Origin: a virus
Virus record (IMG/VR): IMGVR_UViG_3300045988_098825
Location: 1-60,945 of that record
Length of the DNA stretch: 60,945 nucleotides
Strand: one strand, 5' to 3'
How positions within the stretch are numbered: position 1 is the first letter of the stretch; each line of letters starts with the position of its first letter. Made by a program: the position numbers and the translations under genes. The notes below the pieces were generated by a model that was not told the DNA's origin, ran no database searches, and worked only from the letters and a program-made list of their open reading frames with translations. This document shows, in pieces, positions 1 to 60,945 of the stretch.

Positions 1-24
1 AGTAGTTGAAAATCCAACAATTGA
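1..24. repeat. terminal overlap copy 1 (agtagttgaaaatccaacaattga)
   Basis: identical to 60922-60945. Confidence 0.95.
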
Positions 25-322
25 GTATATTAAAGATTTTATGGAAATGGAAGCTGATAATTTTTCATTCAGATTTTTAAGTGGACTCGAAAAGAAAGAT
101 TATCCTGTAAAAATATGGAATGATTTACAGAACGACAAAGAGATTGATATATCAACTTTTAGAATTGGTGACTTTTTTGTGTACGCCACATTCAACTATA
201 ATGGCAAACATGCAAGATTGACATTAGGAGATATGTGGCAGCAGAGAAACAATGATTACAAAGATGGGTATTCAAATATTATTATTCATCCCGATGGAAC
301 TATTGGAACTAATTGGAGATAA
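2..322 (+). CDS. radical SAM protein, C-terminal part (same ORF as 60431..60945 joined across the junction)
   Basis: The frame is open from nt 2 and is continuous with the 3'-end ORF once the overlap is collapsed (..TVQTVVENPTIEYIKDF..). Confidence 0.6.
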   Translation, partial: VVENPTIEYIKDFMEMEADNFSFRFLSGLEKKDYPVKIWNDLQNDKEIDISTFRIGDFFVYATFNYNGKHARLTLGDMWQQRNNDYKDGYSNIIIHPDGTIGTNWR

Positions 323-341
323 GGAAGCGAGGTGATTTAGA

Positions 342-617
342 ATGAAGATTTTAAGCAATAAGAAATACAACAAACTCATTGAAGATTTTGAGGAATTGCA
401 GAAAAAGGTCGAGGAACTCAAAAGGATAAACGAGAGTCTTGAGAAAAAGCTGGAAGATAAAAAGACAAGTTGCAAATTGAACAATGGTAAGGATTTCTGC
501 TTTAAATGTGAAAACTCTTACAGATACAAGACGTATTGGGGAACAACAGAAATTGAGCAGTGCGGTTGCTTGCTTAATGTGTCTTGTGAAAATTTTAAGA
601 GAAAAGAAAGCGAGTGA
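342..617 (+). CDS. hypothetical protein, coiled-coil N-terminus, Cys-rich C-terminus
   Basis: 91-aa ORF with GAGG-type RBS (gcgaggtgatttagaATG). Confidence 0.5.
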   Translation: MKILSNKKYNKLIEDFEELQKKVEELKRINESLEKKLEDKKTSCKLNNGKDFCFKCENSYRYKTYWGTTEIEQCGCLLNVSCENFKRKESE

Positions 618-643
618 TTCAGAGTGAGTAAGGAGTTGACAAA

Positions 644-1174
644 ATGGCAAGAGATAAAGGATTTGAACAGCGTATGCAGGGCATGGTCTACGCTTGCAGA
701 CTTGCCCAGGAGCAGGGTGTAGATGCACTTGTAAAGACCGTAAAACAAAGAGGTGTGACGAAAGTAGACATAACTGCATCCGATAAACAACTAGCTGATA
801 TGTGGGGCGCACTGTCTGATAATATCGATCAGAACCTGATTACTACGGCTGTATGGGTTTTACATGATGCTTTTGGATTTGGACAAAAGAGGTTACAGCA
901 GTTTATGGCAGAATTTGACAAGGCTACAGCTAATCTTATGAGACTTGACTACATGGGTGAACATTATGTGACACTGGAAGATTATGCGGTTGAGTTAAAT
1001 CAGAAGTATAACTTGGGGCTGGACGTAATCAAGGCAACACTTGCAACGGATATGGCAGATAAACAAGATGCAAGAGCCGGAAATGTGGACAAGGTAACAG
1101 GTATCATTAATGTGCTTAGACTGGTAGGACATGAAGATGCGGCGGCGTATTTGGAGAGTAAGAAAGGAGCGTGA
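644..1174 (+). CDS. hypothetical phage protein
   Basis: 176-aa ORF, AAGGAG RBS upstream, co-oriented tiling. Confidence 0.6.
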   Translation: MARDKGFEQRMQGMVYACRLAQEQGVDALVKTVKQRGVTKVDITASDKQLADMWGALSDNIDQNLITTAVWVLHDAFGFGQKRLQQFMAEFDKATANLMRLDYMGEHYVTLEDYAVELNQKYNLGLDVIKATLATDMADKQDARAGNVDKVTGIINVLRLVGHEDAAAYLESKKGA

Positions 1175-1178
1175 GTGA

Positions 1179-1595
1179 ATGACGGAGAATGAAGCAATTG
1201 AAGCAATGCAGTTTGATTTTAAAATAGGCGGTGAAATACATTCTCAGGTATTGCGTGATGCTGCTGATGTTGCAATACAGGCACTTGAAACAGTACAGAA
1301 ATACAAAGACCTTGAATCCGAACTATCTAAACGCAATCTGACAATCGACCATATTAGGGAATATATACAGTTTGAGGATGAATGCGTGGAGATGGGATTT
1401 ACTTTCGATTCCTTGCTGGAAGCAAGGGGTAAACAGATAAAAAAGAAACCAGTAGTAGAAGAAAACGAGATGTTTCACACAAAATATTATCGTTGTCCGA
1501 TTTGCGGTGGAAATTTAAAAATCTGTGATTTTCTGTTTAACTATTGTAGAATGTGCGGTCAAAAAATCGACTGGAAGGGAATTAAAAATGAGTGA
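1179..1595 (+). CDS. hypothetical protein with C-terminal zinc ribbon
   Basis: CPICGG..CRMCG pairs near the C-terminus; tightly follows the previous stop. Confidence 0.6.
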   Translation: MTENEAIEAMQFDFKIGGEIHSQVLRDAADVAIQALETVQKYKDLESELSKRNLTIDHIREYIQFEDECVEMGFTFDSLLEARGKQIKKKPVVEENEMFHTKYYRCPICGGNLKICDFLFNYCRMCGQKIDWKGIKNE

Positions 1596-1674
1596 TGCAT
1601 GGAAAGCTGTACTGACGGTGATTGTATTGATTGTGGCAATGGTGATTGAGAGCAGATGCGATAGTGAGTATTGA
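1588..1674 (+). CDS. small hydrophobic peptide (28 aa)
   Basis: MSDAWKAVLTVIVLIVAMVIESRCDSEY, one TM-like stretch; ATG overlaps the upstream stop region; below the ORF-track cutoff. Confidence 0.25.
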   Translation: MSDAWKAVLTVIVLIVAMVIESRCDSEY

Positions 1675-1705
1675 AGAATGAATAAGAATTTTGGGGAGAA
1701 TGCTC

Positions 1706-2089
1706 ATGGAGAATAACATAGTATCATTTGATATTGTTAGAATTAATCGTGCTAAAGATAAAATTTGCAAATGCAATCCAGCACATTATGAAGTAGATAC
1801 TACGAACCGGATAGTTACTTGCCAAGATTGCGGAGCTATCGTGAACGCATTTGATGCGCTTGTATCCTTGGCAGGAAGGTATGAAGAGATTGAGAAAACG
1901 CAACAACGAATGTTATCTAAGGCACAGAGTTATGCTAAGTTGGCAGACGAGGAATTTCAAAGAATGAGAAGGAATAAAGTCTTTAGGGATATGGAAAGTA
2001 AGTATCGTAATGGTTTGTTTCCAATGTGCCCCAAGTGCATGCAAGCGTTTGATCCTGTACATATACAGGGTTGGACAAGAGGGAATTAG
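1706..2089 (+). CDS. zinc-ribbon protein
   Basis: CKC..CQDCG and CPKC pairs. GGGGAG lies 7 nt before ATG 1706 (the track ORF starts at TTG 1691). Confidence 0.55.
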   Translation: MENNIVSFDIVRINRAKDKICKCNPAHYEVDTTNRIVTCQDCGAIVNAFDALVSLAGRYEEIEKTQQRMLSKAQSYAKLADEEFQRMRRNKVFRDMESKYRNGLFPMCPKCMQAFDPVHIQGWTRGN

Positions 2090-2134
2090 AGGATTCGTTA
2101 TAGAATAAGGATTTTAGGAGGAAAAAAATAAATC

Positions 2135-2287
2135 ATGGAAATGTACAGAGATGGAATTGAAATTTGTATCTTACCAAAGACCGCTAAATGTTGTGCAGAT
2201 GATGATGAACGAAGCCCACTTGATATAAACAGATGTCCAATGGGAGAAAGTTACTGTTCTGGAGATTGTGACTATTACACAGAATAA
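2135..2287 (+). CDS. small Cys-rich protein (50 aa)
   Basis: MEMYRDGIEICILPKTAKCCADDDERSPLDINRCPMGESYCSGDCDYYTE; AGGAGG upstream. Confidence 0.3.
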   Translation: MEMYRDGIEICILPKTAKCCADDDERSPLDINRCPMGESYCSGDCDYYTE

Positions 2288-2304
2288 GGATTTAGGAGGT
2301 AGAG

Positions 2305-2790
2305 ATGAGTAAACGACCGGAAATTACAAAGGAACTATCCATGTCATTGGAAAAATACATAAATCCTAAAAATGACACAAGAATTTATATGGCTAAAGAA
2401 GTCACATTTGATTATGCCACAGGACATGCAATCAGAGTGGACTATATGAAATTTAAGCCTGTTAATAACACAGTTTCCGGAATTGAAAAAGGGGATTTCT
2501 ATTGTTATGAAGTAAAATCTTCTATTGAAGACTTCAATTCAGGACACGGCTTGAACTTTATAGGCGATTACAATTATCTTGTGATGCCAGAAGAAGTTTA
2601 TACGGCGGTTTCAAATAAAATCCCTCACTTTGTAGGGGTACTTGTTCCAACAGAAAGCAGTTGGCGTAATAACTGGAGAGAATTGACAGTAATTAAGAAG
2701 GCAAAACGCAGAGACAGAGAAAAATCATTATCAGAAATGCTTTTTATGATGTTCCGTTCTGCGTCGAGAGACAGATATAAAGTATCTTAA
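2305..2790 (+). CDS. PD-(D/E)XK-type nuclease, MmcB-like
   Basis: RVDYM ... CYEVKSS (D ... E-x-K) arrangement; AGGAGG RBS. Confidence 0.5.
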   Translation: MSKRPEITKELSMSLEKYINPKNDTRIYMAKEVTFDYATGHAIRVDYMKFKPVNNTVSGIEKGDFYCYEVKSSIEDFNSGHGLNFIGDYNYLVMPEEVYTAVSNKIPHFVGVLVPTESSWRNNWRELTVIKKAKRRDREKSLSEMLFMMFRSASRDRYKVS

Positions 2791-2813
2791 ACTGAGATTT
2801 AGGAAATAATTTT

Positions 2814-2984
2814 ATGGAATCAGAAAAACAGGATATTAATTGCAAAAAGTGCGGAAAATACATTTTGACAGAGCAGAGAGGTCAGGACGGAAAAATAAGT
2901 TGCATTAAAGGCAGTTATCAAAATGGCGTTTATTATGGTATTGAGGATGCATTTTACTGTAATGAATGCGCAAAAAGCAAATAG
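2814..2984 (+). CDS. small zinc-ribbon protein (56 aa)
   Basis: CKKCG ... CNEC pairs; fills the gap between neighbouring genes. Confidence 0.4.
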   Translation: MESEKQDINCKKCGKYILTEQRGQDGKISCIKGSYQNGVYYGIEDAFYCNECAKSK

Positions 2985-3002
2985 GAGAGGAGGAAAAGAG
3001 TC

Positions 3003-3215
3003 TTGCGTTTTTCAGAGTTTACAAGACCAGAACTTGAAAGCATCACTGAAAACGCAAATTTTACAGAAGAAGAGCTGTTAGTGTTTAAAATGTTGACAAA
3101 AGGAAAGACTATTACAGAAATAGCACAAAAGACAAATGCGTGTAATCGCACAGTTAGCCGAAGAATTGAAAAAATAAAATCAAAAATAAATAGAATCGGA
3201 GGTTTGTCTATATGA
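3003..3215 (+). CDS. sigma-70 region-4 / LuxR-type HTH regulator
   Basis: TTG start after GAGGAGG; LTKGKTITEIAQKTNACNRTVSRRIEKIK helix-turn-helix. Confidence 0.55.
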   Translation: MRFSEFTRPELESITENANFTEEELLVFKMLTKGKTITEIAQKTNACNRTVSRRIEKIKSKINRIGGLSI

Positions 3216-3387
3216 CAGTTGTGCTTACACAGAATGGAAAAGAAATTAATCCAGAAGATGTAGTTTTGCCGTCAGAAGTGCTAAAGCTGATTGCAGAGTT
3301 GATTAATTGACGAAAAATTGATAATAGTGTAGAATGCGTCATGTAGTGAATATGGCGCATTCTTTTATATCTGATGGAGGAACGAGA

Positions 3388-4749
3388 ATGGAATGTGTCG
3401 CATATATGCGTGTTTCCACGGAGAAACAGGCAGAAGAGGGAAACGGATTAGACAGCCAAAGGAGAGATATTGAAAACTATTGCAGAAAAAATGAACTGGT
3501 AATTACAGATTGGTACATTGATGATGGGTATACAGGCGCAAATATGGACAGACCAGAATTGCAAAGGCTTGTATCAGACTGTGATCGTAAGCGTGTAGGC
3601 TATGTTGTTGCTTTCAAACTGGACAGAATATCACGTAGCATGGTAGACGGTATTTATCTAATTGAAAGAGTATTCCTTAAAAATAATGTGGAGTTTAAGT
3701 GTGTACATGACAGTATCAGCTATGATAATCCTATGGAGCAGGCTTATACACAGATGATGGCAGTATTCGCACAACTGGACAAGAATACAATGCTGTTGCG
3801 TATGCGTGGTGGAATGTTGGAGCGTGTCAAACAAGGCTACTGGATGGGCGGTGGAAATCTTCCATACTGCTATACATACAGCAAAGATACAGGAACACTT
3901 ATACCAATTCCAGAACGCAAGGAACAGGCAAACAAAGCAATGGATTTATTCTTGCAAGGATATTCAGACGTAAAAATCCGTGATATGTTAGGATTTAAAA
4001 GCGAATTTGTTGTGAAGCAAGTACTCACAAGCCCTGTAAACATTGGAATGATACCGTATAAGGGGAATATCTATCAGGGATTGCATGAACCTATATTTAA
4101 TAAGGAAGTGTTTGAAAAAGCCCAACAATTCAGAGCAATAAGGAAAAACAAAAGGGCAAGTTGCCATAACATCCAAACTAACTTATTGACAGGTTTATGC
4201 TATTGTGGAATCTGTGGATGCGCTATGAGGTATCAGAAATGGACGCATGGAAAGCATAAGATTTACTGTTGTTCCAGGAATAAGGACTTGCATTATCTTC
4301 CTAACCACAATCCAAATTGTAATAATACTTTGGAATGGGCTTCAGATATTGAAAAAGCTGTAGAGAACGAAATACTTTTAATATCTGCCAATATATCAGA
4401 CTATAAGCCAAGAGTAAAAGAATCTAAATTGGAAATATTGCAAGGGCAACTAGAAAAAGAGCAGACTAAGCGTAAAAGGCTATATAACCTGTATGCAGAG
4501 GGCAATGATGATGTTATCAGCATGATTAAAGAAATTGAGAAAGTAATAGAAGATATCCGTAAACAGATCAAGGAAGAATCTGCAATAGAAACAAATAAAA
4601 CTAGACAAAATGTATTTAAGAACATAAAAAATCTTGCCGACATTTGGGAAGATATCGACAAGAAACAAAAAAATATGTTACTAAAAAGTATAATTGAAAA
4701 AATCGTAATTAGCAATGGAAATATTGAGATAAAATTGAAAGATTTTTAG
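3388..4749 (+). CDS. large serine recombinase (integrase)
   Basis: Resolvase-type N-terminus with AYMRVSTEKQ catalytic-Ser motif, Cys-rich zinc ribbon (CYCGICG..YCCS) and C-terminal coiled coil. GGAGGA precedes ATG 3388. Confidence 0.92.
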   Translation: MECVAYMRVSTEKQAEEGNGLDSQRRDIENYCRKNELVITDWYIDDGYTGANMDRPELQRLVSDCDRKRVGYVVAFKLDRISRSMVDGIYLIERVFLKNNVEFKCVHDSISYDNPMEQAYTQMMAVFAQLDKNTMLLRMRGGMLERVKQGYWMGGGNLPYCYTYSKDTGTLIPIPERKEQANKAMDLFLQGYSDVKIRDMLGFKSEFVVKQVLTSPVNIGMIPYKGNIYQGLHEPIFNKEVFEKAQQFRAIRKNKRASCHNIQTNLLTGLCYCGICGCAMRYQKWTHGKHKIYCCSRNKDLHYLPNHNPNCNNTLEWASDIEKAVENEILLISANISDYKPRVKESKLEILQGQLEKEQTKRKRLYNLYAEGNDDVISMIKEIEKVIEDIRKQIKEESAIETNKTRQNVFKNIKNLADIWEDIDKKQKNMLLKSIIEKIVISNGNIEIKLKDF

Positions 4750-4780
4750 CACTACAATAATGCTATCCAATGGTATATAT

Positions 4781-4815
4781 TTACTGCTAATATAGATATA
4801 TTAATTTAGCAGTAA
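4781..4815. repeat. perfect 10-bp inverted repeat (TTACTGCTAA / TTAGCAGTAA) around a 15-bp AT spacer; candidate attP core
   Basis: Read directly; lies 32 nt after the integrase stop. Confidence 0.4.
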
Positions 4816-4877
4816 AATAGCGCCATACCTATGGCATGGGGTTAGTGCTAATGCGCATATTTACTACACTTTAGAGT

Positions 4878-4919
4878 CACTATAATGGCATTTATTTGTC
4901 ACTTATAGTGGCTTTTTTT
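4878..4919 (+). terminator. intrinsic terminator
   Basis: CACTATAA ... TTATAGTG stem followed by GCTTTTTTT. Confidence 0.55.
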
Positions 4920-4952
4920 ATTTTATGCTTATTACAAAGGGAGGAATAACCC

Positions 4953-5108
4953 ATGAATATTGAAACGGACGAAATCATAGAAAAGTTATGTGCTAGGGAA
5001 GATGTACAGGCGATACCGACAATCTACCAAGTAGCCATGACCCATGCGATACAGGAAGTATTAAAAGATGTTAATGAGAATATGCAATCAGCAGGAACAG
5101 ATTATTAA
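4953..5108 (+). CDS. small hypothetical protein (51 aa)
   Basis: GGGAGG RBS then ATG; MNIETDEIIEKLCARED... Confidence 0.3.
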   Translation: MNIETDEIIEKLCAREDVQAIPTIYQVAMTHAIQEVLKDVNENMQSAGTDY

Positions 5109-5173
5109 ATACCTATCTTATGATGATACGAACATATTATATGAGACTGAAAAGCTGAAAAAGGAGAACCAAT

Positions 5174-5659
5174 ATGCAACCGTATGTGAATCCATATTAC
5201 CTACAGCAGAACCAGCAGGTCTATCCGCAGTATTATAACCCACTGGCACAGGTGCAAAACAGATCAATAGATTATCAGCAAAATATACCAAACAATTACC
5301 AGCAGAATCAGATTGTGCAGGGAATTAACGGAAAAATAATTGCGGAGCTGAGTCAGATAACAGCAAATGATGTACCTATGGACGGTAGTGTTGCATTTTT
5401 TCCAAAGCAAGACTTGTCAGAAGTATATGCCAAGAGCTGGAATGCAGACGGTACAATCCGCACAGTTACTTATAAGCCTGTTTTGGATAACGATCCTAAG
5501 ACAGCATCCGAACCAGAAAAAATTAAGTGTGACCTATCGGAAGAATCCGCACAGAATATTATGAACAAATTTGATGAAATATCTGACAGGCTGGGGCAGT
5601 TAGAAAAATCTTTGCAATCCCAAAGAAAAACTTCACAGACGCAAAGAAAGGATGATTAA
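5174..5659 (+). CDS. protein with Q/N/Y/P-rich prion-like N-terminus
   Basis: MQPYVNPYYLQQNQQVYPQYYNPLAQVQNRSIDYQQNIPNNYQQNQ...; AAGGAG RBS. Confidence 0.55.
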   Translation: MQPYVNPYYLQQNQQVYPQYYNPLAQVQNRSIDYQQNIPNNYQQNQIVQGINGKIIAELSQITANDVPMDGSVAFFPKQDLSEVYAKSWNADGTIRTVTYKPVLDNDPKTASEPEKIKCDLSEESAQNIMNKFDEISDRLGQLEKSLQSQRKTSQTQRKDD

Positions 5660-5661
5660 GT

Positions 5662-5898
5662 ATGTTTAATCCAATGCAGTTAATGCAGATGATGAAAAGT
5701 GGAAACCCACAGCAGATGGTACAACAGCTTATGGGGAACAGCCAGTTAATGCAGAATCCAATAGCCAAGAATGCTATGCAGATGGCACAGAACGGAGACA
5801 CCAAGGGCATTGAACAGATGGCTAGGAATCTGTGCAAAGAAAAGGGATTGAATCCTGATGAAGCAATGAACCAAATTAAAAGACAGTTTCACTTATAA
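5662..5898 (+). CDS. small Met/Gln-rich protein
   Basis: MFNPMQLMQMMKSGNPQQMVQQLMGNSQLMQNP...; starts 3 nt after the upstream stop. Confidence 0.5.
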   Translation: MFNPMQLMQMMKSGNPQQMVQQLMGNSQLMQNPIAKNAMQMAQNGDTKGIEQMARNLCKEKGLNPDEAMNQIKRQFHL

Positions 5899-5946
5899 AA
5901 GCTAATTCTTGCAAGATTAGAAATAAATTTAATGGAGGTAAAAAGT

Positions 5947-6705
5947 ATGTTTTCAAACAATTGTGCATCCGTTCCATTAGTCGCGAATATTGACGGAAAC
6001 GGAAATAACAACGGATGGGGCGCAGAAGGCTCATGGTTATGGTTCATTATCGTTATCTTCGCTATCTTCGGATGGGGTGGATTCGGTAACGGATTTGGAG
6101 GAAACGGAATGAATGGCGGTGTCGGAAGCGAAATTCAGCGCGGATTTGATAATCAGGCGGTTGTGTCAAAGCTTGATAGCATTACAAACGGACTTTGTGA
6201 CGGATTTTATGCAGTGCAAAACGGCATGAATGGCATCAACACAAACATTTTGCAGACCGGATTCGGCATTCAGCAGGCTATTAACGCTGATACGGTCGCT
6301 AATATGCAGAATACCAATGCTTTGCAGGCACAGCTTGCTAACTGTTGCTGTGAAACAAGAGAAGCTATCCAAGGCGTAAACTACAACATGGCAACTAACA
6401 CTTGCGCATTGCAGAACACCATGAACAGCAACACAAGAGACATTATCGACAGTCAGAACGCAGGAACACGCGCTATTCTTGATTATCTCTGCAATGAGAA
6501 GATCTCTAGCTTACAGGCAGAAAATAGCGACCTTCGTAGAGCGGCTTCACAGGATCGTCAGAGTGCACTGCTTACAACTCAGATGGCGGCACAGACACAG
6601 CAGATTATCAATGCAGTAAATCCGTCTGCTATCCCGGCATATGTTGTACCTAACCCAAATGCTTATGCATATGGATGCGGATGCAACACAGGTTGTAACT
6701 GCTAA
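5947..6705 (+). CDS. membrane-anchored Gly/Asn/Gln-rich protein with Cys-cluster C-terminus
   Basis: TM stretch WLWFIIVIFAIFGWGGFG, then GNGFGGNGMNGG, internal CCC, and tail AYAYGCGCNTGCNC. GGAGG lies 8 nt before ATG 5947. Confidence 0.55.
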   Translation: MFSNNCASVPLVANIDGNGNNNGWGAEGSWLWFIIVIFAIFGWGGFGNGFGGNGMNGGVGSEIQRGFDNQAVVSKLDSITNGLCDGFYAVQNGMNGINTNILQTGFGIQQAINADTVANMQNTNALQAQLANCCCETREAIQGVNYNMATNTCALQNTMNSNTRDIIDSQNAGTRAILDYLCNEKISSLQAENSDLRRAASQDRQSALLTTQMAAQTQQIINAVNPSAIPAYVVPNPNAYAYGCGCNTGCNC

Positions 6706-6827
6706 AACTAAATAATTGAGTATCTTAATTGAGTTTAACTCGATCATGTCTGCTATGCAGTATTACTTATAACCAAAGGGCAGACTGTAATGTTTGCCCT
6801 TATTTTTATGAAAGAGAGGTAAAAATT

Positions 6828-7247
6828 ATGGAAATTACAGCAATTGCATTACAAACCGTTGCCGCTGGAGAAGATGTGGCATTTACAGAAACGGCAGTAA
6901 ATGGAACAAAATGTATCTTACACAGACAGGGAAGCGGAATTATCAAGCTAAGAGGTATCACTAATCAGTGTAAGGCTAGATTTTTGGTATCGTATTCCGG
7001 TAACATTCAGATTCCGACAGGTGGCACAGTTGGAGAGATTTCACTTGCAATCGCAGTTGACGGAGAGCCTTTGCAGTCAACAAAGATGATCGTAACGCCA
7101 GCCGCAGTTGAGAATTTCTTTAACGTATCAGCACAGGCATATGTTGATGTGCCTTGCGGTTGTTGCAGTACCGTAGCCGTGCAGAATACGTCCACGCAGG
7201 CTATCGAGGTGCAGAACAGTAACTTAATCGCAACAAGGGAAGCATAA
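6828..7247 (+). CDS. small all-beta protein, BclA-C-terminal/TNF-like (exosporium-type) candidate
   Basis: Alternating beta-strand pattern with ..IPTGGTVGEISLAIAVDGEPL.. and VPCGCCSTVAVQNT. Family assignment is from memory only. Confidence 0.4.
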   Translation: MEITAIALQTVAAGEDVAFTETAVNGTKCILHRQGSGIIKLRGITNQCKARFLVSYSGNIQIPTGGTVGEISLAIAVDGEPLQSTKMIVTPAAVENFFNVSAQAYVDVPCGCCSTVAVQNTSTQAIEVQNSNLIATREA

Positions 7248-7260
7248 GGGGGCGTATATT

Positions 7261-7932
7261 ATGGATATCAAGAGAATGCATGATATGATCGAAAAACTGT
7301 CTGAATGTGCAAAGTCCGAATTTGACAAAGGCATTGAGAACGTGAATACGGATGAGATGGGAAAAGTAACAGATATGCTTAAAGACCTTGCGGAAGCCAT
7401 GTATTACCGTACATTGACAAACATCATGGAAGAATCTGACGTAGAAGATGTGCTGGGAATGCTTGACCGCAGATTTTATGACGATTACCGTTATAAGACT
7501 ACTGGCAGATATGCTCCAAAAGGCAGAGGTACGTATGTAGGCAGACGTGGTTATGAAGAACCACCATATATGCATATGATGAACAGGGAAGATTTACAAG
7601 ACTGGGATTCCATGTCTGAACGTGAGCGTATGCGTGACCTTGATAGGGCATCAAGAGGACGTATGTACTATACCGAGACAGAACCCATGCACAAAGACGG
7701 TAGCATGAGAGACAGCAGAGAGGGCAGGGCTGGCATGATGCGTAAAGGCTACATGGAAACAAAGGAAATGCACAAGGGAACTACCCCGCAGGACAAAGAA
7801 GCCAATATGCACAGCTTGGAAAGCTATCTGAAAGAATTATCTGAGGATTTGACAGGGTTACTGGCAGATATGACACCAGAAGAACGGCAAATGGCAAAGA
7901 CAAAGATTACCACACTTGCGGCTAAGATGTAA
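7261..7932 (+). CDS. protein with helical ends and an R/Y/M/G/D-rich disordered centre
   Basis: ..YDDYRYKTTGRYAPKGRGTYVGRRGYEEPPYMHMMNRE..; last gene of the cluster. Confidence 0.5.
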   Translation: MDIKRMHDMIEKLSECAKSEFDKGIENVNTDEMGKVTDMLKDLAEAMYYRTLTNIMEESDVEDVLGMLDRRFYDDYRYKTTGRYAPKGRGTYVGRRGYEEPPYMHMMNREDLQDWDSMSERERMRDLDRASRGRMYYTETEPMHKDGSMRDSREGRAGMMRKGYMETKEMHKGTTPQDKEANMHSLESYLKELSEDLTGLLADMTPEERQMAKTKITTLAAKM

Positions 7933-7938
7933 GGAAAT

Positions 7939-7967
7939 AGGCTAGGGCTAATAACTCTAGCCTTTTT
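7939..7967 (+). terminator. intrinsic terminator closing the 5174-7932 cluster
   Basis: AGGCTAG ... CTAGCCT stem followed by TTTTT. Confidence 0.7.
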
Positions 7968-7982
7968 AGTTAGGAGTATGCT

Positions 7983-8333
7983 ATGTATTTTACGGTAAAC
8001 GGTCAGACATGGAAATTATTATTCGTAGGTGTAAATGATGTAGAATTACAGCGCAGTAACGGTACTATGAGCCTTGCTGTGACAGATAACAACGATAAGA
8101 CAGTGTACGTCAACAGGAATGTGCATGGAGCTATGCTAGATAAGGTATTGTGCCATGAATTATGCCATGTATTTTCCTTTGAAAATGACTTGCATATGCC
8201 GATTGAAACAGAGGAAATAGTTGCCGATTTTCTAGCCACATATGGGCGTGATGTGTTTGCTGTAGCTGATGATATTTTGAATAGATTTACATTTGTGGAT
8301 AATAATACAGTTATCCACTATAAAGCCACTTAA
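7983..8333 (+). CDS. small HExxH metallopeptidase-like protein
   Basis: CHELCHV motif; same architecture as 29935-30252. Confidence 0.5.
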   Translation: MYFTVNGQTWKLLFVGVNDVELQRSNGTMSLAVTDNNDKTVYVNRNVHGAMLDKVLCHELCHVFSFENDLHMPIETEEIVADFLATYGRDVFAVADDILNRFTFVDNNTVIHYKAT

Positions 8334-8426
8334 ATGTGCCAAAATATGCACATAAAAGGACACCTGTACGCCTAGAGCAATTGTATTATTTATTGTATAA
8401 TACAGATATGGAAAGGCGGTGATAAC

Positions 8427-8585
8427 ATGAAGAAAATCGGAGCTGGAGAAATTACAGTAACAAGTTTCAGAACTGATGAGGAAACAAGAAACATTATTAA
8501 CAGCTACTGTAAAAAACACAATATGCAAAAAGGAGCAGTAATCAGAAAAGCATTAAGATTTCTGGCAGAAAATGAAAAAGAGTAA
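8427..8585 (+). CDS. ribbon-helix-helix (CopG/Arc-like) protein, 52 aa
   Basis: ITVTSFRTDEETRNIINSYCKKHNMQKGAVIRKALRFL pattern. Confidence 0.5.
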   Translation: MKKIGAGEITVTSFRTDEETRNIINSYCKKHNMQKGAVIRKALRFLAENEKE

Positions 8586-8697
8586 TCGGCTTGATTGACA
8601 GTCGGATCGATTACTCTTAACCAAACCCAAAAGGGATTTGTTATTTGTATTGTATCATTTCTTTTTTGGGTTTTCAACTAAATAAGGAGAAAACAGT

Positions 8698-9492
8698 ATG
8701 AATAATATTCAAAACATGGACATGAGGACACCCATTGAGATTGCACTTGATATTGATGAACAGGGAATGACTACAGCAAAGAAATTATATGCATTTTTGG
8801 AGCTTAACCCAAGTAATTATTCCAAGTGGTGTAAAACAAACATTATCGAAAATGAGTTTGCTACTGAAAACGAGGATTATTGGGCGTTCGTACTCAATGA
8901 CGAACGCAATTTCAATCCTAATCCTACTACTGATTATCGCTTAACGTCTCATTTTGCTAAGAAGCTATCTGTAAGAGGAAACAGTGAGAAAGCAGAACAG
9001 GCAAGAGAATATTTTACCACGGTAGAAGAACGTGTAAAACAGTCTGCAATTGACAGGACACAATTATCACCACAGTTACAATCCTTATTTGCTCTGATTG
9101 AAACACAGGCAAGACAGGAAATAGAGCAGAAGCGACAGGCAGAACAGATAGCAAAGGTTGAGCAGACAGTTGATAACATGAAAGAGATATTTGCACAACC
9201 TATCGGAGACTGGAAAACTGAAATTAATTCAAGGGTTAGGGAAATATCAATCAAAAGTGGTATCGAATACCAAACATTATATAGCCAGCTATACGGAGAA
9301 CTGGAAACCACGGCACATTGCAGTCTGAAAAGATTGCAGGATAATAAACAGGCACGTATGGAAAAGGCTGGTAATACAAAAACAGCCATCAAGAATGAAA
9401 CAACAAAGATAGCAATTATCTTTGAAAAGCCACAACTTAAAGCAATATTTGAGAGCATAGTCAAAAAATACGCCATGAGTTATTGTGCATAA
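8698..9492 (+). CDS. antirepressor (AntA-like N-terminus, shared C-terminal domain ending ..YCA)
   Basis: N-terminus KKLYAFLELNPSNYSKWCKTNI; the C-terminal ~130 aa are homologous to 47072-47896. Confidence 0.7.
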   Translation: MNNIQNMDMRTPIEIALDIDEQGMTTAKKLYAFLELNPSNYSKWCKTNIIENEFATENEDYWAFVLNDERNFNPNPTTDYRLTSHFAKKLSVRGNSEKAEQAREYFTTVEERVKQSAIDRTQLSPQLQSLFALIETQARQEIEQKRQAEQIAKVEQTVDNMKEIFAQPIGDWKTEINSRVREISIKSGIEYQTLYSQLYGELETTAHCSLKRLQDNKQARMEKAGNTKTAIKNETTKIAIIFEKPQLKAIFESIVKKYAMSYCA

Positions 9493-9498
9493 TAATAG

Positions 9499-9530
9499 AC
9501 CGCCACAGGATAACACCTTGGCGGTTTTTT
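9499..9530 (+). terminator. intrinsic terminator
   Basis: ACCGCCA ... TGGCGGT stem followed by TTTTTT. Confidence 0.8.
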
Positions 9531-9645
9531 GCGTACTAATGCAATTTAAGATTGATTTTTGCAAAGAAATTTCAAATTTCCACAGAAAAATGTTGAAAAA
9601 AGATGTGTACCTAAAAATCTCTATGAGAAAAAAATATTCTGAAAC

Positions 9646-9682
9646 AAATTTGACCGCCCCTGGGGTGCTTTTCTTACTGGGA
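9646..9682 (+). repeat. ~37-nt repeat copy 1 with CCCCTGGGG core and T-run
   Basis: AAATTTGACCGCCCCTGGGGTGCTTTTCTTACTGGGA. Confidence 0.8.
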
Positions 9683-9737
9683 TTTTCAGAACGGTTTTGA
9701 AGCAAAATTTTGTTCGGATTTTCCGCAACATTCGGAA

Positions 9738-9776
9738 AAATTTTGATGCCCCCCTGGGGTGGTTTTTTGACTGGAA
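9738..9776 (+). repeat. ~39-nt repeat copy 2 with CCCCTGGGG core and T-run
   Basis: AAATTTTGATGCCCCCCTGGGGTGGTTTTTTGACTGGAA. Confidence 0.8.
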
Positions 9777-10087
9777 AAACCATTTTGAAAACGCGCGCAG
9801 ATTTATGGGCGATATCGTGCGGATTGTACGTAGAAAATAAATGCAAAACTTTACAATGCTAAAGTGCGTGTATCGGGTAGCTGCAGATCATAGGTACATA
9901 ACGGATATACCAATATAACGCACTGTAAGCCACTGTAAGGCAGTTTAAAGCCAACAGGGTACACTTGTAGCACGTATATAGTTATAAACACTCTACGCCT
10001 GTTTTATGCTCTTGTCAAGGTACGGTTACTGCATACGGCTAAATGGACGGATAACGCACACATAGCCCTGTACAGTAACATGGTACT

Positions 10088-10114
10088 GGAAAAAGAGCGG
10101 AACAAGTCCACTCT
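10088..10114 (-). terminator. intrinsic terminator of the minus-strand cassette
   Basis: On the minus strand, AGAGTGGA ... TCCGCTCT stem followed by TTTT. Confidence 0.6.
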
Positions 10115-10709
10115 AAAAAATATAATCTAATATTGGATAATCACATATAAGTCTGTTTTTATCAAATCCTCTAAAATAATTAAAATCGTTAGTGCTTAGA
10201 TTACAACTGTCTTTTTGCATCAGCGAATATTCGTATGTGCTGCATTCTCTATATCCAGAACCAAAACGACCAAATTTGACCGCCTGTGCTGTATCTGGAG
10301 TGTATACATACGCTTTAAATTCCACCCATGTTATGCGACTAGTAACATCTTTTGTAAGCATAACGGATATGCGATCTTTTAAAAATAAAGGCGCATAAAT
10401 GGATTTTATTTCTTGCGGAGCAACACGATCAACGATAAATTCATCGTAATTTTCCGCGTTGTAATCATTTTTGCAAAACTCTACATGCCTTGCGTTTATT
10501 TCTTCCCGGATTTCTAGCAAAATTAGTCCGTACATTACTAAGCAATTCCGATTTTTAGGCTTAAATAAGTAAACAACATTAGTCGGATTATTTGCTCTTC
10601 TTCCGTCATCCCAGTTATTATTTTTGCACTCGTCCATAGATAGAATACCTTTTTTTAGTATAGATTCTAAATCTTTTATATCCACGTTTTTATAATACAT
10701 ATTAACCAC
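10113..10709 (-). CDS. hypothetical 198-aa protein; N-terminus faintly ART/DarT-like but lacks the His
   Basis: AGAGGTGG RBS and an own TATAAT upstream. MYYKNVDIKDLESILKKGILS resembles the beta1-alpha1 of ADP-ribosyltransferase folds (weak). Confidence 0.55.
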   Translation of the reverse strand: MVNMYYKNVDIKDLESILKKGILSMDECKNNNWDDGRRANNPTNVVYLFKPKNRNCLVMYGLILLEIREEINARHVEFCKNDYNAENYDEFIVDRVAPQEIKSIYAPLFLKDRISVMLTKDVTSRITWVEFKAYVYTPDTAQAVKFGRFGSGYRECSTYEYSLMQKDSCNLSTNDFNYFRGFDKNRLICDYPILDYIF

Positions 10710-10764
10710 CTCTTAAAAAAATTATATAATAATAGCCTAGTTAATTCTAGGATATGTTTTAAAA

Positions 10765-10805
10765 AGCAAGTCGGGGAATCGAACCCCGATAGACCACCAC
10801 GGCTT
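10765..10805 (-). other. tRNA 3'-portion-like fragment (T-arm plus acceptor 3' strand)
   Basis: Minus strand reads ..GGTGGTCTAT CGGGG TTCGATT CCCCG ACTTGCT TTTT. No matching 5' half is present. Confidence 0.5.
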
Positions 10806-11001
10806 ACGTAGAATGTACATATACTTTTATAAATTCCCTGTTTTTGCTCCACATATAGTTTTTAACTATTAAATTATCAAGCTCATTTGTCTTTTTGCTC
10901 CCGTAATCAGGGCAAATCAATTTATTTTTTCCACCGTAAATTTTCCAGCTAACAAACATTGTATTGTTGTTGGCTCCCATGTATAAATCATATAATGTCA
11001 T
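10804..11001 (-). CDS. hypothetical small protein
   Basis: AAAGGATGG RBS before the internal ATG (MTLYDLYMGANNN..). Confidence 0.45.
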   Translation of the reverse strand: MTLYDLYMGANNNTMFVSWKIYGGKNKLICPDYGSKKTNELDNLIVKNYMWSKNREFIKVYVHST

Positions 11002-11085
11002 AATCAACCATCCTTTCATTGTGCGCCCTGTCTCATCAGTGCAGGTGGGGCAGTTTCTGCAGACCGCCAGAAATGGCGGTTTCGA

Positions 11086-11325
11086 CTATTTTTTCATTGC
11101 GCAACCTGTCCATGTTTGGCAAGTTGTGCCTTTACAATCTGTGCCGAGCTTTTTACAAGTAAGGCACATTGGATTTAATTGTTCCAACCTTGCGTACTCT
11201 TCACACTCCTTAGAGTACGGACAGCTTGTACAATCGCTGTCATATTTTCCACACTGCTCTGTAAGCAGTGTTTCAAGCTCCTTCCTTCTATCTTCCATGG
11301 TGTTTTCCTCCTTATTTACATTCAT
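11086..11325 (-). CDS. Cys-rich small protein (79 aa)
   Basis: CGKYDSDCTSCPYSKEC ... CLTCKKLGTDCKGTTCQTWTGC. Confidence 0.5.
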   Translation of the reverse strand: MNVNKEENTMEDRRKELETLLTEQCGKYDSDCTSCPYSKECEEYARLEQLNPMCLTCKKLGTDCKGTTCQTWTGCAMKK

Positions 11326-11654
11326 ATTTTTCTAAAAATTGCTCTGGATTGCATTTAAAAATGCTATCCAAAACTAAATCTATATTATTAAGCGTGCAAG
11401 ATACGGCACCTGAACCGCCATTTGCAAAATATACATATCCATTTGAAAAAAAACAATACTTTTTCAAAATACGGATATTTTATGTTCTCTCGTTTAAATC
11501 CGTAGGTCTTTCCACCTATTAGATTTTTGTAAATCTCCTGTAACCTCATGATGTCAACACCACATTCATTTAAAATATCGCAGAGAAGCTCTATATTTTC
11601 TCCATGTTCTTCATCCATTAAATAGCCATATTCATCAAAAACTTGTTCTATCAT
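11312..11654 (-). pseudogene. gene split by a frameshift at an A8/T8 homopolymer; possible SUKH/SMI1-like immunity-type protein
   Basis: The annotated frame ends in an implausible tail (..KWICIFCKWRFRCRILHA). The +1 frame after the run at 11446-11453 reads ..SNGYVYFANGGSGAVSCTLNNIDLVLDSIFKCNPEQFLEKYECK and stops at 11312. Confidence 0.45.
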
Positions 11655-11685
11655 TTTGCTACCTCCTTGTTTTGTTGTTGAGATA

Positions 11686-11714
11686 ACTATATCACTTTAA
11701 AAAGAAATAGTCAA
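11686..11714 (-). promoter_or_regulatory. sigma-70-type promoter for the minus-strand cassette
   Basis: Minus strand: TTGACT, 17 nt, TATAGT. Confidence 0.55.
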
Positions 11715-11747
11715 TACTTTTTATAACTTTTTTAAGAAATATTTTTA

Positions 11748-11776
11748 TTGATTTTTTTGTTATGCTGTAATACAAT
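11748..11776 (+). promoter_or_regulatory. sigma-70-type promoter, divergent from 11686-11714
   Basis: TTGATT, 17 nt, TACAAT. Confidence 0.5.
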
Positions 11777-11810
11777 GTTATTAATATAATAAAGGAGGAT
11801 ATTTAAAAAT

Positions 11811-12047
11811 ATGTTACGATATAAAATAAATGTAGCTGATGCACTGGAACGTCGCGGATTTAACACGTATAAAGCCAAAACAACTAAGATTCTTAGTCAA
11901 GACACGCTTAAAAAGATAAAAAATGAAGATACTAATATATCTTTGGAGAGCGTAAACAGGATTTGCATGATTTTAGATATGCAACCAAAAGACCTTATTG
12001 AATATGTAGAGAGTGAAGCAGAAAAAAATAAATTTAAAATTCTTTAA
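11811..12047 (+). CDS. XRE/Cro-type HTH regulator
   Basis: AAGGAGG RBS; ..KILSQDTLKKIKNEDTNISLESVNRICMILDMQPKDLIEY.. Confidence 0.65.
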   Translation: MLRYKINVADALERRGFNTYKAKTTKILSQDTLKKIKNEDTNISLESVNRICMILDMQPKDLIEYVESEAEKNKFKIL

Positions 12048-12055
12048 AATATCAC

Positions 12056-12084
12056 TTGCAAAAGAAACAACTGTATGCTATATT
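12056..12084 (+). promoter_or_regulatory. sigma-70-type promoter
   Basis: TTGCAA, 17 nt, TATATT. Confidence 0.5.
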
Positions 12085-12128
12085 GTAGTCAAGGAACAGA
12101 AAACAAACAAAGAGAGGAGACGGAAACT

Positions 12129-12239
12129 ATGACAATAAAAGGCAAATATAAAACAGCAATGGGTCAAATACTGACCCAAGAAGCATACGACCGTTGGGAG
12201 TCTGAGTTCTCCAAGGTCGGAGAATTTGAGTTGAAATAG
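12129..12239 (+). CDS. small hypothetical protein (36 aa)
   Basis: GAGAGGAGA RBS; MTIKGKYKTAMGQILTQEAYDRWESEFSKVGEFELK. Confidence 0.3.
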   Translation: MTIKGKYKTAMGQILTQEAYDRWESEFSKVGEFELK

Positions 12240-12254
12240 AGAGGAGAATGAAAC

Positions 12255-12560
12255 ATGAAGAAATATGTAATCGATTTAGACAAGAGTACAAAAAAAGAAA
12301 GTAAGACAACTACAAAAGTATATGCTTTTGTAAGTTCTGGTAACATTTATTCAGAGCCTATTAACTTTTCTGACAAAAAATATCCAGAATACAACGTATT
12401 TGCTGAATTTAAAATTACTCATGCCCAGTGGATGACAGGAACATGGGAAGAAAACTTAAATTATTTCTACAGCAAATGTTTAGAGTTGCTTGAAGATGAA
12501 GAACTGATAGAAGAAAATCCAGCCGGATTCAAATTTTTAAAAGACGGATGCATGGAATAG
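12255..12560 (+). CDS. hypothetical protein
   Basis: 101-aa ORF with GAGAGGAG RBS. Confidence 0.55.
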   Translation: MKKYVIDLDKSTKKESKTTTKVYAFVSSGNIYSEPINFSDKKYPEYNVFAEFKITHAQWMTGTWEENLNYFYSKCLELLEDEELIEENPAGFKFLKDGCME

Positions 12561-12736
12561 AAAAAGGTACAGAATAGTCTGTACCAATTCCTAAAAAAAT
12601 ATTATTTCAATCCAACGTTACCCCATTGATGGTAACGACTACACATAACATCATGGTTTATGTGCAACAGATAAACTGTGCTTATAGCATAGCATATTAT
12701 TTAAAAAGAGTCAATAAAAAACAGGGGGGGATAACA

Positions 12737-13054
12737 GTGATAGAGTTGTACGGAAACTACTATAAGTTATTTAAAGGGCATGGAACAACGCCCCAGAAAA
12801 TAACAGTAGTTGCGATAGATGGCTATGATGTTACATATATCATGGGGCATTATAGCAAAGATGAGCTTTTGAGCCGTGGCGATACGGTAGATGAAGCAAT
12901 AAGAAACATGTGTCTTGTTAAAAACAAGTGCAATTTAAGCAAAATCCTTACGCAAGCCACAAAAAAGCAAATAGAAACTTTGCGCAAGGATGAGAAGAGA
13001 ATAAAAAGAATGATTGAGAAAATGGACAGAGAAAAACAGGAGGGATTAAAATGA
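12737..13054 (+). CDS. hypothetical protein
   Basis: GGGGGG lies 6 nt before GTG 12737; the upstream part of the track ORF has no RBS. Confidence 0.5.
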   Translation: MIELYGNYYKLFKGHGTTPQKITVVAIDGYDVTYIMGHYSKDELLSRGDTVDEAIRNMCLVKNKCNLSKILTQATKKQIETLRKDEKRIKRMIEKMDREKQEGLK

Positions 13055-13302
13055 ATGAAGTAGTAAAGAGAGCAATGGAAATTATTAAAAACAGCGAGTG
13101 GGATACGATTATCCCAGAGTTGGAAATCGGAGAAGAGGTCGAAATGAACGATCTTTGGGACGGAAACGGTGAAGTACCGGAAGAGTCCTATAGTTACCAG
13201 TTGGACGACAACAACTGGATAGATTACAGATTTAAAGTAATTGAAAAAGCGGAAAATCCGCTTGATACAAAGATAAAAATACTAGCTATAGAGCTAGTAT
13301 AG
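13051..13302 (+). CDS. hypothetical acidic protein
   Basis: ATGA overlap with the upstream gene. Confidence 0.55.
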   Translation: MNEVVKRAMEIIKNSEWDTIIPELEIGEEVEMNDLWDGNGEVPEESYSYQLDDNNWIDYRFKVIEKAENPLDTKIKILAIELV

Positions 13303-13315
13303 TATAAAGAATAAA

Positions 13316-13340
13316 AGGCTACTGCAATGGTAGCCTTTTT
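13316..13340 (+). terminator. intrinsic terminator
   Basis: AGGCTAC ... GTAGCCT stem followed by TTTTT. Confidence 0.75.
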
Positions 13341-13361
13341 GTGATTAAGGAGAGGATAAAA

Positions 13362-14159
13362 ATGATACAGCAAGCAATAGACATGATCGGGTCAGATAAA
13401 CTGGAAGAATTGGCTTTATCTTGGCATAAGCCAATAGTAGGTAATTATGTAATAGTCAATCCAGATAAAACCTATATTGTAATAGACGAGCGGAGAATGA
13501 AATTTAACAGAAAGTATCGTAGCATGGACTACTACAGCGGTTTAGTGACCATGAATAAACCTGTAGCAAGCAAACTAATTACAAGTAATAATATTTATAC
13601 ATTCTTTTGCAAAAACACGCAAAAATTAACTATGGAAGACATTTATAATTATTATGATGCATTAGAGCTACCAGAGTATAAAGAGTGGTACAGGGATTTT
13701 GTAAGAGAGAATATAAAAGCATTTGGGGCAGAATACAAGGGACTTGTAAAGATATTCTTTCCAGGTTCATTAGAGGAATACAGAACAGCAGGTCTTGCTA
13801 ATTGGTACGATAAGAGCATAAGCAAAACCAAATACAGCAAAGGACCAGACGTAGGAGTACCGATTGGGTACAGCATAAACCCTAAAAAACCTTACATGAC
13901 CAGCCAACGTAATATATATCTGGTTAGTCGGGAACAAGGCGTGCAAATTAAAATTTTTTACGACATCTTAAAAGGCATGTATAGACATGGATATAATACG
14001 CTGTATCTTTGGGACAATAACGTATTACCTGTTAAAAATGGAGATATGCCAGACGTAACGATCACAGGCGGTATAATGTTTGCATTTAAGTTGGACGATA
14101 AAGGACAAGTACAGATTATAGACATGGACACGATCCCAAGATACGACCCACATATTTAA
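13362..14159 (+). CDS. hypothetical 265-aa protein
   Basis: AAGGAGAGG RBS before ATG 13362; flanked by terminators on both sides. Confidence 0.6.
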   Translation: MIQQAIDMIGSDKLEELALSWHKPIVGNYVIVNPDKTYIVIDERRMKFNRKYRSMDYYSGLVTMNKPVASKLITSNNIYTFFCKNTQKLTMEDIYNYYDALELPEYKEWYRDFVRENIKAFGAEYKGLVKIFFPGSLEEYRTAGLANWYDKSISKTKYSKGPDVGVPIGYSINPKKPYMTSQRNIYLVSREQGVQIKIFYDILKGMYRHGYNTLYLWDNNVLPVKNGDMPDVTITGGIMFAFKLDDKGQVQIIDMDTIPRYDPHI

Positions 14160-14170
14160 CAAATTATAAG

Positions 14171-14192
14171 AGCATCCGACAGGATGCTTTTT
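14171..14192 (+). terminator. intrinsic terminator
   Basis: AGCATCC gaca GGATGCT followed by TTTTT. Confidence 0.8.
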
Positions 14193-14194
14193 GT

Positions 14195-14223
14195 TTGCAT
14201 TATACAATAACATGAGATATAAT
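14195..14223 (+). promoter_or_regulatory. near-consensus sigma-70 promoter
   Basis: TTGCAT, 17 nt, TATAAT. Confidence 0.6.
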
Positions 14224-14290
14224 AGTTATATATAACATGCATATATAGTATGCGATATCTCTTGTTATATCGCAAGAAAGAGAGGGAAGC

Positions 14291-14731
14291 ATGAAAGATT
14301 ACCAGAAAAGAGCAAACGACAACTATCGTGCAAAATTTGATATAGTGCAAATTAGATTAGCAAAAGGCACTAAAGAGCAAATAATTAATAAGACAGGTAA
14401 ATCTATAAACCAGTATATACAAGATTTAATAGATAAAGATTTACATAATAATTTTGATTTACCAAATACATCAGAATACCGTCCAAACGTCACAGAATCG
14501 CCTAGGACGAATGAAAATGAATTTGACGGTAAAATTATCGACAACAATATTAAAATTGATTTTAGGGCATTTAAGAAGCATATAGCGACAGAACAGGAAG
14601 AGACGGACAACCGTATGCGGTTATTGAAGCTACAGGAAGAGATAAACGCAAGGAAGACATGCATCATTAAGCCTGTAGAGCAAGAGCCAACTCTGACCGA
14701 CATACAACTACCAGATAAACCACCGTTTTAA
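14291..14731 (+). CDS. ribbon-helix-helix DNA-binding protein with extended C-terminus
   Basis: N-terminus ..YRAKFDIVQIRLAKGTKEQIINKTGKSINQYIQDLIDKDL (Arc/CopG pattern). Confidence 0.5.
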   Translation: MKDYQKRANDNYRAKFDIVQIRLAKGTKEQIINKTGKSINQYIQDLIDKDLHNNFDLPNTSEYRPNVTESPRTNENEFDGKIIDNNIKIDFRAFKKHIATEQEETDNRMRLLKLQEEINARKTCIIKPVEQEPTLTDIQLPDKPPF

Positions 14732-14740
14732 ACCTATAAA

Positions 14741-14844
14741 TGTTTCCATAATTTAACCGTTGTTTCCATTTTGTATACATTTTGTATACGTAGGTTAGTA
14801 TAGGTTAGGTAAGGTTAGTATAGGTTATATATCGCGTATACGCG
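14741..14844. repeat. phased iteron/palindrome array
   Basis: TGTTTCCAT at 14741 and 14761. GTATAC at 14773, 14784 and 14836, the last inside the 12-bp palindrome CGCGTATACGCG. GGTTAG/GGTTAT at 14793, 14803, 14813 and 14823, exactly 10 bp apart. Confidence 0.9.
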
Positions 14845-15199
14845 CGAGACAACAAAAATTTTCCTTTTGTGGACAAAACAGTTTTAAATTTTGGATTTAA
14901 AGACAGATTTTTCTCATCGGTTTAAATTTCCATTTGCAAATATATCTAACCGTTTACACACTGGATAATTTTTTTAAAAATCTATTGCATTTTTACGTAA
15001 ACTGCTTTATTATATTTATAAGCTCATTAGAGAGCTATACACGATTAAGATTTACAGGACAGCTTATAATAGCTGTTTTATACTCAAGAAAAGCCTTTTA
15101 AGGCAAATATGTTTTACTTATGCTGTATTTATAATATACAGTGTTTGTATTCCTATTTGGTTTAAAGGGCTTTTTTGTTTTTCTAGGAGGTGTAAAAAC

Positions 15200-15808
15200 A
15201 TGGCAGATATTAAAGCTATAGACCAATCTAACTGTATAAGCATCGTTAAAGATATTATAGCCAAATATTGCGCAGCCAACGATCTGGACGAGCACGACAT
15301 ACCCCCACAGATATGGAACGATATCATAGATGAGGTTTACATAAATGTCTTTAAGGATAATACTATACTGCTTAAAGATATACCTAGTCCATATAATCAA
15401 TATAATCAGGATAAGGTATTATATATATATAATTATATATACAAGAGGATATGTAATAATCATTGTCAAGAGGTTACATTAAAGGGATTTATAGATATGA
15501 CAGGGATAGATAAGCAGACTATTTATAACTGGAAATCAAGTAAAGACAGATTCGACTTGCACGAAAAAATTATGGACGATAATGAGCAATCGTTAGAAGC
15601 TATGTTACATGACAAGCGTATAAATCCCATGAAAGTACTACCGTCACTTAATAAAAAACATGGATGGAATCTACCTGGTGTCAGCAGAGAAAAGGCATCT
15701 GATACAGCTCTACCAGCTTCGAAACTGCCGTTATTTGGTGCAATTAATGGCACTATTGGACAAATACAGGGCAACAATGCAGTACTGGAAGATAATGAAA
15801 ACAGCTAG
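15200..15808 (+). CDS. terminase small subunit-like protein
   Basis: HTH-like TLKGFIDMTGIDKQTIYNWK followed by ..NPMKVLPSLNKKHGWN, the pattern of small-terminase families; AGGAGG RBS. Assignment from memory. Confidence 0.45.
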   Translation: MADIKAIDQSNCISIVKDIIAKYCAANDLDEHDIPPQIWNDIIDEVYINVFKDNTILLKDIPSPYNQYNQDKVLYIYNYIYKRICNNHCQEVTLKGFIDMTGIDKQTIYNWKSSKDRFDLHEKIMDDNEQSLEAMLHDKRINPMKVLPSLNKKHGWNLPGVSREKASDTALPASKLPLFGAINGTIGQIQGNNAVLEDNENS

Positions 15809-16072
15809 AATGCAGTATTTATAAGGGTTTCAAGGTTTTATCAATGATATTAAAGAGTACGGAAAATTAATATTTTGCGAATAGTTAACGTATGTTCGAT
15901 TAATAGCATGGATCTGGCAGACAGGGGGAGGGGGTCGGAAGAACGGACGAGACAGCCCCTACTGAGTCACCCAAGCCACCCGATAAACAAAAAGCCCTTA
16001 TCCAACACGCAGATATTAATTATCCAGACACCCTATTTCTAAAAATTTTTCAAAAATAAAAAAGGAGTCAAT

Positions 16073-16213
16073 ATGTTCACAGGAATTATTCTTATATGGA
16101 TTTTGATTAAGTTACAGGCACCAACATGGTTATTCTGGTTAGCAGGCGTGAAAATGACATGTTCAGTTTTGGAAATACTTATGTTTGTTTACAAAACAGG
16201 TAAGGAGTCATAG
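16073..16213 (+). CDS. small membrane peptide (46 aa)
   Basis: AAGGAG RBS; MFTGIILIWILIKLQAPTWLFWLAGVKM.. Confidence 0.4.
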   Translation: MFTGIILIWILIKLQAPTWLFWLAGVKMTCSVLEILMFVYKTGKES

Positions 16214-16215
16214 CC

Positions 16216-16386
16216 ATGTTAATCTTCGGCAAGCAAATCACAGACGAGTGTTCCAGATGCGGTCAAGTCTTAGAATGCGAATTGTTCAGGCAGGGGCACG
16301 GCATTAAATGCGATCGAAAGAACATATCAAAGATGCTGGAATGCCAGTTTGAACACAGGGAGAAAAGAGAAAATGAGGAAAAATAA
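16216..16386 (+). CDS. small Cys-containing protein (56 aa)
   Basis: AAGGAG RBS; ..CSRCGQVLEC.. Confidence 0.4.
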   Translation: MLIFGKQITDECSRCGQVLECELFRQGHGIKCDRKNISKMLECQFEHREKRENEEK

Positions 16387-16666
16387 CTTTCTTACAAAAT
16401 TAAAAATTGCATCACGGTATCTGTTTGACAGAAATCATAGTTCGCTGGTAATGACCTGTGAAAATTGTGGCGACGCATTAATCAGACCAATATCAAAGGG
16501 AACAGCAAAACCGTGGATTGATAATGCGATATATGCTGATATGACATGGACACAGTTTGTACAATGCGAAAAGTGTGGTGCTGTATGCAGGGAAGTCCAA
16601 TTATGGAACTATGCAGGAGATTATACGAAATTAGGTGGTGCTTTATGGACAATGGATTTGAAATGA
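16373..16666 (+). CDS. zinc-ribbon protein
   Basis: CENCGD ... CEKCG; ATG 16373 overlaps the upstream gene's end. Confidence 0.5.
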   Translation: MRKNNFLTKLKIASRYLFDRNHSSLVMTCENCGDALIRPISKGTAKPWIDNAIYADMTWTQFVQCEKCGAVCREVQLWNYAGDYTKLGGALWTMDLK

Positions 16667-16920
16667 CTAGCTTTACAAGTGGAAATTCGGACAATACAAA
16701 AGAAGCAGTACACGGACTTGATATTTTTACTAAAAACTGGTGTATGAACTGTGAAGAAACTAAAAAACAAAACGATTTAGTGTTTAGATGCTCTGAATGC
16801 CAATTTAAGACAGAAGATGGTAAATGCTTAGTGAAAGTATTTGCTAATAGTCATAAGCATGATTATCCGTTAAAAGATTTTGGAAGCATGGAGGGAACAT
16901 TAAACATGGCAGAAGGGTAA
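16645..16920 (+). CDS. Cys-rich small protein
   Basis: AGGTGG RBS before ATG 16645; CMNCEE..CSECQ. Confidence 0.5.
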   Translation: MDNGFEMTSFTSGNSDNTKEAVHGLDIFTKNWCMNCEETKKQNDLVFRCSECQFKTEDGKCLVKVFANSHKHDYPLKDFGSMEGTLNMAEG

Positions 16921-16927
16921 ACTTGTT

Positions 16928-17095
16928 ATGTATCGGTTAGAAAGAAAAGATTTTTGCATTTTCAAAAATGAAATAGTGATTATACCTACAATTCGGATTT
17001 TTATAGATAACATGGTATACACGGATAAGAATTTTTCGATAGAATTTCATTTTTTGATAATTCATACAAGACTACTTTTTGCAAAACAAGGTTAG
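16928..17095 (+). CDS. doubtful 55-aa ORF
   Basis: MYRLERKDFCIFKNEIVIIPTIRIFIDNMVYTDKNFSIEFHFLIIHTRLLFAKQG; weak RBS; its stop abuts the first tRNA-like module. Confidence 0.25.
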   Translation: MYRLERKDFCIFKNEIVIIPTIRIFIDNMVYTDKNFSIEFHFLIIHTRLLFAKQG

Positions 17096-17140
17096 GTAAC
17101 GTACTCAAACGGTTATGTAGGTTCGACTCCTGCCGTTACC
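17095..17140 (+). ncRNA. 46-nt acceptor/T-arm minihelix (tRNA-like, no D or anticodon arm)
   Basis: GGTAACG - 15 nt - GTAGG TTCGACT CCTGC - CGTTACC; perfect 7-bp acceptor and T-loop consensus. Confidence 0.6.
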
Positions 17141-17398
17141 GTTGTCATGTTTTTAGCATTTTGGACAGGACGTACACACTATTTACCTTTTCTTCCGAGA
17201 TAGGTACACCAGTTAGGACTACTGTTAAGGGCGGTGAGAGACCGTCCGACTGGTATCGGTCGAGTGAAATCCCACAACACTTGACCACTTGGTGAAACCC
17301 CGAACCATAGCTTACGCAGATATGACCGTTACAGTCGGATTCCCCTTTACTTAATAATTCTTAGTGGCAATAGCTTAAATAGTTACTACGCAGGTGGT

Positions 17399-17540
17399 AG
17401 ATGTGTGGCGGAATGGGTAAACGCAAGTAAAGAAACTGATTGATAGCATGTTTGCCAAGTAATAAGCGGAGATTGTCCGTAATTAGCAACAAGCAGCTTT
17501 CAGAAATCAATTATGTGAGGTTCAAATCCTCACCACATCA
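17399..17540 (+). ncRNA. tRNA-Leu-like element with about 55 extra nt and no recognisable anticodon arm
   Basis: 5' GATGTG-TGGCGGAATGGGTAAACGCA (class-II D-arm look) and 3' GTGAGG TTCAAAT CCTCAC CACATC. The ends pair for 6 bp, and the interior does not fold as a tRNA by eye. Confidence 0.45.
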
Positions 17541-17686
17541 ATTCCTTATCTCCACTTAGTCGGGTGCTACTGCAATAGTTCCGGTCGATGGGAGACTTAT
17601 GGATGGTAGCGGTATCATTGGAAACAGCAAACCCTTCCGTGATTAGAAATTGCAGATTTGAAAGCGGTTGGCATGGTTTTGGCTGA

Positions 17687-17711
17687 CAGGGTTCGATTCC
17701 CTGTGCTGCTA
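17687..17711 (+). ncRNA. third T-arm plus acceptor 3' strand module
   Basis: CAGGG TTCGATT CCCTG TGCTGCT A. The only upstream partner is wobble-rich (GGTAGCG, 17605-17611). Confidence 0.4.
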
Positions 17712-18039
17712 TCGGTAATTCAAGTAATTGCCGTATCTGCTAAGAGATACCAAGAGTTTGCTTTGAGGTATCTTAAAAAAACTACACTTGCGGAGATAAG
17801 CGACACTGTGACAGCAATAGCCAGTGGGTAGCAAGTGGCACTTTGGAAGTTTGCGCTGGTGCATCAGCGTAGCAGTTTATGAGAAGTGCAGAGAATTGTT
17901 AATATCATTTCAGTTCGTCTTGTGTACAATTTTATGATCATGTAATGTTATTGCTGATTCTTTGTAAACCGTGAAAATGCGCAGTTTTGCGGCAAATGAA
18001 TCCCCTAGAGTGGTTTTGATGAACCTCTGACTAACACAA

Positions 18040-18086
18040 ACTTGCACTTAGTTAGGTATGGAGCAAGTAAAAAACTGGAACCTAAC
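18040..18086 (+). other. candidate H-type pseudoknot 4 nt upstream of tRNA-Ile
   Basis: S1: ACTTGC 18040-45 with GCAAGT 18063-68. S2: GTTAGGT 18051-57 with ACCTAAC 18080-86. Loop 3 is A-rich. Confidence 0.4.
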
Positions 18087-18090
18087 GCAG

Positions 18091-18164
18091 CAGAATGTAG
18101 CGCAGTCGGTTAGAGCACCTGTCTTATATACAGGCGGTCGCAGGTTCGATTCCTGCCATTCTGA
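18091..18164 (+). tRNA. tRNA-Ile (anticodon UAU)
   Basis: Cloverleaf by eye: CAGAATG/CATTCTG acceptor, GCGC..GAGC D-arm (one mismatch), CCTGT CTTATAT ACAGG anticodon arm, GCAGG TTCGATT CCTGC T-arm. No encoded CCA. Confidence 0.85.
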
Positions 18165-18177
18165 TTTTTTGAAAGTA

Positions 18178-18212
18178 CCGTAGGCGTTGTTTGGAGTCCG
18201 AACCGCCTACGG
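18178..18212 (+). other. perfect 9-bp hairpin after the tRNA
   Basis: CCGTAGGCG - 17 nt - CGCCTACGG, with no T-run after it. Confidence 0.6.
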
Positions 18213-18238
18213 AAACTGCACAGATAGGAGAGAGTGAC

Positions 18239-18715
18239 GTGAAAGATTGTTCAAAATGCAAATACTGTTATGAGGATTATATTTTTGACGAAGAAACAGG
18301 AAACGAACATCCAATTTATGATTGTGAAAAGGGAAATGATACAGATTTAGATTTTGAATGTAAGGATTTTAAGGAATACAAACCAAAGAAATATGTTGAA
18401 AAAGATACAGAGTGCGATACATGCGAATTTAAAGAAAGATGTGGAAAATTAAGTTCTGGATTGGATTGCACATGTACTGGCGATACAAAAACACATGTTG
18501 TTTATCCTAAAGATAAATGCATTAAAGCACACTATGACGTAACAGATTTTGATAATGCTTTGAAAAATAGGATGATTGACGCAGACGAATGGTTCAGACT
18601 TGCAAATGCGCCGACTGATGAAGAAATAGAATCACTTAAAAAAGCAAAGGAAATGGGTGTAGAAATCCCAGAAAATATTGCAAACTATTTTAGTGAATAT
18701 GGTATTGAGGTGTGA
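18239..18715 (+). CDS. Cys-rich hypothetical protein
   Basis: AGGAGAG RBS before GTG 18239; many CxxC pairs in the N-terminal half. Confidence 0.55.
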   Translation: MKDCSKCKYCYEDYIFDEETGNEHPIYDCEKGNDTDLDFECKDFKEYKPKKYVEKDTECDTCEFKERCGKLSSGLDCTCTGDTKTHVVYPKDKCIKAHYDVTDFDNALKNRMIDADEWFRLANAPTDEEIESLKKAKEMGVEIPENIANYFSEYGIEV

Positions 18716-18716
18716 T

Positions 18717-19112
18717 ATGTGTGAATTTTGCAGACAATGGAAAGACGAAAATACTATTTGCGGTAAAGATATAAAAATCAATCCATGCGCTAGTGCTACA
18801 GATTTATCAGATGCGCAGATTATCAAGAATGCCAATGATGAAAAGGCAGGGATTATTATTTTTAAACAATGCAAGGCAGACGGATATTTTGATATCAACT
18901 ATTGCCCGATGTGCGGTAGAAAGTTATGTGATGAAACTGAAACACCCATTGAACATTTTTTAAAATCAGAAATGGAAAGAAGCAAATTACGAATGAATAC
19001 TTATGCAGAATGCTTCGATGGGGTTCATGTTGATAATGATACTCGTAAAAAACTTTTGGAAAGTCATATAAGATTTTGTAAAAATGCGCTAAAACAGTGT
19101 ATGGATGTTTGA
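18717..19112 (+). CDS. zinc-ribbon hypothetical protein
   Basis: GAGGTG RBS; CEFC ... CPMCG. Confidence 0.55.
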   Translation: MCEFCRQWKDENTICGKDIKINPCASATDLSDAQIIKNANDEKAGIIIFKQCKADGYFDINYCPMCGRKLCDETETPIEHFLKSEMERSKLRMNTYAECFDGVHVDNDTRKKLLESHIRFCKNALKQCMDV

Positions 19113-19335
19113 AAGTTGGTGGAAGATGGTTAAAGAAGCATTGCTTGACAACTCAAGTGGAAAATTTATTACATTATCACTCGATGGCGAAATTGTAAAA
19201 GGAGTGGTAAGTATTAATAACATATCAGGTATCTACTCAAAAGACATGGCAAAGGAAATTACGATAAAGGTAATTGCGAGCGAAGTTAAAGTAAAACTCC
19301 CAAATGGAGAAATAAAGGATATATCAGAAATGTAG
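19105..19335 (+). CDS. hypothetical protein
   Basis: Co-oriented tiling ORF; start uncertain (alternative ATG 19126). Confidence 0.45.
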   Translation: MFESWWKMVKEALLDNSSGKFITLSLDGEIVKGVVSINNISGIYSKDMAKEITIKVIASEVKVKLPNGEIKDISEM

Positions 19336-19350
19336 AAAGCTGGTGTAGCG

Positions 19351-19536
19351 GTGAATCTTGCAGAAGCAAAGGAAAAGTATTATCCAACATACAAATATGC
19401 ACTTGTTAGTGTAAAAAGCAACAAACCGCATTCACTTTATGTTGATAGAAAAACAGCCGAAGAAGAAAGATGTGATTTATGGAACTGTTATGGTTCTGTG
19501 CTAATTGTTATTGATTTGTCGGAGGTGGAAGAATGA
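19351..19536 (+). CDS. hypothetical protein
   Basis: 61-aa ORF with GTG start; overlaps the next gene by 4 nt. Confidence 0.4.
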   Translation: MNLAEAKEKYYPTYKYALVSVKSNKPHSLYVDRKTAEEERCDLWNCYGSVLIVIDLSEVEE

Positions 19537-19868
19537 AGCAATTAGAAGAAATATTTTTTAGAGCTTGCGTGAATGAACAGAAAAGAAAATTGCGTTTGAG
19601 TGACCGTGAATTGAGCATAAGAACTATTGGGAATATTTTTGAAAGGCTTGGGTTCTCATATAAACAGTTAATGTATTATGTCAGAAAGTGGTGTGACAGG
19701 GGATTTTATGATTACGGAGTGACACTTGACTTGGGATGGTTTGAATTTGGCAAGCTGACTGGAGAATATAAACAGATTTATGATTCTATGAAAAGTACGG
19801 ACGGATGGAAAGATGGGGAGTTAGCAAATTATATTGTCAGAAATTCTTTTAATCGAGAGCGGATATAA
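19533..19868 (+). CDS. hypothetical protein
   Basis: GGAGGTGG RBS, ATGA overlap. Confidence 0.55.
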   Translation: MKQLEEIFFRACVNEQKRKLRLSDRELSIRTIGNIFERLGFSYKQLMYYVRKWCDRGFYDYGVTLDLGWFEFGKLTGEYKQIYDSMKSTDGWKDGELANYIVRNSFNRERI

Positions 19869-19885
19869 GAAAGAGGATTGAGAGA

Positions 19886-20059
19886 ATGAAACATCAAAAA
19901 GAATGGCACACTTGTGATAGGTGCGGGAAAGAAATTAAAAATAGAATACTGTGCGGAAATTCTGTTACAAAGAATGGTATTTTAAATGTTACATACGACT
20001 TGTGCCCTAAATGTATGGAAGATTTTGAGAGGTTTATGAGAAATGAAAAGAATACTTAA
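19886..20059 (+). CDS. small zinc-ribbon protein (57 aa)
   Basis: CDRCGK ... CPKC; GAGGATTGAGAG upstream. Confidence 0.4.
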   Translation: MKHQKEWHTCDRCGKEIKNRILCGNSVTKNGILNVTYDLCPKCMEDFERFMRNEKNT

Positions 20060-20435
20060 AATTATAGCAAAGACATTAATTGAATATGCCAGAATAATTG
20101 CTATTTGCTTTGTGGCTTGCGCAATAGGAGCAATTTTTTATATTTTTTTAGGCAAAATAGCATATGCGTGCTATTGGATAGCGGTTATTTTGCTTGTGAT
20201 TATCAGAGATATAACGATAAAGTCAAAAATGCAGGAAAGCAAAAAGATTAAATTATTACTTTTACAGTATGAGGACGGCAGCACAAGTTTGTGTGTAGGG
20301 GATAAGCAAATTAGGCATATGACAAATATTGATATGCATATTGATAAGCTTCAGACAAAACTGGAAGTAGACCAAGTAACAAAAACTGGGAAAGTAACAC
20401 ATGTTGTTTTAATGGACGGTGAAAAGGATGAATGA
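20043..20435 (+). CDS. membrane protein (two TM-like stretches)
   Basis: ..IAICFVACAIGAIFYIFLGKIAYACYWIAVILLVII.. Confidence 0.55.
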   Translation: MKRILKIIAKTLIEYARIIAICFVACAIGAIFYIFLGKIAYACYWIAVILLVIIRDITIKSKMQESKKIKLLLLQYEDGSTSLCVGDKQIRHMTNIDMHIDKLQTKLEVDQVTKTGKVTHVVLMDGEKDE

Positions 20436-20655
20436 AAAAATTAAGATAATATCCGATGGCAAAACCGCACAAGTGTTTATTGACGGCAAAAAAGTAAACT
20501 GCACGGACATGGAGTTGCATTTTATCGGTCATTCAAACCAAAGTCCAATGATTAAAGTTGATGCAAGATGGCATAAAACGGATGAAAACGGAAATGCAAT
20601 TCTGAATGAGGATAAGACTGCGGTATTGACAGAGGGTATAAAAATAAATTGTTGA
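20419..20655 (+). CDS. hypothetical protein
   Basis: Co-oriented tiling ORF; start may be ATG 20428. Confidence 0.5.
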   Translation: MKRMNEKIKIISDGKTAQVFIDGKKVNCTDMELHFIGHSNQSPMIKVDARWHKTDENGNAILNEDKTAVLTEGIKINC

Positions 20656-20667
20656 GGGGGCGAGATT

Positions 20668-20859
20668 ATGAAAATATCAGAAATGAACAATTGCATTGAA
20701 GAAATGCGAAAATGCTACAATTTTAAAGATGATGAAACAGAAATTAGACTTGTAAATGCGATAAGCCATGATGACAAATGTGTTTTTATTAGTACAAGAG
20801 ATAAAAATGGAACAAAAATTGACATGACAATGCGTGCAGATGAATTAAACAAGGAGTGA
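20668..20859 (+). CDS. hypothetical protein
   Basis: GAGGGGG RBS. Confidence 0.5.
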   Translation: MKISEMNNCIEEMRKCYNFKDDETEIRLVNAISHDDKCVFISTRDKNGTKIDMTMRADELNKE

Positions 20860-20863
20860 GATT

Positions 20864-21241
20864 ATGTTAATAGTTGCATTGCAAGATGATATAGACAACT
20901 TATATACCATATGGAACACAACCACAGACAGATTTTTAGGAGTTAATCTTGGAAAATATGAAGCTGTAGGAATTATTATGGATTACAAGAAAGACTACAC
21001 ATTTGAAAAGGCATTAGACAGAGTAGAACGCCCACAACCATTTTCTGATATTACTAAGCATATAATAAACGGATGCGAAGATGGAATTTATGTGAAATGT
21101 CCACATTGCAAGGAAATTAGAAAACTTACACCGGACGAGACGGAAAAAATATTAAAGACAGGCAAGCAAGTAATTTGTGATTGCTTATGTGGAAAAATAT
21201 ATACAGTTGAAATTGATAATGATGCGATATTTACGCATTAA
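20864..21241 (+). CDS. hypothetical protein with C-terminal zinc ribbon
   Basis: CPHCKE ... CDCLCG. Confidence 0.55.
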   Translation: MLIVALQDDIDNLYTIWNTTTDRFLGVNLGKYEAVGIIMDYKKDYTFEKALDRVERPQPFSDITKHIINGCEDGIYVKCPHCKEIRKLTPDETEKILKTGKQVICDCLCGKIYTVEIDNDAIFTH

Positions 21242-21303
21242 AACATATTCCCGGCTAACAAATGAAGTTAGTCGCTACCATAAAACAGTTATAGGTGTAT
21301 ATT

Positions 21304-22023
21304 ATGAGCAAAATTGATTTATATAATGGCGATTGCCTTGGACTTATGAAGAATATATCTGACAAGTCAGTTGATATGATTTTGTGCGATTTACCTTATG
21401 GTACAACACAAAATAAATGGGATAATATAATTCCATTTGAACCATTGTGGGAACAATACAATAGAATCATCAAAAAAAACGGAGCGGTTGTTTTATTTTC
21501 TCAAATGCCATTTACGGCTGAATTGATACATAGTAATATTAAAAACTTTAAGTATATGTGGATTTGGTATAAACATTATTGCAGAGGATTTTTAAATGCT
21601 AAAAAGCAACCCCTACGGACTACAGAAAATATATGCGTTTTTTACAAAAAGCAGTGTACATATAATCCTAAAATGCGCATTGGAGAATATCGAAGCAAGG
21701 GAAACAGTTGCAAGCAGAGAGGTTGCTATGGCAAGTATAAAGCCATAAAGACAGTAAATAATGAATATTATCCTACTGACATATTAGATTTTGTAGGCGT
21801 TCCTAATAGTGAGTTAGAACACCCGACACAAAAACCTGTCGCACTCTTGGAATATCTCATCAAGACATATACAAATGAAAATGATATAGTTCTTGATAAT
21901 TGTATGGGAAGTGGCAGTACAGGTGTCGCTTGCGTAAATACAAACAGAGATTTTATAGGTATTGAATTAGATAAAAACTATTTCAATATCGCAAAACAGA
22001 GAATTACTGGTAATCAAAAGTGA
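21304..22023 (+). CDS. DNA methyltransferase, beta-class N6A/N4C family (orphan)
   Basis: Motif IV DLPYG near the N-terminus and motif I DNCMGSGSTG near the C-terminus; no cognate nuclease nearby. Confidence 0.85.
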   Translation: MSKIDLYNGDCLGLMKNISDKSVDMILCDLPYGTTQNKWDNIIPFEPLWEQYNRIIKKNGAVVLFSQMPFTAELIHSNIKNFKYMWIWYKHYCRGFLNAKKQPLRTTENICVFYKKQCTYNPKMRIGEYRSKGNSCKQRGCYGKYKAIKTVNNEYYPTDILDFVGVPNSELEHPTQKPVALLEYLIKTYTNENDIVLDNCMGSGSTGVACVNTNRDFIGIELDKNYFNIAKQRITGNQK

Positions 22024-22080
22024 TTATCACTACCCTAGAAAAATTATAGGCAGAGGTCAAGGCACTTCTGCTATGCGGAG

Positions 22081-23820
22081 GTGTCTTTTTTGTCTTTAGA
22101 ATTACAGAATGCCGTAAAAAACTATGAAAATTACATACAGGTGCATGGGATTGATGAACAGGTCATAGATGCATATGTTGATGCTTCCACAGTTGCGATC
22201 AAGACAGAAAAAGACATTCCATACGGATTGCAGATAACAAAACGTGCAAAAGAGATTATAGAGCAATTCTGTGTAAAAAATTCAGGCGGCACGATTTGGG
22301 ATTTGGAAAAATATGCTTTTGCCAATAAGACAAAGTATGAACTTATCGACAAATTTTATGACGTAATACTGCTGGAAGCACAGAATAAAGTGGTAGACAG
22401 TTATTTTAGATATATTGAAAAAAACAGAGAACCAAAAGAACGGTTTTATATGCCAAGGCGCAAGCAATTAATAAAAATAGGGCTTATGGATGCATTACAG
22501 GGCATGATTGATGATAAGTATGATATTTTGTGCATCAGCTTAATACCAGGAGCAGGAAAAACCACGATTGAAAAATTTTTTAATTCTGCGGTTATTGGAT
22601 GGTTTCCTAAAGACTTTAACTTGTTTTATTCTCACAGCGGTGACATTACAAGAATGTATTATGACGGTGTTTATGACATTGTTACAAATACGGACGAGTA
22701 CACATGGGGAGAAATATTTCCAAATTTGAAAGTTACTGGAACAAACGCAAAAATGGAACAATTCAATGTTGGGAAATACAAACCTTTTCCAAGCGTACAG
22801 TGTACGTCAGTAGGAAGTAAGAATGCTGGTAAAGTAAGAGCTTCAAAGTTTTTACTTGTTGATGATATGATAGGCGGCATTGAAGAAGCTATGAACCATG
22901 CAATACTGGATAAGTTATGGGATAAATACGCTGTAGATGCACGTCAGAGAAAGATTCAAGATACAGACGGCAAGAACTGTAAGGAAATCCATATTGCTAC
23001 GAGGTGGAGCGTACATGACGTTATAGGACGTATTCAGAATATGTATGCTGGAAATAAAAGGGTGAAAGTCATTGCAGTTCCTGATATAGACCCAGTGACA
23101 GGAGAGAGCAATTTTGATTATGAGTTTAGCGGATTCACCAAGGAATTTTTTGCAGACCAGCAACTGCTAATGGATGAAATATCTTATAAGTGCCTATACA
23201 AGCAAGAGCCGATTGAACGTGAGGGATTGCTATTTCCAGAAGATAAAATTCGCAGATATTTCAATTTCCCACATGGTACGCCAGAGATTATTACTGCGCA
23301 ATGTGATACAAAAGGAAAAGGTACAGACTTTTTCGTTCTACCAGTATTGCAAAAGTATGGGGAAGATTATTATTGCATAGATTGCGTGTGCGACAATACA
23401 GCAGATTATGAGTTACAATATGAGAATGCCGCAAATGTTCTTGTAAATAATGAAGTACAAGAATGCGAATTTGAACGTAACGCAGGTGGAGACAGGGTGG
23501 CAATGGAAGTAAATAAGCGTGTGGAAGCTAAAGGATGGATATGCAATATCACTGACACACCGACAGAAACTAACAAGGAAGCACGAATTTTCCAATGCTC
23601 TAACTGGATTTTACAGCATGTGATTTTTAAGGATTCATCACTTTACAAACCAAATGAACCGTACGGGGTAATGATGTCATTATTAAAGCAATATTCGGTA
23701 TCTGGAAAGAAACAGTTGGATGATGTTCCAGACGTTTTCTCTAATTTTGCTTTAAGAATCACACAGGGAAACAGGGTAGCAAAAGTAGAAGCGGCACACA
23801 ATCCATTTAGGAGGTATTAA
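22081..23820 (+). CDS. terL: terminase large subunit
   Basis: Walker A LIPGAGKTT, Walker B FLLVDDM, C-terminal nuclease-sized domain, position upstream of the portal. Start may be TTG 22090. Confidence 0.85.
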   Translation: MSFLSLELQNAVKNYENYIQVHGIDEQVIDAYVDASTVAIKTEKDIPYGLQITKRAKEIIEQFCVKNSGGTIWDLEKYAFANKTKYELIDKFYDVILLEAQNKVVDSYFRYIEKNREPKERFYMPRRKQLIKIGLMDALQGMIDDKYDILCISLIPGAGKTTIEKFFNSAVIGWFPKDFNLFYSHSGDITRMYYDGVYDIVTNTDEYTWGEIFPNLKVTGTNAKMEQFNVGKYKPFPSVQCTSVGSKNAGKVRASKFLLVDDMIGGIEEAMNHAILDKLWDKYAVDARQRKIQDTDGKNCKEIHIATRWSVHDVIGRIQNMYAGNKRVKVIAVPDIDPVTGESNFDYEFSGFTKEFFADQQLLMDEISYKCLYKQEPIEREGLLFPEDKIRRYFNFPHGTPEIITAQCDTKGKGTDFFVLPVLQKYGEDYYCIDCVCDNTADYELQYENAANVLVNNEVQECEFERNAGGDRVAMEVNKRVEAKGWICNITDTPTETNKEARIFQCSNWILQHVIFKDSSLYKPNEPYGVMMSLLKQYSVSGKKQLDDVPDVFSNFALRITQGNRVAKVEAAHNPFRRY

Positions 23821-23822
23821 GG

Positions 23823-24251
23823 ATGCAGACAAGAGAATACCTGAATCAAATAAGCAGACTTAACAGGATGATTAATAACAAACTGGTGGAAATACAGCAG
23901 TTGCGAGAAATGGCTTGCAATGTTACAGCTATACAGAATGATGAACGTGTAAAAACTTCCCCTGATCCAGACAGAATGGGAGTTACATTTTCCAAAATAG
24001 ATGAAATGGAAAAAGAACTGGATAGAATGATAGACGGTTACGTTGAAAAGAAAAATGTAATCATAAGTCAAATTGACAGTATGGATGATGAAAATGTATA
24101 TAATATTCTGTTTGCCAGATATATTGAGAAAAAGACTTTTGAAGTAATAGCAACTGAAATGAATTACTCTTTTAGGAATATTACTAGGCTACATGGCATG
24201 GCATTAAAGGAATTTGAAAAAAAATATGGTGAACAGTATATTGGATTATGA
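23823..24251 (+). CDS. sigma-70 region-4-like / DUF1492-type phage regulator
   Basis: C-terminal ..YNILFARYIEKKTFEVIATEMNYSFRNITRLHGMALKEF.. HTH. Confidence 0.5.
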   Translation: MQTREYLNQISRLNRMINNKLVEIQQLREMACNVTAIQNDERVKTSPDPDRMGVTFSKIDEMEKELDRMIDGYVEKKNVIISQIDSMDDENVYNILFARYIEKKTFEVIATEMNYSFRNITRLHGMALKEFEKKYGEQYIGL

Positions 24252-24338
24252 TGTTGTCCTAGAATGTCCTATATACAGCGTGGTATCATTAAAATGGTTA
24301 AAGACCAAATCAACAAGCTTTCACACCTCTCTCAAAAG

Positions 24339-24365
24339 GCATCGTCTTTATGACGGTGCTTTTTT
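24339..24365 (+). terminator. intrinsic terminator
   Basis: GCATCGTC tttat GACGGTGC followed by TTTTTT. Confidence 0.7.
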
Positions 24366-24388
24366 AATGCATAAAAGGGGGATTTATT

Positions 24389-24583
24389 TTGACAGAATCG
24401 AAAACAATATACTGCCCTATATGTCATAGAACGGTAGGCAGACATGATATGCGGTCACAAACGAATACAATCTGTAAGTGCCGAAAATGTGAAAAGAGAA
24501 TCATATACCACTATGACACAGGGGAAACAGAAGCAAAAAGATTACCACAAAGAGCCACTTCCAGTGGCGTTTGTTTTGTATAA
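24389..24583 (+). CDS. Com-like zinc-ribbon protein
   Basis: TTG start after AGGGGG; CPICHR ... CKCRKCEKRI, as in Mu Com-type regulators. Confidence 0.45.
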   Translation: MTESKTIYCPICHRTVGRHDMRSQTNTICKCRKCEKRIIYHYDTGETEAKRLPQRATSSGVCFV

Positions 24584-24592
24584 GGAGAAGCA

Positions 24593-26032
24593 ATGAACAA
24601 CAGGACTTTTCAAGAATTGGTCAAGGGATGTTATGGTCGAAAAATTGCATATACAGATGTTGAGACTATCACACAAGACAACATTGTAAAAGTCATTGGT
24701 CAGTGCATCGGAGTCTTTTATTTCAACAAAATGGCTATAGAGTACCTTTGGAATTATTACAAAGGTGACCAACCTATATTATACAGAACAAAAATGCAAA
24801 ATGAGGATATTACAAACAAAGTAGTAGAAAATCATGCATATGAAATTGTTCAGTTTAAAGTAGGACAGACTTACGGTGAACCAATTCAATATATCAGCAG
24901 AAAAGATGATGAAGCAACAAATAGAGCTGTTGACGAATTAAACGACTACACAACAGATGCTAACAAGCAGGAAAAAGATATTAAAGCTGGAGAGTGGCAG
25001 TCAGCAACTGGTACTTCTTTTAAAGCTGTGCAGTTTGCAAATGGAGATATTCCATTCAGAATTGTAGCCCCCAGCCCTATGAACACTTTTATTATTTATA
25101 ATAAATCTACAGACGAACCTGTTCTTGCGGTACAGGAATTAAAAGATGTTGAGGGAAACTGGTATAAACAATGCTATACAGATTCCTATGAATGTCAGAT
25201 TGTTAATAGTAAATTGCAAAATTGGAAAGTACATGCTTTTGGAAGCATACCTATAGTGGAATTTCCAAATAATCACGAAAGAATTTCTGACGTAGAATTA
25301 GTTATTTCGCTATTGGACGCAGTAAACAATATGCAGTCTAATAGAATGGACAATATAGAGGACTTTGTACAAGCATGGGTAAAATTTATAAATTGCGAGA
25401 TTGACGAAGAAGAATTTCAGAAAATGAAAATGAACCGTGCTCTTGTAGTAAAATCCATTAACAAGGATAACAAGAGTGATGTTGATGTAATGACACAGGA
25501 ATTGAACCAGACGCAATGTCAGGTCGCTAAAGACGATTTGATTGATAATGCACAAGCTATCTTAGCTATTCCTGCTAGAGAATCTCAAAACTCTGGTGGA
25601 GACACGCAAGGGGCGGTATCTTTAAGAGCAGGATGGGATTTTTCCAAGACAAGAGCAAAGCAAAAAGACCCTATCATAAAAACTGCTGAAAAAAGATTAG
25701 CAAAAATAATATTAAATGTAATCAGGATAAAAGATCACGATATAGGGCTTAAACAAAAAGATTTTGACATTCAAGTAAGCCATAGCCCATTAGATAATCT
25801 TTATACTAAGACACAGGCACTTACACAAATGCTTCAATCTGGAATTAATCCTAGGATTGCAATATCTACATGCGGATTATGGGGAGATTCTGAAAAAACT
25901 TTTATACAGTCTAAGCCATACTTAGATGTTTTGTATAAAACCATTGATAATGTCGAAGCAGAAGAAAAGAAAGCACAGGAAGTTATGGAAAAATTAAACA
26001 ATCAGCAGAATAAGGCAACTACCGAGGAATAA
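24593..26032 (+). CDS. portal protein (SPP1 gp6-like)
   Basis: 479 aa, follows terL; ..YLWNYYKGDQPILYRTK.. is typical of this portal family. Confidence 0.8.
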   Translation: MNNRTFQELVKGCYGRKIAYTDVETITQDNIVKVIGQCIGVFYFNKMAIEYLWNYYKGDQPILYRTKMQNEDITNKVVENHAYEIVQFKVGQTYGEPIQYISRKDDEATNRAVDELNDYTTDANKQEKDIKAGEWQSATGTSFKAVQFANGDIPFRIVAPSPMNTFIIYNKSTDEPVLAVQELKDVEGNWYKQCYTDSYECQIVNSKLQNWKVHAFGSIPIVEFPNNHERISDVELVISLLDAVNNMQSNRMDNIEDFVQAWVKFINCEIDEEEFQKMKMNRALVVKSINKDNKSDVDVMTQELNQTQCQVAKDDLIDNAQAILAIPARESQNSGGDTQGAVSLRAGWDFSKTRAKQKDPIIKTAEKRLAKIILNVIRIKDHDIGLKQKDFDIQVSHSPLDNLYTKTQALTQMLQSGINPRIAISTCGLWGDSEKTFIQSKPYLDVLYKTIDNVEAEEKKAQEVMEKLNNQQNKATTEE

Positions 26033-26047
26033 TCGGTAGTTGTTTTT
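26018..26047 (+). terminator. hairpin plus T-run overlapping the portal stop
   Basis: ACTACCGA ggaataa TCGGTAGT followed by TGTTTTT. Confidence 0.55.
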
Positions 26048-26133
26048 ATTTTATATTGCACTTATGCGTGAAATAGGAGAAATCACAAGTTGAGCAACCA
26101 ACGTAAAAAAGCGTAGTGAATCGGAGGTAATTT

Positions 26134-26709
26134 ATGACAAGAGAACAGGCAAAACAGAATCTTATTGCTATCGGAGTGGCAGAACCTACAGACGAACAGG
26201 TAAGCAATTATCTGAATCAGGTCAATGGCGAAACCAAAAAGGAGAAAGATAAGGCAGACCAATATAAGGCAAAGGCTGATAATGCGGATGAATTACAGAA
26301 AAAGCTGGATGAATTGGAAGCTGGTAATCTGACAGAGCTTGAAAAGGCAAATAAGGCATTAGACACAGCTAATCAGCAAATCGCAGAATTGCAGAAAAAA
26401 AATGCTATTAGAGATTTGCGCGAAAAGGCTATGACCGATTTCAAAGTAACCGCAGAACAGGCAAAAACAATTGTAAAAGAAGATGGCAGCTTTGATACAG
26501 CCGAACTTGGAAAGATTATGTCCGAAAAAGAGACCGCGGCGGCACAGGCAAAGGAACAGGAGATTGCAAACAATTCTACTAATCCAGGCGGCGGTACTGC
26601 TGGCGGTAATAAAGACAACACAAAGACAGCGGATGTCGAGAATGCTGAAAAGATTACTTTTGGAAGCAACTCGGCTACCACAGAAGCAAAAAATCATTAT
26701 GTAATTTAG
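26134..26709 (+). CDS. scaffolding protein
   Basis: Helical, charged and Ala/Lys/Glu-rich, lying between portal and capsid. Confidence 0.7.
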   Translation: MTREQAKQNLIAIGVAEPTDEQVSNYLNQVNGETKKEKDKADQYKAKADNADELQKKLDELEAGNLTELEKANKALDTANQQIAELQKKNAIRDLREKAMTDFKVTAEQAKTIVKEDGSFDTAELGKIMSEKETAAAQAKEQEIANNSTNPGGGTAGGNKDNTKTADVENAEKITFGSNSATTEAKNHYVI

Positions 26710-26721
26710 GAGGTAAAAATC

Positions 26722-27051
26722 ATGGGTAAGCCTATTGAAAGAGATTTTACTCAAAGACTTGGTATTTTAAAGCATTTTCCCTATTTGGGAGCTGCTTGTA
26801 TTGTTCCGCAGACAATGGCAACAGGAGCAGATGCAAACGGAAGAAAGATTGTAAAAGGTGGAACACCATTTCCATCAAACGATGAAAGCTGTGTCGGATA
26901 TCTGTTTGATGATGTTGACGTAACGATGGGCGATGCACCGGGAACTTACGTTTACGCGGGAGATATCGACAATGCGAAACTTACAAAGAATGGAGTAACT
27001 GTTGAGGAAACGGCAAAAGCCAAGACCCCAAGAGTTACTTTTTTTGATTAA
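26722..27051 (+). CDS. head-module protein (function unclear)
   Basis: 109-aa ORF between scaffold and capsid genes. Confidence 0.5.
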   Translation: MGKPIERDFTQRLGILKHFPYLGAACIVPQTMATGADANGRKIVKGGTPFPSNDESCVGYLFDDVDVTMGDAPGTYVYAGDIDNAKLTKNGVTVEETAKAKTPRVTFFD

Positions 27052-27068
27052 GGAAAGAGGTGCAAATT

Positions 27069-28160
27069 ATGGCATTACCATTAGCAGAAGCATTTACAGC
27101 AAGAAGTCTTGGTGTAATGTGGAATAACTATGAAAAAACTTTAGGTTCTCAACCTTATCTCGGCAGACAGAAGTTTGGTACAAGAAAGCAAGAGAGCCTT
27201 GACCTTAGATTTATCAAGGGTAAAAGCGGTCTTCCTGTTTCATTGAAAGCATCTAACTTTGATGCACAGGCAGAGTTAAGAGATGTTGGCGTTTTCTCTG
27301 ATATCCAAAACGAGATGCCTTTTTATCGTGAGTCCTACATGGTGACAGAGCGAGAAGAGCAGGAATACGACAATTACAGAAACGCAGAGAATGCTTCTCT
27401 TGCAAATGATGTACTTCGTGAGATTAGCAAAAAGCCTATGATGCTGATTGAGGGCGCAAGAGTTGTACCGGAGAGACAGATTTGGAGTTTGCTTGCACCG
27501 GCTGACGGTGTACCAAAGATTGATGTACATATCGGGAAAAGCAAATATACCGTAGATTATACTTCCGACAATGGAGCTGCACACAAGAAAGACCACTTTG
27601 TTGAAATTACAGGAGACTCTGATAAGTGGAATGTTCCAGCAACTGCAACGCCACTTGATGACCTTATCGAGACAAGACGCAACTTTGCAAAGAAAACCGG
27701 ATATTCTCTGACAAGATACAGCATGAACACCGAGACATGGGAAATGGTATTAAAGGCAGAGGATACAAAGAAACAGGTTCTCGGTATTACTGCATACACA
27801 GGCGGTATTCGTTTACAGCAGTCACAGGTAACTGAATATCTGCGCGGCTACGGAATCGAGATTGAGGTATACGATAAGTTGTATGTTGACCCTGCTGACG
27901 GTCAGACAAAGTACTTTATTCCGACCGGAATTGTATCTTGTCAGTGTGCTGGAGTATACCTTGGTGACTATGTATTCGGAAAGACACCGGAAGAAAGAAG
28001 TGGAAGTCTGACAGATGGAAACCTTTCTATCGTAGAAACCGGAATTGCTGTTTACACATATGCAACAAACCATCCAATCAATACTCATTGTGTAGTATCA
28101 ATGATTGGACTTCCGACATTTGAGGGAATGGACAGCGTTGTTGTTATGAAAGTTGCGTAG
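27069..28160 (+). CDS. major capsid protein (lambda gpE-like family)
   Basis: Position and size; N-terminus MALPLAEAFTARSLGVMWNNYEK..; AAAGAGG RBS before ATG 27069. Confidence 0.8.
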   Translation: MALPLAEAFTARSLGVMWNNYEKTLGSQPYLGRQKFGTRKQESLDLRFIKGKSGLPVSLKASNFDAQAELRDVGVFSDIQNEMPFYRESYMVTEREEQEYDNYRNAENASLANDVLREISKKPMMLIEGARVVPERQIWSLLAPADGVPKIDVHIGKSKYTVDYTSDNGAAHKKDHFVEITGDSDKWNVPATATPLDDLIETRRNFAKKTGYSLTRYSMNTETWEMVLKAEDTKKQVLGITAYTGGIRLQQSQVTEYLRGYGIEIEVYDKLYVDPADGQTKYFIPTGIVSCQCAGVYLGDYVFGKTPEERSGSLTDGNLSIVETGIAVYTYATNHPINTHCVVSMIGLPTFEGMDSVVVMKVA

Positions 28161-28173
28161 GAGGTGATCCAGC

Positions 28174-28401
28174 GTGTTAGCAACACACACTATTAAATGT
28201 GGTGGAAAATGGTACAAGGCAGGAGATAACATGCCAGAGAGTAATTCTCTGGCATCTCCCGTTGGATATACAAAGACCGACATTAATCGCATGAGTACCG
28301 CAGACTTGCAGAAGTTAGCAGGAGAAAAAGGAATTGAGAATGCCGATTCCTTTAGCGGTGCAGATTTAAAGAAAATGCTTATTGAATTGTTAAACTTATA
28401 A
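28174..28401 (+). CDS. hypothetical head-module protein
   Basis: GTG start after GGAGGTG; C-terminal HeH/SAP-like ..TADLQKLAGEKGIENADSFSGADLKKMLIELL. Confidence 0.5.
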   Translation: MLATHTIKCGGKWYKAGDNMPESNSLASPVGYTKTDINRMSTADLQKLAGEKGIENADSFSGADLKKMLIELLNL

Positions 28402-28410
28402 GGAGTCCGT

Positions 28411-28794
28411 ATGGAAAAATACAGTATTTTACAGAAAGTAAAAATCAGACTAGGACAATTTCATACCGAAGAAGTCACAGACCCCGACACAGGGATTACG
28501 TCTGATGTTACTGTATTCGATCGTAAGGAAGATAACCCAAGGTTAGAGCTTCTTATTAAGCAGTCAACAAATGAAGTAATTAACAGACGGATGTACCCAA
28601 GGTCTTATACACAGGAACAGATTGACGAGGACTTGAAGAAATTTGAGGATGTAATCATTAATTTAACGGTTTATGATCGTTCACAGGCTGGCGAAGCGTA
28701 CATGGCATCTTACACAGAGAATGGGGTAATCAGGAACTGGAAAGATAGAGACACGCTTCTGGTAGGTGTATATCCGTTTGTTAAAGTAATATAA
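28411..28794 (+). CDS. head-tail connector (gp6-like)
   Basis: Position after the capsid gene, with the size and N-terminal pattern of connector proteins. Confidence 0.5.
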   Translation: MEKYSILQKVKIRLGQFHTEEVTDPDTGITSDVTVFDRKEDNPRLELLIKQSTNEVINRRMYPRSYTQEQIDEDLKKFEDVIINLTVYDRSQAGEAYMASYTENGVIRNWKDRDTLLVGVYPFVKVI

Positions 28795-28901
28795 AGAAGA
28801 TTGTGCATGACCTTTTTATTGGAATCAGTAAGATGGTCGTAGGCGGCGCACAGTAAGAGGTGGAGGGCGGTGCGCCTATATTAAATTGCAGGAGATATAA
28901 A

Positions 28902-29207
28902 ATGAAAGAAATTTTATTACAGACTTACGCCATAGCGTTACCAATATTGCTTGGTTATATAGTTTGGCTTCTGAAGCAACAGAAAAAAGACAAAGACGCC
29001 AATAGTAAAGGTACAATGTTACTTTTGCGAGTGCAGCTTATCGAATATCACGATAAGTATATGAAACTCGGCGAAATACCATCTTATGCGTATGACAATT
29101 TTGTTGAAATGTATAACGCATATCACGCATTGGGCGGTAATGGTATGGTAACCAAAATGTATAACGAAATACAGGAAATTCACTTAAAGAATGGAGGTAA
29201 GGATTAA
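28902..29207 (+). CDS. N-terminally membrane-anchored protein
   Basis: AGGAG RBS; TM stretch AIALPILLGYIVWLL followed by a soluble domain. Confidence 0.5.
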   Translation: MKEILLQTYAIALPILLGYIVWLLKQQKKDKDANSKGTMLLLRVQLIEYHDKYMKLGEIPSYAYDNFVEMYNAYHALGGNGMVTKMYNEIQEIHLKNGGKD

Positions 29208-29208
29208 A

Positions 29209-29475
29209 ATGGATATAACATCAGTATCAACAGTAGTTGCAATCGTAGTGATTACGTATCTGATTGGTCTTGCGGCTAAAGCAATCCCAAGCGTAAAGGA
29301 CAATTACATCCCGATTATCGTAGGTGTGGCAGGCGGCATCTTAGGAGTAGTTGGAATGTACGTAATTGCTGATTTTCCAGCAAATGACGTGCTGAATGCT
29401 ATTGCAGTCGGCATTGTATCTGGATTGGCAAGCACAGGCGTAAATCAGATTTACAAACAGGTCAAAAATGCTTGA
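29209..29475 (+). CDS. holin (multi-TM, clostridial-phage type)
   Basis: Three TM-like stretches; ..AIAVGIVSGLASTGVNQIYKQVKN resembles clostridial phage holins. Confidence 0.6.
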   Translation: MDITSVSTVVAIVVITYLIGLAAKAIPSVKDNYIPIIVGVAGGILGVVGMYVIADFPANDVLNAIAVGIVSGLASTGVNQIYKQVKNA

Positions 29476-29926
29476 TATTAATAAGCAGAAAATGAAATAC
29501 GCCTTGCAAGGTCAGACCGTGACCATTGAGGAAACTGACGAATATGGAAACCCAGTGTATGAGGGATATACGGACGCAAGTGGAAACTTCATACCATATC
29601 TTGATTCACAGGGCAATCCAATTCCAAAGACAAAGGAAGTAAGCGGATTCTCTGAACCAGTTACGTTCTATGCAAATATTAGTAATAAGCTGTCGGAAGT
29701 ATTAGTAAAGCAATTTGGCATAGACGATAGTACATCATATGTGCAGATTGTTACAGATAAAGGATATCTGCCTATCAACAATGGTGATGTCGTATGGAAG
29801 AAATCGGAAGTTGTTCTGAATGATGATGGATTGCCGGACGAGAACAGCGCAGATTACATTGTAAAGGGCGTAGCTGATGAGGGATTGACAGCAGATTTAT
29901 TCCTGTTACAGAAAGTTGTTAAGTAG
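29468..29926 (+). CDS. structural-module hypothetical protein
   Basis: Co-oriented tiling ORF overlapping the upstream stop. Confidence 0.5.
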   Translation: MLDINKQKMKYALQGQTVTIEETDEYGNPVYEGYTDASGNFIPYLDSQGNPIPKTKEVSGFSEPVTFYANISNKLSEVLVKQFGIDDSTSYVQIVTDKGYLPINNGDVVWKKSEVVLNDDGLPDENSADYIVKGVADEGLTADLFLLQKVVK

Positions 29927-29934
29927 GTGGTAAC

Positions 29935-30252
29935 ATGAAGAATGTAAATATTTTGGGAACTGAATATAGCATTGATATTGACGATACATTAGAAAAAACT
30001 AATTGTGATGGACTTTGTAAAGAATACGACAAAAAAATTACAATTAGAAATGTAGGAGCAATGCTGTGTGATGATGATTCCATGGAAACAAAGAAAAAAA
30101 GATTTAACGAAGTTTTAAGGCATGAAGTAATTCATGCTTTTTTTAGTGAGTCTGGATTAGATAATTATTCATCTAATGAAGAACTAGTTAACTGGATCGC
30201 AATTCAGTTTCCTAAAATGTTGCAAGTATTCAAAGAGCTTGAAGCAATATAG
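29935..30252 (+). CDS. small HExxH metallopeptidase-like protein
   Basis: RHEVIHAFF motif; paralogous architecture to 7983-8333. Confidence 0.5.
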   Translation: MKNVNILGTEYSIDIDDTLEKTNCDGLCKEYDKKITIRNVGAMLCDDDSMETKKKRFNEVLRHEVIHAFFSESGLDNYSSNEELVNWIAIQFPKMLQVFKELEAI

Positions 30253-30260
30253 GTGGACGT

Positions 30261-30794
30261 ATGGCAAAGAAAGTTATCTCCATGACATTATCACAGAAAT
30301 CCGTACAGAACGCTATACAAGAGCTTAGAAGCTATCAAAATTCGTTAGAGTATAAATGTAGGCTGTTAGCTGAAAAACTTGCTGAAAAGGGCGTAGATAT
30401 TGCACAGACATATGTTGCTTCGCTTGATGCAATATTCACATACGAACTTAATTCAAGTATACACACTGAACACGTAAAAGATGTGCAAGGCGGTGGGATA
30501 TATGCGGTTGTGGCAGGAACAGATCACGCATTGTTCGTAGAGTTCGGAACAGGAATTGTCGGACAACAAAGCCCTTATCCAGGAAAACTTCCAGATGGTG
30601 TTACATGGGAGTATGCCAGCGGCAAGACAATAAGACAATTAGCAGACGGACGCTACGGATGGTTTTACCGTGACGATAACGGTCAATGGTGGTTTACGGA
30701 AGGTATGCCTAGCAGACCATTCATGTATTACACAGCTAATGAACTTAGAGACTTGATAATGGAAACTGCAAAGGAGGTGTTCACCGTTGATTGA
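30261..30794 (+). CDS. HK97 gp10-like head-tail joining / tail-completion protein
   Basis: ..ALFVEFGTG.. motif and position. Confidence 0.6.
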   Translation: MAKKVISMTLSQKSVQNAIQELRSYQNSLEYKCRLLAEKLAEKGVDIAQTYVASLDAIFTYELNSSIHTEHVKDVQGGGIYAVVAGTDHALFVEFGTGIVGQQSPYPGKLPDGVTWEYASGKTIRQLADGRYGWFYRDDNGQWWFTEGMPSRPFMYYTANELRDLIMETAKEVFTVD

Positions 30795-31209
30795 TAATTC
30801 ATGGGCTTTACGATTGCAAGACCAGTTATTTAATATGTTTTCTCATGAAATGAAGCTGGCATATGGAAGCAAGTATAAGAACCTGTATCTGACGCAGGAT
30901 GAATCAGTCACAGGAACACCCAAATTTCCGACAGTTCTAATGAAACAGATAGGTGCTCCAGAAGCAGGACGGGATTTAACAGGAGATCGGATAAACGCTG
31001 CAAAACCAACATTTCAGATTACCATTAACTATCAAGGCGAAAAAGCAGAAGACAGGGAAAGATTAGTTGATATGACCGCAACGGCTATCAACTTTTTTAA
31101 ATGGAAAAGGTTTGAGGTAAGAGACCCTGCTTATACGATAACCAATAAAATCAGAACGGCAACATTTAGGGCAAGCCGAACATTCGGCTCTATGGACCCG
31201 TTACTATAA
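30787..31209 (+). CDS. tail-completion/terminator-position protein
   Basis: TTG start overlapping the upstream gene; position before the major tail gene. Confidence 0.4.
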   Translation: MIDNSWALRLQDQLFNMFSHEMKLAYGSKYKNLYLTQDESVTGTPKFPTVLMKQIGAPEAGRDLTGDRINAAKPTFQITINYQGEKAEDRERLVDMTATAINFFKWKRFEVRDPAYTITNKIRTATFRASRTFGSMDPLL

Positions 31210-31277
31210 CTATTAACCGGCACACAATAGGGTGTGTCGCTGACCGCATTAATTAGCGGTAGAAAGGACGGTAATAT

Positions 31278-31760
31278 ATGGCAGATACAAGTTATCTTGC
31301 TAGAGTAATCTACAAGGAACATACAGCGGCATCTTCTGATTTTTCAGGAACATATAAATTATTGGTTCGTGCAAAATCAATTCCTTCTCCTGCGTCTACT
31401 CCAAATACTGTAGAATCTACAACATTGGAAGATGATACACAGACTTTTGAAATGGGTATTAAAACAGCAGATTCAAGGGAAATAACGGGAAATCTTGAAA
31501 AGAAGTATTTACACGATATCAATGGATTAGCAGGAAAGAAGCTGGATATTTTTCATTTGTATGGAACTGATGGAATTGGAGGAACTGCAAAGTACGCATA
31601 TGTAGGTCAGGCAACCGCTACACCTAACGATGTCGGCGGTGTAGATGAAATTTTGGAAATGACAGTTACCGTCATTCCAAACACTTCCGCAATTGAATGT
31701 ACGGATGATTACACGGTTACAGATAATAAAGACGGTACATTTACTGTAGCAACAGCGTAA
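31278..31760 (+). CDS. major tail (tube) protein
   Basis: Position immediately before the G/GT chaperone, 160 aa, followed by a strong terminator. Confidence 0.6.
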   Translation: MADTSYLARVIYKEHTAASSDFSGTYKLLVRAKSIPSPASTPNTVESTTLEDDTQTFEMGIKTADSREITGNLEKKYLHDINGLAGKKLDIFHLYGTDGIGGTAKYAYVGQATATPNDVGGVDEILEMTVTVIPNTSAIECTDDYTVTDNKDGTFTVATA

Positions 31761-31780
31761 ATTAAAATTTGATAAAAACA

Positions 31781-31809
31781 GGGGCGGTCTTAGGACTGCC
31801 CCCTTTCTT
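31781..31809 (+). terminator. intrinsic terminator
   Basis: GGGGCGGTC tta GGACTGCCCC followed by a T-rich run. Shares ACAGGGGCGGT with the terminator at 33531. Confidence 0.7.
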
Positions 31810-31836
31810 ACTAATAGTAAGGGAAAGGGAATAGAT

Positions 31837-32265
31837 ATGTTAACAATCAAAGTAAATGATAAAGAGTACACAATTAAATTTGGCTATGAACCAACACTGA
31901 AATCAAGATTACTTTCCAGAGTTGCAAAAATGACTGTAAATATGAAACAGGATGCAGAAGAAAATCTGGAACAGATTGAGAATATGCTTTTATTTGTACC
32001 TGAAATGGTTCTGGTAGGCTTGCAGAAATTCCATTCTGATGAATTTGGTTACAATCTGGACACAAATGACGGCTACGAAGAAGCGAAGAATAAAGCTTTT
32101 TCCCTGGTCGGTGATTATGTAGACACTGGTGATGTGGATGTCACAGACTTTTTTACAGAATTGCAGGAAGAATTAACGGCTAATGGTTTTTTAAAGAAAT
32201 TGTTCGAGAAGGAAGTGGAGAAAGCACAGGCGAACTCGGACAGCAAGGAGAAAGCCAAGAATTAA
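31837..32265 (+). CDS. tail assembly chaperone G
   Basis: Acidic 142-aa ORF upstream of the tape measure; contains a slippery site. Confidence 0.7.
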   Translation: MLTIKVNDKEYTIKFGYEPTLKSRLLSRVAKMTVNMKQDAEENLEQIENMLLFVPEMVLVGLQKFHSDEFGYNLDTNDGYEEAKNKAFSLVGDYVDTGDVDVTDFFTELQEELTANGFLKKLFEKEVEKAQANSDSKEKAKN

Positions 32266-32645
32266 CATGGAAATTATACTGTGAGGAAATACGTCCTTAT
32301 TGGCTTGCTGTAACTAAGGGGTATGGACTCACGGTACATGATATAGACTGGTCTTGTCCGACAGACTTACATCCATATGAGTTAGCTTATGAGTTGGAAG
32401 ACCAAAAACGTGAAAATGATATATGGCGTTGGTGCGGAGATTACTTCATTTCTGCTATGACTTATTCTATTGAACATTGCTTGAATGGTAAAAAAGCAAA
32501 GACAGAGTATATAAAACATGCTGCTGATAGATACAGAAAAGAGGAGGATTACGATACAAAAATTCGTAAGGCTTTACTGGCAGAGCAAATGTGGATTGCA
32601 AACGCACAACAGCGTCATTTACCCAAACCATTTGAAAAGGAATGA
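31837..32645 (+). CDS. tail assembly chaperone G-T fusion via -1 frameshift
   Basis: The -1 frame is open from the slippery heptamer through 32645 (checked codon by codon). Confidence 0.65.
32187..32193 (+). promoter_or_regulatory. -1 programmed frameshift slippery heptamer T TTT TTA
   Basis: X XXY YYZ in the G reading frame (GGT TTT TTA AAG). Confidence 0.65.
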
Positions 32646-32651
32646 TAAAAA

Positions 32652-33527
32652 ATGAGTTATATCGGTATAGATGTATCGGCATATCAGGGAACTATTGACT
32701 GGGCAAAAGTCAAGGCAGGCGGCATCCAGTTTGCCATCCTTAAAATCATCCGTAAAGATTTGAACCGTGATAAGCAGTTTGAAGCTAACTGGTCAGGCTG
32801 TAAAGCAAACGGATTGACGATACAGGGCGTTTACAACTACAGCTATGCGACAACAGTTACAAGGGCTAGAAATGATGCAAGGAAAGTAGCAGAAGTACTT
32901 AATGGTCGTAAGACAATGGTATGGCTGGACGTTGAGGACAACTGTCAGAGAGGACTGGGAAGCAAGCTGATTGACATTGTCAACGCTTACGGTGATGTTA
33001 TCAGAAGTTATGGGCTTGCATTCGGTGTGTATACTGGAAAGTCTTTCTACAATTCCTACATTAAGCCATATGGCGGCGTGAAATATCCTATGTGGATTGC
33101 GGCATATGGAAAGAATAAGGGAAAAATGGAGTTGAAGCATCAGCCACAGATTGAAAATATGGTAGGTTGGCAGTACACATCAAAAGGCACTGTAAGCGGC
33201 GTTAATTGCAACGTTGATATGAATGTATGGTATCGTGAATTAAACGAATTACAGACCGTCTACGACACGCACAATAACCCATATGCAGAGCCTACACGTA
33301 CATTGTATAAGAAATTCCCCTGTATGCGTGGGGATGATGTGAAATGGCTACAGACGGAACTTATCTATCATAAGTGCCTGCCTGCCACAAATGCAAAAGG
33401 CAAGAGCAATATTGATGGCATCTTAGGAAATGATACAGCCAATGCAATCGGGGTTTTTCAGAAGTCAGTAGGAATCACGGTAGATTGCAAGGCAGGAAAA
33501 GTAACAAGAGAATATCTGAAAAGATAA
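32652..33527 (+). CDS. endolysin: GH25 muramidase plus peptidoglycan-binding domain
   Basis: IGIDVSAYQGTIDWAKVK.. GH25 signature; C-terminal ..GILGNDTANAIGVFQKSVGITVDCKAG.. PG_binding_1 pattern. Confidence 0.88.
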   Translation: MSYIGIDVSAYQGTIDWAKVKAGGIQFAILKIIRKDLNRDKQFEANWSGCKANGLTIQGVYNYSYATTVTRARNDARKVAEVLNGRKTMVWLDVEDNCQRGLGSKLIDIVNAYGDVIRSYGLAFGVYTGKSFYNSYIKPYGGVKYPMWIAAYGKNKGKMELKHQPQIENMVGWQYTSKGTVSGVNCNVDMNVWYRELNELQTVYDTHNNPYAEPTRTLYKKFPCMRGDDVKWLQTELIYHKCLPATNAKGKSNIDGILGNDTANAIGVFQKSVGITVDCKAGKVTREYLKR

Positions 33528-33530
33528 CAC

Positions 33531-33565
33531 AGGGGCGGTAGAGGTCATAGTCTACTGTCCTTTTT
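33531..33565 (+). terminator. intrinsic terminator
   Basis: AGGGGCGGTAGA ... TCTACTGTCCT (two G-U pairs) followed by TTTTT. Confidence 0.65.
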
Positions 33566-33620
33566 ACTGGCTATCGGTTGGAGATAGTCACTCACTTTAA
33601 CAATTGAAAGTAGGTGCAGT

Positions 33621-36600
33621 ATGGCAGAGATAGATTCACTTGATATTAAAATAAAAGCAAGTGCAAAAGAGGCGGCAAATGCAATTGATAAGTTTTGTGT
33701 GAAATTGGGAGAACTTGATAAAAAATTGGGTTCAATTCAAAATCAAGATGCATTTAAGAAATTTGCAGATGCGGTAAAAGTGGCTAGTGCATCTATGAAC
33801 GGTATTTCCAAATCTGCACAGAACGCACAGGCTAAGACTGCACAGGCCATGGCAAAGGCGGGGAAAGCTGTACAGAATATTCAGAAACCAGCAGAACAGG
33901 CGAAAAAGAACATTTCCAGTATAGTAGAAGAAATGAATAAAAAGTTTTCTGCACTTACTCCAAATGTTGATTTTTCAAAAATTACGGCAGAAACCAATAA
34001 GTACGAAAAACAGCTTATGAATGCGCAGAACCAGTTACAACGCATCATGGCTACCAGTAGTGCAGATAAACAGGTCAAGAGCATTGAGAGATTGGTTGTT
34101 AAAATAAAAGAAGCGCAAAATGCTTTGGATTTGATTAAAAAACAGAAAATACAAAATGCTACGCCATTGCAAAGTCAAGAAGAACTTCTTAAATTGGCAC
34201 AGAGAGCAGTAATGTCTAAGAATACGGTTGATTCATCGGCATACGAAAAAGTTAGAGAAAGCATGTCAAACGTTGCTGATTTGTCAAAAGAAATGGCAGA
34301 CAATACGGCAAGATGGAACGCTTATCTAAAAGATACTACCACAGAAGCAACCACTTTTTCTGATGTCTTAAAAAACGTTAAGCCTTTGGAATTTTCTGGG
34401 AATTTCTACGAAATGGAAAAGTGGGTTGATGAACTAAATAAGAAACTCATCACTCTTTTAAATAAGCAGGAGAAACTATCTGACTTAGGTGCTAACATGA
34501 ATACACAGCGTATGCAGAGTATGACCTATGAGATTGAACAGCTTACAAAGACTCTTGATGTGTATGAAGCAAAGGTTGAAGAAGCACGTTCTAAAGGTCA
34601 GTTAGATTTGAAAGTGCCTAAGCTGAATGAAGTAACTGGACAGGTAACTTCACTAGGAGAAAAGCTATCAAATTTAAAAATAACCGTTCCTACTGACAAC
34701 ATGGAGAAGTTACAGAAGCAAATTGAGAAAATCAAGAAGCAATACAGTGATATGGTTGATTCTATTAACAAGAAATCACAGTCAATGCAGTTTTACGGTG
34801 CAAGTCTCGATTTTAAAAAGAAACAGGTAGAGCTAAAAGCATTACAGTCTGAATATGACAAGTTGATTCAGAAACAGAAAGAATTGTCTTTATCCGGGGG
34901 ATATAAGCTCAATACAAAAGGATTCCAAGAAAGCATAGGTGGAATAAAAAAAGCAGTTTCTTCTGTGCATTCTTCCTTAAACGGATTGAATAAAAAACTT
35001 AATAACATTGCTAAGAGAATGCTGTCAGTAGTTGCACCTACGAAAAAAGCAAGAGCGGCATTAAAAGGATTTGATGTTACCAATGTAGGACTTGCTAAGA
35101 GCTTGTTAAGAACTTCTAAAATGTTGAAGCTTATGATTGTCAGAATGGCTTTGCGTGGCGTTATTGACGGCGTTAAGACAGGTATGCAGAATCTTGTACA
35201 GTATTCGGACGAAGCAAACGCAAGCATGTCATTACTGGTTAATAGTCTTAATCAGTTAAAAAACAGTTTTGCGGCAGCGGTAAGTCCTGTACTAAACGTT
35301 TTTACACCAGCTATTAATGCAATTATACAGGCTTGCATATCCGCTACTAATGCAATTAATCAGCTTATATCTGCACTTACAGGTAGCGGAACATGGATAA
35401 AAGCTACTGTTCTTACAGATAATTTCGCAGAAAGTTTGAAGAAAGCAAGTAAAGCGGCTAAAACGCTTGCAATAGATGAGTTAAATATTAATAGTGGAGA
35501 TAGTGGCGCAGGAAGCGTTACTAATCCAAAGGACATGTTTGACACAGAAGAAGTTGAACAGAAATACATTGATCTTGCAGATAAAATAAAGAGTATATTT
35601 GAACGTCTATTTGAACCATTAAAACAATCATGGGATACAAACGGAAATTATGTATTTGATTCATGGAAAAAGGCTTTGGAAAGTATTGGAGAACTTGCAA
35701 AGTCTGTAGGAAGAGATTTTCTGGAAGTATGGCAACAGCCAGAAACGATAGAAATCTTTAATAATATTCTGCATATTATTGGCGATATAGGTCAATCAGT
35801 ATCTAACATTGCGGATAATTTTAGAAAAGCATGGGAAGAAAATAACACAGGATTACATATCTTAGAAAATATTAGAGATATCATAGGTGCTATTGTTTCT
35901 AATATCCATGATGCGGCAGAAGCTACAGTAACATGGTCATCAAAATTAGACTTTTCTCCCTTACTTGGCAGAATTGAAGAGTTTACAAAGTCACTTACTC
36001 CTGTATTTGATACATTATCTGGAATATTAACAGATTTTTATACAATGGTTTTATTGCCTTTAGGAAAATGGACACTTGAAAAAGGACTTCCAGACTTATT
36101 ACAAGTATTCATTGACTTTAACAACAAGGTTGACTGGGATTCTCTTAGAAATAATTTGCAGGAGTTCTGGAAACATTTAGAGCCATTTGCAGAAACGGTC
36201 GGCGAAGGACTTGTTATATTCATCAGAAGAATATCAGACACACTTGCAAACTTTTTGAACAGTGAAGCATTTGAGGGTTTCTTAAAATCTGTTGAAAATT
36301 GGATGGATAAAGTTAGTCCAGAAGATGTTGCTAACGGATTTGAAAAAATCGCAAAAGCTATCATTGATTTAAAAACTGCTTTAGTCGCATTAAAAGCCGC
36401 AAGTGCTGGAATAACAACATTATCTGCGATACTGAAAGTCGTAGAATTGTTTAAGGGGATTAATTTTAGCGGATTAGTAAGTGGAATAAGCTCACTTGGA
36501 ACTGCTTTTGTTGGATTTGCAACAGCAAACCCTGAAATATTAGTAGCTGCTTTCGATAAGATATCTCATATTTTTGAAGGCACAATTTTTGATCCAAATA

Positions 36601-37820
36601 CATGGACTGGAATTGCCGGAGAAGTAAGAGACGCAATAATGACTGTAATATATGCTATAGATGATGCAATAGGAAAAGCTATAGACGTTGTAAAAGAAAC
36701 ACTTCAGACAATATTCAACTGGGATGAAACACTTAGCCTTTTCGAACAAGCAAAAGAGAATTTTAAAAAAGGTGGCGTATACATATTAGAGGGAATCTTA
36801 GACGGATTTGCAGGGGCAATAGCATTTATCTTAGAACCAGTAAAAGACCTTTTTACAGCTATCTACAATGCAATCTGTGACGTATTCGGTATTCATTCCC
36901 CTGCTGAAACCATGAAGCCTTTAGGAGAGTACATCTTCTTAGGAATCATTGAGGGATTTACTTCTCTATTTGATACGTTTACAGAAAAAATCAACGAATT
37001 TTGGGAAAACTATGTTCTTCCATGGTTTACCGTCGAACAGTGGACTGAACTGCTGGGGAATATCTTAGTAGCGGCGCAGACCAAATGGGATGAAATAAAG
37101 GAATGGTGGGCTAATTCTGCTATTGTCACATGGTGGAATGATGACGTATTGCCATGGTTCTCATTAGATACATGGCTTACTTTGCTCAACAATATAAAAG
37201 AGTCTTTTTCTACAAAATTTGGAGAAACTATCACAAAATGGAAAACGGACATAAACACATGGTGGACTGTTAATGTTGCGCCATGGTTTACTAAACAAAG
37301 ATGGGACACTATGCTCACTAAAATCCCAGAATCTTTTAAAAATGCTTTTAAATTAGCTGCTAATGGTGCTATTGAATTTCTGAACGGTGTAATCAGTGGC
37401 GTAGAAAGCCTTGTTAATCATGCTATAGACGGATTAAAAAAGCTGGCAGAAGCGGCAAGCAAAATACCAGGGGTTAGCTTTAGTATTGATATACCCAATG
37501 TATCTCTTCCAAGAATCCCAAAATTTTCGACAGGTGGCTTCCCAGAGGACGGACTTTTCATGGCTAATCACAACGAACTTGTCGGAAAATTTTCAAATGG
37601 AAAGACAGCGGTTGCAAGTAATGAAATGATTGTGGCAGGAATTGAAGAAGCGGCATATAGAGGTTTCTCACGTGCGTATGAAGATAATAGCAGAGAAGCT
37701 AATTTATTGTCTGAAATATTAGATGCAGTCAGAGAGGGTAAAGAAATCTCTATTGACGGAAGAAGCCTTGTTTCCGCTGTAGAAGAAAGAAGCAATAGAA
37801 ACGGATTTAGTTTTGCATAA
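33621..37820 (+). CDS. tape measure protein
   Basis: 1399 aa, long helical/coiled regions, W-rich repeats near the C-terminus, position. Confidence 0.9.
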   Translation: MAEIDSLDIKIKASAKEAANAIDKFCVKLGELDKKLGSIQNQDAFKKFADAVKVASASMNGISKSAQNAQAKTAQAMAKAGKAVQNIQKPAEQAKKNISSIVEEMNKKFSALTPNVDFSKITAETNKYEKQLMNAQNQLQRIMATSSADKQVKSIERLVVKIKEAQNALDLIKKQKIQNATPLQSQEELLKLAQRAVMSKNTVDSSAYEKVRESMSNVADLSKEMADNTARWNAYLKDTTTEATTFSDVLKNVKPLEFSGNFYEMEKWVDELNKKLITLLNKQEKLSDLGANMNTQRMQSMTYEIEQLTKTLDVYEAKVEEARSKGQLDLKVPKLNEVTGQVTSLGEKLSNLKITVPTDNMEKLQKQIEKIKKQYSDMVDSINKKSQSMQFYGASLDFKKKQVELKALQSEYDKLIQKQKELSLSGGYKLNTKGFQESIGGIKKAVSSVHSSLNGLNKKLNNIAKRMLSVVAPTKKARAALKGFDVTNVGLAKSLLRTSKMLKLMIVRMALRGVIDGVKTGMQNLVQYSDEANASMSLLVNSLNQLKNSFAAAVSPVLNVFTPAINAIIQACISATNAINQLISALTGSGTWIKATVLTDNFAESLKKASKAAKTLAIDELNINSGDSGAGSVTNPKDMFDTEEVEQKYIDLADKIKSIFERLFEPLKQSWDTNGNYVFDSWKKALESIGELAKSVGRDFLEVWQQPETIEIFNNILHIIGDIGQSVSNIADNFRKAWEENNTGLHILENIRDIIGAIVSNIHDAAEATVTWSSKLDFSPLLGRIEEFTKSLTPVFDTLSGILTDFYTMVLLPLGKWTLEKGLPDLLQVFIDFNNKVDWDSLRNNLQEFWKHLEPFAETVGEGLVIFIRRISDTLANFLNSEAFEGFLKSVENWMDKVSPEDVANGFEKIAKAIIDLKTALVALKAASAGITTLSAILKVVELFKGINFSGLVSGISSLGTAFVGFATANPEILVAAFDKISHIFEGTIFDPNTWTGIAGEVRDAIMTVIYAIDDAIGKAIDVVKETLQTIFNWDETLSLFEQAKENFKKGGVYILEGILDGFAGAIAFILEPVKDLFTAIYNAICDVFGIHSPAETMKPLGEYIFLGIIEGFTSLFDTFTEKINEFWENYVLPWFTVEQWTELLGNILVAAQTKWDEIKEWWANSAIVTWWNDDVLPWFSLDTWLTLLNNIKESFSTKFGETITKWKTDINTWWTVNVAPWFTKQRWDTMLTKIPESFKNAFKLAANGAIEFLNGVISGVESLVNHAIDGLKKLAEAASKIPGVSFSIDIPNVSLPRIPKFSTGGFPEDGLFMANHNELVGKFSNGKTAVASNEMIVAGIEEAAYRGFSRAYEDNSREANLLSEILDAVREGKEISIDGRSLVSAVEERSNRNGFSFA

Positions 37821-37834
37821 ATTATGGTAAACTT

Positions 37835-37866
37835 TTGTAGAAATCTCCCTCTCAACATGATATAAT
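37835..37866 (+). promoter_or_regulatory. extended -10 promoter for the moron gene
   Basis: TGaTATAAT at 37858-37866, TTGTAG 20 nt upstream. Confidence 0.45.
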
Positions 37867-37894
37867 TGTCAAAAAAAGAGAGGGGGATATCTAC

Positions 37895-38539
37895 ATGGAT
37901 AACCAAAACACAGAAATGAAAACTTGTAAATACTGCATGACGCAGATACCAAAGAAAGCGAAAATATGCCCGAACTGCAAAAAGAAGCAGAGCCATACTG
38001 TACGGTGGGTAGTATTAGGGATTTTAGTATTTTTAATTCTTGTATCTTTATTTGGAGGTGGAAATAGTGAAACTACAAACAAAGATAAGAACCCACAAAA
38101 AGTAGACGAGGTTAAAACTTCAAAGGAAGAGACAACAGAAAAAGAAGAACCTGTTAGCAATATATTTAATGTGGGTGATGTTGTTGAAACAGAAAACATG
38201 AGAATTACTTTTATATCTGCTAAAGAATATGAAAGTGATAACCAGTTTTCACAACCTAAGGACGGATATACTTACTGGGAATTTTCTTTCAAGTTTGAAA
38301 ATATATCAGACCATGACCAGTCTGTATCATCAATGCTTAATTGGGAATGTTATGCTGATAATTCCAAATGCGATCAAACATGGCTAGGTGATGATAATGG
38401 GCTTGATGCAACATTGTCTAAGGGCAGAGAAACACAAGGAACTGTAATGTTTGAAGTGCCAAAAGACGCAAACAGCATAGAACTTGAATATGATGTAAAT
38501 TTCTGGAAAGAAGATAAGATAATATTTGTAGGGAAATAA
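37895..38539 (+). CDS. zinc-ribbon / TM / DUF4352-like extracytoplasmic-domain membrane protein (moron)
   Basis: CKYC..CPNC, TM stretch WVVLGILVFLILVSLF, beta-rich C-terminal domain; own promoter and terminator. Confidence 0.6.
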   Translation: MDNQNTEMKTCKYCMTQIPKKAKICPNCKKKQSHTVRWVVLGILVFLILVSLFGGGNSETTNKDKNPQKVDEVKTSKEETTEKEEPVSNIFNVGDVVETENMRITFISAKEYESDNQFSQPKDGYTYWEFSFKFENISDHDQSVSSMLNWECYADNSKCDQTWLGDDNGLDATLSKGRETQGTVMFEVPKDANSIELEYDVNFWKEDKIIFVGK

Positions 38540-38553
38540 ATAAGAAAATTAAG

Positions 38554-38581
38554 TAGGGCGGCACTTGACCGTCCTATTTTT
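38554..38581 (+). terminator. intrinsic terminator
   Basis: TAGGGCGG cacttga CCGTCCTA followed by TTTTT. Confidence 0.75.
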
Positions 38582-38697
38582 ATGCATAAAAAGTAGCGCT
38601 CATTTTTTAGCGCTATTTAAAATCGAATTATTAATTATGTAAGCGTAATACATTTCGCAATATACTTTGTAATAACAATAAACAGGGGGTTGACATA

Positions 38698-38997
38698 ATG
38701 GCAAAAGCAACACTTCCAACAAATTTTAAAGACGATATTTTGGATAAAAACATGGGTGGTCGGCGCAGATACCGAATGACTACCAATTCAGACGGAACGG
38801 TGACACTGGAAGATGTAACTACATATACGCAGGTCGGTGGAGAATTTAAAGCATCTAATATAAATGACACGAACACAGCTATCAATGCGGCGGCTGACAA
38901 GAATAAGATTCTGACTACACTGGATGATGTAAAAGCCTGTACACAGTCTGGTTACATGGTGGATTGCTTGGTAATAAAGGCAATGCTGGAGGGATAA
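38698..38997 (+). CDS. short paralogue of the fibre protein N-terminal module
   Basis: MAKATLPTNFKDDILDKNMGGRRRYRM.. matches MAKANLPVNFKDDILKENMNGKRRFNM.. at 43307. Confidence 0.55.
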   Translation: MAKATLPTNFKDDILDKNMGGRRRYRMTTNSDGTVTLEDVTTYTQVGGEFKASNINDTNTAINAAADKNKILTTLDDVKACTQSGYMVDCLVIKAMLEG

Positions 38998-39000
38998 GAT

Positions 39001-39387
39001 ATGTCAATGAGTTCATTCTTAAATGTCAATGGGTATGATTTTCCTTGCCCTGCTGTCGGCTTTTCATGGACGATATCTACAACAGTGAATGCAGGAAGAA
39101 ACGCAAACAATGCAGTTATCGGTCAGAGAGTCGGAAGAGATTTATACAAGCTGGATAATCTGAAATGGGTAGGACTTACGGTAGAGCAAAGACAGATGAT
39201 GTTAAAAGCAATAGAACCGTTCTATGTTCCTGTTACATTTGAGGATATGAAGAATCCAGGCAATCCGATTACAATTACCATGTACCCCGGAGACAGAAAA
39301 GGCGTGCCACTATTTGTTGACCGACTTACGCATATGATAACCAAAGACGAGACTTTATCATTTAACCTTATAGATTGTGGGTGGTAG
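39001..39387 (+). CDS. tail component in the distal-tail (Dit) position
   Basis: First conserved-order gene after the tape measure once the insert is ignored; only 128 aa. Confidence 0.4.
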   Translation: MSMSSFLNVNGYDFPCPAVGFSWTISTTVNAGRNANNAVIGQRVGRDLYKLDNLKWVGLTVEQRQMMLKAIEPFYVPVTFEDMKNPGNPITITMYPGDRKGVPLFVDRLTHMITKDETLSFNLIDCGW

Positions 39388-39389
39388 TT

Positions 39390-41639
39390 ATGCAGAACGT
39401 ATCAAAAGCCTATAAGCAGTCCATGAAAGGCATAGGGCGTAACAGGGGATATATAAAAGCGACAATCGGTGTAATTAATTCAAAGGCGCAGAAAAATGTT
39501 GCTGTAGATGATCGTACGGCGGTTACTTACTTTTCGGACGTGAGAAAGCCTTTTAATAATTACACGGTAGACAATGTATACGCAACAGCGGAGCAAGACT
39601 TTTCCAAGGTGGACGGCACAATGTACTTTCTTCCACCAAGGAACAACGACTATTACAATAATGGAATTGTGACAGCTAACATATTAGGTACTATCTATAT
39701 ATCCTTTTCTGGAATCACAGGACTTGATATAAAGGGATTAACAATAGACTGGGGAGAATATTACCCAGTTGATTTTACAGTCCAAAATGACAGCGTTACA
39801 CGCTCTTACAGAGATAATGATAAAAGCTACTGGGTGACGGAAGATGTATTCAATGGTACTTCTTACATCATCATTACACCTACAAAAATGGTAAATGGAC
39901 AGGGGAGACTAAGGATATATCAGTTTTACTGCGGTATCGTCAATGCATTTAGCAACAAGGAAGTAAAAAAATACAGCGGTAAACAGTATGTATCTTCCAT
40001 AACAGATACAATACCGTCTAACGATATATCATTGACGATAGATAATCAGAATCAATACTATTCCCCTGACAATCCAGACAGCGCACTTGCTTACATGGAA
40101 GTCGGACAGGAAGTAAAGATTCAGTTCGGATATGATGTTTTGGGAAATGGGCAAATTGAATGGCTACCAGAGGAAACAACCTACCTTCACACATGGTCGG
40201 CAACCGATACGGAAGCCAAGTTTACGGCAACAGACAGGTTCGATTACATGACAGGTAAGTACTACCGTGGACTTTACAGGGAAAACGGGATAAGCCTATA
40301 TGACCTTGCTATTGATGTGCTGAATGATGCAGGAATAACGGACGAAAGAGAATACTCAATAGACCCATATTTAAAGAATATCAAGGTACAGAATCCTATG
40401 CCAGCAGTAAAGCACAGTGAAGCATTACAGATTATTGCCAATGCAGGGCGGTGCGTATTGTTCGAGGATAGAAATAGTAAAATCCATATGCAAGCGTCAT
40501 TTATACCCGACATGACAGCAGAATCCAATGGAGAAACATCATACAGCCATGTATCTGATGTGCTGAACGGAGAGGACAAAGATTCTTATGCAATATGCAG
40601 TTCTGATTTTTCCAAAGTGGACGGAACTGTATTTTTTATGCCTGCTGACAGCAATTACTTAAAGACTGGTTATATCAGTTCACAGATAGCAGATGCAAGC
40701 GGAACTTTTGCAGAGAATCCAAAGATTACCATTAATCTTGAAGCGGCATTTGTAGCTTATGGATTGCAGGTAGAGTTTAGAAACGTTGCGCCAGAGCAGT
40801 TTAAGGTAACGACATATTACCAAGATTTAGAGGTGGACAGCTACACGGTAGAGCAGGGCGGGGAACTGGAACACACCACATTTGATCAATTTAATCTGTT
40901 TGACAAAATGGTGTTAGAATTTACCAAAGCACAGCCGAACAGCAGAATCACAGTAGATAATATCACTGTTGGGGATGTTACGGATTACCATATCACAAGA
41001 AATGACATGACAGCAAGTCCTACAGCAGTAAGACAAAATAAAATCAAGGCTATCAGCGTAATTAAGACACAATACCGTAAATCAAACGAGAATAAGGATA
41101 TCTCAACAGAAGAGATTACCATTAGTCCTGCTAACAATGTGCATACGGTATACTTCCAAAAGCCATGCTACGGACTGACAGCAGTAATTGATAACGGAAC
41201 AGATGACGGTGGAAATCCGATTCCAAGCACTATATCGGTACAGATTACAGACAGTAGCAGTTATTATGCCGCTCTACAGTTTAGCGGTATGACGGAAGAA
41301 ACGATTGTTAAGTATGTGATTAAAGGATATGAGTACGTTACCGAGGAAATCGGCTACACGGTCACGCATAATGACAATGGGGATATCAAGACATGGAAAA
41401 ATCCGTTAATCAGCACTACAGAATTAGCCAAAGACCTAGAGGAATGGCTTGCAAGCTATTATTTAGGAGATGTGGATTATCAGATCAAATGGCGTGGAGA
41501 CCCCAGGACAGATGCAAACGACTTGTATTATCTGGAATTAAAAGACCGTGGAGAAACGATGATAAGGACGTACCAAAATGAGATAACATTTAATGGCGCA
41601 TGGTCGGGAACAATGAAAGCAAGAAAGGCGGTGCTGTAA
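39390..41639 (+). CDS. tail tip / minor structural protein (Tal position)
   Basis: 750 aa, ATG 3 nt after the upstream TAG. Confidence 0.55.
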   Translation: MQNVSKAYKQSMKGIGRNRGYIKATIGVINSKAQKNVAVDDRTAVTYFSDVRKPFNNYTVDNVYATAEQDFSKVDGTMYFLPPRNNDYYNNGIVTANILGTIYISFSGITGLDIKGLTIDWGEYYPVDFTVQNDSVTRSYRDNDKSYWVTEDVFNGTSYIIITPTKMVNGQGRLRIYQFYCGIVNAFSNKEVKKYSGKQYVSSITDTIPSNDISLTIDNQNQYYSPDNPDSALAYMEVGQEVKIQFGYDVLGNGQIEWLPEETTYLHTWSATDTEAKFTATDRFDYMTGKYYRGLYRENGISLYDLAIDVLNDAGITDEREYSIDPYLKNIKVQNPMPAVKHSEALQIIANAGRCVLFEDRNSKIHMQASFIPDMTAESNGETSYSHVSDVLNGEDKDSYAICSSDFSKVDGTVFFMPADSNYLKTGYISSQIADASGTFAENPKITINLEAAFVAYGLQVEFRNVAPEQFKVTTYYQDLEVDSYTVEQGGELEHTTFDQFNLFDKMVLEFTKAQPNSRITVDNITVGDVTDYHITRNDMTASPTAVRQNKIKAISVIKTQYRKSNENKDISTEEITISPANNVHTVYFQKPCYGLTAVIDNGTDDGGNPIPSTISVQITDSSSYYAALQFSGMTEETIVKYVIKGYEYVTEEIGYTVTHNDNGDIKTWKNPLISTTELAKDLEEWLASYYLGDVDYQIKWRGDPRTDANDLYYLELKDRGETMIRTYQNEITFNGAWSGTMKARKAVL

Positions 41640-42230
41640 TTGGCAATAACTAAAGTAACAGCGGAGGTTGCTGATGATACAACCGATTTAAAACATAGCA
41701 ATTCAACATATACTGGAAGCCTTACAGCACCTAAAGAATCGGGTGATTATCCTGTTACGGTGTCTGCCTATGATGATGCAGGAAATGTAACCGTAGATAA
41801 AACAACTGTAGCGGAAGTAAGCTTATGGCATACTCCTAAGACTAATTGGACAATAAATGACCGATTCAATTATGTGGACTATAACCGTATTAAGAACAAT
41901 CTGACTTATCTGCATGAACTGGCACAGGAAGTATATAAGCAGTTTTCAATCGTGGATATGGGCGCAGATATTGAAGATTATACTGGATGGTTTACGGCGG
42001 CGGCTTTTAATGCTTTTGAAAGCAACCTTGAAACGATTAATAAGAACATATTCACACAGGACTACGGCGTATCACAAAGATTCTTTGATAACGGACAATT
42101 TATCAAATGGGATGAATTGAACCGTATAGAGTCGGCTACGTTGCAAATGAATGACCTTTTGGATAGACAGAAAGCCACTCTGCGGAAATTGCCATTCAGA
42201 CTGGGAGCATTTAGGGAGGTAAGAATATAA
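41640..42230 (+). CDS. Ig-like-domain tail fibre-associated protein
   Basis: TTG start abutting the upstream stop. N-terminus MAITKVTAEV parallels 42231; C-terminus ..RKLPFRLGAFREVRI. Confidence 0.5.
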   Translation: MAITKVTAEVADDTTDLKHSNSTYTGSLTAPKESGDYPVTVSAYDDAGNVTVDKTTVAEVSLWHTPKTNWTINDRFNYVDYNRIKNNLTYLHELAQEVYKQFSIVDMGADIEDYTGWFTAAAFNAFESNLETINKNIFTQDYGVSQRFFDNGQFIKWDELNRIESATLQMNDLLDRQKATLRKLPFRLGAFREVRI

Positions 42231-43142
42231 ATGGCTATATCAAGCGTACAAGCAACAATCAAAGGTACTACATACAATCTGACCCTGAATAGCTCTACTG
42301 GATTGTATGAAGCAAGTGTTACAGCACCAAGTACCAGTTCATACAATAATAACAGCGGTCATTATTTCCCTGTAACGATTAAGGCTACAGACAGTGCAGG
42401 AAACAGTACGACAATCAATGATACAAATGCAACACTTGGAAACAAACTGAAATTAAAAGTAAAAGAAACCACTGCACCAGCCATTGTAATTAGTTCACCT
42501 ACAGAAAGCCAAGTAACTAATAACACAAAGCCTATAGTTAATTTCACGGTTACAGATGCAGATAGCGGTGTTAATCCTAACAGTATCAGCATTACAGTTG
42601 ACAGTGGAAGTGCTGTGACAAGTGGAATTACTAAGACAGCAATAACAAATGGATATTCATGCTCTTATGCGATTCCTACGGTTCTTACAGACGGAAACCA
42701 CACTATCAAGGTAAATGCAAAGGACAATGACGGAAATGCCGCAACACAGCGTACAGTAACGTTTAAAGTGGACGCAACGCCACCAACATTATCCGTATCT
42801 GCACCGACTAATAATCTTGTTACCAATAACGCATCTTGCGTAGTAACAGGCAATACCAGTGATGTTACAACAGGAATTAAATCGGTTACAGTTAAGCTAA
42901 ATGGCGGTATGGCTACTGATGTCACAGTAGATTCAAGCGGTAATTTCAGCACAACTATTACTCTTGCAGAGGGAGCAAACACAATCGTTATTACTGCCAC
43001 AGATAACGGTGTTCTTTCTTCCAGCGTTACAAGGATTGTTACGTTAGATACATCTGCACCAGTTATCAATTCTGTAGAAATCAGTCCGAACCCAGTAAGC
43101 ACAGGAGAAGTATTTACAGTAACCGTTAAGGCTACAGACTAG
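42231..43142 (+). CDS. multi-Ig-like-repeat tail fibre/decoration protein, ends at an in-frame TAG
   Basis: Repeated ..T(A/V)TD..GN.. Ig-like units; the last unit is cut at VFTVTVKATD*. Confidence 0.6.
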   Translation: MAISSVQATIKGTTYNLTLNSSTGLYEASVTAPSTSSYNNNSGHYFPVTIKATDSAGNSTTINDTNATLGNKLKLKVKETTAPAIVISSPTESQVTNNTKPIVNFTVTDADSGVNPNSISITVDSGSAVTSGITKTAITNGYSCSYAIPTVLTDGNHTIKVNAKDNDGNAATQRTVTFKVDATPPTLSVSAPTNNLVTNNASCVVTGNTSDVTTGIKSVTVKLNGGMATDVTVDSSGNFSTTITLAEGANTIVITATDNGVLSSSVTRIVTLDTSAPVINSVEISPNPVSTGEVFTVTVKATD

Positions 43143-43151
43143 GAGTTGCTT

Positions 43152-43307
43152 ATGGGCGTAGTAATAACAAATGTTACAATTTCCAAGAATCCAGTAAATA
43201 CAAAGGAAGTATTTAAAATATCGGTTGCTGTCAAAGAGACAGTGACCGAACCTACAATGTATAGATTGCCCATGAGATTAGGACAAGAAAAGGGAGGTAT
43301 AAAATAA
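43152..43307 (+). CDS. 51-aa ORF in the same frame as 42231-43142; probable C-terminal extension
   Basis: VVITNVTISKNPVNTKEVFKISV repeats the preceding Ig unit; ends ..YRLPMRLGQEKGGIK, like the C-terminus of 41640-42230. Confidence 0.5.
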   Translation: MGVVITNVTISKNPVNTKEVFKISVAVKETVTEPTMYRLPMRLGQEKGGIK

Positions 43308-43924
43308 TGGCAAAGGCAAATTTACCTGTCAATTTTAAAGACGATATATTAAAAGAAAATATGAACGGCAAGCGTAGATTCAACATGATTCAGAACAGTG
43401 ACGGTACAGTCAGTTTTGATGATGTGACAGATTATACACAGGTCGGGAGCACATTCGGGGCGGCGCAGATTAATGCCACAAATGAAGCTGTAAATAATGC
43501 GGCAGATGCAAGCAAGATTATAGATGATCTGGACACGATAAAGGCAAATACCAAAGCAGGGTATATCGCTGGGGCATTGGCAGTTAAGGCATTAAGTAGT
43601 AATTTAGGTAATGTTAATGTTCCAAATGGTATGTATCTTGCTGTTACAGGAGGTCTGTCTTTTACATTGGAAAGCAAGGGAATCTCAAAAGAAATCATAT
43701 CTCATTTAAAATTTGTTGCTGGATATGTCGGAGATTTTTCGGGTCGAAACGAAGACGCCAAACAAGACAACTATAGACATTATGGAGCTATTGTAAGATA
43801 TAGTAATGGTATAGTTACGGCAGATCCATCCAACGGTTATATAGCCGTCATGGGCAGTGCTGGAGGTAGTAGTTCTGGATGGACACGTTTTAATTCTGTT
43901 TGCGCTGTGTTTCAATACATATAA
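43307..43924 (+). CDS. tail fibre / receptor-binding candidate
   Basis: Shared N-terminal module with 38698; distinct C-terminal domain. Confidence 0.5.
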   Translation: MAKANLPVNFKDDILKENMNGKRRFNMIQNSDGTVSFDDVTDYTQVGSTFGAAQINATNEAVNNAADASKIIDDLDTIKANTKAGYIAGALAVKALSSNLGNVNVPNGMYLAVTGGLSFTLESKGISKEIISHLKFVAGYVGDFSGRNEDAKQDNYRHYGAIVRYSNGIVTADPSNGYIAVMGSAGGSSSGWTRFNSVCAVFQYI

Positions 43925-43975
43925 CAATGTAATCTGTCCAATCAAAAAATTCCACTTTATTTGATTCCTTTAGAT

Positions 43976-44203
43976 TTACATAATTATTTTAGAATATATC
44001 ACATCGACACTGTTAAAGTCTCCAACTATTTGTATTTTAAACGACGTTGCTTTTATTAAAAATATAGAATGTAACACATTGAATCTTCCAAAGAACCTAT
44101 ATAAAACCTCACCACCAATTACAGTTTCAAACCTTCCACCAGTTAAGATTACTATATATTTTTCACCATTTTCAGCATTAAAATATGGTGTTGAGCTGTT
44201 CAT
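43976..44203 (-). CDS. possible small minus-strand gene (75 aa)
   Basis: Occupies an otherwise non-coding gap; weak RBS. Confidence 0.3.
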   Translation of the reverse strand: MNSSTPYFNAENGEKYIVILTGGRFETVIGGEVLYRFFGRFNVLHSIFLIKATSFKIQIVGDFNSVDVIYSKIIM

Positions 44204-44271
44204 AATAAAATTAAGTGATAATTCCTTACCTAAATTACTATTTAATTTATAAAAGAAAGGAGGTATCGCCC

Positions 44272-44988
44272 ATGGCATACCTAAAATTCTTAGATTCCCA
44301 AAAAATAATCCAGTGTACCGTAGTTCCAGAATCAGAACACGTAGTAACACTGAAATTCCATGATGCAGTTACCGTAGATAAAAGCGGTTTTGATTTGTTT
44401 CTTGACGAAAAAGGAGAACTGGACATTGGCGGTGATTCTTACCACAGCTATAATACTGTATACAGGAATGACGATACAACAGCAGAATATAACGGATATC
44501 AGCTTTCTAATGACGGTTTTGTTTATGAGGAACAGCCACAGCCAACACCTGTTGAACCGACACTTGATGAATTGAAAGAGCAGAAGATTGCAGAAATGAA
44601 CGCTGCACAACAGGAATCAATACAGAATGGCGTAGATGTTACATTATCAGATGGAACAATCGAACATTTTACGTTGACAGATCACGACCAGACAAGCCTT
44701 ATGGGTTTGCAGACTAAGGTTGCCCAGGGAGAAAAACAAATTCCGTGGCATACTTCAGATGTGAATGAACCATGTAAGTATTATTCAAATACTGATATGG
44801 CATTGATTACGGAAACAGCTATGCAGGCGGTGACATTTGCAGTTACGTATTTTAGGGATTTGCGTATCTATATCAATGCAATGGAAGATTCAACATCTGT
44901 ACAGAACGTTACCTATGGCATGACAATTCCTAAAGAATACCGTTCAGAAGTGCTTGCGGATATCTACGCAAGCAAAGGTATTGCGTAA
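44272..44988 (+). CDS. DUF4376-like tail-fibre-associated protein
   Basis: AAGGAGG RBS before ATG 44272; ..LTDHDQTSLMGLQTKV..IPWHTSD.. pattern. Confidence 0.45.
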   Translation: MAYLKFLDSQKIIQCTVVPESEHVVTLKFHDAVTVDKSGFDLFLDEKGELDIGGDSYHSYNTVYRNDDTTAEYNGYQLSNDGFVYEEQPQPTPVEPTLDELKEQKIAEMNAAQQESIQNGVDVTLSDGTIEHFTLTDHDQTSLMGLQTKVAQGEKQIPWHTSDVNEPCKYYSNTDMALITETAMQAVTFAVTYFRDLRIYINAMEDSTSVQNVTYGMTIPKEYRSEVLADIYASKGIA

Positions 44989-45397
44989 GGTTATTAAGCC
45001 ACTTATCCTGTTTGCGATAGGTGGCTTTCTCTACGTAACGATTGAACTGCTGTACCGTGGTCGTAGCCATTGGACAATGTTCCTGTTAGGCGGTCTATGC
45101 TTCCTGTATGCAGGATATCAAAACGAGCATACAGACTGGGATTATCCGCTTATTCTGCAATCAATAAAGGTTGCGACAGTAATTACCCTGTTAGAGTTCC
45201 TATGCGGTCTTATCGTAAATATATGGTTAGGGTGGAATGTATGGGATTACAGCAATATGACACTTAACCTGTTAGGGCAGATATGCCTACCATTCAGCCT
45301 TTTGTGGATAGCCGTAGGAACAATTGCGATTATCCTGGACGATTATTTGCGGTACTGGATATTCGGGGAAGAAAAGCCACGATATCGACTTTTTTAG
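44954..45397 (+). CDS. multi-pass membrane protein (lysis-associated candidate)
   Basis: Four TM-like stretches; ..ELLYRGRSHWTMFLLGG..; start uncertain. Confidence 0.5.
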   Translation: MRISTQAKVLRKVIKPLILFAIGGFLYVTIELLYRGRSHWTMFLLGGLCFLYAGYQNEHTDWDYPLILQSIKVATVITLLEFLCGLIVNIWLGWNVWDYSNMTLNLLGQICLPFSLLWIAVGTIAIILDDYLRYWIFGEEKPRYRLF

Positions 45398-45499
45398 AGC
45401 GTGTTGTCAAAATTTGTCGAACGTATTTTCTTGAATCCTTGCATTTATAGACGTACAATAAACTTGTCCACAGTGATGTGGTGCTTCAAGTTCTGGTCG

Positions 45500-45531
45500 G
45501 GGCGGTATGTTAGTGGCATTTCATGCCGCCC
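45500..45531. other. strong 10-bp GC-rich hairpin with no T-run
   Basis: GGGCGGTATG - 12 nt - CATGCCGCCC. Confidence 0.6.
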
Positions 45532-45570
45532 GAATTACCAAACATTGCAAACAGACGTTTGATTTATTTG

Positions 45571-45599
45571 TTGACATATGCAAACATACATTCTATAAT
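45571..45599 (+). promoter_or_regulatory. perfect-consensus sigma-70 promoter
   Basis: TTGACA, 17 nt, TATAAT. Confidence 0.7.
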
Positions 45600-45629
45600 T
45601 AGTACAAACATTATAGAGAGGATGATTGC

Positions 45630-45815
45630 ATGAGTGGGTTACATGGTTGCAGAGAGGGCAAGGATATGGCAGGGGATAATGGCAATGATGCAGAATTTTA
45701 CAAGAGAGAAATAACCGATATTGTAAATCGGATTAATGACACGGATGTACTTAATTATATTCATATTATTGTATCTGACGTTGGAAAAGAGGTAGGGGTA
45801 AATGAGCAAAATTGA
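45630..45815 (+). CDS. hypothetical small protein
   Basis: GAGAGG RBS, downstream of the consensus promoter. Confidence 0.45.
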   Translation: MSGLHGCREGKDMAGDNGNDAEFYKREITDIVNRINDTDVLNYIHIIVSDVGKEVGVNEQN

Positions 45816-46074
45816 TACAAGCATTGATGGATTTGAATATGTCGGTATTCATTTGACAGAAGAGCAATTTTCCGATTTGCAGACTTTAAACATTTTAATG
45901 CAAGAAAAAGACAGGAGAGATATTCCTGTCTTTAACATGATGGTTTTATTAAAAACTCTTGGCTTATTGCCCGAGAATATGGGCAGTAATAATTCCACCG
46001 ATAATAACACCGATAACACCAATAATTCCAATGATAATTTGTTGGAACGTAAATTTGGTAGAATCTTGGAATAA
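45802..46074 (+). CDS. hypothetical protein with N/T/D-rich tail
   Basis: The last 111 nt overlap the convergent gene 45964-46323; the tail may be fortuitous. Confidence 0.4.
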   Translation: MSKIDTSIDGFEYVGIHLTEEQFSDLQTLNILMQEKDRRDIPVFNMMVLLKTLGLLPENMGSNNSTDNNTDNTNNSNDNLLERKFGRILE

Positions 46075-46323
46075 TTTTATTATCTTTTCTAAAGGAGAAT
46101 TGCGCTTTATGGCTTCTACGCCATAGGGCGTTATTCTTATACCCTCTAAATCATATCTTACAACATATTTTTTCTCTTCTAATTCATTAATCAATGGCAT
46201 AATTTCTATGCCAGTCACATCTAACTTATCAAATAAATCAGAGTACTTAGTTTCACCGTTTTGGTCTTTAAATTTATTTATAGCTTTTAACAGTTTATAT
46301 TCATCAATCATTTTCCATACCAT
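45964..46323 (-). CDS. winged-helix-like protein with C-terminal TM anchor, co-transcribed with the repressor
   Basis: ..IIIGIIGVIGVIIGGIITAHILGQ tail; overlaps the repressor stop by 20 nt. Confidence 0.55.
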   Translation of the reverse strand: MVWKMIDEYKLLKAINKFKDQNGETKYSDLFDKLDVTGIEIMPLINELEEKKYVVRYDLEGIRITPYGVEAIKRNSPLEKIIKLFQDSTKFTFQQIIIGIIGVIGVIIGGIITAHILGQ

Positions 46324-46657
46324 CCATTATCATATTAACAGCAGACAATATCTTTTCTCTTTTCTCTTTGGATAATTTAAAATATTTTAGCAAAAAATTA
46401 TTCATATTCTTATCTGCTCTTATCATTGAAACAAGTTTTGCATTTTCTGGTGAAAAACTTGGATTTTCCTCACCCGTTCTAAGATAATCAGTAGAGACAT
46501 TCAAATATTCAGCAATAATTCCTAACCTATCATCTCTAATAACACCTTTTTTTAATCCGCTTATATAAGCGTTTCCAAATCCGCAATCTGATTCCAATTT
46601 TGCTAAAGCAATACCTCTTTCTTTACATATAGTTTTTACTCTTTCAACAGTGTTCAT
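46304..46657 (-). CDS. CI-like XRE-family repressor with no peptidase domain
   Basis: HTH ..IALAKLESDCGFGNAYISGLKKG..; GGAG RBS; divergent from the Cro-like gene. Confidence 0.8.
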   Translation of the reverse strand: MNTVERVKTICKERGIALAKLESDCGFGNAYISGLKKGVIRDDRLGIIAEYLNVSTDYLRTGEENPSFSPENAKLVSMIRADKNMNNFLLKYFKLSKEKREKILSAVNMIMDGMEND

Positions 46658-46675
46658 ATTATAATCTCCATATTC

Positions 46676-46693
46676 TTAGACAAAAGCCTAAAT
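46676..46693. promoter_or_regulatory. operator-like 18-mer, copy 1
   Basis: TTAGACAAAAGCCTAAAT; 17/18 identical to 46740-46757. Confidence 0.55.
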
Positions 46694-46699
46694 TTTATG

Positions 46700-46728
46700 T
46701 TGACAAATTAGAGAACACTCTATATAAT
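46700..46728 (+). promoter_or_regulatory. rightward (lytic) promoter
   Basis: TTGACA, 17 nt (contains TTAGAGAA), TATAAT. Confidence 0.65.
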
Positions 46729-46739
46729 GAAATTAGGAT

Positions 46740-46757
46740 TTAGAGAAAAGCCTAAAT
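46740..46757. promoter_or_regulatory. operator-like 18-mer, copy 2
   Basis: TTAGAGAAAAGCCTAAAT. Confidence 0.55.
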
Positions 46758-46795
46758 CATTTAAGAGAGTTCCCTATAAGTATTCAGCAAATCTT

Positions 46796-46824
46796 ATTTT
46801 AGAATATTCTCTAAACAATGTCAA
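46796..46824 (-). promoter_or_regulatory. leftward (repressor) promoter facing the rightward one
   Basis: Minus strand: TTGACA, 17 nt (contains TTAGAGAA), TAAAAT. Confidence 0.55.
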
Positions 46825-46869
46825 TGTTTTTCTCTAATTTCCTTAATAAAAAGGAAAGGAGCATATCTA

Positions 46870-47058
46870 GTGATTTACCAAAAAGTAATTGAATATTGCC
46901 AAAAGAACAATCTTTCTGTTAATGCTTTTGAGAAGATGTGCGGTATTGGCAATGGTACAGTAGGGCGTTGGAAAGACAATAGTTCTACTCCTACACTTTC
47001 TACTGTAAAAAAGATAGCAGATTCAACAAAAACTTCTATTAAGAAGTGGATTGAATAG
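46870..47058 (+). CDS. Cro-like XRE HTH protein
   Basis: GTG start after AAGGAG; ..LSVNAFEKMCGIGNGTVGRWKDN.. Confidence 0.7.
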   Translation: MIYQKVIEYCQKNNLSVNAFEKMCGIGNGTVGRWKDNSSTPTLSTVKKIADSTKTSIKKWIE

Positions 47059-47071
47059 GAAAGGAGAAGAA

Positions 47072-47896
47072 TTGAACGAATTAATTCACATTGGAAATGC
47101 TGATATTTCCATAAAAGAATATAAGGGTCAGAGAGTAGTTACATTTAAGGACATTGATGCGGTACATGGTAGACCGGACGGAACAGCGAGAAAGAGATTT
47201 TCAGATAACAGAAATCACTTTGTAGAAAATGAAGATTATTTCATTGTAAAGCCACAAGACCTTGAAAACATTAGGATGTCCGAAAAACGGACATCTGGAA
47301 TCGAAGAGGTAAATAACCGAGGAACAGCACTTATTACGGAACAGGGATATCTCATGTTGGTAAAGTCCTTTACGGATGATTTAGCATGGGAAGTACAGCG
47401 GCAACTGGTAAACTCTTACTTCAAAGTAAGAAATACAGTAAATACTGAATTGTCGCCAGAGTTACAGATGCTACAAGGACTGTTAGATCAAATGGTTCAG
47501 AAAGAACTTGCTGACAAGGAACGTGATAAACAAATTGCTATCGCACAGGAAACAGCACAGAAAGCAATAGAAACAACTAACAGTATCAAAGAAGCTGTAA
47601 AACCTGTTCTCGATAATTGGCGTGATGAAATCAATGTTAAATTTAATCGTATTCAGAAAAGTGCATCTACACCATTTAATCTTTTACGTACAGAAATGTA
47701 TTGTGAATTGGAACGTAGAGCAGGATGCGATTTGTCTACCAGATTAAGAAACCGTAAACAGCGAATGACCGATAATGGATGCACGAAAACAGAAATTAAT
47801 AAGTTGAATCGCATGGATGTAATTGAGGAAGATAAGAAATTGCGTGAGATATTTACAAAAATAGTTTCAGAGTATGAAATTGAGTACTGCGCTTAG
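47072..47896 (+). CDS. antirepressor (ORF6N-like N-terminus, shared C-terminal domain ending ..YCA)
   Basis: KEYKGQRVVTFKDIDAVHGRPDGTARKRFSDNRNHF..; the C-terminus is homologous to 8698-9492; TTG 47072 follows AAGGAG (alternative start 47051). Confidence 0.65.
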   Translation: MNELIHIGNADISIKEYKGQRVVTFKDIDAVHGRPDGTARKRFSDNRNHFVENEDYFIVKPQDLENIRMSEKRTSGIEEVNNRGTALITEQGYLMLVKSFTDDLAWEVQRQLVNSYFKVRNTVNTELSPELQMLQGLLDQMVQKELADKERDKQIAIAQETAQKAIETTNSIKEAVKPVLDNWRDEINVKFNRIQKSASTPFNLLRTEMYCELERRAGCDLSTRLRNRKQRMTDNGCTKTEINKLNRMDVIEEDKKLREIFTKIVSEYEIEYCA

Positions 47897-47902
47897 AGAG
47901 AG

Positions 47903-48184
47903 GTGAAAGATTTGACAATATACGAACTTATGAAGAAATTAATGCAATATCCGGCAGATGCCAAAGCTGATTACAAAATAATAATAGGAACTGATAATGG
48001 CTGTGACACACTTTTGTATGAAGAGAAAATAGGCAAAAAGGAAATGCGTATTTTAAAAATCATGGAATCAGAACATGTTGACCGTGATGTGGCAGAACAA
48101 ATTTTCATTGATGAAATAACAGAGAAGTATGGAACGGACGATATTGGAGAAGCAGAAATTTTATTCGAAACAGATCAAGAATAG
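47903..48184 (+). CDS. hypothetical protein
   Basis: GTG start; N-terminus ..YELMKKLMQYPADA.. is paralogous to the next gene. Confidence 0.5.
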   Translation: MKDLTIYELMKKLMQYPADAKADYKIIIGTDNGCDTLLYEEKIGKKEMRILKIMESEHVDRDVAEQIFIDEITEKYGTDDIGEAEILFETDQE

Positions 48185-48195
48185 GGGGATGAAGC

Positions 48196-48411
48196 ATGAA
48201 AGTTTACGACTTAATCAAACAGCTTACTCGATTCCCTGCTGATGCGGAAGTGAGATTTGATGCAAGAATTGAGACAGACGTAAAGGTAAAAGAAATTGTT
48301 GAGACAAAAGACAAGGAAAATATCTATGCCGAGGTTGAAGTCGAAGAAGAAGTTCCTATTACCGACATTGACTGGCTGAATAAAGATGTACTGATAAAAC
48401 TGGAAAAGTGA
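48196..48411 (+). CDS. hypothetical protein (paralogue of 47903)
   Basis: MKVYDLIKQLTRFPADAEV.. Confidence 0.5.
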   Translation: MKVYDLIKQLTRFPADAEVRFDARIETDVKVKEIVETKDKENIYAEVEVEEEVPITDIDWLNKDVLIKLEK

Positions 48412-48421
48412 GGTTTGAGAA

Positions 48422-48823
48422 ATGAAGAATAGAGAGAAGTTCGCAGAACAGATTATTGATATTGCCATTCAAAGAAATAAAATCGCTGTAAATTTAACAT
48501 CAAGAGAGCCGTGCGCTTGTGGAAAAATAATATGTTCAAAATGCCTTTTCGGTGAAAGCAATAGGGATTGTGACGTTTTGCTAAAAGAATGGGCAGAAAA
48601 GGAATATGAAGAGCCGCCTGTTGATTGGAGCAAAGTACCTGTTGATACACCGATTTTGGTAAGAGATCATGAAGCAATGGAATGGATTAAAAGATACTTT
48701 GCAAAATACGAAAACGGGAAAATATATGCATGGGGTGATGGAACAACATCATGGAGCCATGATGGCAGAGCAACGTGTGATTGGGAATTTGCTAAGTTAG
48801 CAGAAGGGGCAGAATATGATTAA
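48422..48823 (+). CDS. hypothetical protein
   Basis: Co-oriented tiling ORF. Confidence 0.55.
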   Translation: MKNREKFAEQIIDIAIQRNKIAVNLTSREPCACGKIICSKCLFGESNRDCDVLLKEWAEKEYEEPPVDWSKVPVDTPILVRDHEAMEWIKRYFAKYENGKIYAWGDGTTSWSHDGRATCDWEFAKLAEGAEYD

Positions 48824-49064
48824 GACAGCAGATTCAAGAGTGGAGTTTATCGGAGAAGATACAGAAATGTGCCTTGACCTTGCGAATATCATCAGAGCAC
48901 TACGGTTCAGATTTGGCAAACACTTTGATGAAGAAACAGCAGAAATGTTGATTGCACAGGCTGTAGAAGATTCCAAAAGAACAGAATCAGAGGTCATAGA
49001 GGACATGAAGCAGTTTCAAAAATCGGCTTCAAAGGGATTTACAAAAGCAATGCTTTTTAAATAG
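48816..49064 (+). CDS. hypothetical protein
   Basis: Overlaps the upstream stop; co-oriented. Confidence 0.5.
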   Translation: MIKTADSRVEFIGEDTEMCLDLANIIRALRFRFGKHFDEETAEMLIAQAVEDSKRTESEVIEDMKQFQKSASKGFTKAMLFK

Positions 49065-49082
49065 GAAGAAAGGGAAACATAT

Positions 49083-49190
49083 ATGGGAAATTTAACGATT
49101 GAAGAAGTAGAAAAAATGTGTGATGACTTAGGAATTGGAGTTTTGATTAATGACGGTCATGTAGTCGGATTTGAAGTGGAAGAGGAATAG
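49083..49190 (+). CDS. small acidic protein (35 aa)
   Basis: Fills the gap; MGNLTIEEVEKMCDDLGIGVLINDGHVVGFEVEEE. Confidence 0.3.
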   Translation: MGNLTIEEVEKMCDDLGIGVLINDGHVVGFEVEEE

Positions 49191-49192
49191 TC

Positions 49193-49543
49193 ATGGACAA
49201 CAGGCTTAGGAAAATTGAGAATGCCTTGATTGGAATGGGAATAAAACCGAATACAAATGGTTTTTACTGGGCGGTTGAACTTACAGTTGGGAAAATAATG
49301 ACACCAATGAAATCCTTGCAAGAACTGTATACCGAAATCGCAGTTGGAAGCAGAACGAGTAAAGGGGCAGTTGAACATGCAGTAAGAAGTGCTGTTGAGA
49401 ATGCTGATACGCATAGCGAAGCATACAAGAAATATATCGGTACTGAATTTACAACCGTAAAAGGATTTTACCCGATTCTGGCATTCAACATCAGAAGGGA
49501 GTTGGAAGATGAACAGGATAACGCTATGCGGCAGGATGAATGA
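49193..49543 (+). CDS. Spo0A C-terminal (DNA-binding) domain-like protein
   Basis: ..GMGIKPNTNGFYWAVELTV....LQELYTEIAVGSRTSKGAVEHAVRSAVENA.. parallels Spo0A ..GVPAHIKGYLYLREAI....[28 protein letters not shown].. Confidence 0.6.
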   Translation: MDNRLRKIENALIGMGIKPNTNGFYWAVELTVGKIMTPMKSLQELYTEIAVGSRTSKGAVEHAVRSAVENADTHSEAYKKYIGTEFTTVKGFYPILAFNIRRELEDEQDNAMRQDE

Positions 49544-50090
49544 AAAACTTAAATACAGCCACACTGTAGGCAAAATCCGATTCTACAGCTTTCAGATGAT
49601 TGTAAGACGATTAAGTGGATATGAGGACGTTATTCCATGCATCGCAGAACAGGGGATTTCCAATCAGATTCAAAACGGAATAGTACATAAAATAACAGGT
49701 GCTATCCATAGTAGACAGGTGTTTGACGGGAAACGGACACACTTAGAGTTATTTGTCCATGTAGAATCTATATCAATGGTATTTGAAGCAGATGGAAACC
49801 ATGCAGAAATAACAGGTGTTATTGCTAAAAAACCAGTGTTCAGACAGACCCAAAGTGGAAGATACATAGCAGAGTTGCTAGTTGTATCTTCAAGGAAGAA
49901 TGGAAAAACGGATTGCATACCGTGTATTGTGTGGTCAGTTAATGCTTTATTTGCAAAGAATTTAGCAACAGGGCAGACAGTTACTATAAAAGGAAGATTC
50001 CAGTCAAGGCAGTATGAGAAAGACGGACGAACTAAGACAGTTTACGAATTGTCTGGAAATGAATTGAAGTTAGGAAATATAAGTAACTAA
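49509..50090 (+). CDS. tandem OB-fold SSB-like protein
   Basis: Two SSB-like units (NRITLCGRM.. and AEITGVIAKKPVFRQTQSGRYIAEL..); no acidic tail. Confidence 0.5.
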   Translation: MNRITLCGRMNEKLKYSHTVGKIRFYSFQMIVRRLSGYEDVIPCIAEQGISNQIQNGIVHKITGAIHSRQVFDGKRTHLELFVHVESISMVFEADGNHAEITGVIAKKPVFRQTQSGRYIAELLVVSSRKNGKTDCIPCIVWSVNALFAKNLATGQTVTIKGRFQSRQYEKDGRTKTVYELSGNELKLGNISN

Positions 50091-50528
50091 AAACAGAATT
50101 AAATGTGAGTCAATGTACTCAAAGATACTCAAAATCCAGAGTATTAGTCGGTAACTTAAAACCACTGAAATCATAGGAAAGATAAGCCAGTACAAGTTGA
50201 AATAGTCTTGTTAACTATAGGGTAGAACCTTGATGGTAAAGATTGAGTAATGGTAGAAGTCTACGAAAACCAAGTAGCAAAAAAAATATTAAGAAAGGAA
50301 AAGCTATTTAGATGAAAACCTGTATTTAATCAATAAAAAAGAATTTATAGGTATGTACCGATGGCTTAGTCGGGAATTTACGACTGTGGAGTGTACAAGA
50401 ACTTGTGAGTAGTGTGTCACTTGCGACCACCAAAGCATACACGATGAAGCAGTAACTACAAATTGTGAGATTGTAGCGAATCATCTAGCATATACATTTG
50501 TATATGTTTTTAGTAGCAGAGTGAGAAC

Positions 50529-50771
50529 GTGGAAGATTTGATTAAAAGTAAATCCTGCGATACAGTCACTATTTCGCAGGAACGGTATGAGCAGTTAGTC
50601 GCTTTAGAGAGCAGAATTGATGCGGCGGTTGACTATATAGTTAATACGGACTTTTGTAGTATAAAGACCGCATTAAGAATCATGGGATTTTATAAAGAAG
50701 CAAACAAGCAGGAAGAGAAAGAAAAGAAACTGTATGATTCATCAGAAAGAAAGGAGTTTGACTATGTGTAA
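50529..50771 (+). CDS. hypothetical protein
   Basis: GTG start; precedes and overlaps the ATPase gene. Confidence 0.4.
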   Translation: MEDLIKSKSCDTVTISQERYEQLVALESRIDAAVDYIVNTDFCSIKTALRIMGFYKEANKQEEKEKKLYDSSERKEFDYV

Positions 50772-52707
50772 GGTAATCAGATTAAAGAAGTTGATTCTTG
50801 AAAATTTCATGATGTATGCACATGCAGAATTTGATTTCTCGGAACTGACGAAGATTATGGGGAAGAATGGCAAGGGCAAGTCCAGTATCGTGAATGCCTA
50901 CACATGGCTACTTTTCAACTGCGACTATGAATTAAATGATAATCCAGTGGTTAGAAGAACAGTTGACGGAAAGAGCGTAGACGATATGGACACAGCAGTC
51001 ACAGCAGTACTGGATATTGACGGTAAGGAAGTTACGGCTAAGAAAGTGCAAAAGCGTACATATGGTGAAGCAGTAAAAGATGGCATCGTTGTTGAAACCG
51101 TAAGCGATACTAATTCATACTACATTAACAGCGTTCCAAAAACATTAAAGGCGTTTAATGAGTACTTTGATGTAAACATGAAGCTGTTTAAAATGTGTAG
51201 CAATATCAATGCTTTTATTAACCAGAAACCTACGGAAATGAGAGAATTTTTGTTCCAATTTGTCAGTAAAATATCAGACATTGATTTTGCAAGTAGTAAT
51301 TCTCAATTACATGAACTTGTTCCTTTGCTTGAAAAATACAAAGCAGATGAAATTCGGGCTATGAATCAGAAAGTAAAAAGTGATTACAACACAAATTCTA
51401 AAATTTTGGACGGTCAAATCAAGGAAAAGGAAAGAGATATTCAGATTAAATCTGACATTGACACAGCAGAAATTGTCTTACAAAAAAATGCATTACAGGA
51501 ACAGCTTGAACAGAACCTTTACAAGCAGAATGGGAATGAAAACTTATTGGCAGAGTATGATAAGGCTACACAGGATATCATGCAGTTGCAAATGAAGCTG
51601 TCTGAAATGCAGAATACGGCTAACAGTGAGTTGGAATCTCAAAGGGCAGAACTTAGGGCAACCATGATGAACAAGAGCGTTGAAATCAACAGTCTAAAAT
51701 ACAGTATTAGGCTTGCAGAGAATGAAATTTCCAACAGCAATAAGAAGATTACAGAATTGACAGAGGAAAAGACAAGACTGCGGAATGCATGGAAAACGGT
51801 CAATGCAGAGAAATTTGACTCCAATACAGCTATTTGTCCGACTTGTCACAGAGAGTTGCCAGAAGAAGATGTTAAGAATCTCATGGAAACCTTTGAAAAG
51901 TCAAAAACTGATAGAATCGGTAAAATTGAGACGGACGGATTTAAGGTTAAAGGAGAGATTGAAAAAGAACAGCAGTTATTAAAAGATAAAGAACAGTTGT
52001 TATCTGATTTAAACAAAAATCTGAACACTGTAAATAAAGAATACGCAGAAATGACCACAAGGTTAGAGTTTATCCCACAGTATGTTGATATCCACGACAT
52101 GGAAGATTATAAGTCTGTACAGGCTGAAATCGCCTATAAGGAAGAATTATTGAAGCAGTCAACGTCACTGTCAGATATCAAGAAATCTTTGAAGATGGAA
52201 GAATCTGAAATCAGATCGCATTTAGCAGAGGTTGAAAAGAAAATAGCTTCTACAAATACGGAATCTGATGAAGCAAGACTGGAAGAACTTAGAAATCAGA
52301 AAACAGACTTGGAACAGGCGAAAACGGATGCAGAGAAAATACTTGCACTGTTAGACCAGTTAGACAGAGCAAAGAATGAAGCCTTGACAGATTCGGTCAA
52401 TAGCCACTTCTCATTAGTTAAATGGCAGTTGTTTGACACGGCTAAGAACGGTAATTATAAATCCGTTTGCATACCTACTGTAGAGGGTAAATCTATTCTT
52501 ACCACCATGAGCAACAAGGGTAACAGGATTTTAGGAAGAGTGGATATCTGCAATTCAATTCAGAAAATGTGTGGAATCAGCACGCCAGTATTCCTTGATG
52601 ATTCGGAGTCGCTCGACAATGATAACCAGGCAAAGGTTGCTGAAATGGTTGACTCACAACTGATTATGCTGATTGTGAATGAAAATGAGAGGTTAGAGGT
52701 GGTTTAA
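50764..52707 (+). CDS. Rad50/SbcC-like AAA ATPase
   Basis: Walker A GKNGKGKSS, long coiled coil with CPTC zinc-hook-like motif, C-terminal ..VFLDDSESLD; AGGAG RBS before ATG 50764. Confidence 0.75.
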   Translation: MCKVIRLKKLILENFMMYAHAEFDFSELTKIMGKNGKGKSSIVNAYTWLLFNCDYELNDNPVVRRTVDGKSVDDMDTAVTAVLDIDGKEVTAKKVQKRTYGEAVKDGIVVETVSDTNSYYINSVPKTLKAFNEYFDVNMKLFKMCSNINAFINQKPTEMREFLFQFVSKISDIDFASSNSQLHELVPLLEKYKADEIRAMNQKVKSDYNTNSKILDGQIKEKERDIQIKSDIDTAEIVLQKNALQEQLEQNLYKQNGNENLLAEYDKATQDIMQLQMKLSEMQNTANSELESQRAELRATMMNKSVEINSLKYSIRLAENEISNSNKKITELTEEKTRLRNAWKTVNAEKFDSNTAICPTCHRELPEEDVKNLMETFEKSKTDRIGKIETDGFKVKGEIEKEQQLLKDKEQLLSDLNKNLNTVNKEYAEMTTRLEFIPQYVDIHDMEDYKSVQAEIAYKEELLKQSTSLSDIKKSLKMEESEIRSHLAEVEKKIASTNTESDEARLEELRNQKTDLEQAKTDAEKILALLDQLDRAKNEALTDSVNSHFSLVKWQLFDTAKNGNYKSVCIPTVEGKSILTTMSNKGNRILGRVDICNSIQKMCGISTPVFLDDSESLDNDNQAKVAEMVDSQLIMLIVNENERLEVV

Positions 52708-53118
52708 ATGGAAAGACTGACAGAAAGCAATCCATCATGGATAGATGATGAATTATGGGAAAGAGCTTGCGAGCCAGACTGTGAAGAAATAGACGCAGTA
52801 TATCGAAAACTAAAAGATTATGAGGACTTAGAGGAACAGGGCAGATTATTAGTTCTTCCGTGCAAAATTGGAGACAGGCTGTATTGGATTGATGATGAGG
52901 ACGATGACGGGAACAAAGGACTTTGCATTAAACAGTACAATGAGGACGAAAAAGTACAAGCTATTGGAATTGACAAAGACGGTGACATATTTGTAATGCT
53001 TGGAATTGATGAATTTTTTACAGCTCCAGATACAATCGGTTCTCAATATGCACTTCTTACACTGGAAGATGCAAATAAGATGTTAGCAGAAATGAAGAAG
53101 AATGAAAGTGAGGAATGA
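52708..53118 (+). CDS. hypothetical protein (MERLT..YEDLEEQGRL family)
   Basis: Paralogue of 57663-58097. Confidence 0.55.
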   Translation: MERLTESNPSWIDDELWERACEPDCEEIDAVYRKLKDYEDLEEQGRLLVLPCKIGDRLYWIDDEDDDGNKGLCIKQYNEDEKVQAIGIDKDGDIFVMLGIDEFFTAPDTIGSQYALLTLEDANKMLAEMKKNESEE

Positions 53119-53819
53119 AAATGAGCATTAAGTCTTACAAAGGTTTTAATAAAGACATGACTTGCAAAGGATTCCAATATGAAGAGGGAAAAGAATATGA
53201 GACAGAAAAGGCAGAATGTTGCGAAACTGGATTTCACGCTTGCGAATATCCGTTAGACTGCTTTAGTTATTATTCACCGAATGAGAGCGTATTCCACGAA
53301 GTTGAACAAGATGGAGAATTAGATAGAGAAGGTAGTGATACCAAGGTTGCTTCAACCAAAATAAAAATAGGAGCAAGTATTAACATTGCAAGAATTGTCA
53401 AGGCGTCTATTCAGTATACAACACAAAGAGCGAAGAAAGAAAACAGCAGTGATAAAGACTGCGGTGCTTCATCCGCAACAGGCTACAAAGGTGCTTCATC
53501 CGCAACAGGCGACTACGGTGCTTCATCCGCAACAGGCAACTGCGGTGCTTCATCCGCAACAGGCTACAAAGGTGCTTCATCCGCAGAAGATAAAGACAGC
53601 GTGGCAGTGGCATGGGGCTATCACGGAAAAGCAAAAGGCGTTATCGGTTCTTTTCTTGTATTAGCTGACTGGGAGGGTGATGAAGATAATTACTGGACTC
53701 AAAATCTTTGGACATTAAAAGGTGCGAAAATGGTTCAAGTTGACGGTAAAATCATAAAAGAAAATACATGGTACACAATGGTTAATGGAGAAATTAAGGA
53801 AGTAGAAAGTGAGGAATAA
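53115..53819 (+). CDS. hypothetical protein with internal 9-aa tandem repeats
   Basis: KGFNKDMTCKGFQYEEG.. N-terminal domain followed by GASSATGxx repeats. Confidence 0.6.
   Translation: MKMSIKSYKGFNKDMTCKGFQYEEGKEYETEKAECCETGFHACEYPLDCFSYYSPNESVFHEVEQDGELDREGSDTKVASTKIKIGASINIARIVKASIQYTTQRAKKENSSDKDCGASSATGYKGASSATGDYGASSATGNCGASSATGYKGASSAEDKDSVAVAWGYHGKAKGVIGSFLVLADWEGDEDNYWTQNLWTLKGAKMVQVDGKIIKENTWYTMVNGEIKEVESEE
53463..53586 (+). repeat. 27-nt tandem repeat, about 4.6 copies, in frame
   Basis: GGTGCTTCATCCGCAACAGGCNNNNNN starting at 53463, 53490, 53517, 53544 and 53571. Confidence 0.95.
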
Positions 53820-53821
53820 TT

Positions 53822-54850
53822 ATGGCAGATACAAAGCAGGCATTAGCAGAGAAAAAAGAATTTACAACATCATTAAGCCAGTGGTCGAATGAAATCACAG
53901 GACTTATTGCAAGAGATTATGAATCATGTGGGGTAAAATTTGATGATTACGCAAAAAAATGCGCAATGGAAGCTATGACAAGCATTTATACACTTGTTAA
54001 GAATGATGATAAGGCAGACATGAGGAGCATTGATACAAGCAACCTTAGACAGATTGTAGAGCAGTGTGCAAGCCTTAAACTGAATGCGAGCGCATATCCG
54101 AGAGAGTGCTACTTCCAGTTACGAAGCGTTAAGCAGGGAAATGAGTGGGTAAAGGTCGTTGAAATGGGTATTGAGGGAACAGGCTATGACTCATTACTTT
54201 CCAACTATGGAAAAGACGTTGACAAGGTTTATCCGTTCTGGGTCATAAAAGAAGGAGACGAATATATACCACCCAAGCATAAAGGTCTGGAAGTTACGCC
54301 CCCGGAATGGGAAGAAAAAGGATTTTCAAGTAAGGCTGTAAGAGTTGTATATCCTGTAAAACTGACAGACGGAACAGTAACATACCTTATGGCAGACAGA
54401 GACAGTGTTAAGGTCAACCTTTTAGCACACGTCAAGCAAAACATGATGAATGCCACGTTTGGTATCTGTGAGGATAGATACAAGGCAACTACGAAGCAGA
54501 AAGAGGAAATCAAGGCTAAGAAAAATGAAATCTTAGATGCTTTAAGAGCGTGTGTGACAGTGGATGATATGTTGCAGTGTGAAGTAGCCAGACCGTATAT
54601 CAGCGGTGCATGGCTTGATACACCAGAAAGCATGATTCAGAGGAAGATGTGCAACAATGCAACACGTAAATATCCTAAGAATTATGACCCTATGGCAAGA
54701 CAAGCGCAGATTGAAATGGATGAAGTTTATCGGTTGGCACAGGAAGATATCGCCGAGAACGCCAACACAGTAGACTTCCAAGAAGAAACAGAAGCAATTG
54801 ACACAGATGCAACAGAGGTGGAAGAAACACCTAGTTTTATGGGGGAATAG
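53822..54850 (+). CDS. recT: RecT-family single-strand annealing protein
   Basis: Blocks line up with E. coli RecT (GIEGTGYDSLL / IIGYRGMIDLA, VIKEGDEY / VVREGDEF, MIQRKMCNNATRKY / MAKKTAIRRLFKY); sits beside the ATPase and SSB. Confidence 0.65.
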   Translation: MADTKQALAEKKEFTTSLSQWSNEITGLIARDYESCGVKFDDYAKKCAMEAMTSIYTLVKNDDKADMRSIDTSNLRQIVEQCASLKLNASAYPRECYFQLRSVKQGNEWVKVVEMGIEGTGYDSLLSNYGKDVDKVYPFWVIKEGDEYIPPKHKGLEVTPPEWEEKGFSSKAVRVVYPVKLTDGTVTYLMADRDSVKVNLLAHVKQNMMNATFGICEDRYKATTKQKEEIKAKKNEILDALRACVTVDDMLQCEVARPYISGAWLDTPESMIQRKMCNNATRKYPKNYDPMARQAQIEMDEVYRLAQEDIAENANTVDFQEETEAIDTDATEVEETPSFMGE

Positions 54851-54853
54851 GAT

Positions 54854-55228
54854 ATGAGATTAATTTCACAGGACGGAACGATTGATATTCCTTATGATTC
54901 TGTTACTTTAGAAGAATCATATGTTGGAATATATGGAGATGGATTAGACAGATGGGAGATCGCAGCATACTTTCAGGAGAGACATAAATGTATAGCACTT
55001 TATAGTTCGGAGGAAAAAGCAAAGAAAGCTATGGAAATGCTTAGAGAGACATATATCGGTATGCCTATCGTAATGCAGAATGTTGATGTTTCAGAAGATG
55101 TGGCAAGGGAATTTGAAAGATTAAAGAAATGCGATGTTGTGGTGCGAACAGAAGATCAACCGTCAAAAGTAGAATATATTAACAATGTTATTTTTCAGTT
55201 TCCAAAAGATGATGAGGTGGAAGTATGA
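54854..55228 (+). CDS. hypothetical protein
   Basis: Co-oriented tiling ORF. Confidence 0.55.
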   Translation: MRLISQDGTIDIPYDSVTLEESYVGIYGDGLDRWEIAAYFQERHKCIALYSSEEKAKKAMEMLRETYIGMPIVMQNVDVSEDVAREFERLKKCDVVVRTEDQPSKVEYINNVIFQFPKDDEVEV

Positions 55229-55395
55229 CAATGCTAATAGGATGGCTACTTTTGACTTGGTCTATCGCAATCTTCCTTATACTTGTACTTGGATGGGAAT
55301 TTCCTGCAAAAGAAAAGTTTTTAATGTGCGTAGGTTTCTGCTTGCTTTTATTAGCAATTAGTGTTGGTGCTTTTTTGATTACAGGGGGAAAGTGA
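55225..55395 (+). CDS. small two-TM membrane protein (56 aa)
   Basis: ATGA overlap; MTMLIGWLLLTWSIAIFLILVLGW.. Confidence 0.4.
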   Translation: MTMLIGWLLLTWSIAIFLILVLGWEFPAKEKFLMCVGFCLLLLAISVGAFLITGGK

Positions 55396-55396
55396 T

Positions 55397-56094
55397 ATGA
55401 AATTTAAATGTATTTCAACTGGAAGTAGCGGTAACTGCTATATACTAACCGATTCTAGCGGTAAATCCCTTATTCTTGACTGTGGTGTGCCGATTATGGA
55501 TATCAAGAGAGGGCTGGACTGGAATATTAGGGGGATATCGGGAGTGATTATAAGTCACTCCCATGGTTAGGCGACCACAGCAAAAGCGCAGACGTAATAG
55601 AGAAAATGGGAATCCCAGTATGGAAACCATATGAAGAAGAAAATCCGAAGATGCAGAAATACGGTAGTTTCACAATCCAGTGTTTCCAGTTGCCACATAA
55701 CGGAACTACCAATTACGGATTTTACATCAAGGCAGACGGACAGAAGCTATTATACATGACCGACATGGAGTATTGCCCTTACAATTTTAGGAAACAGGCG
55801 GTAGATCACATGTTGATTGAGTGCAACTACATAGCGGATATGGTGGACAGGGATATCCCAAATTACGAGCATAAGATTCTAGGTCATTGCGAACTGGAAA
55901 CTTGCAAAGGGATTGTAGAAACAAATAAGTCAGATGCATTGCAGAACGTCATATTATGCCACACAGCGAAAGAAACTTGCGATAAGGATAGAATTATTGA
56001 AGAGATTAAGAAAATCGTTCCTAGTGCAAATGTGAGCGTTGCACAGGGCGGTATGGAATGGGAACTTAGAAATGCGGATGAATGTCCGTTTTAG
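55397..56094 (+). pseudogene. metallo-beta-lactamase-fold nuclease/hydrolase gene interrupted inside the HxHxDH motif
   Basis: Frame 1 reads ..GVIISHSHG then TAG (55568-70). The motif continues as DHSKSADV.. from 55573 in another frame, with 5 extra nt between GGT and GAC. Confidence 0.7.
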
Positions 56095-56116
56095 GAGAAA
56101 GTGAGGGATTAAATCA

Positions 56117-56431
56117 ATGAAATTGTATTTTTATACACTGAAAGAACCATATAATGGTAAACTATTTATTCAGTTTGAAGAGCGTGAAGCTGACGAGAAG
56201 CCCAAGACTTATTTGCTGCATGTACGCCCTAGAGATTTTTATTGTAGAAAAATAAGTAAAGAATATATTGGTAAACGAATGGAGGACACTGTTATATTGC
56301 TTGAAAAAGATGATTTTCTTGCTAGAAGTATTTTCACTGAAACAATTAATAAAAAAATATCTGATGTAGAAAAAAAGGTGAAACAGTTAAGAGAACAGTT
56401 AGAAGCAGTAGAGAAAGGAGAAATACAGTGA
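56117..56431 (+). CDS. hypothetical protein
   Basis: Co-oriented tiling ORF. Confidence 0.55.
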   Translation: MKLYFYTLKEPYNGKLFIQFEEREADEKPKTYLLHVRPRDFYCRKISKEYIGKRMEDTVILLEKDDFLARSIFTETINKKISDVEKKVKQLREQLEAVEKGEIQ

Positions 56432-56835
56432 ACAGTGTAGATATATCAGGAAGAATGACAAGAGAACCAGAAGTAAGGTATGCGGCAGATAAACCGTTTG
56501 CAAAATTCTGCCTTGCAGTAAACCGAAGATTCAAACAGGACGGACAGCCAAATGCAGATTTTATCAACTGTACAGCATTTGGAAAAATGGCTGAATTTGT
56601 CGAGAAGTACGGAAGAAAAGGCGTAAAGTTTGAGGTTCACGGAAGATGGCAGACTGGAAGCTATAAGAACAAAGACGGTAACACCATTTATACAAACGAC
56701 TGTATGGTTGAATCAATCGAGTTTGCAGAAAGTAAGAGCAGCAGCATTGAACAGGAAAACGGAAGTGCAGTTCCAAGTGGGGATGGGTTTATGAATATAC
56801 CAGACGGAATAGATGAAGAATTACCATTTAACTAA
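56428..56835 (+). CDS. ssb: single-stranded DNA-binding protein
   Basis: OB-fold N-terminus ..ISGRMTREPEVRY.. and acidic tip ..DGIDEELPF; GTG start overlapping the upstream stop. Confidence 0.88.
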   Translation: MNSVDISGRMTREPEVRYAADKPFAKFCLAVNRRFKQDGQPNADFINCTAFGKMAEFVEKYGRKGVKFEVHGRWQTGSYKNKDGNTIYTNDCMVESIEFAESKSSSIEQENGSAVPSGDGFMNIPDGIDEELPFN

Positions 56836-56853
56836 AAGGGAGCGTGATTTATC

Positions 56854-57444
56854 TTGCAGAATCCAAGACAGAGATATGCAATAGAATCAAAGAACCGTAA
56901 ACGGTTACTGGAAGTAAACCCTGGCCTTACGGATGAAAGCGGTATCTATTTTCTGACAAGAACTGATGAAAACGGCTTTCGATACGCTTATATCGGACAG
57001 GCAGTACATATTTTGCAAAGACTTGCACAACATCTTGTAGGGTATCAGCATATAGACCTTAGTTTGAAGAAACATAATCTATATTCGATTGAAAATCCTT
57101 ACGGTTGGAAGATTGGTTTTATGCATTTTCCAGTTAGCCAGTTGGACGAGAAAGAGCAGTATTACATCAAAATGTACGCCGACAATGGTTATCAGCTTAG
57201 AAACAAAACTTCTGGTAGCCAGGGAGAGGGAAAAGCCAAGATTAATGAATACAGACCCACTAAGGGTTATCGTGACGGCATTAGACAAGGAAAAATCAAT
57301 CTTGCAAGGGAATTATCCAGTATTGCAGAAAAGCACCTTAGAATCGAATTGAGAGAAGATAAACAGGGTAATAAGGTGTCACAGAAGCAACTTGATAAAT
57401 TCATGGAACTTATAAATGCGGATTTGTATAAGGACGGTGAGTAA
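56854..57444 (+). CDS. GIY-YIG domain nuclease
   Basis: SGIYFL ... YAYIGQA ... R..QH ... E..YI..Y..NGYQLRN. Confidence 0.7.
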   Translation: MQNPRQRYAIESKNRKRLLEVNPGLTDESGIYFLTRTDENGFRYAYIGQAVHILQRLAQHLVGYQHIDLSLKKHNLYSIENPYGWKIGFMHFPVSQLDEKEQYYIKMYADNGYQLRNKTSGSQGEGKAKINEYRPTKGYRDGIRQGKINLARELSSIAEKHLRIELREDKQGNKVSQKQLDKFMELINADLYKDGE

Positions 57445-57597
57445 ATGAAGAATTGTTTTGACATGGTTTATGACCATTATTGCAGAATATTCAGAGAAAC
57501 ACAAGTAAACAGGGGAACATCACCAAGGCAGTACGGCATGATGCTTGCTTATGACAGGAAAGGCAAGAAAAAGAAAGTCGGCAAGTATGGAAGATAG
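57445..57597 (+). CDS. small basic protein (50 aa)
   Basis: ATG follows the upstream stop directly; C-terminal KGKKKKVGKYGR. Confidence 0.3.
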   Translation: MKNCFDMVYDHYCRIFRETQVNRGTSPRQYGMMLAYDRKGKKKKVGKYGR

Positions 57598-57609
57598 ATA
57601 TCTGTATAA
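57586..57609 (+). repeat. 24-nt duplicate of the YopX gene start
   Basis: TATGGAAGATAGATATCTGTATAA is identical to 59040-59063. Confidence 0.95.
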
Positions 57610-57662
57610 GGGAAAAAATCCGAAGCGATGTTAAGAGAATTGATAAGCAGAAAGGAGCAGAA

Positions 57663-58097
57663 ATGGAGAGATTAACAATACGTTCAAAAAACAGTGATAT
57701 GGTTTGGTTTAAGGATGCAGAGAATGGTAATGCACACCTTGAACCATGTGAAATGACTGCACATCATGACAGAATGGCACTTGATAAGCTTGCCACTTAC
57801 GAGGACTTAGAGGAACAAGGCAGACTTATCAAGTTTCCTTGTAAGGTGGGAGATAAAGTTTATTGTATTTTCAACAGATACACTAAATGCACATTTAGCA
57901 ATAAGGAATTTGACGAATATAGTTGCCGAGGGTGCGAGTATGAGTGTGACAGCGAAAAAGAAAATTATGTACAAGATATGAGAGCATATAGCCTTGATTG
58001 GATTGTAACAAATTTGAAGAATTTTGGTAAAACCGTATTTCTCACAAAATCCGAAGCCGAAGCAAAACTGAAAGAATTGAGGTATGACAATGATTGA
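57663..58097 (+). CDS. hypothetical protein (MERLT..YEDLEEQGRL family)
   Basis: Paralogue of 52708-53118. Confidence 0.55.
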   Translation: MERLTIRSKNSDMVWFKDAENGNAHLEPCEMTAHHDRMALDKLATYEDLEEQGRLIKFPCKVGDKVYCIFNRYTKCTFSNKEFDEYSCRGCEYECDSEKENYVQDMRAYSLDWIVTNLKNFGKTVFLTKSEAEAKLKELRYDND

Positions 58098-58314
58098 TTG
58101 TAATATTTGCAAGTATAAAGAAGATTATGGTTATTGTATAGATTGCAAACATGGAGAGTTGTTCGAGAGAAAAAATGTGTCAGAACCTAAAAAAACATCA
58201 TTTGGTAGTAACGGAAGAGAATATTGCGGACATTGTGGTTATTTGTGTGAATATGCCAGAGGATATAAAAAGTTTTATTGTATTAGGTGCGGCGGACTTA
58301 ATTTAAGAAGTTGA
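58084..58314 (+). CDS. Cys-rich zinc-finger protein
   Basis: CNIC..CIDC ... CGHCG..CIRCG. Confidence 0.5.
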   Translation: MTMIDCNICKYKEDYGYCIDCKHGELFERKNVSEPKKTSFGSNGREYCGHCGYLCEYARGYKKFYCIRCGGLNLRS

Positions 58315-58335
58315 AAGAATTGAGAGGTGGAGAAA

Positions 58336-58734
58336 ATGACAGATAAACAGAAATATGCTATTAAATTAGCCATAAATACTATGGATAAGCATTTTGGCAG
58401 ACATTACAACACAGCTTATTGCAATCGTGAAACAGGCATAAGAGTTGAATATGGTGAAGCAATAAATATTTTATCGGATATGCTTTCAAATGATGATAAC
58501 CACACTTGTAACTGCCAGCACAACAGCGATTTAAGAGATAATGAGCCTTGTCGCAGATGTGATAGCAAGCAGACAAATGCCGACAGGATAAGGAACATGT
58601 CGGATGAAGAGTTGCTTGATTTTATATGTTCAATAGAAACTTATGAAGAGGGTAGCGTTAAGACTATTAGGAACGGCATTGCAATGTGTTCGGTAACAGA
58701 AATAGAGAAATGGCTTCAATCAGAAGCAGAATAG
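58336..58734 (+). CDS. hypothetical protein
   Basis: GAGGTGGAG RBS before ATG 58336. Confidence 0.5.
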   Translation: MTDKQKYAIKLAINTMDKHFGRHYNTAYCNRETGIRVEYGEAINILSDMLSNDDNHTCNCQHNSDLRDNEPCRRCDSKQTNADRIRNMSDEELLDFICSIETYEEGSVKTIRNGIAMCSVTEIEKWLQSEAE

Positions 58735-58742
58735 GAGAAAAT

Positions 58743-59027
58743 ATGAAATACATAAGCAATGCAAAATATGGAGAGCCAGTTGAAACAGGAACTATCTACA
58801 GAGGTGACAACAAAAGATTATATATATGTGTTCACACACTATGCGGTTGCGGGGAAACATTATACATGAATTGTCAAACACTAGGTATTGTGGATAGAAA
58901 ATTAAACAGTACATCTGTAATAGCTGCGATAAATGAAGCGCAATCATTAGTGAAGCGTGAGTTTGATTTACTTAGCAATGAACTTAATACCATATTGAAT
59001 AGCAAGATAGAAATATCAAGGTATTAG
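58743..59027 (+). CDS. hypothetical protein
   Basis: AGGAG RBS before ATG 58743. Confidence 0.5.
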   Translation: MKYISNAKYGEPVETGTIYRGDNKRLYICVHTLCGCGETLYMNCQTLGIVDRKLNSTSVIAAINEAQSLVKREFDLLSNELNTILNSKIEISRY

Positions 59028-59040
59028 AGTAGGAGAGAAT

Positions 59041-59508
59041 ATGGAAGATAGATATCTGTATAAAGCTAAGACAACTCCAAAAGAAAAAGGAGAATTTAAC
59101 AATGTTTGGGTTACTGGAAATCTTATTGTTTCCAATGGAAAGTATTACATACATCCTGTGGGCAATGTTGTAAATGTTAAGAATGAGCTTGGAAGAATAA
59201 TTGTGATGCACGAAGTAATTCCAGATACAATCTGCCAATGCACAGGCTTAAAAGACAAGAACGGCAATCTGATTTGGGAGAATGATGTTATTCATAAACA
59301 ATTCTATACAGATCATGACGCTTATGCTAATTCAGAAGCATATACTGGGCGTATTCAGTATGAATATGGCGGTTGGTCTGTAGAAATTACAAAGTCTGAT
59401 GGAAGTGTATGTGTATCACCTATTATTGAGATGATTGCTTATTCAAAAGATATAGAACATTTTGAGGTTATCGGCAACATATTTGACAATCCCGATCTTT
59501 TGAAATAA
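59041..59508 (+). CDS. YopX-family protein
   Basis: ..CQCTGLKDKNGNLIWENDVI.. and C-terminal ..EVIGNIFDNPDLLK, typical of YopX. Confidence 0.75.
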   Translation: MEDRYLYKAKTTPKEKGEFNNVWVTGNLIVSNGKYYIHPVGNVVNVKNELGRIIVMHEVIPDTICQCTGLKDKNGNLIWENDVIHKQFYTDHDAYANSEAYTGRIQYEYGGWSVEITKSDGSVCVSPIIEMIAYSKDIEHFEVIGNIFDNPDLLK

Positions 59509-59535
59509 TTAAGACAAAGAACTTGAAGTAAGGAA

Positions 59536-60027
59536 GTGATTAGTACGGCAGAACGAAGAATGTTCACGAAGAAGATAACAGAAAGTGATGCGTTTCTGGA
59601 AATGCCAAGTAGTACACAAATGTTATACTTTCACTTTTGCATGAATGCGGATGATGACGGATTTGTGAACAATCCGAAGAAGATTCAACGGATGTGCGGT
59701 GCTTCTGATGATGATTTTAGGCTTTTGATTGCCAAGTCATTTGTGCTGACATTCGACAGCGGAATCATCGTGATAAAGCACTGGAAGATGCATAATTACA
59801 TACAATCTGACCGATACGTGCCGACTGATTACGTTGAGGAAAAATCCATGTTGGGGTTGAAAAAGAATAAGTCATACACGTTTGATGAATCTAAAATGGT
59901 TACAAGGTGCATACAGGATTCCAAGACGAAAGAGAAAAAGACTGCTTATAGTAGGAACAGCTTTAATTGTAAAGAACAGAACAATTACGATTATGGCAAG
60001 ATAGAGAAAGGCTTGGGAATAACATGA
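59536..60027 (+). CDS. replisome organiser / replication initiation-like protein
   Basis: GTG start; ..FTKKITESDAFLEMPSSTQMLYFHFCMNADDDGFVNNPKKI.. resembles phage replisome-organiser N-terminal domains. Confidence 0.45.
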   Translation: MISTAERRMFTKKITESDAFLEMPSSTQMLYFHFCMNADDDGFVNNPKKIQRMCGASDDDFRLLIAKSFVLTFDSGIIVIKHWKMHNYIQSDRYVPTDYVEEKSMLGLKKNKSYTFDESKMVTRCIQDSKTKEKKTAYSRNSFNCKEQNNYDYGKIEKGLGIT

Positions 60028-60081
60028 ATCTGATAAATTTTACGGATGAAGAAGAAAAAAGATAAAGGGAGGTAGAAGTTA

Positions 60082-60441
60082 ATGAGCAGAATTAAAGGCT
60101 ATACAGCAGAAGAAGTCGCACGAAATGCAAAGCAAAAACTTATTAGCGATTATGAATTTTGCAAGTGTAATTTATCTAAAATCAGACAGCGTGAAAAAGA
60201 AATTGCAGATATAAGACTTGATTACAATTCAAAGATAGTAAAGTACAGGATAGAAAGCGTAAACAGAGTTCTTGACTTCATATTAAGTGAATATAGGGCA
60301 GGTAGAATTTGCGACCTTGAAACGCTATTGTGTCACTGTCAAAACAAGCTGAATGGCAATATTGACGGAATAGAATTGGACCTTGACGAGCATTTAAGAG
60401 TAGTTTCCTTTAAGAAAGCGGGTGAGAACAATGAGCAATAA
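60082..60441 (+). CDS. hypothetical protein
   Basis: GGGAGG RBS; overlaps the next gene by 11 nt. Confidence 0.55.
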   Translation: MSRIKGYTAEEVARNAKQKLISDYEFCKCNLSKIRQREKEIADIRLDYNSKIVKYRIESVNRVLDFILSEYRAGRICDLETLLCHCQNKLNGNIDGIELDLDEHLRVVSFKKAGENNEQ

Positions 60442-60945
60442 GTTGCACAAAATACCACATTTTAACACTTATGATGATATAAGAGCTGAAATGCAAAAAG
60501 ATTTACAGTACAGGATTGAAAATAGAACAGATAAAACATCTCTTGGCAGACCTTTATATTATCGAATAAATGTACAGTTGATATTGACACAGGAATGTCC
60601 TTATAACTGCCCGTTCTGCTTAGAGAGAAAAAAACCTATGCAGGGTGACAATGATTTTAAGGCACAGATTGAGTCATTAAAAAAGATACTGTCGGAACAT
60701 CCCAATGCGAGACTTACAATTACAGGTGGTGAGCCAGGGCTATATCCTAACCACGTTTCACAGCTTGTTGATACATACAAAAAGCACAGCAATAATGTGT
60801 TTTGTTCAATCAATACAGCAGGATATTCAGAAGAACTTAACGGTTTAGCACATATCAACTTATCATATAACGATTATGTGCATAAAAATCCTAGCATTTT
60901 CCCTAATTGCACAGTTCAGACAGTAGTTGAAAATCCAACAATTGA
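60431..60945 (+). CDS. radical SAM protein, N-terminal part (runs off the window end and continues at nt 2)
   Basis: CPYNCPFC (CxxxCxxC) cluster motif and LTITGGEP SAM-binding motif; about 270 aa in total after joining. Confidence 0.75.
   Translation, partial: MSNKLHKIPHFNTYDDIRAEMQKDLQYRIENRTDKTSLGRPLYYRINVQLILTQECPYNCPFCLERKKPMQGDNDFKAQIESLKKILSEHPNARLTITGGEPGLYPNHVSQLVDTYKKHSNNVFCSINTAGYSEELNGLAHINLSYNDYVHKNPSIFPNCTVQTVVENPTI
60922..60945. repeat. terminal overlap copy 2
   Basis: Identical to nt 1-24. Confidence 0.95.

Follow-up and report, generated by a model that had tools for sequence, protein, structure and literature searches.

A mobile gene cassette of gut tailed viruses encoding a TNF/C1q-like jelly-roll protein and a membrane-anchored long-helix protein, tentatively read as a stalk-and-knob binding fibre

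The window, i.e. the whole 60,945-nt stretch analysed (IMG/VR virus record IMGVR_UViG_3300045988_098825, positions 1 to 60,945), carries a cassette of real genes next to an integrase gene, namely the co-oriented ORFs A–E (Table 1). All ORFs of the five-gene group which an initial annotation had placed beyond an integrase/attP region were confirmed, and the cassette comprises six genes once a conserved ORF upstream of A, gene 0, is counted. The start of D was revised from TTG 6729 to ATG 6828 (Shine-Dalgarno-like AGAGAGG 5′ of it; homologues of 139–140 aa). A recognisably similar 50-aa ORF occupies the position of gene 0 in loci L108–L111, L108 being an otherwise unrelated Roseburia faecis prophage, and the exact gene 0 sequence was found on >100 contigs. 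In the window, the cassette is adjoined by the integrase and an ImmA-like gene, packaging/structural genes follow ~14 kb further downstream, and the putative holin region is located ~21 kb from the cassette. The G+C content of the cassette is 0.43–0.445, compared with 0.33–0.38 in its neighbours.

Table 1. Features of the integrase-proximal cassette region, in window coordinates.
Feature	Position	Strand	Evidence or remark
Large serine integrase	3334–4749	+	Resolvase, Recombinase, Zn_ribbon_recom; marks prophage right end
Candidate attP core	4780–4816	.	Perfect 11-nt inverted repeat
Weak sigma-70-like promoter match	4896–4924	+	Consensus scan
Gene 0, 51 aa	4953–5108	+	Strong RBS; same-place ORFs in L108–L111
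A	5174–5659	+	phrog_21718 at 2.5e-12
B, 78 aa	5662–5898	+	16 loci, mostly beside C
C, hallmark protein	5932–6705	+	phrog_16490 at 1.2e-58; AF2 model m86e9c7695f4e
C–D intergenic element, conserved	6706–6827	+	Hairpin kept across diverse loci
D, predicted TNF/C1q/BclA-C-like jelly roll, 139 aa	6828–7247	+	AF2 + Foldseek; phrog_20016 at 2e-66
E	7261–7932	+	Composition; slot motif in other loci
Intrinsic-terminator-like hairpin + T-run, cassette 3′ end	7939–7963	+	Hairpin scan

The integrase was identified by Pfam (Resolvase at 5.5e-32, together with Zn_ribbon_recom and Recombinase) and by PHROG 95 (integrase, 1.5e-104). Directly 3′ of it, a repeat search returned a candidate attP, consisting of TTTACTGCTAA (4780–4790) and TTAGCAGTAAA (4806–4816) separated by a spacer of 15 nt; 16 related IMG/VR contigs terminate 3–180 nt past the integrase stop, and the relatives L106 and L094 start at window positions 4745 and 4828, respectively. 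An attP position ~1.1 kb upstream of C, taken from IMG/VR contig ends, was rejected, as these contigs are different phages sharing only window 5702–7240. The relatives of the window are Lachnospiraceae prophages. In L108 and L009 the cassette genes are the first inside attL, and in L154, a relative without the cassette, the integrase is followed directly by the ImmA-like gene; the cassette is accessory and dispensable. The closing terminator described initially was recovered as a hairpin with T-run, and a second terminator-like hairpin lies within the cassette at 6776–6801. Upstream, the sigma-70-like match (TTGTCA-17-TATTTT) agrees with the consensus at just 9/12 positions and overlaps a hairpin with T-run at 4898–4912; an analogous hairpin with T-run is located 5′ of the cassette in L108, and no 11-mer shared between the cassette leader and other promoters of the window was found. 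Prophage-edge position, terminator-like hairpins, deviant G+C and dispensability mark the site as a moron-like slot, in line with the lysogenic-conversion position that had been supposed.

Curated libraries (Pfam, NCBIfam, PADLOC, PHROGs) gave a functional family for none of the five proteins A–E, and the PADLOC scan yielded coiled-coil noise only (ZorA at E 0.011) and no defence protein match. The earlier statement that the products are unlike phage structural or replication proteins was borne out, in that no known virion, replication or defence family was matched, and the low-complexity and Cys-rich compositions of A–E were as described, with residue counts in agreement. Protein A consists of a Q/N/Y/P-rich N-terminus (14 Q, 8 Y, 8 N and 5 P in residues 1–50), a small conserved domain (residues ~50–100), a C-terminal helix and a basic tail; it is present in 19 loci, 5′ of B–C in most, and no Pfam family was found across the 16 A members scanned. 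B is helical (17% Q, 15% M) with NPxQ(M/F) repeats and the motif ArNLCkekG, and a weak match (i-E 0.0015–0.02) was obtained between its C-terminal motif and the N-terminal end of C proteins from Bacteroidales. The sole PDB match of B, ‘Gogy’ (7bqq, E 3e-5), which we take to be a de novo design, was regarded as compositional. Assignment of B to the STI1/ubiquilin-like domains was likewise rejected, the indications being compositional resemblance and a crAss label ‘ubiquitin-like’, with no profile backing. In E, N- and C-terminal helices enclose an R/Y/M/G/D-rich low-complexity core (18 R, 12 M, 11 G and 10 Y in residues 70–175). E-slot proteins of other loci have the motif RRxRDSxGRY in common, and some contain DUF7841, which is mentioned in no paper found in the literature search; in the curated libraries, alternative D- and E-slot proteins matched just DUF7841 and unnamed PHROGs. 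Sequence and profile searches with A and E against the PDB returned nothing meaningful, and cross-phylum homology was not significant when Firmicutes-type A/E were compared with the Bacteroidales neighbours by hhalign. Signal peptides are absent from A, B, D and E, and neither a lipobox-type leader nor an N-terminal hydrophobic signal sequence is present in the five partner products of C.

Protein C contains 11 Cys and the sole TM-grade hydrophobic segment of the cassette (residues 34–52; Kyte–Doolittle 1.78 over 19 residues), in agreement with the membrane anchor assigned to it initially. The segment is of the Gly-zipper type, with W35, W48 and Gly residues near-invariant across the family. 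In the AF2 model, a TM helix (34–45) and a Gly-rich loop are followed by a single long helix (77–229; ~153 residues, ~23 nm) with an invariant CCC at 138–140, and by a Pro/Cys-rich tail (230–257) with the motifs PxPxPAYxVPNP and GCGCxxGCxC. The heptad periodicity of the long helix is weak, and its N-terminal half was modelled at pLDDT 50–80. An N-in/C-out topology is hinted at by a slight K/R excess ahead of the TM helix and, in Bacteroidales C proteins, by the fusion of a B-like motif to the N-terminus. Foldseek gave no match for the C model, as is expected of one long helix. Profile searches against the PDB repeatedly returned influenza HA2 (fusion peptide and coiled coil) below threshold (E 0.1–2); crAss records label C ‘spike protein’ or ‘viral fiber’, and the ‘spike protein/glycoprotein’ labels probably derive from such weak HA2-type matches. 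No C–D fusion proteins were found among the long representatives inspected. In locus L008 the C gene is interrupted; a group I intron was rejected at this site, Rfam being negative at gathering score.

D is predicted to adopt a TNF/C1q all-beta jelly roll of ten strands and ~130–140 residues (AF2 model, pLDDT 91.3, pTM 0.85). The best solved structures in a Foldseek search against the PDB were the F-BclA C-terminal domain (9h38, E 4e-8), BxpB (8d02), ExsFA (7r1m) and BclA (1wck), with a Foldseek probability of 1.00 throughout for these and for TNF ligands; for the exosporium structures, E was 4e-8 to 6e-6, TM 0.67–0.77 and sequence identity 7–15%. The resemblance to BclA C-terminal or TNF-like domains suspected from the sequence thus holds at fold level. 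Foldseek also matched the phage receptor-binding domains 8ke9, 9eul and 9k09, and stand-alone phage homologues were found in BFVD at TM 0.81–0.92. With sequence methods, Pfam gave nothing at E ≤ 1 but a spurious DUF3573, BclA_C (PF18573) was not matched, NCBIfam gave no match and phmmer against the PDB was empty. D has five Cys, including those of VPCGCCST, and a conserved P-x-G-C-C. The C–D intergenic element comprises, in this order, the GTATCTTAAT block, the mini-ORF MSAMQYYL, the hairpin with its T-run and the D RBS; the hairpin is conserved in 11/11 diverse loci, with a compensatory change at one pair. The D slot, downstream of a conserved C, is exchangeable, with three or more beta-rich proteins of ~140 aa, all containing Cys and either unrelated or strongly diverged, a pattern typical of binding heads. 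Type 2 proteins of this slot open with MSCKPSCRLC..., types 2 and 3 had no Pfam match, including DUF3992 and DUF4183, and the type 2 profile gave no result against the PDB.

The cassette is uncharacterised, mobile between phages and very common in gut tailed viruses. Thousands of gut phages share it. The C family comprises 1,625 clusters at 50% identity, and human-gut assemblies contain thousands of near-identical copies. Carriers of C include crAss-like phages, Bacteroides uniformis phage C3_41T2LP, a lytic Butyrivibrio phage, lytic-type Clostridium perfringens phages and predicted Methanomassiliicoccales viruses; a D homologue of 50% identity is encoded by the lytic Butyrivibrio phage Ceridwen. 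The order A–B–C–D–E, or a large part of it, was found in most of ~27 diverse loci, five of which (Bacteroidales/crAss-type) had C alone detected, and in 49/54 relatives with the same integrase family. A ~1.5-kb B–C–D block is ~90% identical between otherwise unrelated phages. Between the window and the Roseburia faecis prophage, 35 synonymous and 7 non-synonymous codon differences were counted in C, and 32 and 4, respectively, in D; the B–C–D block is under strong purifying selection.

That the cassette is a phage module remodelling the host spore surface, as the initial annotation had proposed, appears very improbable. Such a lysogenic-conversion module of the sporulating mother cell would form a BclA/ExsF-like, Cys-/Tyr-cross-linked layer or appendage on the host spore, in keeping with the exosporium proteins as best solved structural matches of D, the Cys-, Tyr-, Gln- and Gly-rich composition, the location at the prophage edge and the absence of signal peptides from all products, as in coat and exosporium proteins; ExsFA/BxpB, like D, is a stand-alone ~140-aa domain without signal peptide. 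C could anchor in the outer forespore membrane, and a Spo0A gene is present in the lineage that is the likely host (Roseburia faecis locus L108). However, the cassette, in contrast to the exosporium genes, is phage-encoded, also in phages of non-spore-formers: the C family occurs in Bacteroides phages, crAss-like phages and predicted archaeal viruses, and D in a lytic phage of Butyrivibrio, which is not known to form spores. Lytic-type phages of C. perfringens carry C as well, though this host does form spores. Neither Pfam BclA_C, the exosporium leader (TIGR03720; NCBIfam scan of the five proteins), collagen repeats, DUF3992 nor DUF4183 was matched, and a TNF/C1q fold is frequent in the receptor-binding tips of phages as well. 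Upstream of the cassette (4750–5175) and of D (6700–6830), no B. subtilis-type sigma E/K/F/G consensus was present, a consensus that may not transfer to Lachnospiraceae. The Spo0A-C-like gene which had been cited in support was not found (none of the 393 window ORFs was matched by host Spo0A in phmmer; PF08769 was absent among the 49 Pfam-scanned ORFs), and of two reported sigma-like regulators one was recovered, as a sigma-region-4/GerE-type gene at 3003–3215, while the second was not seen. Since the cassette is not specific to spore-forming hosts, a spore-surface role is unlikely as its general function; another self-assembling envelope layer, the fallback offered with that proposal, may still apply. 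Endospore appendages (S/L-ENA, DUF3992; F-ENA, DUF4183) are built of small jelly-roll subunits with CC motifs and Cys-containing N-terminal connectors, to which the start of the type 2 D-slot proteins is comparable, and ENA fibres bear a C1q-like tip protein (PMC12357932). The cassette differs from them in having no DUF3992/DUF4183 or PDB sequence match and in not being restricted to Firmicutes.

In other carriers, the usual site of the cassette is downstream of lysis or tail genes. It adjoins tail/tail-fibre genes, or comes last in the late/lysis operon, in crAss-like cr52_1, vir215/vir335, L021, bajarodcaudo virus 5, Dulem viruses 33 and 40, L022 and Ceridwen; it lies directly 3′ of holin/endolysin genes in bajarodcaudo virus 5, Dulem viruses 33 and 40 and L022, downstream of the endolysin at greater distance in Ceridwen, and beside a LysB-like (P2 i-spanin-like) gene in cr52_1. 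Together with the repeated weak HA2 profile matches and the succession of an N-terminal TM helix and a long helix in C, this adjacency would suit a lysis accessory, spanin-like or of the ‘fusion-peptide plus coiled coil’ kind, by which C perturbs or fuses membranes at the final lysis step. With two-component spanins (Rz/Rz1, P2 LysB/LysC) and class I fusion proteins, C shares the N-terminal TM helix, the long Cys-containing helical ectodomain, the Gly/aromatic-rich hydrophobic segment and the frequent lysis-gene adjacency; an i-spanin architecture is compatible with the model, and no sequence relationship to the Rz/LysB families was found (Pfam, PHROGs). A function in lysis is nevertheless considered improbable: the similarity to HA2 stays below significance, a lipoprotein partner was not seen, TNF-like and low-complexity partners have no role in known lysis pathways, cr52_1 already has a LysB-like gene, and the window cassette is distant from the putative holin region. 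Moreover, Lachnospiraceae, the probable hosts, are taken to be monoderm and so to offer no outer membrane to fuse, and cassettes occur in phages of monoderm and predicted archaeal hosts.

That the cassette encodes a membrane complex residing in infected or lysogenic cells is rather unlikely, though the TM-grade helix with its near-invariant W35, W48 and Gly residues points in this direction. C would be bitopic in the inner membrane with its stalk across the wall or periplasm, whose width is close to the ~23 nm of the C helix, D, A and E would be on the cytoplasmic side or separate, and the complex would have an envelope role, e.g. superinfection exclusion (blocking DNA entry) or egress control. 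This would accord with a cassette that has its own terminators and deviant G+C, is dispensable in L154 and, in the Roseburia faecis prophage and others, precedes all other genes inside attL; the position recalls the sie genes of lactococcal phages, which are located in the integrase–repressor interval. On the other hand, known exclusion systems consist of single small proteins, as opposed to 5–6 co-conserved genes here, the cassette is also found in virulent crAss-like phages and the lytic-cycle phage Ceridwen, swapping of the D slot is unexpected for an exclusion or egress role, and neither a PADLOC match nor a convincing vegetative promoter was found.

We infer, with a probability of about 0.35, that the cassette encodes a binding fibre of the stalk-and-knob type, stapled by Cys residues, put together in the cytoplasm and bearing an exchangeable head, and not a spore-specific device. 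This is supported by the D fold, the architecture and conservation of C, co-inheritance, purifying selection, the swappable D slot, the tail/lysis neighbourhoods, the accessory nature with own terminator-like hairpins, and a precedent: ExsF, a stand-alone TNF-like trimer, binds a Pro-rich peptide (F-Anchor 14–35), and the Pro-rich exosporium leader peptide docks into the ExsF inter-subunit clefts (PMC12357932). By analogy, the Pro-rich tail of C may dock into inter-subunit clefts of a putative D trimer. C would oligomerise into a helical stalk, probably a trimer, and the Cys residues of C (CCC, GCGC) and D (GCC) would staple the assembly on leaving the reducing cytoplasm. B could keep the hydrophobic, Gly-rich N-terminus of C soluble, or deliver it, and A and E might serve as scaffolds or adaptors. 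Assembly would take place in the cytoplasm of infected or induced cells, since any joining with D must be cytoplasmic if A, B, D and E lack signal peptides; after lysis, the complex would serve outside the cell as an accessory fibre for binding, attached to virions or membrane fragments.

Viral fibres with TNF-like knobs are known from the PRD1 spike P5, the Sf6-type tail-needle knob on a ~24-nm trimeric coiled coil, adenovirus and reovirus. Like these, the modelled cassette products would place a variable jelly-roll head on a conserved helical stalk of comparable length, with genes often located by tail genes. Unlike these, stalk and head are separate genes, the stalk has a TM-grade Gly-zipper N-terminus, three additional low-complexity/helper genes are co-conserved, and the cassette is dispensable and often outside the structural operon. 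D has the same jelly-roll fold as the BclA/F-BclA C-terminal domains and BxpB/ExsFA of the Bacillus cereus-group exosporium; in contrast to BclA, it has no N-terminal stalk or collagen GXY, the putative stalk being an alpha-helix on the separate, membrane-anchored C. The fibre reading is weakened by the conserved TM-grade helix, which is unusual in a virion fibre and a better fit for a resident membrane protein, by the weak heptads of the C helix and the pLDDT of 50–80 in its N-terminal half, and by the moron position of the window cassette beside the integrase and ImmA-like genes instead of a tail-fibre position. If C is N-in/C-out, stalk and cytoplasmic D would meet only post-lysis, which also counts against a fibre, as do the lack of statistical support for A/E homology between Firmicutes-type and Bacteroidales-type cassettes and the fact that no virion proteomics for Ceridwen or any carrier phage was found in the literature.

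The C family is very large, yet the curated libraries all give ‘unknown function’. The spore-surface reading, attractive but misleading, was largely removed by the analysis. That the cassette is conserved from temperate prophages of Lachnospiraceae through virulent crAss-like phages to predicted archaeal viruses, under strong purifying selection, argues that its role in the gut is important and independent of the host. As the gut is the only common denominator, binding to gut surfaces or particles, or protection of the virion, is possible instead of a host-specific step. Tentatively, the cassette may represent a structural system of gut tailed viruses that is self-contained and has not been described before, spanning Bacillota and Bacteroidota and perhaps host domains, with a membrane-inserting, Cys-knotted alpha-helical stalk, interchangeable jelly-roll heads, a Met/Gln-rich holdase, two prion-like/RGY-rich scaffolds and homing-endonuclease-assisted exchange. 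Should the cassette indeed encode a stalk-and-knob fibre whose heads can be swapped, it would add a new determinant of what gut phages adhere to and would lend itself readily to structural work and engineering.

The five co-oriented genes that the initial annotation had proposed as a spore-surface moron (A–E) were recovered in the ORF listing, and a sixth ORF upstream of A (gene 0) is conserved at the same position in an unrelated prophage. Computed composition bore out what had been claimed for the cassette proteins, and the terminator placed after E was seen as a terminator-like hairpin; a second one lies between C and D. The start of D was set at ATG 6828, on the basis of the preceding AGAGAGG and of homologue length (139–140 aa); TTG 6729 was rejected as an artefact on the same grounds. 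G+C content was 0.43–0.445 over 6–8 kb vs 0.33–0.38 in the integrase region. A membrane-grade hydrophobic segment was found in C only (Kyte–Doolittle 1.78 over 19 residues, residues 34–52), and no signal-peptide-like N-terminus was seen on sequence inspection of the other cassette proteins, which are predicted to be cytoplasmic.

Coordinates of cassette genes, associated elements and further features (in the window unless another locus is named)
Feature	Coordinates	Strand	Basis or remark
GerE/sigma-region-4-type gene	3003-3215
Perfect 11-nt inverted repeat	4780-4790/4806-4816		just 3' of the integrase
Gene 0 (51 aa)	4953-5108	+	strong RBS
A	5174-5659	+	ORF listing
B	5662-5898	+	ORF listing
C	5932-6705	+	ORF listing
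C–D intergenic region	6706-6827
Hairpin between C and D	6776-6801		terminator-like
E	7261-7932	+	ORF listing
Hairpin after E	7939-7963		terminator-like
tRNA gene	18091-18164
First TTGACA-17-TATAAT promoter	45594-45622		perfect
CI-like HTH repressor gene	46304-46657	-
Second TTGACA-17-TATAAT promoter	46723-46751		perfect
RAGATH-18 RNA	50383-50455		73.4 bits
Endonuclease ORF, L126	9597-10535	-
Endonuclease ORF, L173	11082-11930
Endonuclease ORF, L002	7091-7954
Endonuclease ORF, L115	5067-5618	-

The gene upstream of the cassette encodes a large serine integrase. Because of the inverted repeat behind it, and because 16 contigs of IMG/VR relatives terminate 3–180 nt past the integrase stop while two further relatives start at window positions 4745 and 4828, attP was placed just 3' of the integrase; in the prophage state the cassette would thus be the first item inside attL. 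Elsewhere in the window, the two perfect promoters flank the CI-like repressor gene, likely the lysogeny switch, far from the integrase. A tRNA gene and a RAGATH-18 RNA were also present.

D was modelled from a 63-sequence alignment as an all-beta protein (pLDDT 91.3, pTM 0.85). Its best Foldseek PDB matches were Bacillus exosporium proteins, the F-BclA C-terminal domain first (9h38, E 4e-8), with BxpB (8d02), ExsFA (7r1m/7r5i/9h3d) and BclA (1wck), followed by the TNF ligands EDA and 4-1BBL, C1q and phage receptor-binding domains; the BclA-C/TNF-like fold guessed earlier from the sequence was therefore correct. Among viral models, stand-alone 130–142-aa proteins of gut sipho-, myo- and podoviruses were matched (TM 0.81–0.92), some already labelled ‘BclA protein’. 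D, which carries a conserved GCC motif, is a new addition to a known fold and a sequence orphan within it, and the head is probably trimeric.

The model of C, calculated with 66 diverse homologues as input (pLDDT 70 overall, >90 at residues 150–240), comprises a disordered N-tail, a short TM helix (34–45), a Gly-rich loop, an unbroken helix of ~23 nm (77–229) and a disordered tail. Invariant or nearly so across the family are W35/W48 with the glycines beside them, CCC 138–140 within ‘QLAxCCCExRxAIQGVNYNxAT’, S206/Q207, and, at the C-terminus, the ‘PxPxPAYxVPNP’ motif and a GCGC cluster. Profile searches with C returned influenza HA2 alone, below threshold (E 0.1–2), a likeness that probably explains the labels ‘spike protein/glycoprotein’ and ‘outer capsid protein/viral fiber’ on crAss-like C homologues.

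Several variants of C were encountered. The representative P0420 (399 aa) has a GDS(L)-type hydrolase-like region fused past the CCC motif, which may be a chimera or a misassembly, and P0400 (333 aa) carries the CCC motif in tandem duplicate. The Bacteroidales-type C proteins of loci L023, L024 and L025 contain at residues ~18–44 the motif SLCQNRGLDPNMV, similar to ArNLCkekGlnPde at the C-terminus of B; with weak statistics, this N-terminus may represent a B–C fusion. On a Firmicutes bacterium CAG:882 scaffold (L008:1565–2860), the C gene is interrupted exactly at the invariant CCC codons (matching window 6343–6351) by an insert of ~1.2 kb that contains a GIY-YIG-like ORF of 291 aa. Insertion of a group I intron or a homing endonuclease is the probable cause; no intron was found in this insert at the Rfam gathering score.

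No curated family was matched by any of A–E in Pfam, NCBIfam, PADLOC or PDB sequences, and in PHROGs A, C and D fall in families without assigned function. B is helical and rich in Met/Gln; in A and E, short conserved helices or domains are accompanied by low-complexity sequence, Q/N/Y/P-rich or R/Y/G/D-rich. The linear motif RRxRDSxGRY is common to E-slot proteins of distant loci. Some E-slot proteins (L014:5586-6266, L021:9158-9874, L016:2997-3641) end in DUF7841 (Pfam E 5e-20 to 2.5e-5), preceded by an R/Y/D/G-rich region; DUF7841 was not mentioned in the literature searched.

Among phages of the same integrase family with enough downstream sequence, 49 of 54 carry the cassette; in L154 (8407–9037), of this integrase family, an ImmA-like gene directly follows the integrase, making it a natural cassette-minus variant. 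Over window 5702–7240, which covers C completely, D, and the 3' portion of B, dozens of phages that are otherwise unrelated match at ~90% identity, and codon differences from the Roseburia faecis prophage were 35 synonymous vs 7 non-synonymous in C and 32 vs 4 in D. From the shared block and the synonymous excess it was concluded that the cassette moves as a unit and is subject to strong purifying selection. Free-standing endonuclease ORFs lie between cassette genes in several phages (B/C, D/E or after D); those of L126, L173 and L002 appear HNH/AP2-like from their motifs, and that of L115 is labelled ‘endonuclease’ only. Homing with co-conversion could be the source of the sharp-edged B–C–D block. 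The C–D intergenic region, including the GTATCTTAAT block, is unusually conserved: it holds a mini-ORF of 7–21 codons starting MSA(M/K)QYY, which in L008, L144 and L004 runs in frame into D, and the hairpin of this region is kept in 11/11 loci. The element may be an attenuator setting the C:D/E ratio.

The C family comprises 1,625 clusters at 50% identity with E<=1e-3 (834 with E<=1e-10), and the order A-B-C-D-E was found repeatedly. Members occur in Lachnospiraceae prophages (Roseburia faecis, Lachnospira intestinalis), in MAGs assigned to Oscillospiraceae, Christensenellales and Bacilli, in lytic-type Clostridium perfringens phages, in the lytic-cycle Butyrivibrio phage Ceridwen (D homologue 50% identical), in Bacteroides uniformis phage C3_41T2LP and many crAss-like phages, and in two viruses assigned to Methanomassiliicoccales. 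After conserved C, the D slot varies: its occupants are Cys-containing, beta-rich proteins of ~140 aa, of which at least three are unrelated to one another or very diverged.

The spore layer suggested by the initial annotation is very improbable for this cassette and cannot be its general role, since virulent phages and phages of non-spore-formers are among the carriers, no sigma E/K/F/G-type consensus was found upstream of the cassette, and viral fibres are just as usual a setting for the TNF/C1q fold. Filament features are likewise missing: BclA-type filaments have collagen repeats and an exosporium leader and ENA fibres are defined by DUF3992 or DUF4183, whereas none of these occurs in the cassette proteins. 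Of the regulators adduced for a sporulation link, the Spo0A-C-like gene was not reproduced (no phmmer match of host Spo0A among all window ORFs, none to PF08769 in 49 window ORFs scanned with Pfam), and one of two sigma-like genes was found, of GerE/sigma-region-4 type, the second not being seen.

The cassette follows holin/endolysin genes in bajarodcaudo virus 5, Ceridwen, L022 and Dulem viruses 33 and 40, adjoins tail, DGR or LysB-like genes in cr52_1, vir215, vir335 and L021, and stands at the prophage edge in L108, L009 and the window. In the two predicted Methanomassiliicoccales viruses, vir215 (L112 4641–5522) and vir335 (L113 4632–5555), the C homologue adjoins a phrog_5302 tail protein; vir215 also has a DGR-type reverse transcriptase. 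In the crAss-like cr52_1 (L026 4707–5630), C lies a few genes 3' of an Mtd-like tail protein and a reverse transcriptase, and its in-frame stops under table 11 suggest recoding.

A conserved TM helix, a moron-like position, dispensability, terminators of its own and frequently adjacent lysis genes would suit a complex that resides in the envelope and serves exclusion or egress, which is possible if doubtful, or a lysis accessory, which is unlikely. A binding appendage deployed after lysis was favoured instead, because heads are interchangeable in their slot, the cassette often adjoins tail or DGR-target genes, phages exchange it as a cassette, and the partners of C lack export signals. Tentatively, at a probability of roughly 35%, this would be a fibre of the stalk-and-knob type, put together in the cytoplasm. 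In it, the tails of C would dock into the D trimer, by analogy with the Pro-rich exosporium leader, which docks into the ExsF trimer (PMC12357932); B would cover the hydrophobic N-terminus, A and E would act as scaffolds, and Cys staples would form once the assembly leaves the reducing cytoplasm. No described counterpart of the whole cassette was found in the curated libraries and literature searched. The parts conserved together are a membrane-capable, Cys-knotted helical stalk, a jelly-roll head and helper proteins. The cassette was conservatively filed under fibres with a TNF-like knob; alternatively, it may be a wholly new system.

What the first reader, a model, noticed from the sequence alone, without database searches (positions are those of the whole stretch)
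16921..18190. 1.27-kb ORF-free, hairpin-dense RNA locus with tRNA-like punctuation: candidate large structured phage ncRNA
Between the stop at 16920 and the next credible start at 18239, no frame on either strand has an ORF of 60 aa or more. The only ORF is a doubtful 55-aa one at 16928-17095. The rest of the genome is tightly packed with genes. The stretch ends in one canonical tRNA (18091-18164). It also holds three more perfect T-loop-consensus arms (17117-17133, 17516-17532, 17687-17703). Their 3' strands pair with upstream strands, but there are no normal D or anticodon arms. Many further helices of 6 bp or more are present (17714-17732, 17733-17750, 17804-17826, 17853-17870, 17969-17992), plus a pseudoknot candidate (18040-18086). 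Established knowledge: the large ornate RNAs GOLLD and ROOL occur in Firmicute phages and prophages, typically beside tRNA genes, and their function is unknown. This locus has that context and size. I cannot align it to those models by eye, so it may be one of them, a new RNA class, or a decayed tRNA array. The T-arm/acceptor modules could act as RNase P/Z processing punctuation that releases discrete RNAs.
Basis: partly seen in the sequence, partly recalled or inferred. Interest (0 to 1): 0.85.

Follow-up and report, generated by a model that had tools for sequence, protein, structure and literature searches.

The report
Phage tRNA array with tRNA-like RNAs
This 1.3-kb gene-free stretch of a gut-bacterial virus is not one giant RNA but a reshuffled transfer-RNA gene cluster that has lost most of its true tRNAs and keeps several conserved tRNA-shaped and hairpin RNAs of unknown role, none of which matches an Rfam family.

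Summary
16921-18190 is the longest ORF-free stretch in the window, is GC-enriched, and holds one tRNA-Ile(UAU), three more T-arm/acceptor modules and a pseudoknot.

The GOLLD/ROOL-like reading fails. No Rfam model other than tRNA matches, even at E<=10. In more than 200 related gut-phage loci the pieces occur independently, in different orders and combinations, inside real tRNA arrays: Gln-[X]-[U2]-[Z]-tRNAs-[Y]-U3-[Met].

In this genome:
- 17095-17141 is a tRNA-Ser(GCU) with a 38-nt internal deletion.
- 17399-17541 (U2) is a tRNA-like RNA with acceptor stem, U8, D arm and T arm, whose anticodon arm is replaced by an ornate 75-nt arm.
- 17548-17711 (U3) is a near-invariant hairpin followed by a D-armless tRNA-like domain.
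- 17208-17254 (X), 17785-17837 (Z) and 18040-18086 (Y, an H-type pseudoknot) are small modules.

All five conserved non-tRNA modules (U2, U3, X, Y, Z) keep 93-99% of pairs, against 22-50% in slid controls, with many compensatory changes. The U2 frame carries at least seven unrelated inserts in other phages.

Most likely this is a polycistronic tRNA operon cut by RNase P and RNase Z into stable tRNA-like and spacer RNAs. Their function is unknown. The remaining roughly 55% is clade-specific filler that folds no better than shuffled sequence.

The parts
16921..17094 (+). AT-rich leader. It holds a promoter-like site (TATACA, 18-nt spacer, TAGAAT, at 17016-17045) and a doubtful 55-aa ORF (16928-17095).
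   Evidence: Promoter scan; the number of sites found is no higher than in shuffles. In 7 close variants the ORF stays open, but nearly all substitutions change the amino acid. The segment is conserved only in the close clade.
17095..17141 (+). Unit 1: remnant of tRNA-Ser(GCU). It keeps the acceptor stem (GGTAACG/CGTTACC), part of the D region and the T arm. About 38 nt are deleted, covering the anticodon and variable arms.
   Evidence: Rfam tRNA model scores 26.6 bits, below the 29-bit threshold, with the D and anticodon arms skipped. The intact 85-nt tRNA-Ser(gct) with the same ends is present in L007 570-654 and L030 5072-5156.
17208..17254 (+). Module X. An outer helix (17208-17213 with 17249-17254) encloses a hairpin, 17229-17234 with 17242-17247, loop UGAGAGA.
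   Evidence: 26 distinct copies: 92.9% of cells paired against 22-47% in slid controls, and 6 pairs changed on both sides. In other arrays it follows tRNA-Gln.
17363..17379 (+). Orphan 5' part (AGTGGCAATAGCTTAAA) of a 72-nt tRNA-like element that is intact in L001, L002, L005 and L007.
   Evidence: The BLAST breakpoint is at query position 480. L001 5389-5460 reads AGTGGCA...GGTGGTTCGATTCCACC-T-TGCCACT-A.
17399..17541 (+). Unit 2: tRNA-framed RNA carrying insert A. Acceptor stem 17399-17405 with 17534-17540 (A1.A72 mismatch in this copy). U8 G9. D arm 17408-17424. Mini-hairpin 17426-17437 with loop AAAGAA. Long arm 17438-17512, comprising a 7-bp stem, a 55-nt inserted hairpin and a 7-nt bulge UUCAGAA at 17499-17505. 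T arm 17515-17533 with a 6-bp stem. Discriminator A at 17541. No encoded CCA.
   Evidence: Fold z-score -2.77. 18 distinct copies of three types: 96.3% of cells paired against 30-50% in slid controls, and 19 of 43 pairs changed on both sides. The same frame carries 7 insert classes. ARAGORN and Rfam do not call it a tRNA.
17548..17596 (+). Unit 3, 5' hairpin. Three stacked helices: 17548-17553 with 17591-17596, 17560-17564 with 17580-17584, and 17566-17569 with 17576-17579. Hexaloop CUGCAA at 17570-17575.
   Evidence: Nearly invariant in 76 distinct copies. The pair at 17562/17582 covaries: G-C 44, U-A 24, A-U 1. The loop is invariant in more than 100 copies apart from one G-to-A variant.
17608..17711 (+). 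Unit 3, tRNA-like domain. Acceptor stem 17608-17614 with 17704-17710. A 10-nt single-stranded linker containing GG takes the place of a D arm. The long arm has four helices: 17625-17628 with 17682-17685, 17629-17633 with 17675-17679, 17637-17640 with 17664-17667, and 17646-17649 with 17656-17659. Its tip loop is UUGCAG at 17650-17655. T arm 17687-17703. Discriminator A at 17711. No CCA.
   Evidence: For unit 3 as a whole (hairpin plus this domain), 96.1% of cells are paired against 32-44% in slid controls. 17 pairs are changed on both sides, 16 of them in this domain: 3 in the acceptor, 4 in the arm base, 4 in the arm middle, 1 in the arm tip and 4 in the T stem. Found in at least 120 IMG/VR contigs and two bacterial genome assemblies.
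17713..17733 (+). 8-bp hairpin (CGGTAATT / AATTGCCG) directly after unit 3.
   Evidence: Read from the sequence. Conserved only in the close clade, so it cannot be tested by covariation.
17785..17837 (+). Module Z. Outer helix 17785-17791 with 17831-17837, inner helix 17804-17808 with 17822-17826. The loop contains GCAAUAG at 17814-17820.
   Evidence: 7 distinct copies of two types: 98.8% of cells paired against 23-48% in slid controls, and 5 pairs changed on both sides. The number of independent lineages is small.
18040..18086 (+). Module Y: H-type pseudoknot. Stem 1 is 18040-18045 with 18063-18068. Stem 2 is 18051-18057 with 18080-18086. It ends 4 nt before tRNA-Ile.
   Evidence: 14 distinct copies: 96.7% of cells paired against 29-43% in slid controls, and 6 pairs changed on both sides, 4 of them in the pseudoknot stem. 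In other arrays it sits just upstream of tRNA-Phe or tRNA-Ser.
18091..18164 (+). tRNA-Ile, anticodon UAU. This is the only canonical tRNA in the window.
   Evidence: ARAGORN; Rfam tRNA 66.9 bits.
18178..18212 (+). 9-bp GC-rich hairpin (CCGTAGGCG / CGCCTACGG) between the tRNA and the next gene (GTG start at 18239). No U-tract follows it.
   Evidence: Read from the sequence. Not called as a terminator. Retained in the L027-type relatives.

Best explanation
The stretch is the tRNA operon of a temperate phage of gut Clostridia, in a mosaic and partly decayed state. It encodes independent small structured RNAs laid head to tail on the + strand, not one large RNA.

Shown:
- The same modules occur in many related phages inside arrays of ordinary tRNAs, in the order Gln-[X]-[U2]-[Z]-(Tyr, Glu, Arg/Ile, [Y]Phe, Ser, Ser, Trp)-U3-[Met].
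- They are gained, lost and fused independently, often by breaks inside T arms.
- This genome keeps one tRNA (Ile-UAU), one internally deleted tRNA-Ser, two tRNA-like RNAs (U2, U3) and three small modules (X, Z, Y). The structures of the last five are maintained by compensatory substitutions.

Inferred:
- The array is transcribed as one precursor from the AT-rich leader.
- Host RNase P cuts at the 5' end of each acceptor stem: 17399, 17608 and 18091.
- RNase Z cuts after each discriminator, which is always followed by U and never by CCA: 17541, 17711 and 18164.
- The CCA-adding enzyme then completes the 3' ends.
- This would release U2 (143 nt), the U3 hairpin as a spacer RNA of about 66 nt, the U3 tRNA-like domain (104 nt), tRNA-Ile, and leader RNAs carrying X, Z and Y.
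- U2 and U3 cannot decode, because neither has a 5-bp anticodon stem with a closed 7-nt loop. They most likely use the tRNA acceptor/T-arm/elbow frame as a handle for processing, stability and protein binding, while the arm that replaces the anticodon arm carries the specific function.
- The two exactly complementary, invariant hexaloops of U3 (CUGCAA and UUGCAG) probably dock the 5' hairpin on the tip of the tRNA-like domain.

The biological role is not established. Plausible roles are a decoy or regulator for tRNA-binding host factors, or a partner of an unknown phage protein.
For: - Relatives hold real tRNA arrays at the same place, upstream of the same gene.
- Modular presence and absence: 17380-17689 is missing in L001, L002, L005 and L007. 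17701-18142 is missing in L027-L034, with a T-arm-to-T-arm junction that fuses the U3 T arm to the 3' end of tRNA-Ile.
- Unit 1 is a deleted tRNA-Ser.
- Covariation supports U3, U2, and X, Y and Z.
- U3 begins 3-10 nt after the 3' end of the preceding tRNA or tRNA-like unit in every array examined.
- The discriminator A and the following T are invariant in 76 U3 copies.
- GC is enriched in an AT-rich genome.
- All genes and all modules lie on the + strand.
- No Rfam family other than tRNA matches.
- The U2 frame (U8, A14, G18G19, 3-bp D stem, T-loop consensus) is kept while its insert is exchanged among 7 classes, and the T stem covaries between classes: GUGAGG/CCUCAC, GUGUGG/CCACAC, GCGAGG/CCUCGC.
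Against: - There are no transcript data, so expression, processing sites and CCA addition are all inferred.
- The promoter-like site is no better than chance.
- The fold energy of U3 is unremarkable, z = +0.22; its support is comparative only.
- The compensatory changes come from about three sequence types per module, so the number of independent events is small. The shuffle control ignores relatedness.
- Within the window's own clade the modules look dispensable. L001-type genomes lack U2 and U3, L027-type genomes carry a broken U3 acceptor, and the window's U2 has an A.A mismatch at pair 1:72.
- The kissing-loop pairing never varies, so covariation says nothing about it. The single loop variant found is not compensated.
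Confidence: 0.7

Rival explanations
1. Pure decay. Everything except tRNA-Ile is non-functional debris of a tRNA array that is being lost. The apparent conservation reflects recent exchange of the same DNA among closely related gut phages.
For: - Unit 1 is a deletion remnant.
- There is an orphan half-element at 17363-17379.
- L027-type loci carry chimeric T arms, and L001-type loci have lost U2 and U3.
- The spacers fold no better than shuffles.
- Each module has only about three sequence types.
Against: - U2, U3, X, Y and Z keep 93-99% of their pairs through 5-19 double-sided changes each, while slid controls give 22-50%.
- U3 is kept in arrays whose flanking protein is only about 48% identical.
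- 15 loci with no tRNA at all still keep X, U2 and the U3 hairpin.
- The U3 loops stay invariant while their closing stems vary.
Confidence: 0.15
2. A single large ornate structured RNA of about 1.2 kb, of GOLLD/ROOL type or a new class.
For: It is the longest ORF-free stretch, it is GC-enriched, it has many helices, and it sits in a Firmicute phage next to a tRNA.
Against: - No GOLLD, ROOL or other large-RNA hit at E<=10.
- The modules occur separately and in different orders in relatives.
- No long-range helix links the modules in the conserved structures.
- 55% of the stretch is not conserved outside the close clade and has z = -0.68.
Confidence: 0.03
3. U2, and perhaps U3, are real decoding tRNAs interrupted by removable inserts. 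For example, U2 would be a tRNA-Leu(CAG) whose 7-nt loop UUCAGAA is split from its stem by a 55-nt intron-like hairpin.
For: - The U2 frame has U8, A14, G18G19 and a class-II-type 3-bp D stem.
- A 7-nt bulge UUCAGAA (U at loop position 2, purine at position 6) sits on a 7-bp stem and is invariant in all three types.
Against: - No group I intron or other intron model matches.
- The insert lies 5' of the loop, a position with no known bacterial splicing route (my knowledge of tRNA introns).
- An extra mini-hairpin sits between the D arm and the stem. The stem has 7 bp, the T stem has 6 bp, and there is no variable arm.
- The six other inserts in the same frame show no anticodon-like stem-loop in their predicted folds.
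- The U3 tip loop is 6 or 8 nt, never 7.
Confidence: 0.07
4. The function is at the DNA level. The tRNA-like frames would be recombination or attachment sites, used for module exchange or integration, and the sequences between them would be passengers.
For: Breakpoints between relatives fall in T arms and frames. One frame occurs with 7 inserts, and insert A occurs in 2 frames. The phage encodes a large serine recombinase at 3334-4746.
Against: - Compensatory changes preserve RNA helices both in the frames and inside insert A. A DNA site would not require this.
- The recombinase gene is 12 kb away.
- Both strands of every acceptor stem are present, unlike att cores that copy only a tRNA 3' end.
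Confidence: 0.05

Closest known systems
Bacteriophage T4 RNAC and RNAD (species 1 and 2 stable RNAs of the T4 tRNA region)
   Same: They are small non-tRNA RNAs encoded within a phage tRNA gene cluster, and their biological role is still unknown (PMC3014915, PMC9697503). From my own knowledge of the older T4 literature, not checked here, they are matured along with the tRNAs.
   Different: There is no sequence similarity: blastn of the whole stretch against 50,697 phage records, which should include T4, returned only matches to the tRNA. The host clade differs. Here there are at least five module types, and one of them has interchangeable inserts.
tRNA-like domain of tmRNA
   Same: The U3 domain has the same layout: an acceptor stem stacked on a T arm, a single-stranded GG-containing stretch where the D arm would be, and a long helix in place of the anticodon arm.
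   Different: There is no mRNA-like reading frame, no pseudoknot ring and no G3:U70 pair, and the domain is only 104 nt. ARAGORN finds no tmRNA at default settings. The Rfam tmRNA model matches only the 17-nt T arm, at 11 bits.
GOLLD and ROOL large RNAs
   Same: Phage or prophage context in Firmicutes, next to tRNA genes, with function unknown.
   Different: Neither covariance model matches. This locus is a chain of separable units of 47-165 nt rather than one fold of 500-800 nt.
Engineered 'tRNA scaffold' RNAs, in which cargo is inserted in place of the anticodon arm (my recollection of Ponchon and Dardel, 2007), and natural tRNA-like processing handles such as mascRNA on MALAT1
   Same: The U2 family has this architecture: a constant acceptor, D and T frame with a variable structured insert where the anticodon arm would be. 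The mascRNA model weakly matches the acceptor plus T arm of U3, at 19-21 bits.
   Different: These RNAs are natural, phage-encoded, and sit in a tRNA operon. Whether the frame serves processing and stability here is inferred, not shown.
Candidate structured RNAs catalogued from IMG/VR (Fremin et al. 2023, PMC10690425)
   Same: That survey used the same data source and reported tRNA-like candidates and highly expressed small RNAs from gut phages of Lachnospiraceae, Blautia and Ruminococcus.
   Different: Its tables are not held in the paper library, so I could not check whether any of the modules is already listed there. None is in Rfam 15.

Membership tests
GOLLD RNA (Rfam) | A match to the family covariance model | tested here: not met
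   No hit at the gathering threshold on the whole window, and none at E<=10 on 16800-18300.
ROOL RNA (Rfam) | A match to the family covariance model | tested here: not met
   No hit at the gathering threshold or at E<=10.
tRNA (RF00005 / ARAGORN cloverleaf) | A complete cloverleaf that scores above threshold: acceptor, D arm, 5-bp anticodon stem with 7-nt loop, and T arm | tested here: met
   Met only for 18091-18164, tRNA-Ile(UAU), at 66.9 bits.
tRNA (RF00005 / ARAGORN cloverleaf) | The same test applied to 17095-17141, 17399-17541 and 17608-17711 | tested here: not met
   Unit 1 scores 26.6 bits, below 29, with the D and anticodon arms skipped. U2 and U3 are not reported by ARAGORN or by the tRNA model. 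ARAGORN in intron mode gives only a spurious 'tRNA-Arg' that joins the 5' end of unit 1 to the 3' end of U3 across 524 nt.
tRNA-like frame (working definition for U2) | 7-bp acceptor stem, U8, A14, G18G19 in a D loop closed by a stem, T-loop consensus GGTTCRANTCC, and a discriminator base | tested here: met
   Alignments and pair counts. The window copy has an A.A mismatch at pair 1:72.
tmRNA | A tRNA-like domain together with a tag-peptide reading frame and pseudoknots | tested here: not met
   ARAGORN at default settings finds none. At a relaxed threshold it reports a 'tmRNAp*' with tag AENC*, which I regard as spurious. The Rfam tmRNA model matches only the T arm, at 11.4 bits.
tRNA-Sec | A match to the model: 8/5 acceptor/T stems, 6-bp D stem, UCA anticodon, long variable arm | tested here: not met
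   20.5 bits against a 47-bit threshold for the U3 domain of L084. Only the acceptor and T arm align.
Phage tRNA-cluster stable RNAs (T4 RNAC/RNAD type) | A non-tRNA RNA gene located inside a phage tRNA gene cluster | tested here: met
   U2, U3, X, Y and Z lie between ARAGORN-called tRNAs in dozens of arrays.
Phage tRNA-cluster stable RNAs (T4 RNAC/RNAD type) | A stable transcript matured from the tRNA precursor | not testable with these tools
   No expression data are available here.
Phage tRNA-cluster stable RNAs (T4 RNAC/RNAD type) | Sequence homology to T4 RNAC or RNAD | tested here: not met
   blastn of 16900-18250 against the GenBank phage collection returned only tRNA matches. A structure-level comparison was not done.
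H-type pseudoknot (module Y) | Two stems, with the 5' strand of stem 2 lying in the loop of stem 1, and both stems conserved | tested here: met
   96.7% of cells are paired and 4 of the 7 stem-2 pairs have changes on both sides.

The most novel reading that the evidence does not exclude
These gut phages encode a family of natural 'tRNA-scaffolded' RNAs that has not been described.

One conserved tRNA frame (7-bp acceptor, U8, tRNA-Leu-like D arm, 6-bp T stem, discriminator A) displays at least seven unrelated structured inserts of 60-147 nt in place of the anticodon arm. Both frames and inserts are exchanged by recombination.

The family is paired with a second tRNA-like RNA (U3), whose arm tip docks on a co-released hairpin through a 6-bp loop-loop contact that resembles a codon-anticodon pair (UGC with GCA).

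The frame would recruit RNase P, RNase Z, the CCA-adding enzyme, and possibly an anticodon-independent synthetase. The inserts would act as decoys or inhibitors of host tRNA-directed factors, such as antiphage tRNases.
Probability: 0.3. Interest if true: 0.85.

Novelty: new variant of a known kind. Interest (0 to 1): 0.6.

Why it matters
Phage tRNA clusters are usually read as codon-supply devices or, more recently, as spare parts against tRNA-cleaving defences. Here the non-tRNA members of the cluster are the best-kept parts. They persist in genomes that have lost every tRNA, they have well-defined covarying structures, and none has an Rfam family.

If they are expressed, they give at least five new RNA families (U2, U3, X, Y, Z) from very common human-gut phages. 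They would also give a natural example of a tRNA frame used as a carrier for exchangeable RNA domains.

That would revive the question of what the non-tRNA RNAs in phage tRNA operons do, which has stood open since T4 RNAC and RNAD. It would offer many natural variants to test it with.

For genome annotation, the case shows that T-arm-bearing 'pseudo-tRNAs' in phage arrays should not all be dismissed as decay.

Tried and rejected
- ARAGORN with introns allowed reports a 'tRNA-Arg' with a 524-nt intron spanning 17095-17711. I rejected it because its two acceptor strands belong to different units.
- ARAGORN at an 80% threshold gives extra 'tRNAs' and a 'tmRNAp*' with no comparative support. Rejected.
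- The weak tRNA-Sec, mascRNA and CPEB3 hits align only the acceptor and T arm, or are chance matches.
- A degenerate genome scan with TAGAANTTGCAGNTTNNAAA returned about 120 random AT-rich matches from unrelated taxa. It was useless; loci L174-L292 should be ignored.
- The tool's MAFFT alignments A2 and A3 misplace gaps in the U2 acceptor and D stems. I therefore counted pairs on my own end-anchored alignment. In A1 only 5 of the 7 U3 acceptor pairs could be scored, for the same reason.
- A long duplex between the whole U3 hairpin and the tRNA-like domain scores -35.9 kcal/mol, no better than shuffles: 85 of 300 do as well. Only the loop-loop complement remains of interest.
- I looked for an 'empty' canonical tRNA with the U2 frame among 25 tRNA types in 308 loci and found none; the best match was 12 of 25 positions.
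- I looked for loop variants of U3 to test the kissing pair and found one uncompensated variant, which is not informative.
- Pfam and PHROG searches on 10 neighbouring genes gave nothing RNA-related, only small zinc-ribbon-like proteins and a DNA methylase. Twenty further genes show a temperate phage with a serine recombinase, AntA, SSB and RecT.
- The supplementary tables of Fremin et al. 2023 are not available.
Full report
**1. The observation**

The stretch 16921-18190 is real and unusual. A six-frame scan shows it is the longest part of the window with no ORF of 60 aa or more: 1270 nt, against 540 nt for the runner-up. The ORFs that do overlap it are 57 aa or shorter. Its GC content is 0.40-0.45 in a genome that runs at 0.30-0.35 on either side.

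ARAGORN and Rfam agree on a single tRNA in the whole window, tRNA-Ile(UAU) at 18091-18164. The T-loop consensus GGTTCRANTCC occurs six times in the window where 0.11 is expected. Four of the six are in this stretch on the + strand.

**2. It is not a known large RNA**

Searching all 4227 Rfam models gives nothing in the stretch but the tRNA at gathering thresholds. At E<=10 the only additions are sub-threshold matches of the tRNA, mascRNA and tmRNA models to bare acceptor/T-arm pieces, plus obvious noise. There is no GOLLD and no ROOL hit.

blastn against 50,697 GenBank phage records finds only the tRNA.

**3. What relatives show**

Using the downstream gene (18239-18712) as an anchor, 44 IMG/VR loci were fetched. 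DNA patterns later brought the total to about 300.

Close relatives (99% identity in the anchor protein) match the stretch in blocks:
- 17380-17689 is absent from L001, L002, L005 and L007.
- 17701-18142 is absent from L027-L034.
- Distant relatives (about 48% identity in the anchor protein) keep only 17543-17701.

In those distant relatives the same intergenic position holds a genuine tRNA array of 3-7 genes. Over all loci the arrays follow a loose order: Gln-[X]-[U2]-[Z]-(Tyr, Glu, Arg/Ile, [Y]Phe, Ser, Ser, Trp)-U3-[Met].

The window's clade is reduced to X-U2-U3-Z-Y-Ile in 9 loci, or X-U2-U3 with no tRNA at all in 15 loci.

The locus is therefore a tRNA operon, and its parts behave as separable modules. 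A prophage copy lies in Clostridium sp. CAG:510 and another in a Hadza gut MAG. The phage is temperate, with a serine recombinase, AntA, SSB and RecT.

**4. Unit 1 (17095-17141) is decay**

L007 and L030 have an intact 85-nt tRNA-Ser(GCU) with the same first 19 and last 30 bases. The window copy has lost the roughly 38 nt between them, which is the anticodon and variable arms. It scores 26.6 bits on the tRNA model, below threshold.

A second scar is the orphan 17363-17379. This is the 5' end of a 72-nt tRNA-like element that is whole in L001 at 5389-5460.

In L027-L034 the U3 T arm is fused to the 3' end of tRNA-Ile, which destroys both. Recombination within T arms evidently remodels these arrays.

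**5. Unit 3 (17548-17711) is a conserved RNA, not a broken tRNA**

It has two parts.

The first part is a 49-nt hairpin (17548-17596) of three stacked helices with hexaloop CUGCAA. It is almost invariant.

After a 12-nt linker comes a 104-nt tRNA-like domain (17608-17711) made of:
- a 7-bp acceptor stem;
- a 10-13-nt single-stranded linker that always contains GG where the D arm should be;
- a long arm of four helices tipped by the loop UUGCAG;
- a standard T arm;
- discriminator A, with no CCA.

On 76 distinct copies of three sequence types, 96.1% of cells are standard pairs, against 32-44% when partners are slid by 1-3 columns. Seventeen pairs show changes on both sides: 1 in the hairpin, 3 in the acceptor, 4 in the arm base, 4 in the arm middle, 1 in the arm tip and 4 in the T stem.

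Its folding energy alone is unremarkable, z = +0.22. The case rests on comparison, and on only about three lineages.

The layout is that of the tRNA-like domain of tmRNA, but there is no reading frame and no tmRNA call.

**6. The two U3 loops**

CUGCAA (17570-17575) is the exact reverse complement of UUGCAG (17650-17655). Both are invariant in more than 100 distinct copies, while the base pairs that close them vary. The closing pair of the arm-tip loop, for example, is U-A, G-C or A.A.

By my estimate, two given hexaloops match with probability 1 in 4096. With about ten loops in the locus, the chance of some such pair is roughly 1%.

A 6-7-bp loop-loop helix has a duplex energy of -6 to -8 kcal/mol. 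Because nothing varies, covariation can neither support nor refute it. The one variant seen, CUACAA, is uncompensated. A more extensive hairpin-to-domain duplex is no better than chance.

I treat the kissing contact as a reasonable inference. An equally possible reading is that both loops bind one external partner.

**7. Unit 2 (17399-17541) is a tRNA frame carrying a foreign arm**

Properly anchored alignments show:
- a 7-bp acceptor stem, with A.A at pair 1:72 in the window's type and a perfect stem in the others;
- U8 G9;
- a 3-bp D stem whose loop has A14 and G18G19, and which resembles bacterial tRNA-Leu D arms from my memory of E. coli tRNA-Leu;
- a mini-hairpin with invariant loop AAAGAA;
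- a 7-bp stem that continues into a 55-nt four-helix hairpin, leaving a 7-nt bulge UUCAGAA;
- a 6-bp T stem and a discriminator base.

Across 18 distinct copies of three types, 96.3% of cells pair, against 30-50% in slid controls. Nineteen of 43 pairs change on both sides. The fold z-score is -2.77.

The bulge looks like an anticodon loop (U at position 2, CAG, purine at position 6). However, it is not closed into a loop, and the element has features no decoding tRNA has.

**8. One frame, many inserts**

L060, L129 and L131 matched the window only at the two ends of U2. Reading them showed the same frame around completely different middles.

A scan with the 25-nt 5' frame, again limited to 120 rows, gave seven insert classes. 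Total lengths are 112, 126-128, 137, 141-142, 153, 154-156 and 199-200 nt.

Each class is predicted to fold with the acceptor, D hairpin and T arm intact and a structured insert. Within the five classes that have at least three variants and could be scored, 99-100% of predicted pairs are kept.

The T stem covaries between classes. Insert A also occurs in a second frame, UAGGUGG/CCACCUA. No ordinary tRNA with this frame exists among 25 tRNA types in the fetched loci. None of the inserts matches an Rfam family.

This is the most unexpected result. It is what an engineered 'tRNA scaffold' looks like, but it is natural.

**9. The spacers**

Three short modules inside the spacers recur in other arrays and covary:

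| Module | Coordinates | Distinct copies | Cells paired | Pairs changed on both sides |
|---|---|---|---|---|
| X | 17208-17254 | 26 | 92.9% | 6 |
| Z | 17785-17837 | 7 | 98.8% | 5 |
| Y | 18040-18086 | 14 | 96.7% | 6 |

Y is an H-type pseudoknot that ends 4 nt before tRNA-Ile. Elsewhere it sits just upstream of tRNA-Phe or tRNA-Ser.

The rest of the stretch is 16921-17094, 17142-17207, 17255-17398, 17712-17784 and 17838-18039, about 55% in all. It is conserved only among relatives that are about 94% identical and folds no better than shuffled sequence, z = -0.68 twice. 'Hairpin-dense' is therefore true of the modules, not of the whole.

**10. How it probably works**

What is shown is the anatomy, the modularity and the structural conservation.

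What is inferred is the following. The array is transcribed as one precursor on the + strand. RNase P cuts at each acceptor 5' end. RNase Z cuts after each discriminator; every unit lacks CCA and has U after the discriminator, as expected for RNase Z substrates in Firmicutes from my knowledge. The CCA-adding enzyme then finishes the ends.

Because U3's hairpin always starts 3-10 nt after the preceding tRNA-like 3' end and stops 12 nt before the next acceptor stem, these cuts would release it as a spacer RNA of about 66 nt.

U2 and U3 lack a decoding arm. Their tRNA frame most plausibly provides processing, stability and access to tRNA-binding proteins, while the replaced arm provides specificity.

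A role against tRNA-directed defences is attractive, given how many antiphage tRNases are now known (PMC13056530). It is speculation.

T4's RNAC and RNAD, which are non-tRNA RNAs of the T4 tRNA region with still-unknown roles (PMC3014915, PMC9697503), are the closest precedent.

**11. Verdict**

The locus is a new variant of a known kind, namely phage tRNA operons with non-tRNA stable RNAs. It contains RNA families absent from Rfam 15. They may or may not be among the uncurated candidates of PMC10690425, whose tables I could not read.

Interest is moderate to high because of the exchangeable-insert tRNA frame and the retention of these RNAs where the tRNAs are lost. It is tempered by the absence of any expression data, the few independent lineages, and signs that the modules are dispensable in the window's own clade.

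Noticed in passing
window 50383-50455 (+): RAGATH-18 RNA (RF03064) at 73.4 bits against a 44.9-bit threshold. It lies inside the third-largest ORF-free gap, 50091-50528, and is followed by a hairpin CUACAAU-UGUGAG-AUUGUAG.
   Followed up: partly
window about 10760-10800 (-): A fifth T-arm look-alike (CGGGGTTCGATTCCCCG, then ACTTGCT, then TTTTT) on the minus strand, between divergent genes. Only a 5-bp candidate partner for the acceptor strand lies upstream. It could be a tRNA fragment or a terminator.
   Followed up: partly
L060 1558-1624; L131 1552-1620: int-alpA RNA (RF02996) scores above its gathering threshold directly after unit 3 in these arrays. A curated sRNA motif is therefore also one of the array modules. 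It is absent from the window.
   Followed up: no
Related arrays, e.g. L103 (first gene of the array): Suppressor-type tRNAs with anticodons UUA (10 variants) and UCA (3 variants) share one frame, CGGATAGTAGTTCAG...CTATCCGA. Longer versions of the same frame, called Leu(caa) and Leu(taa), contain ACTGCAATAG. This hints at stop-codon recoding in some of these phages, and at a second frame with variable middles.
   Followed up: no
window 17572-17578 and 17814-17820: The heptamer GCAAUAG sits in the loop region of both the unit 3 hairpin and module Z, and recurs in the odd tRNA variants above. It may be a shared recognition motif.
   Followed up: no
L001 5389-5460 (also L002, L005, L007): A 72-nt tRNA-like element stands where units 2 and 3 are in the window. 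It has acceptor AGUGGCA/UGCCACU, a 3-bp D stem, a 7-bp hairpin with a UUU triloop in place of the anticodon arm, and T arm GGUGG/CCACC. ARAGORN does not call it.
   Followed up: partly
L033 / L320 (IMGVR_UViG_3300045988_052063): This IMG/VR contig has exactly the window's length (60945 bases) but carries the L027-type array, without Z, Y or tRNA-Ile, and differs at many positions. The window is therefore a close relative of it rather than that record.
   Followed up: no
window 15809-16348: The second-largest ORF-free gap (540 nt) lies just upstream. It holds only ORFs shorter than 60 aa, one of them rich in CxxC motifs (16216-16386). The neighbouring small genes are also cysteine-rich.
   Followed up: no
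window 17733-17772: Three segments, GUAUCU (17733-17738), AGAUACC (17745-17751) and GGUAUCU (17766-17772), can pair in two mutually exclusive ways. This is an alternative-hairpin arrangement after unit 3. It is conserved only in the close clade.
   Followed up: no
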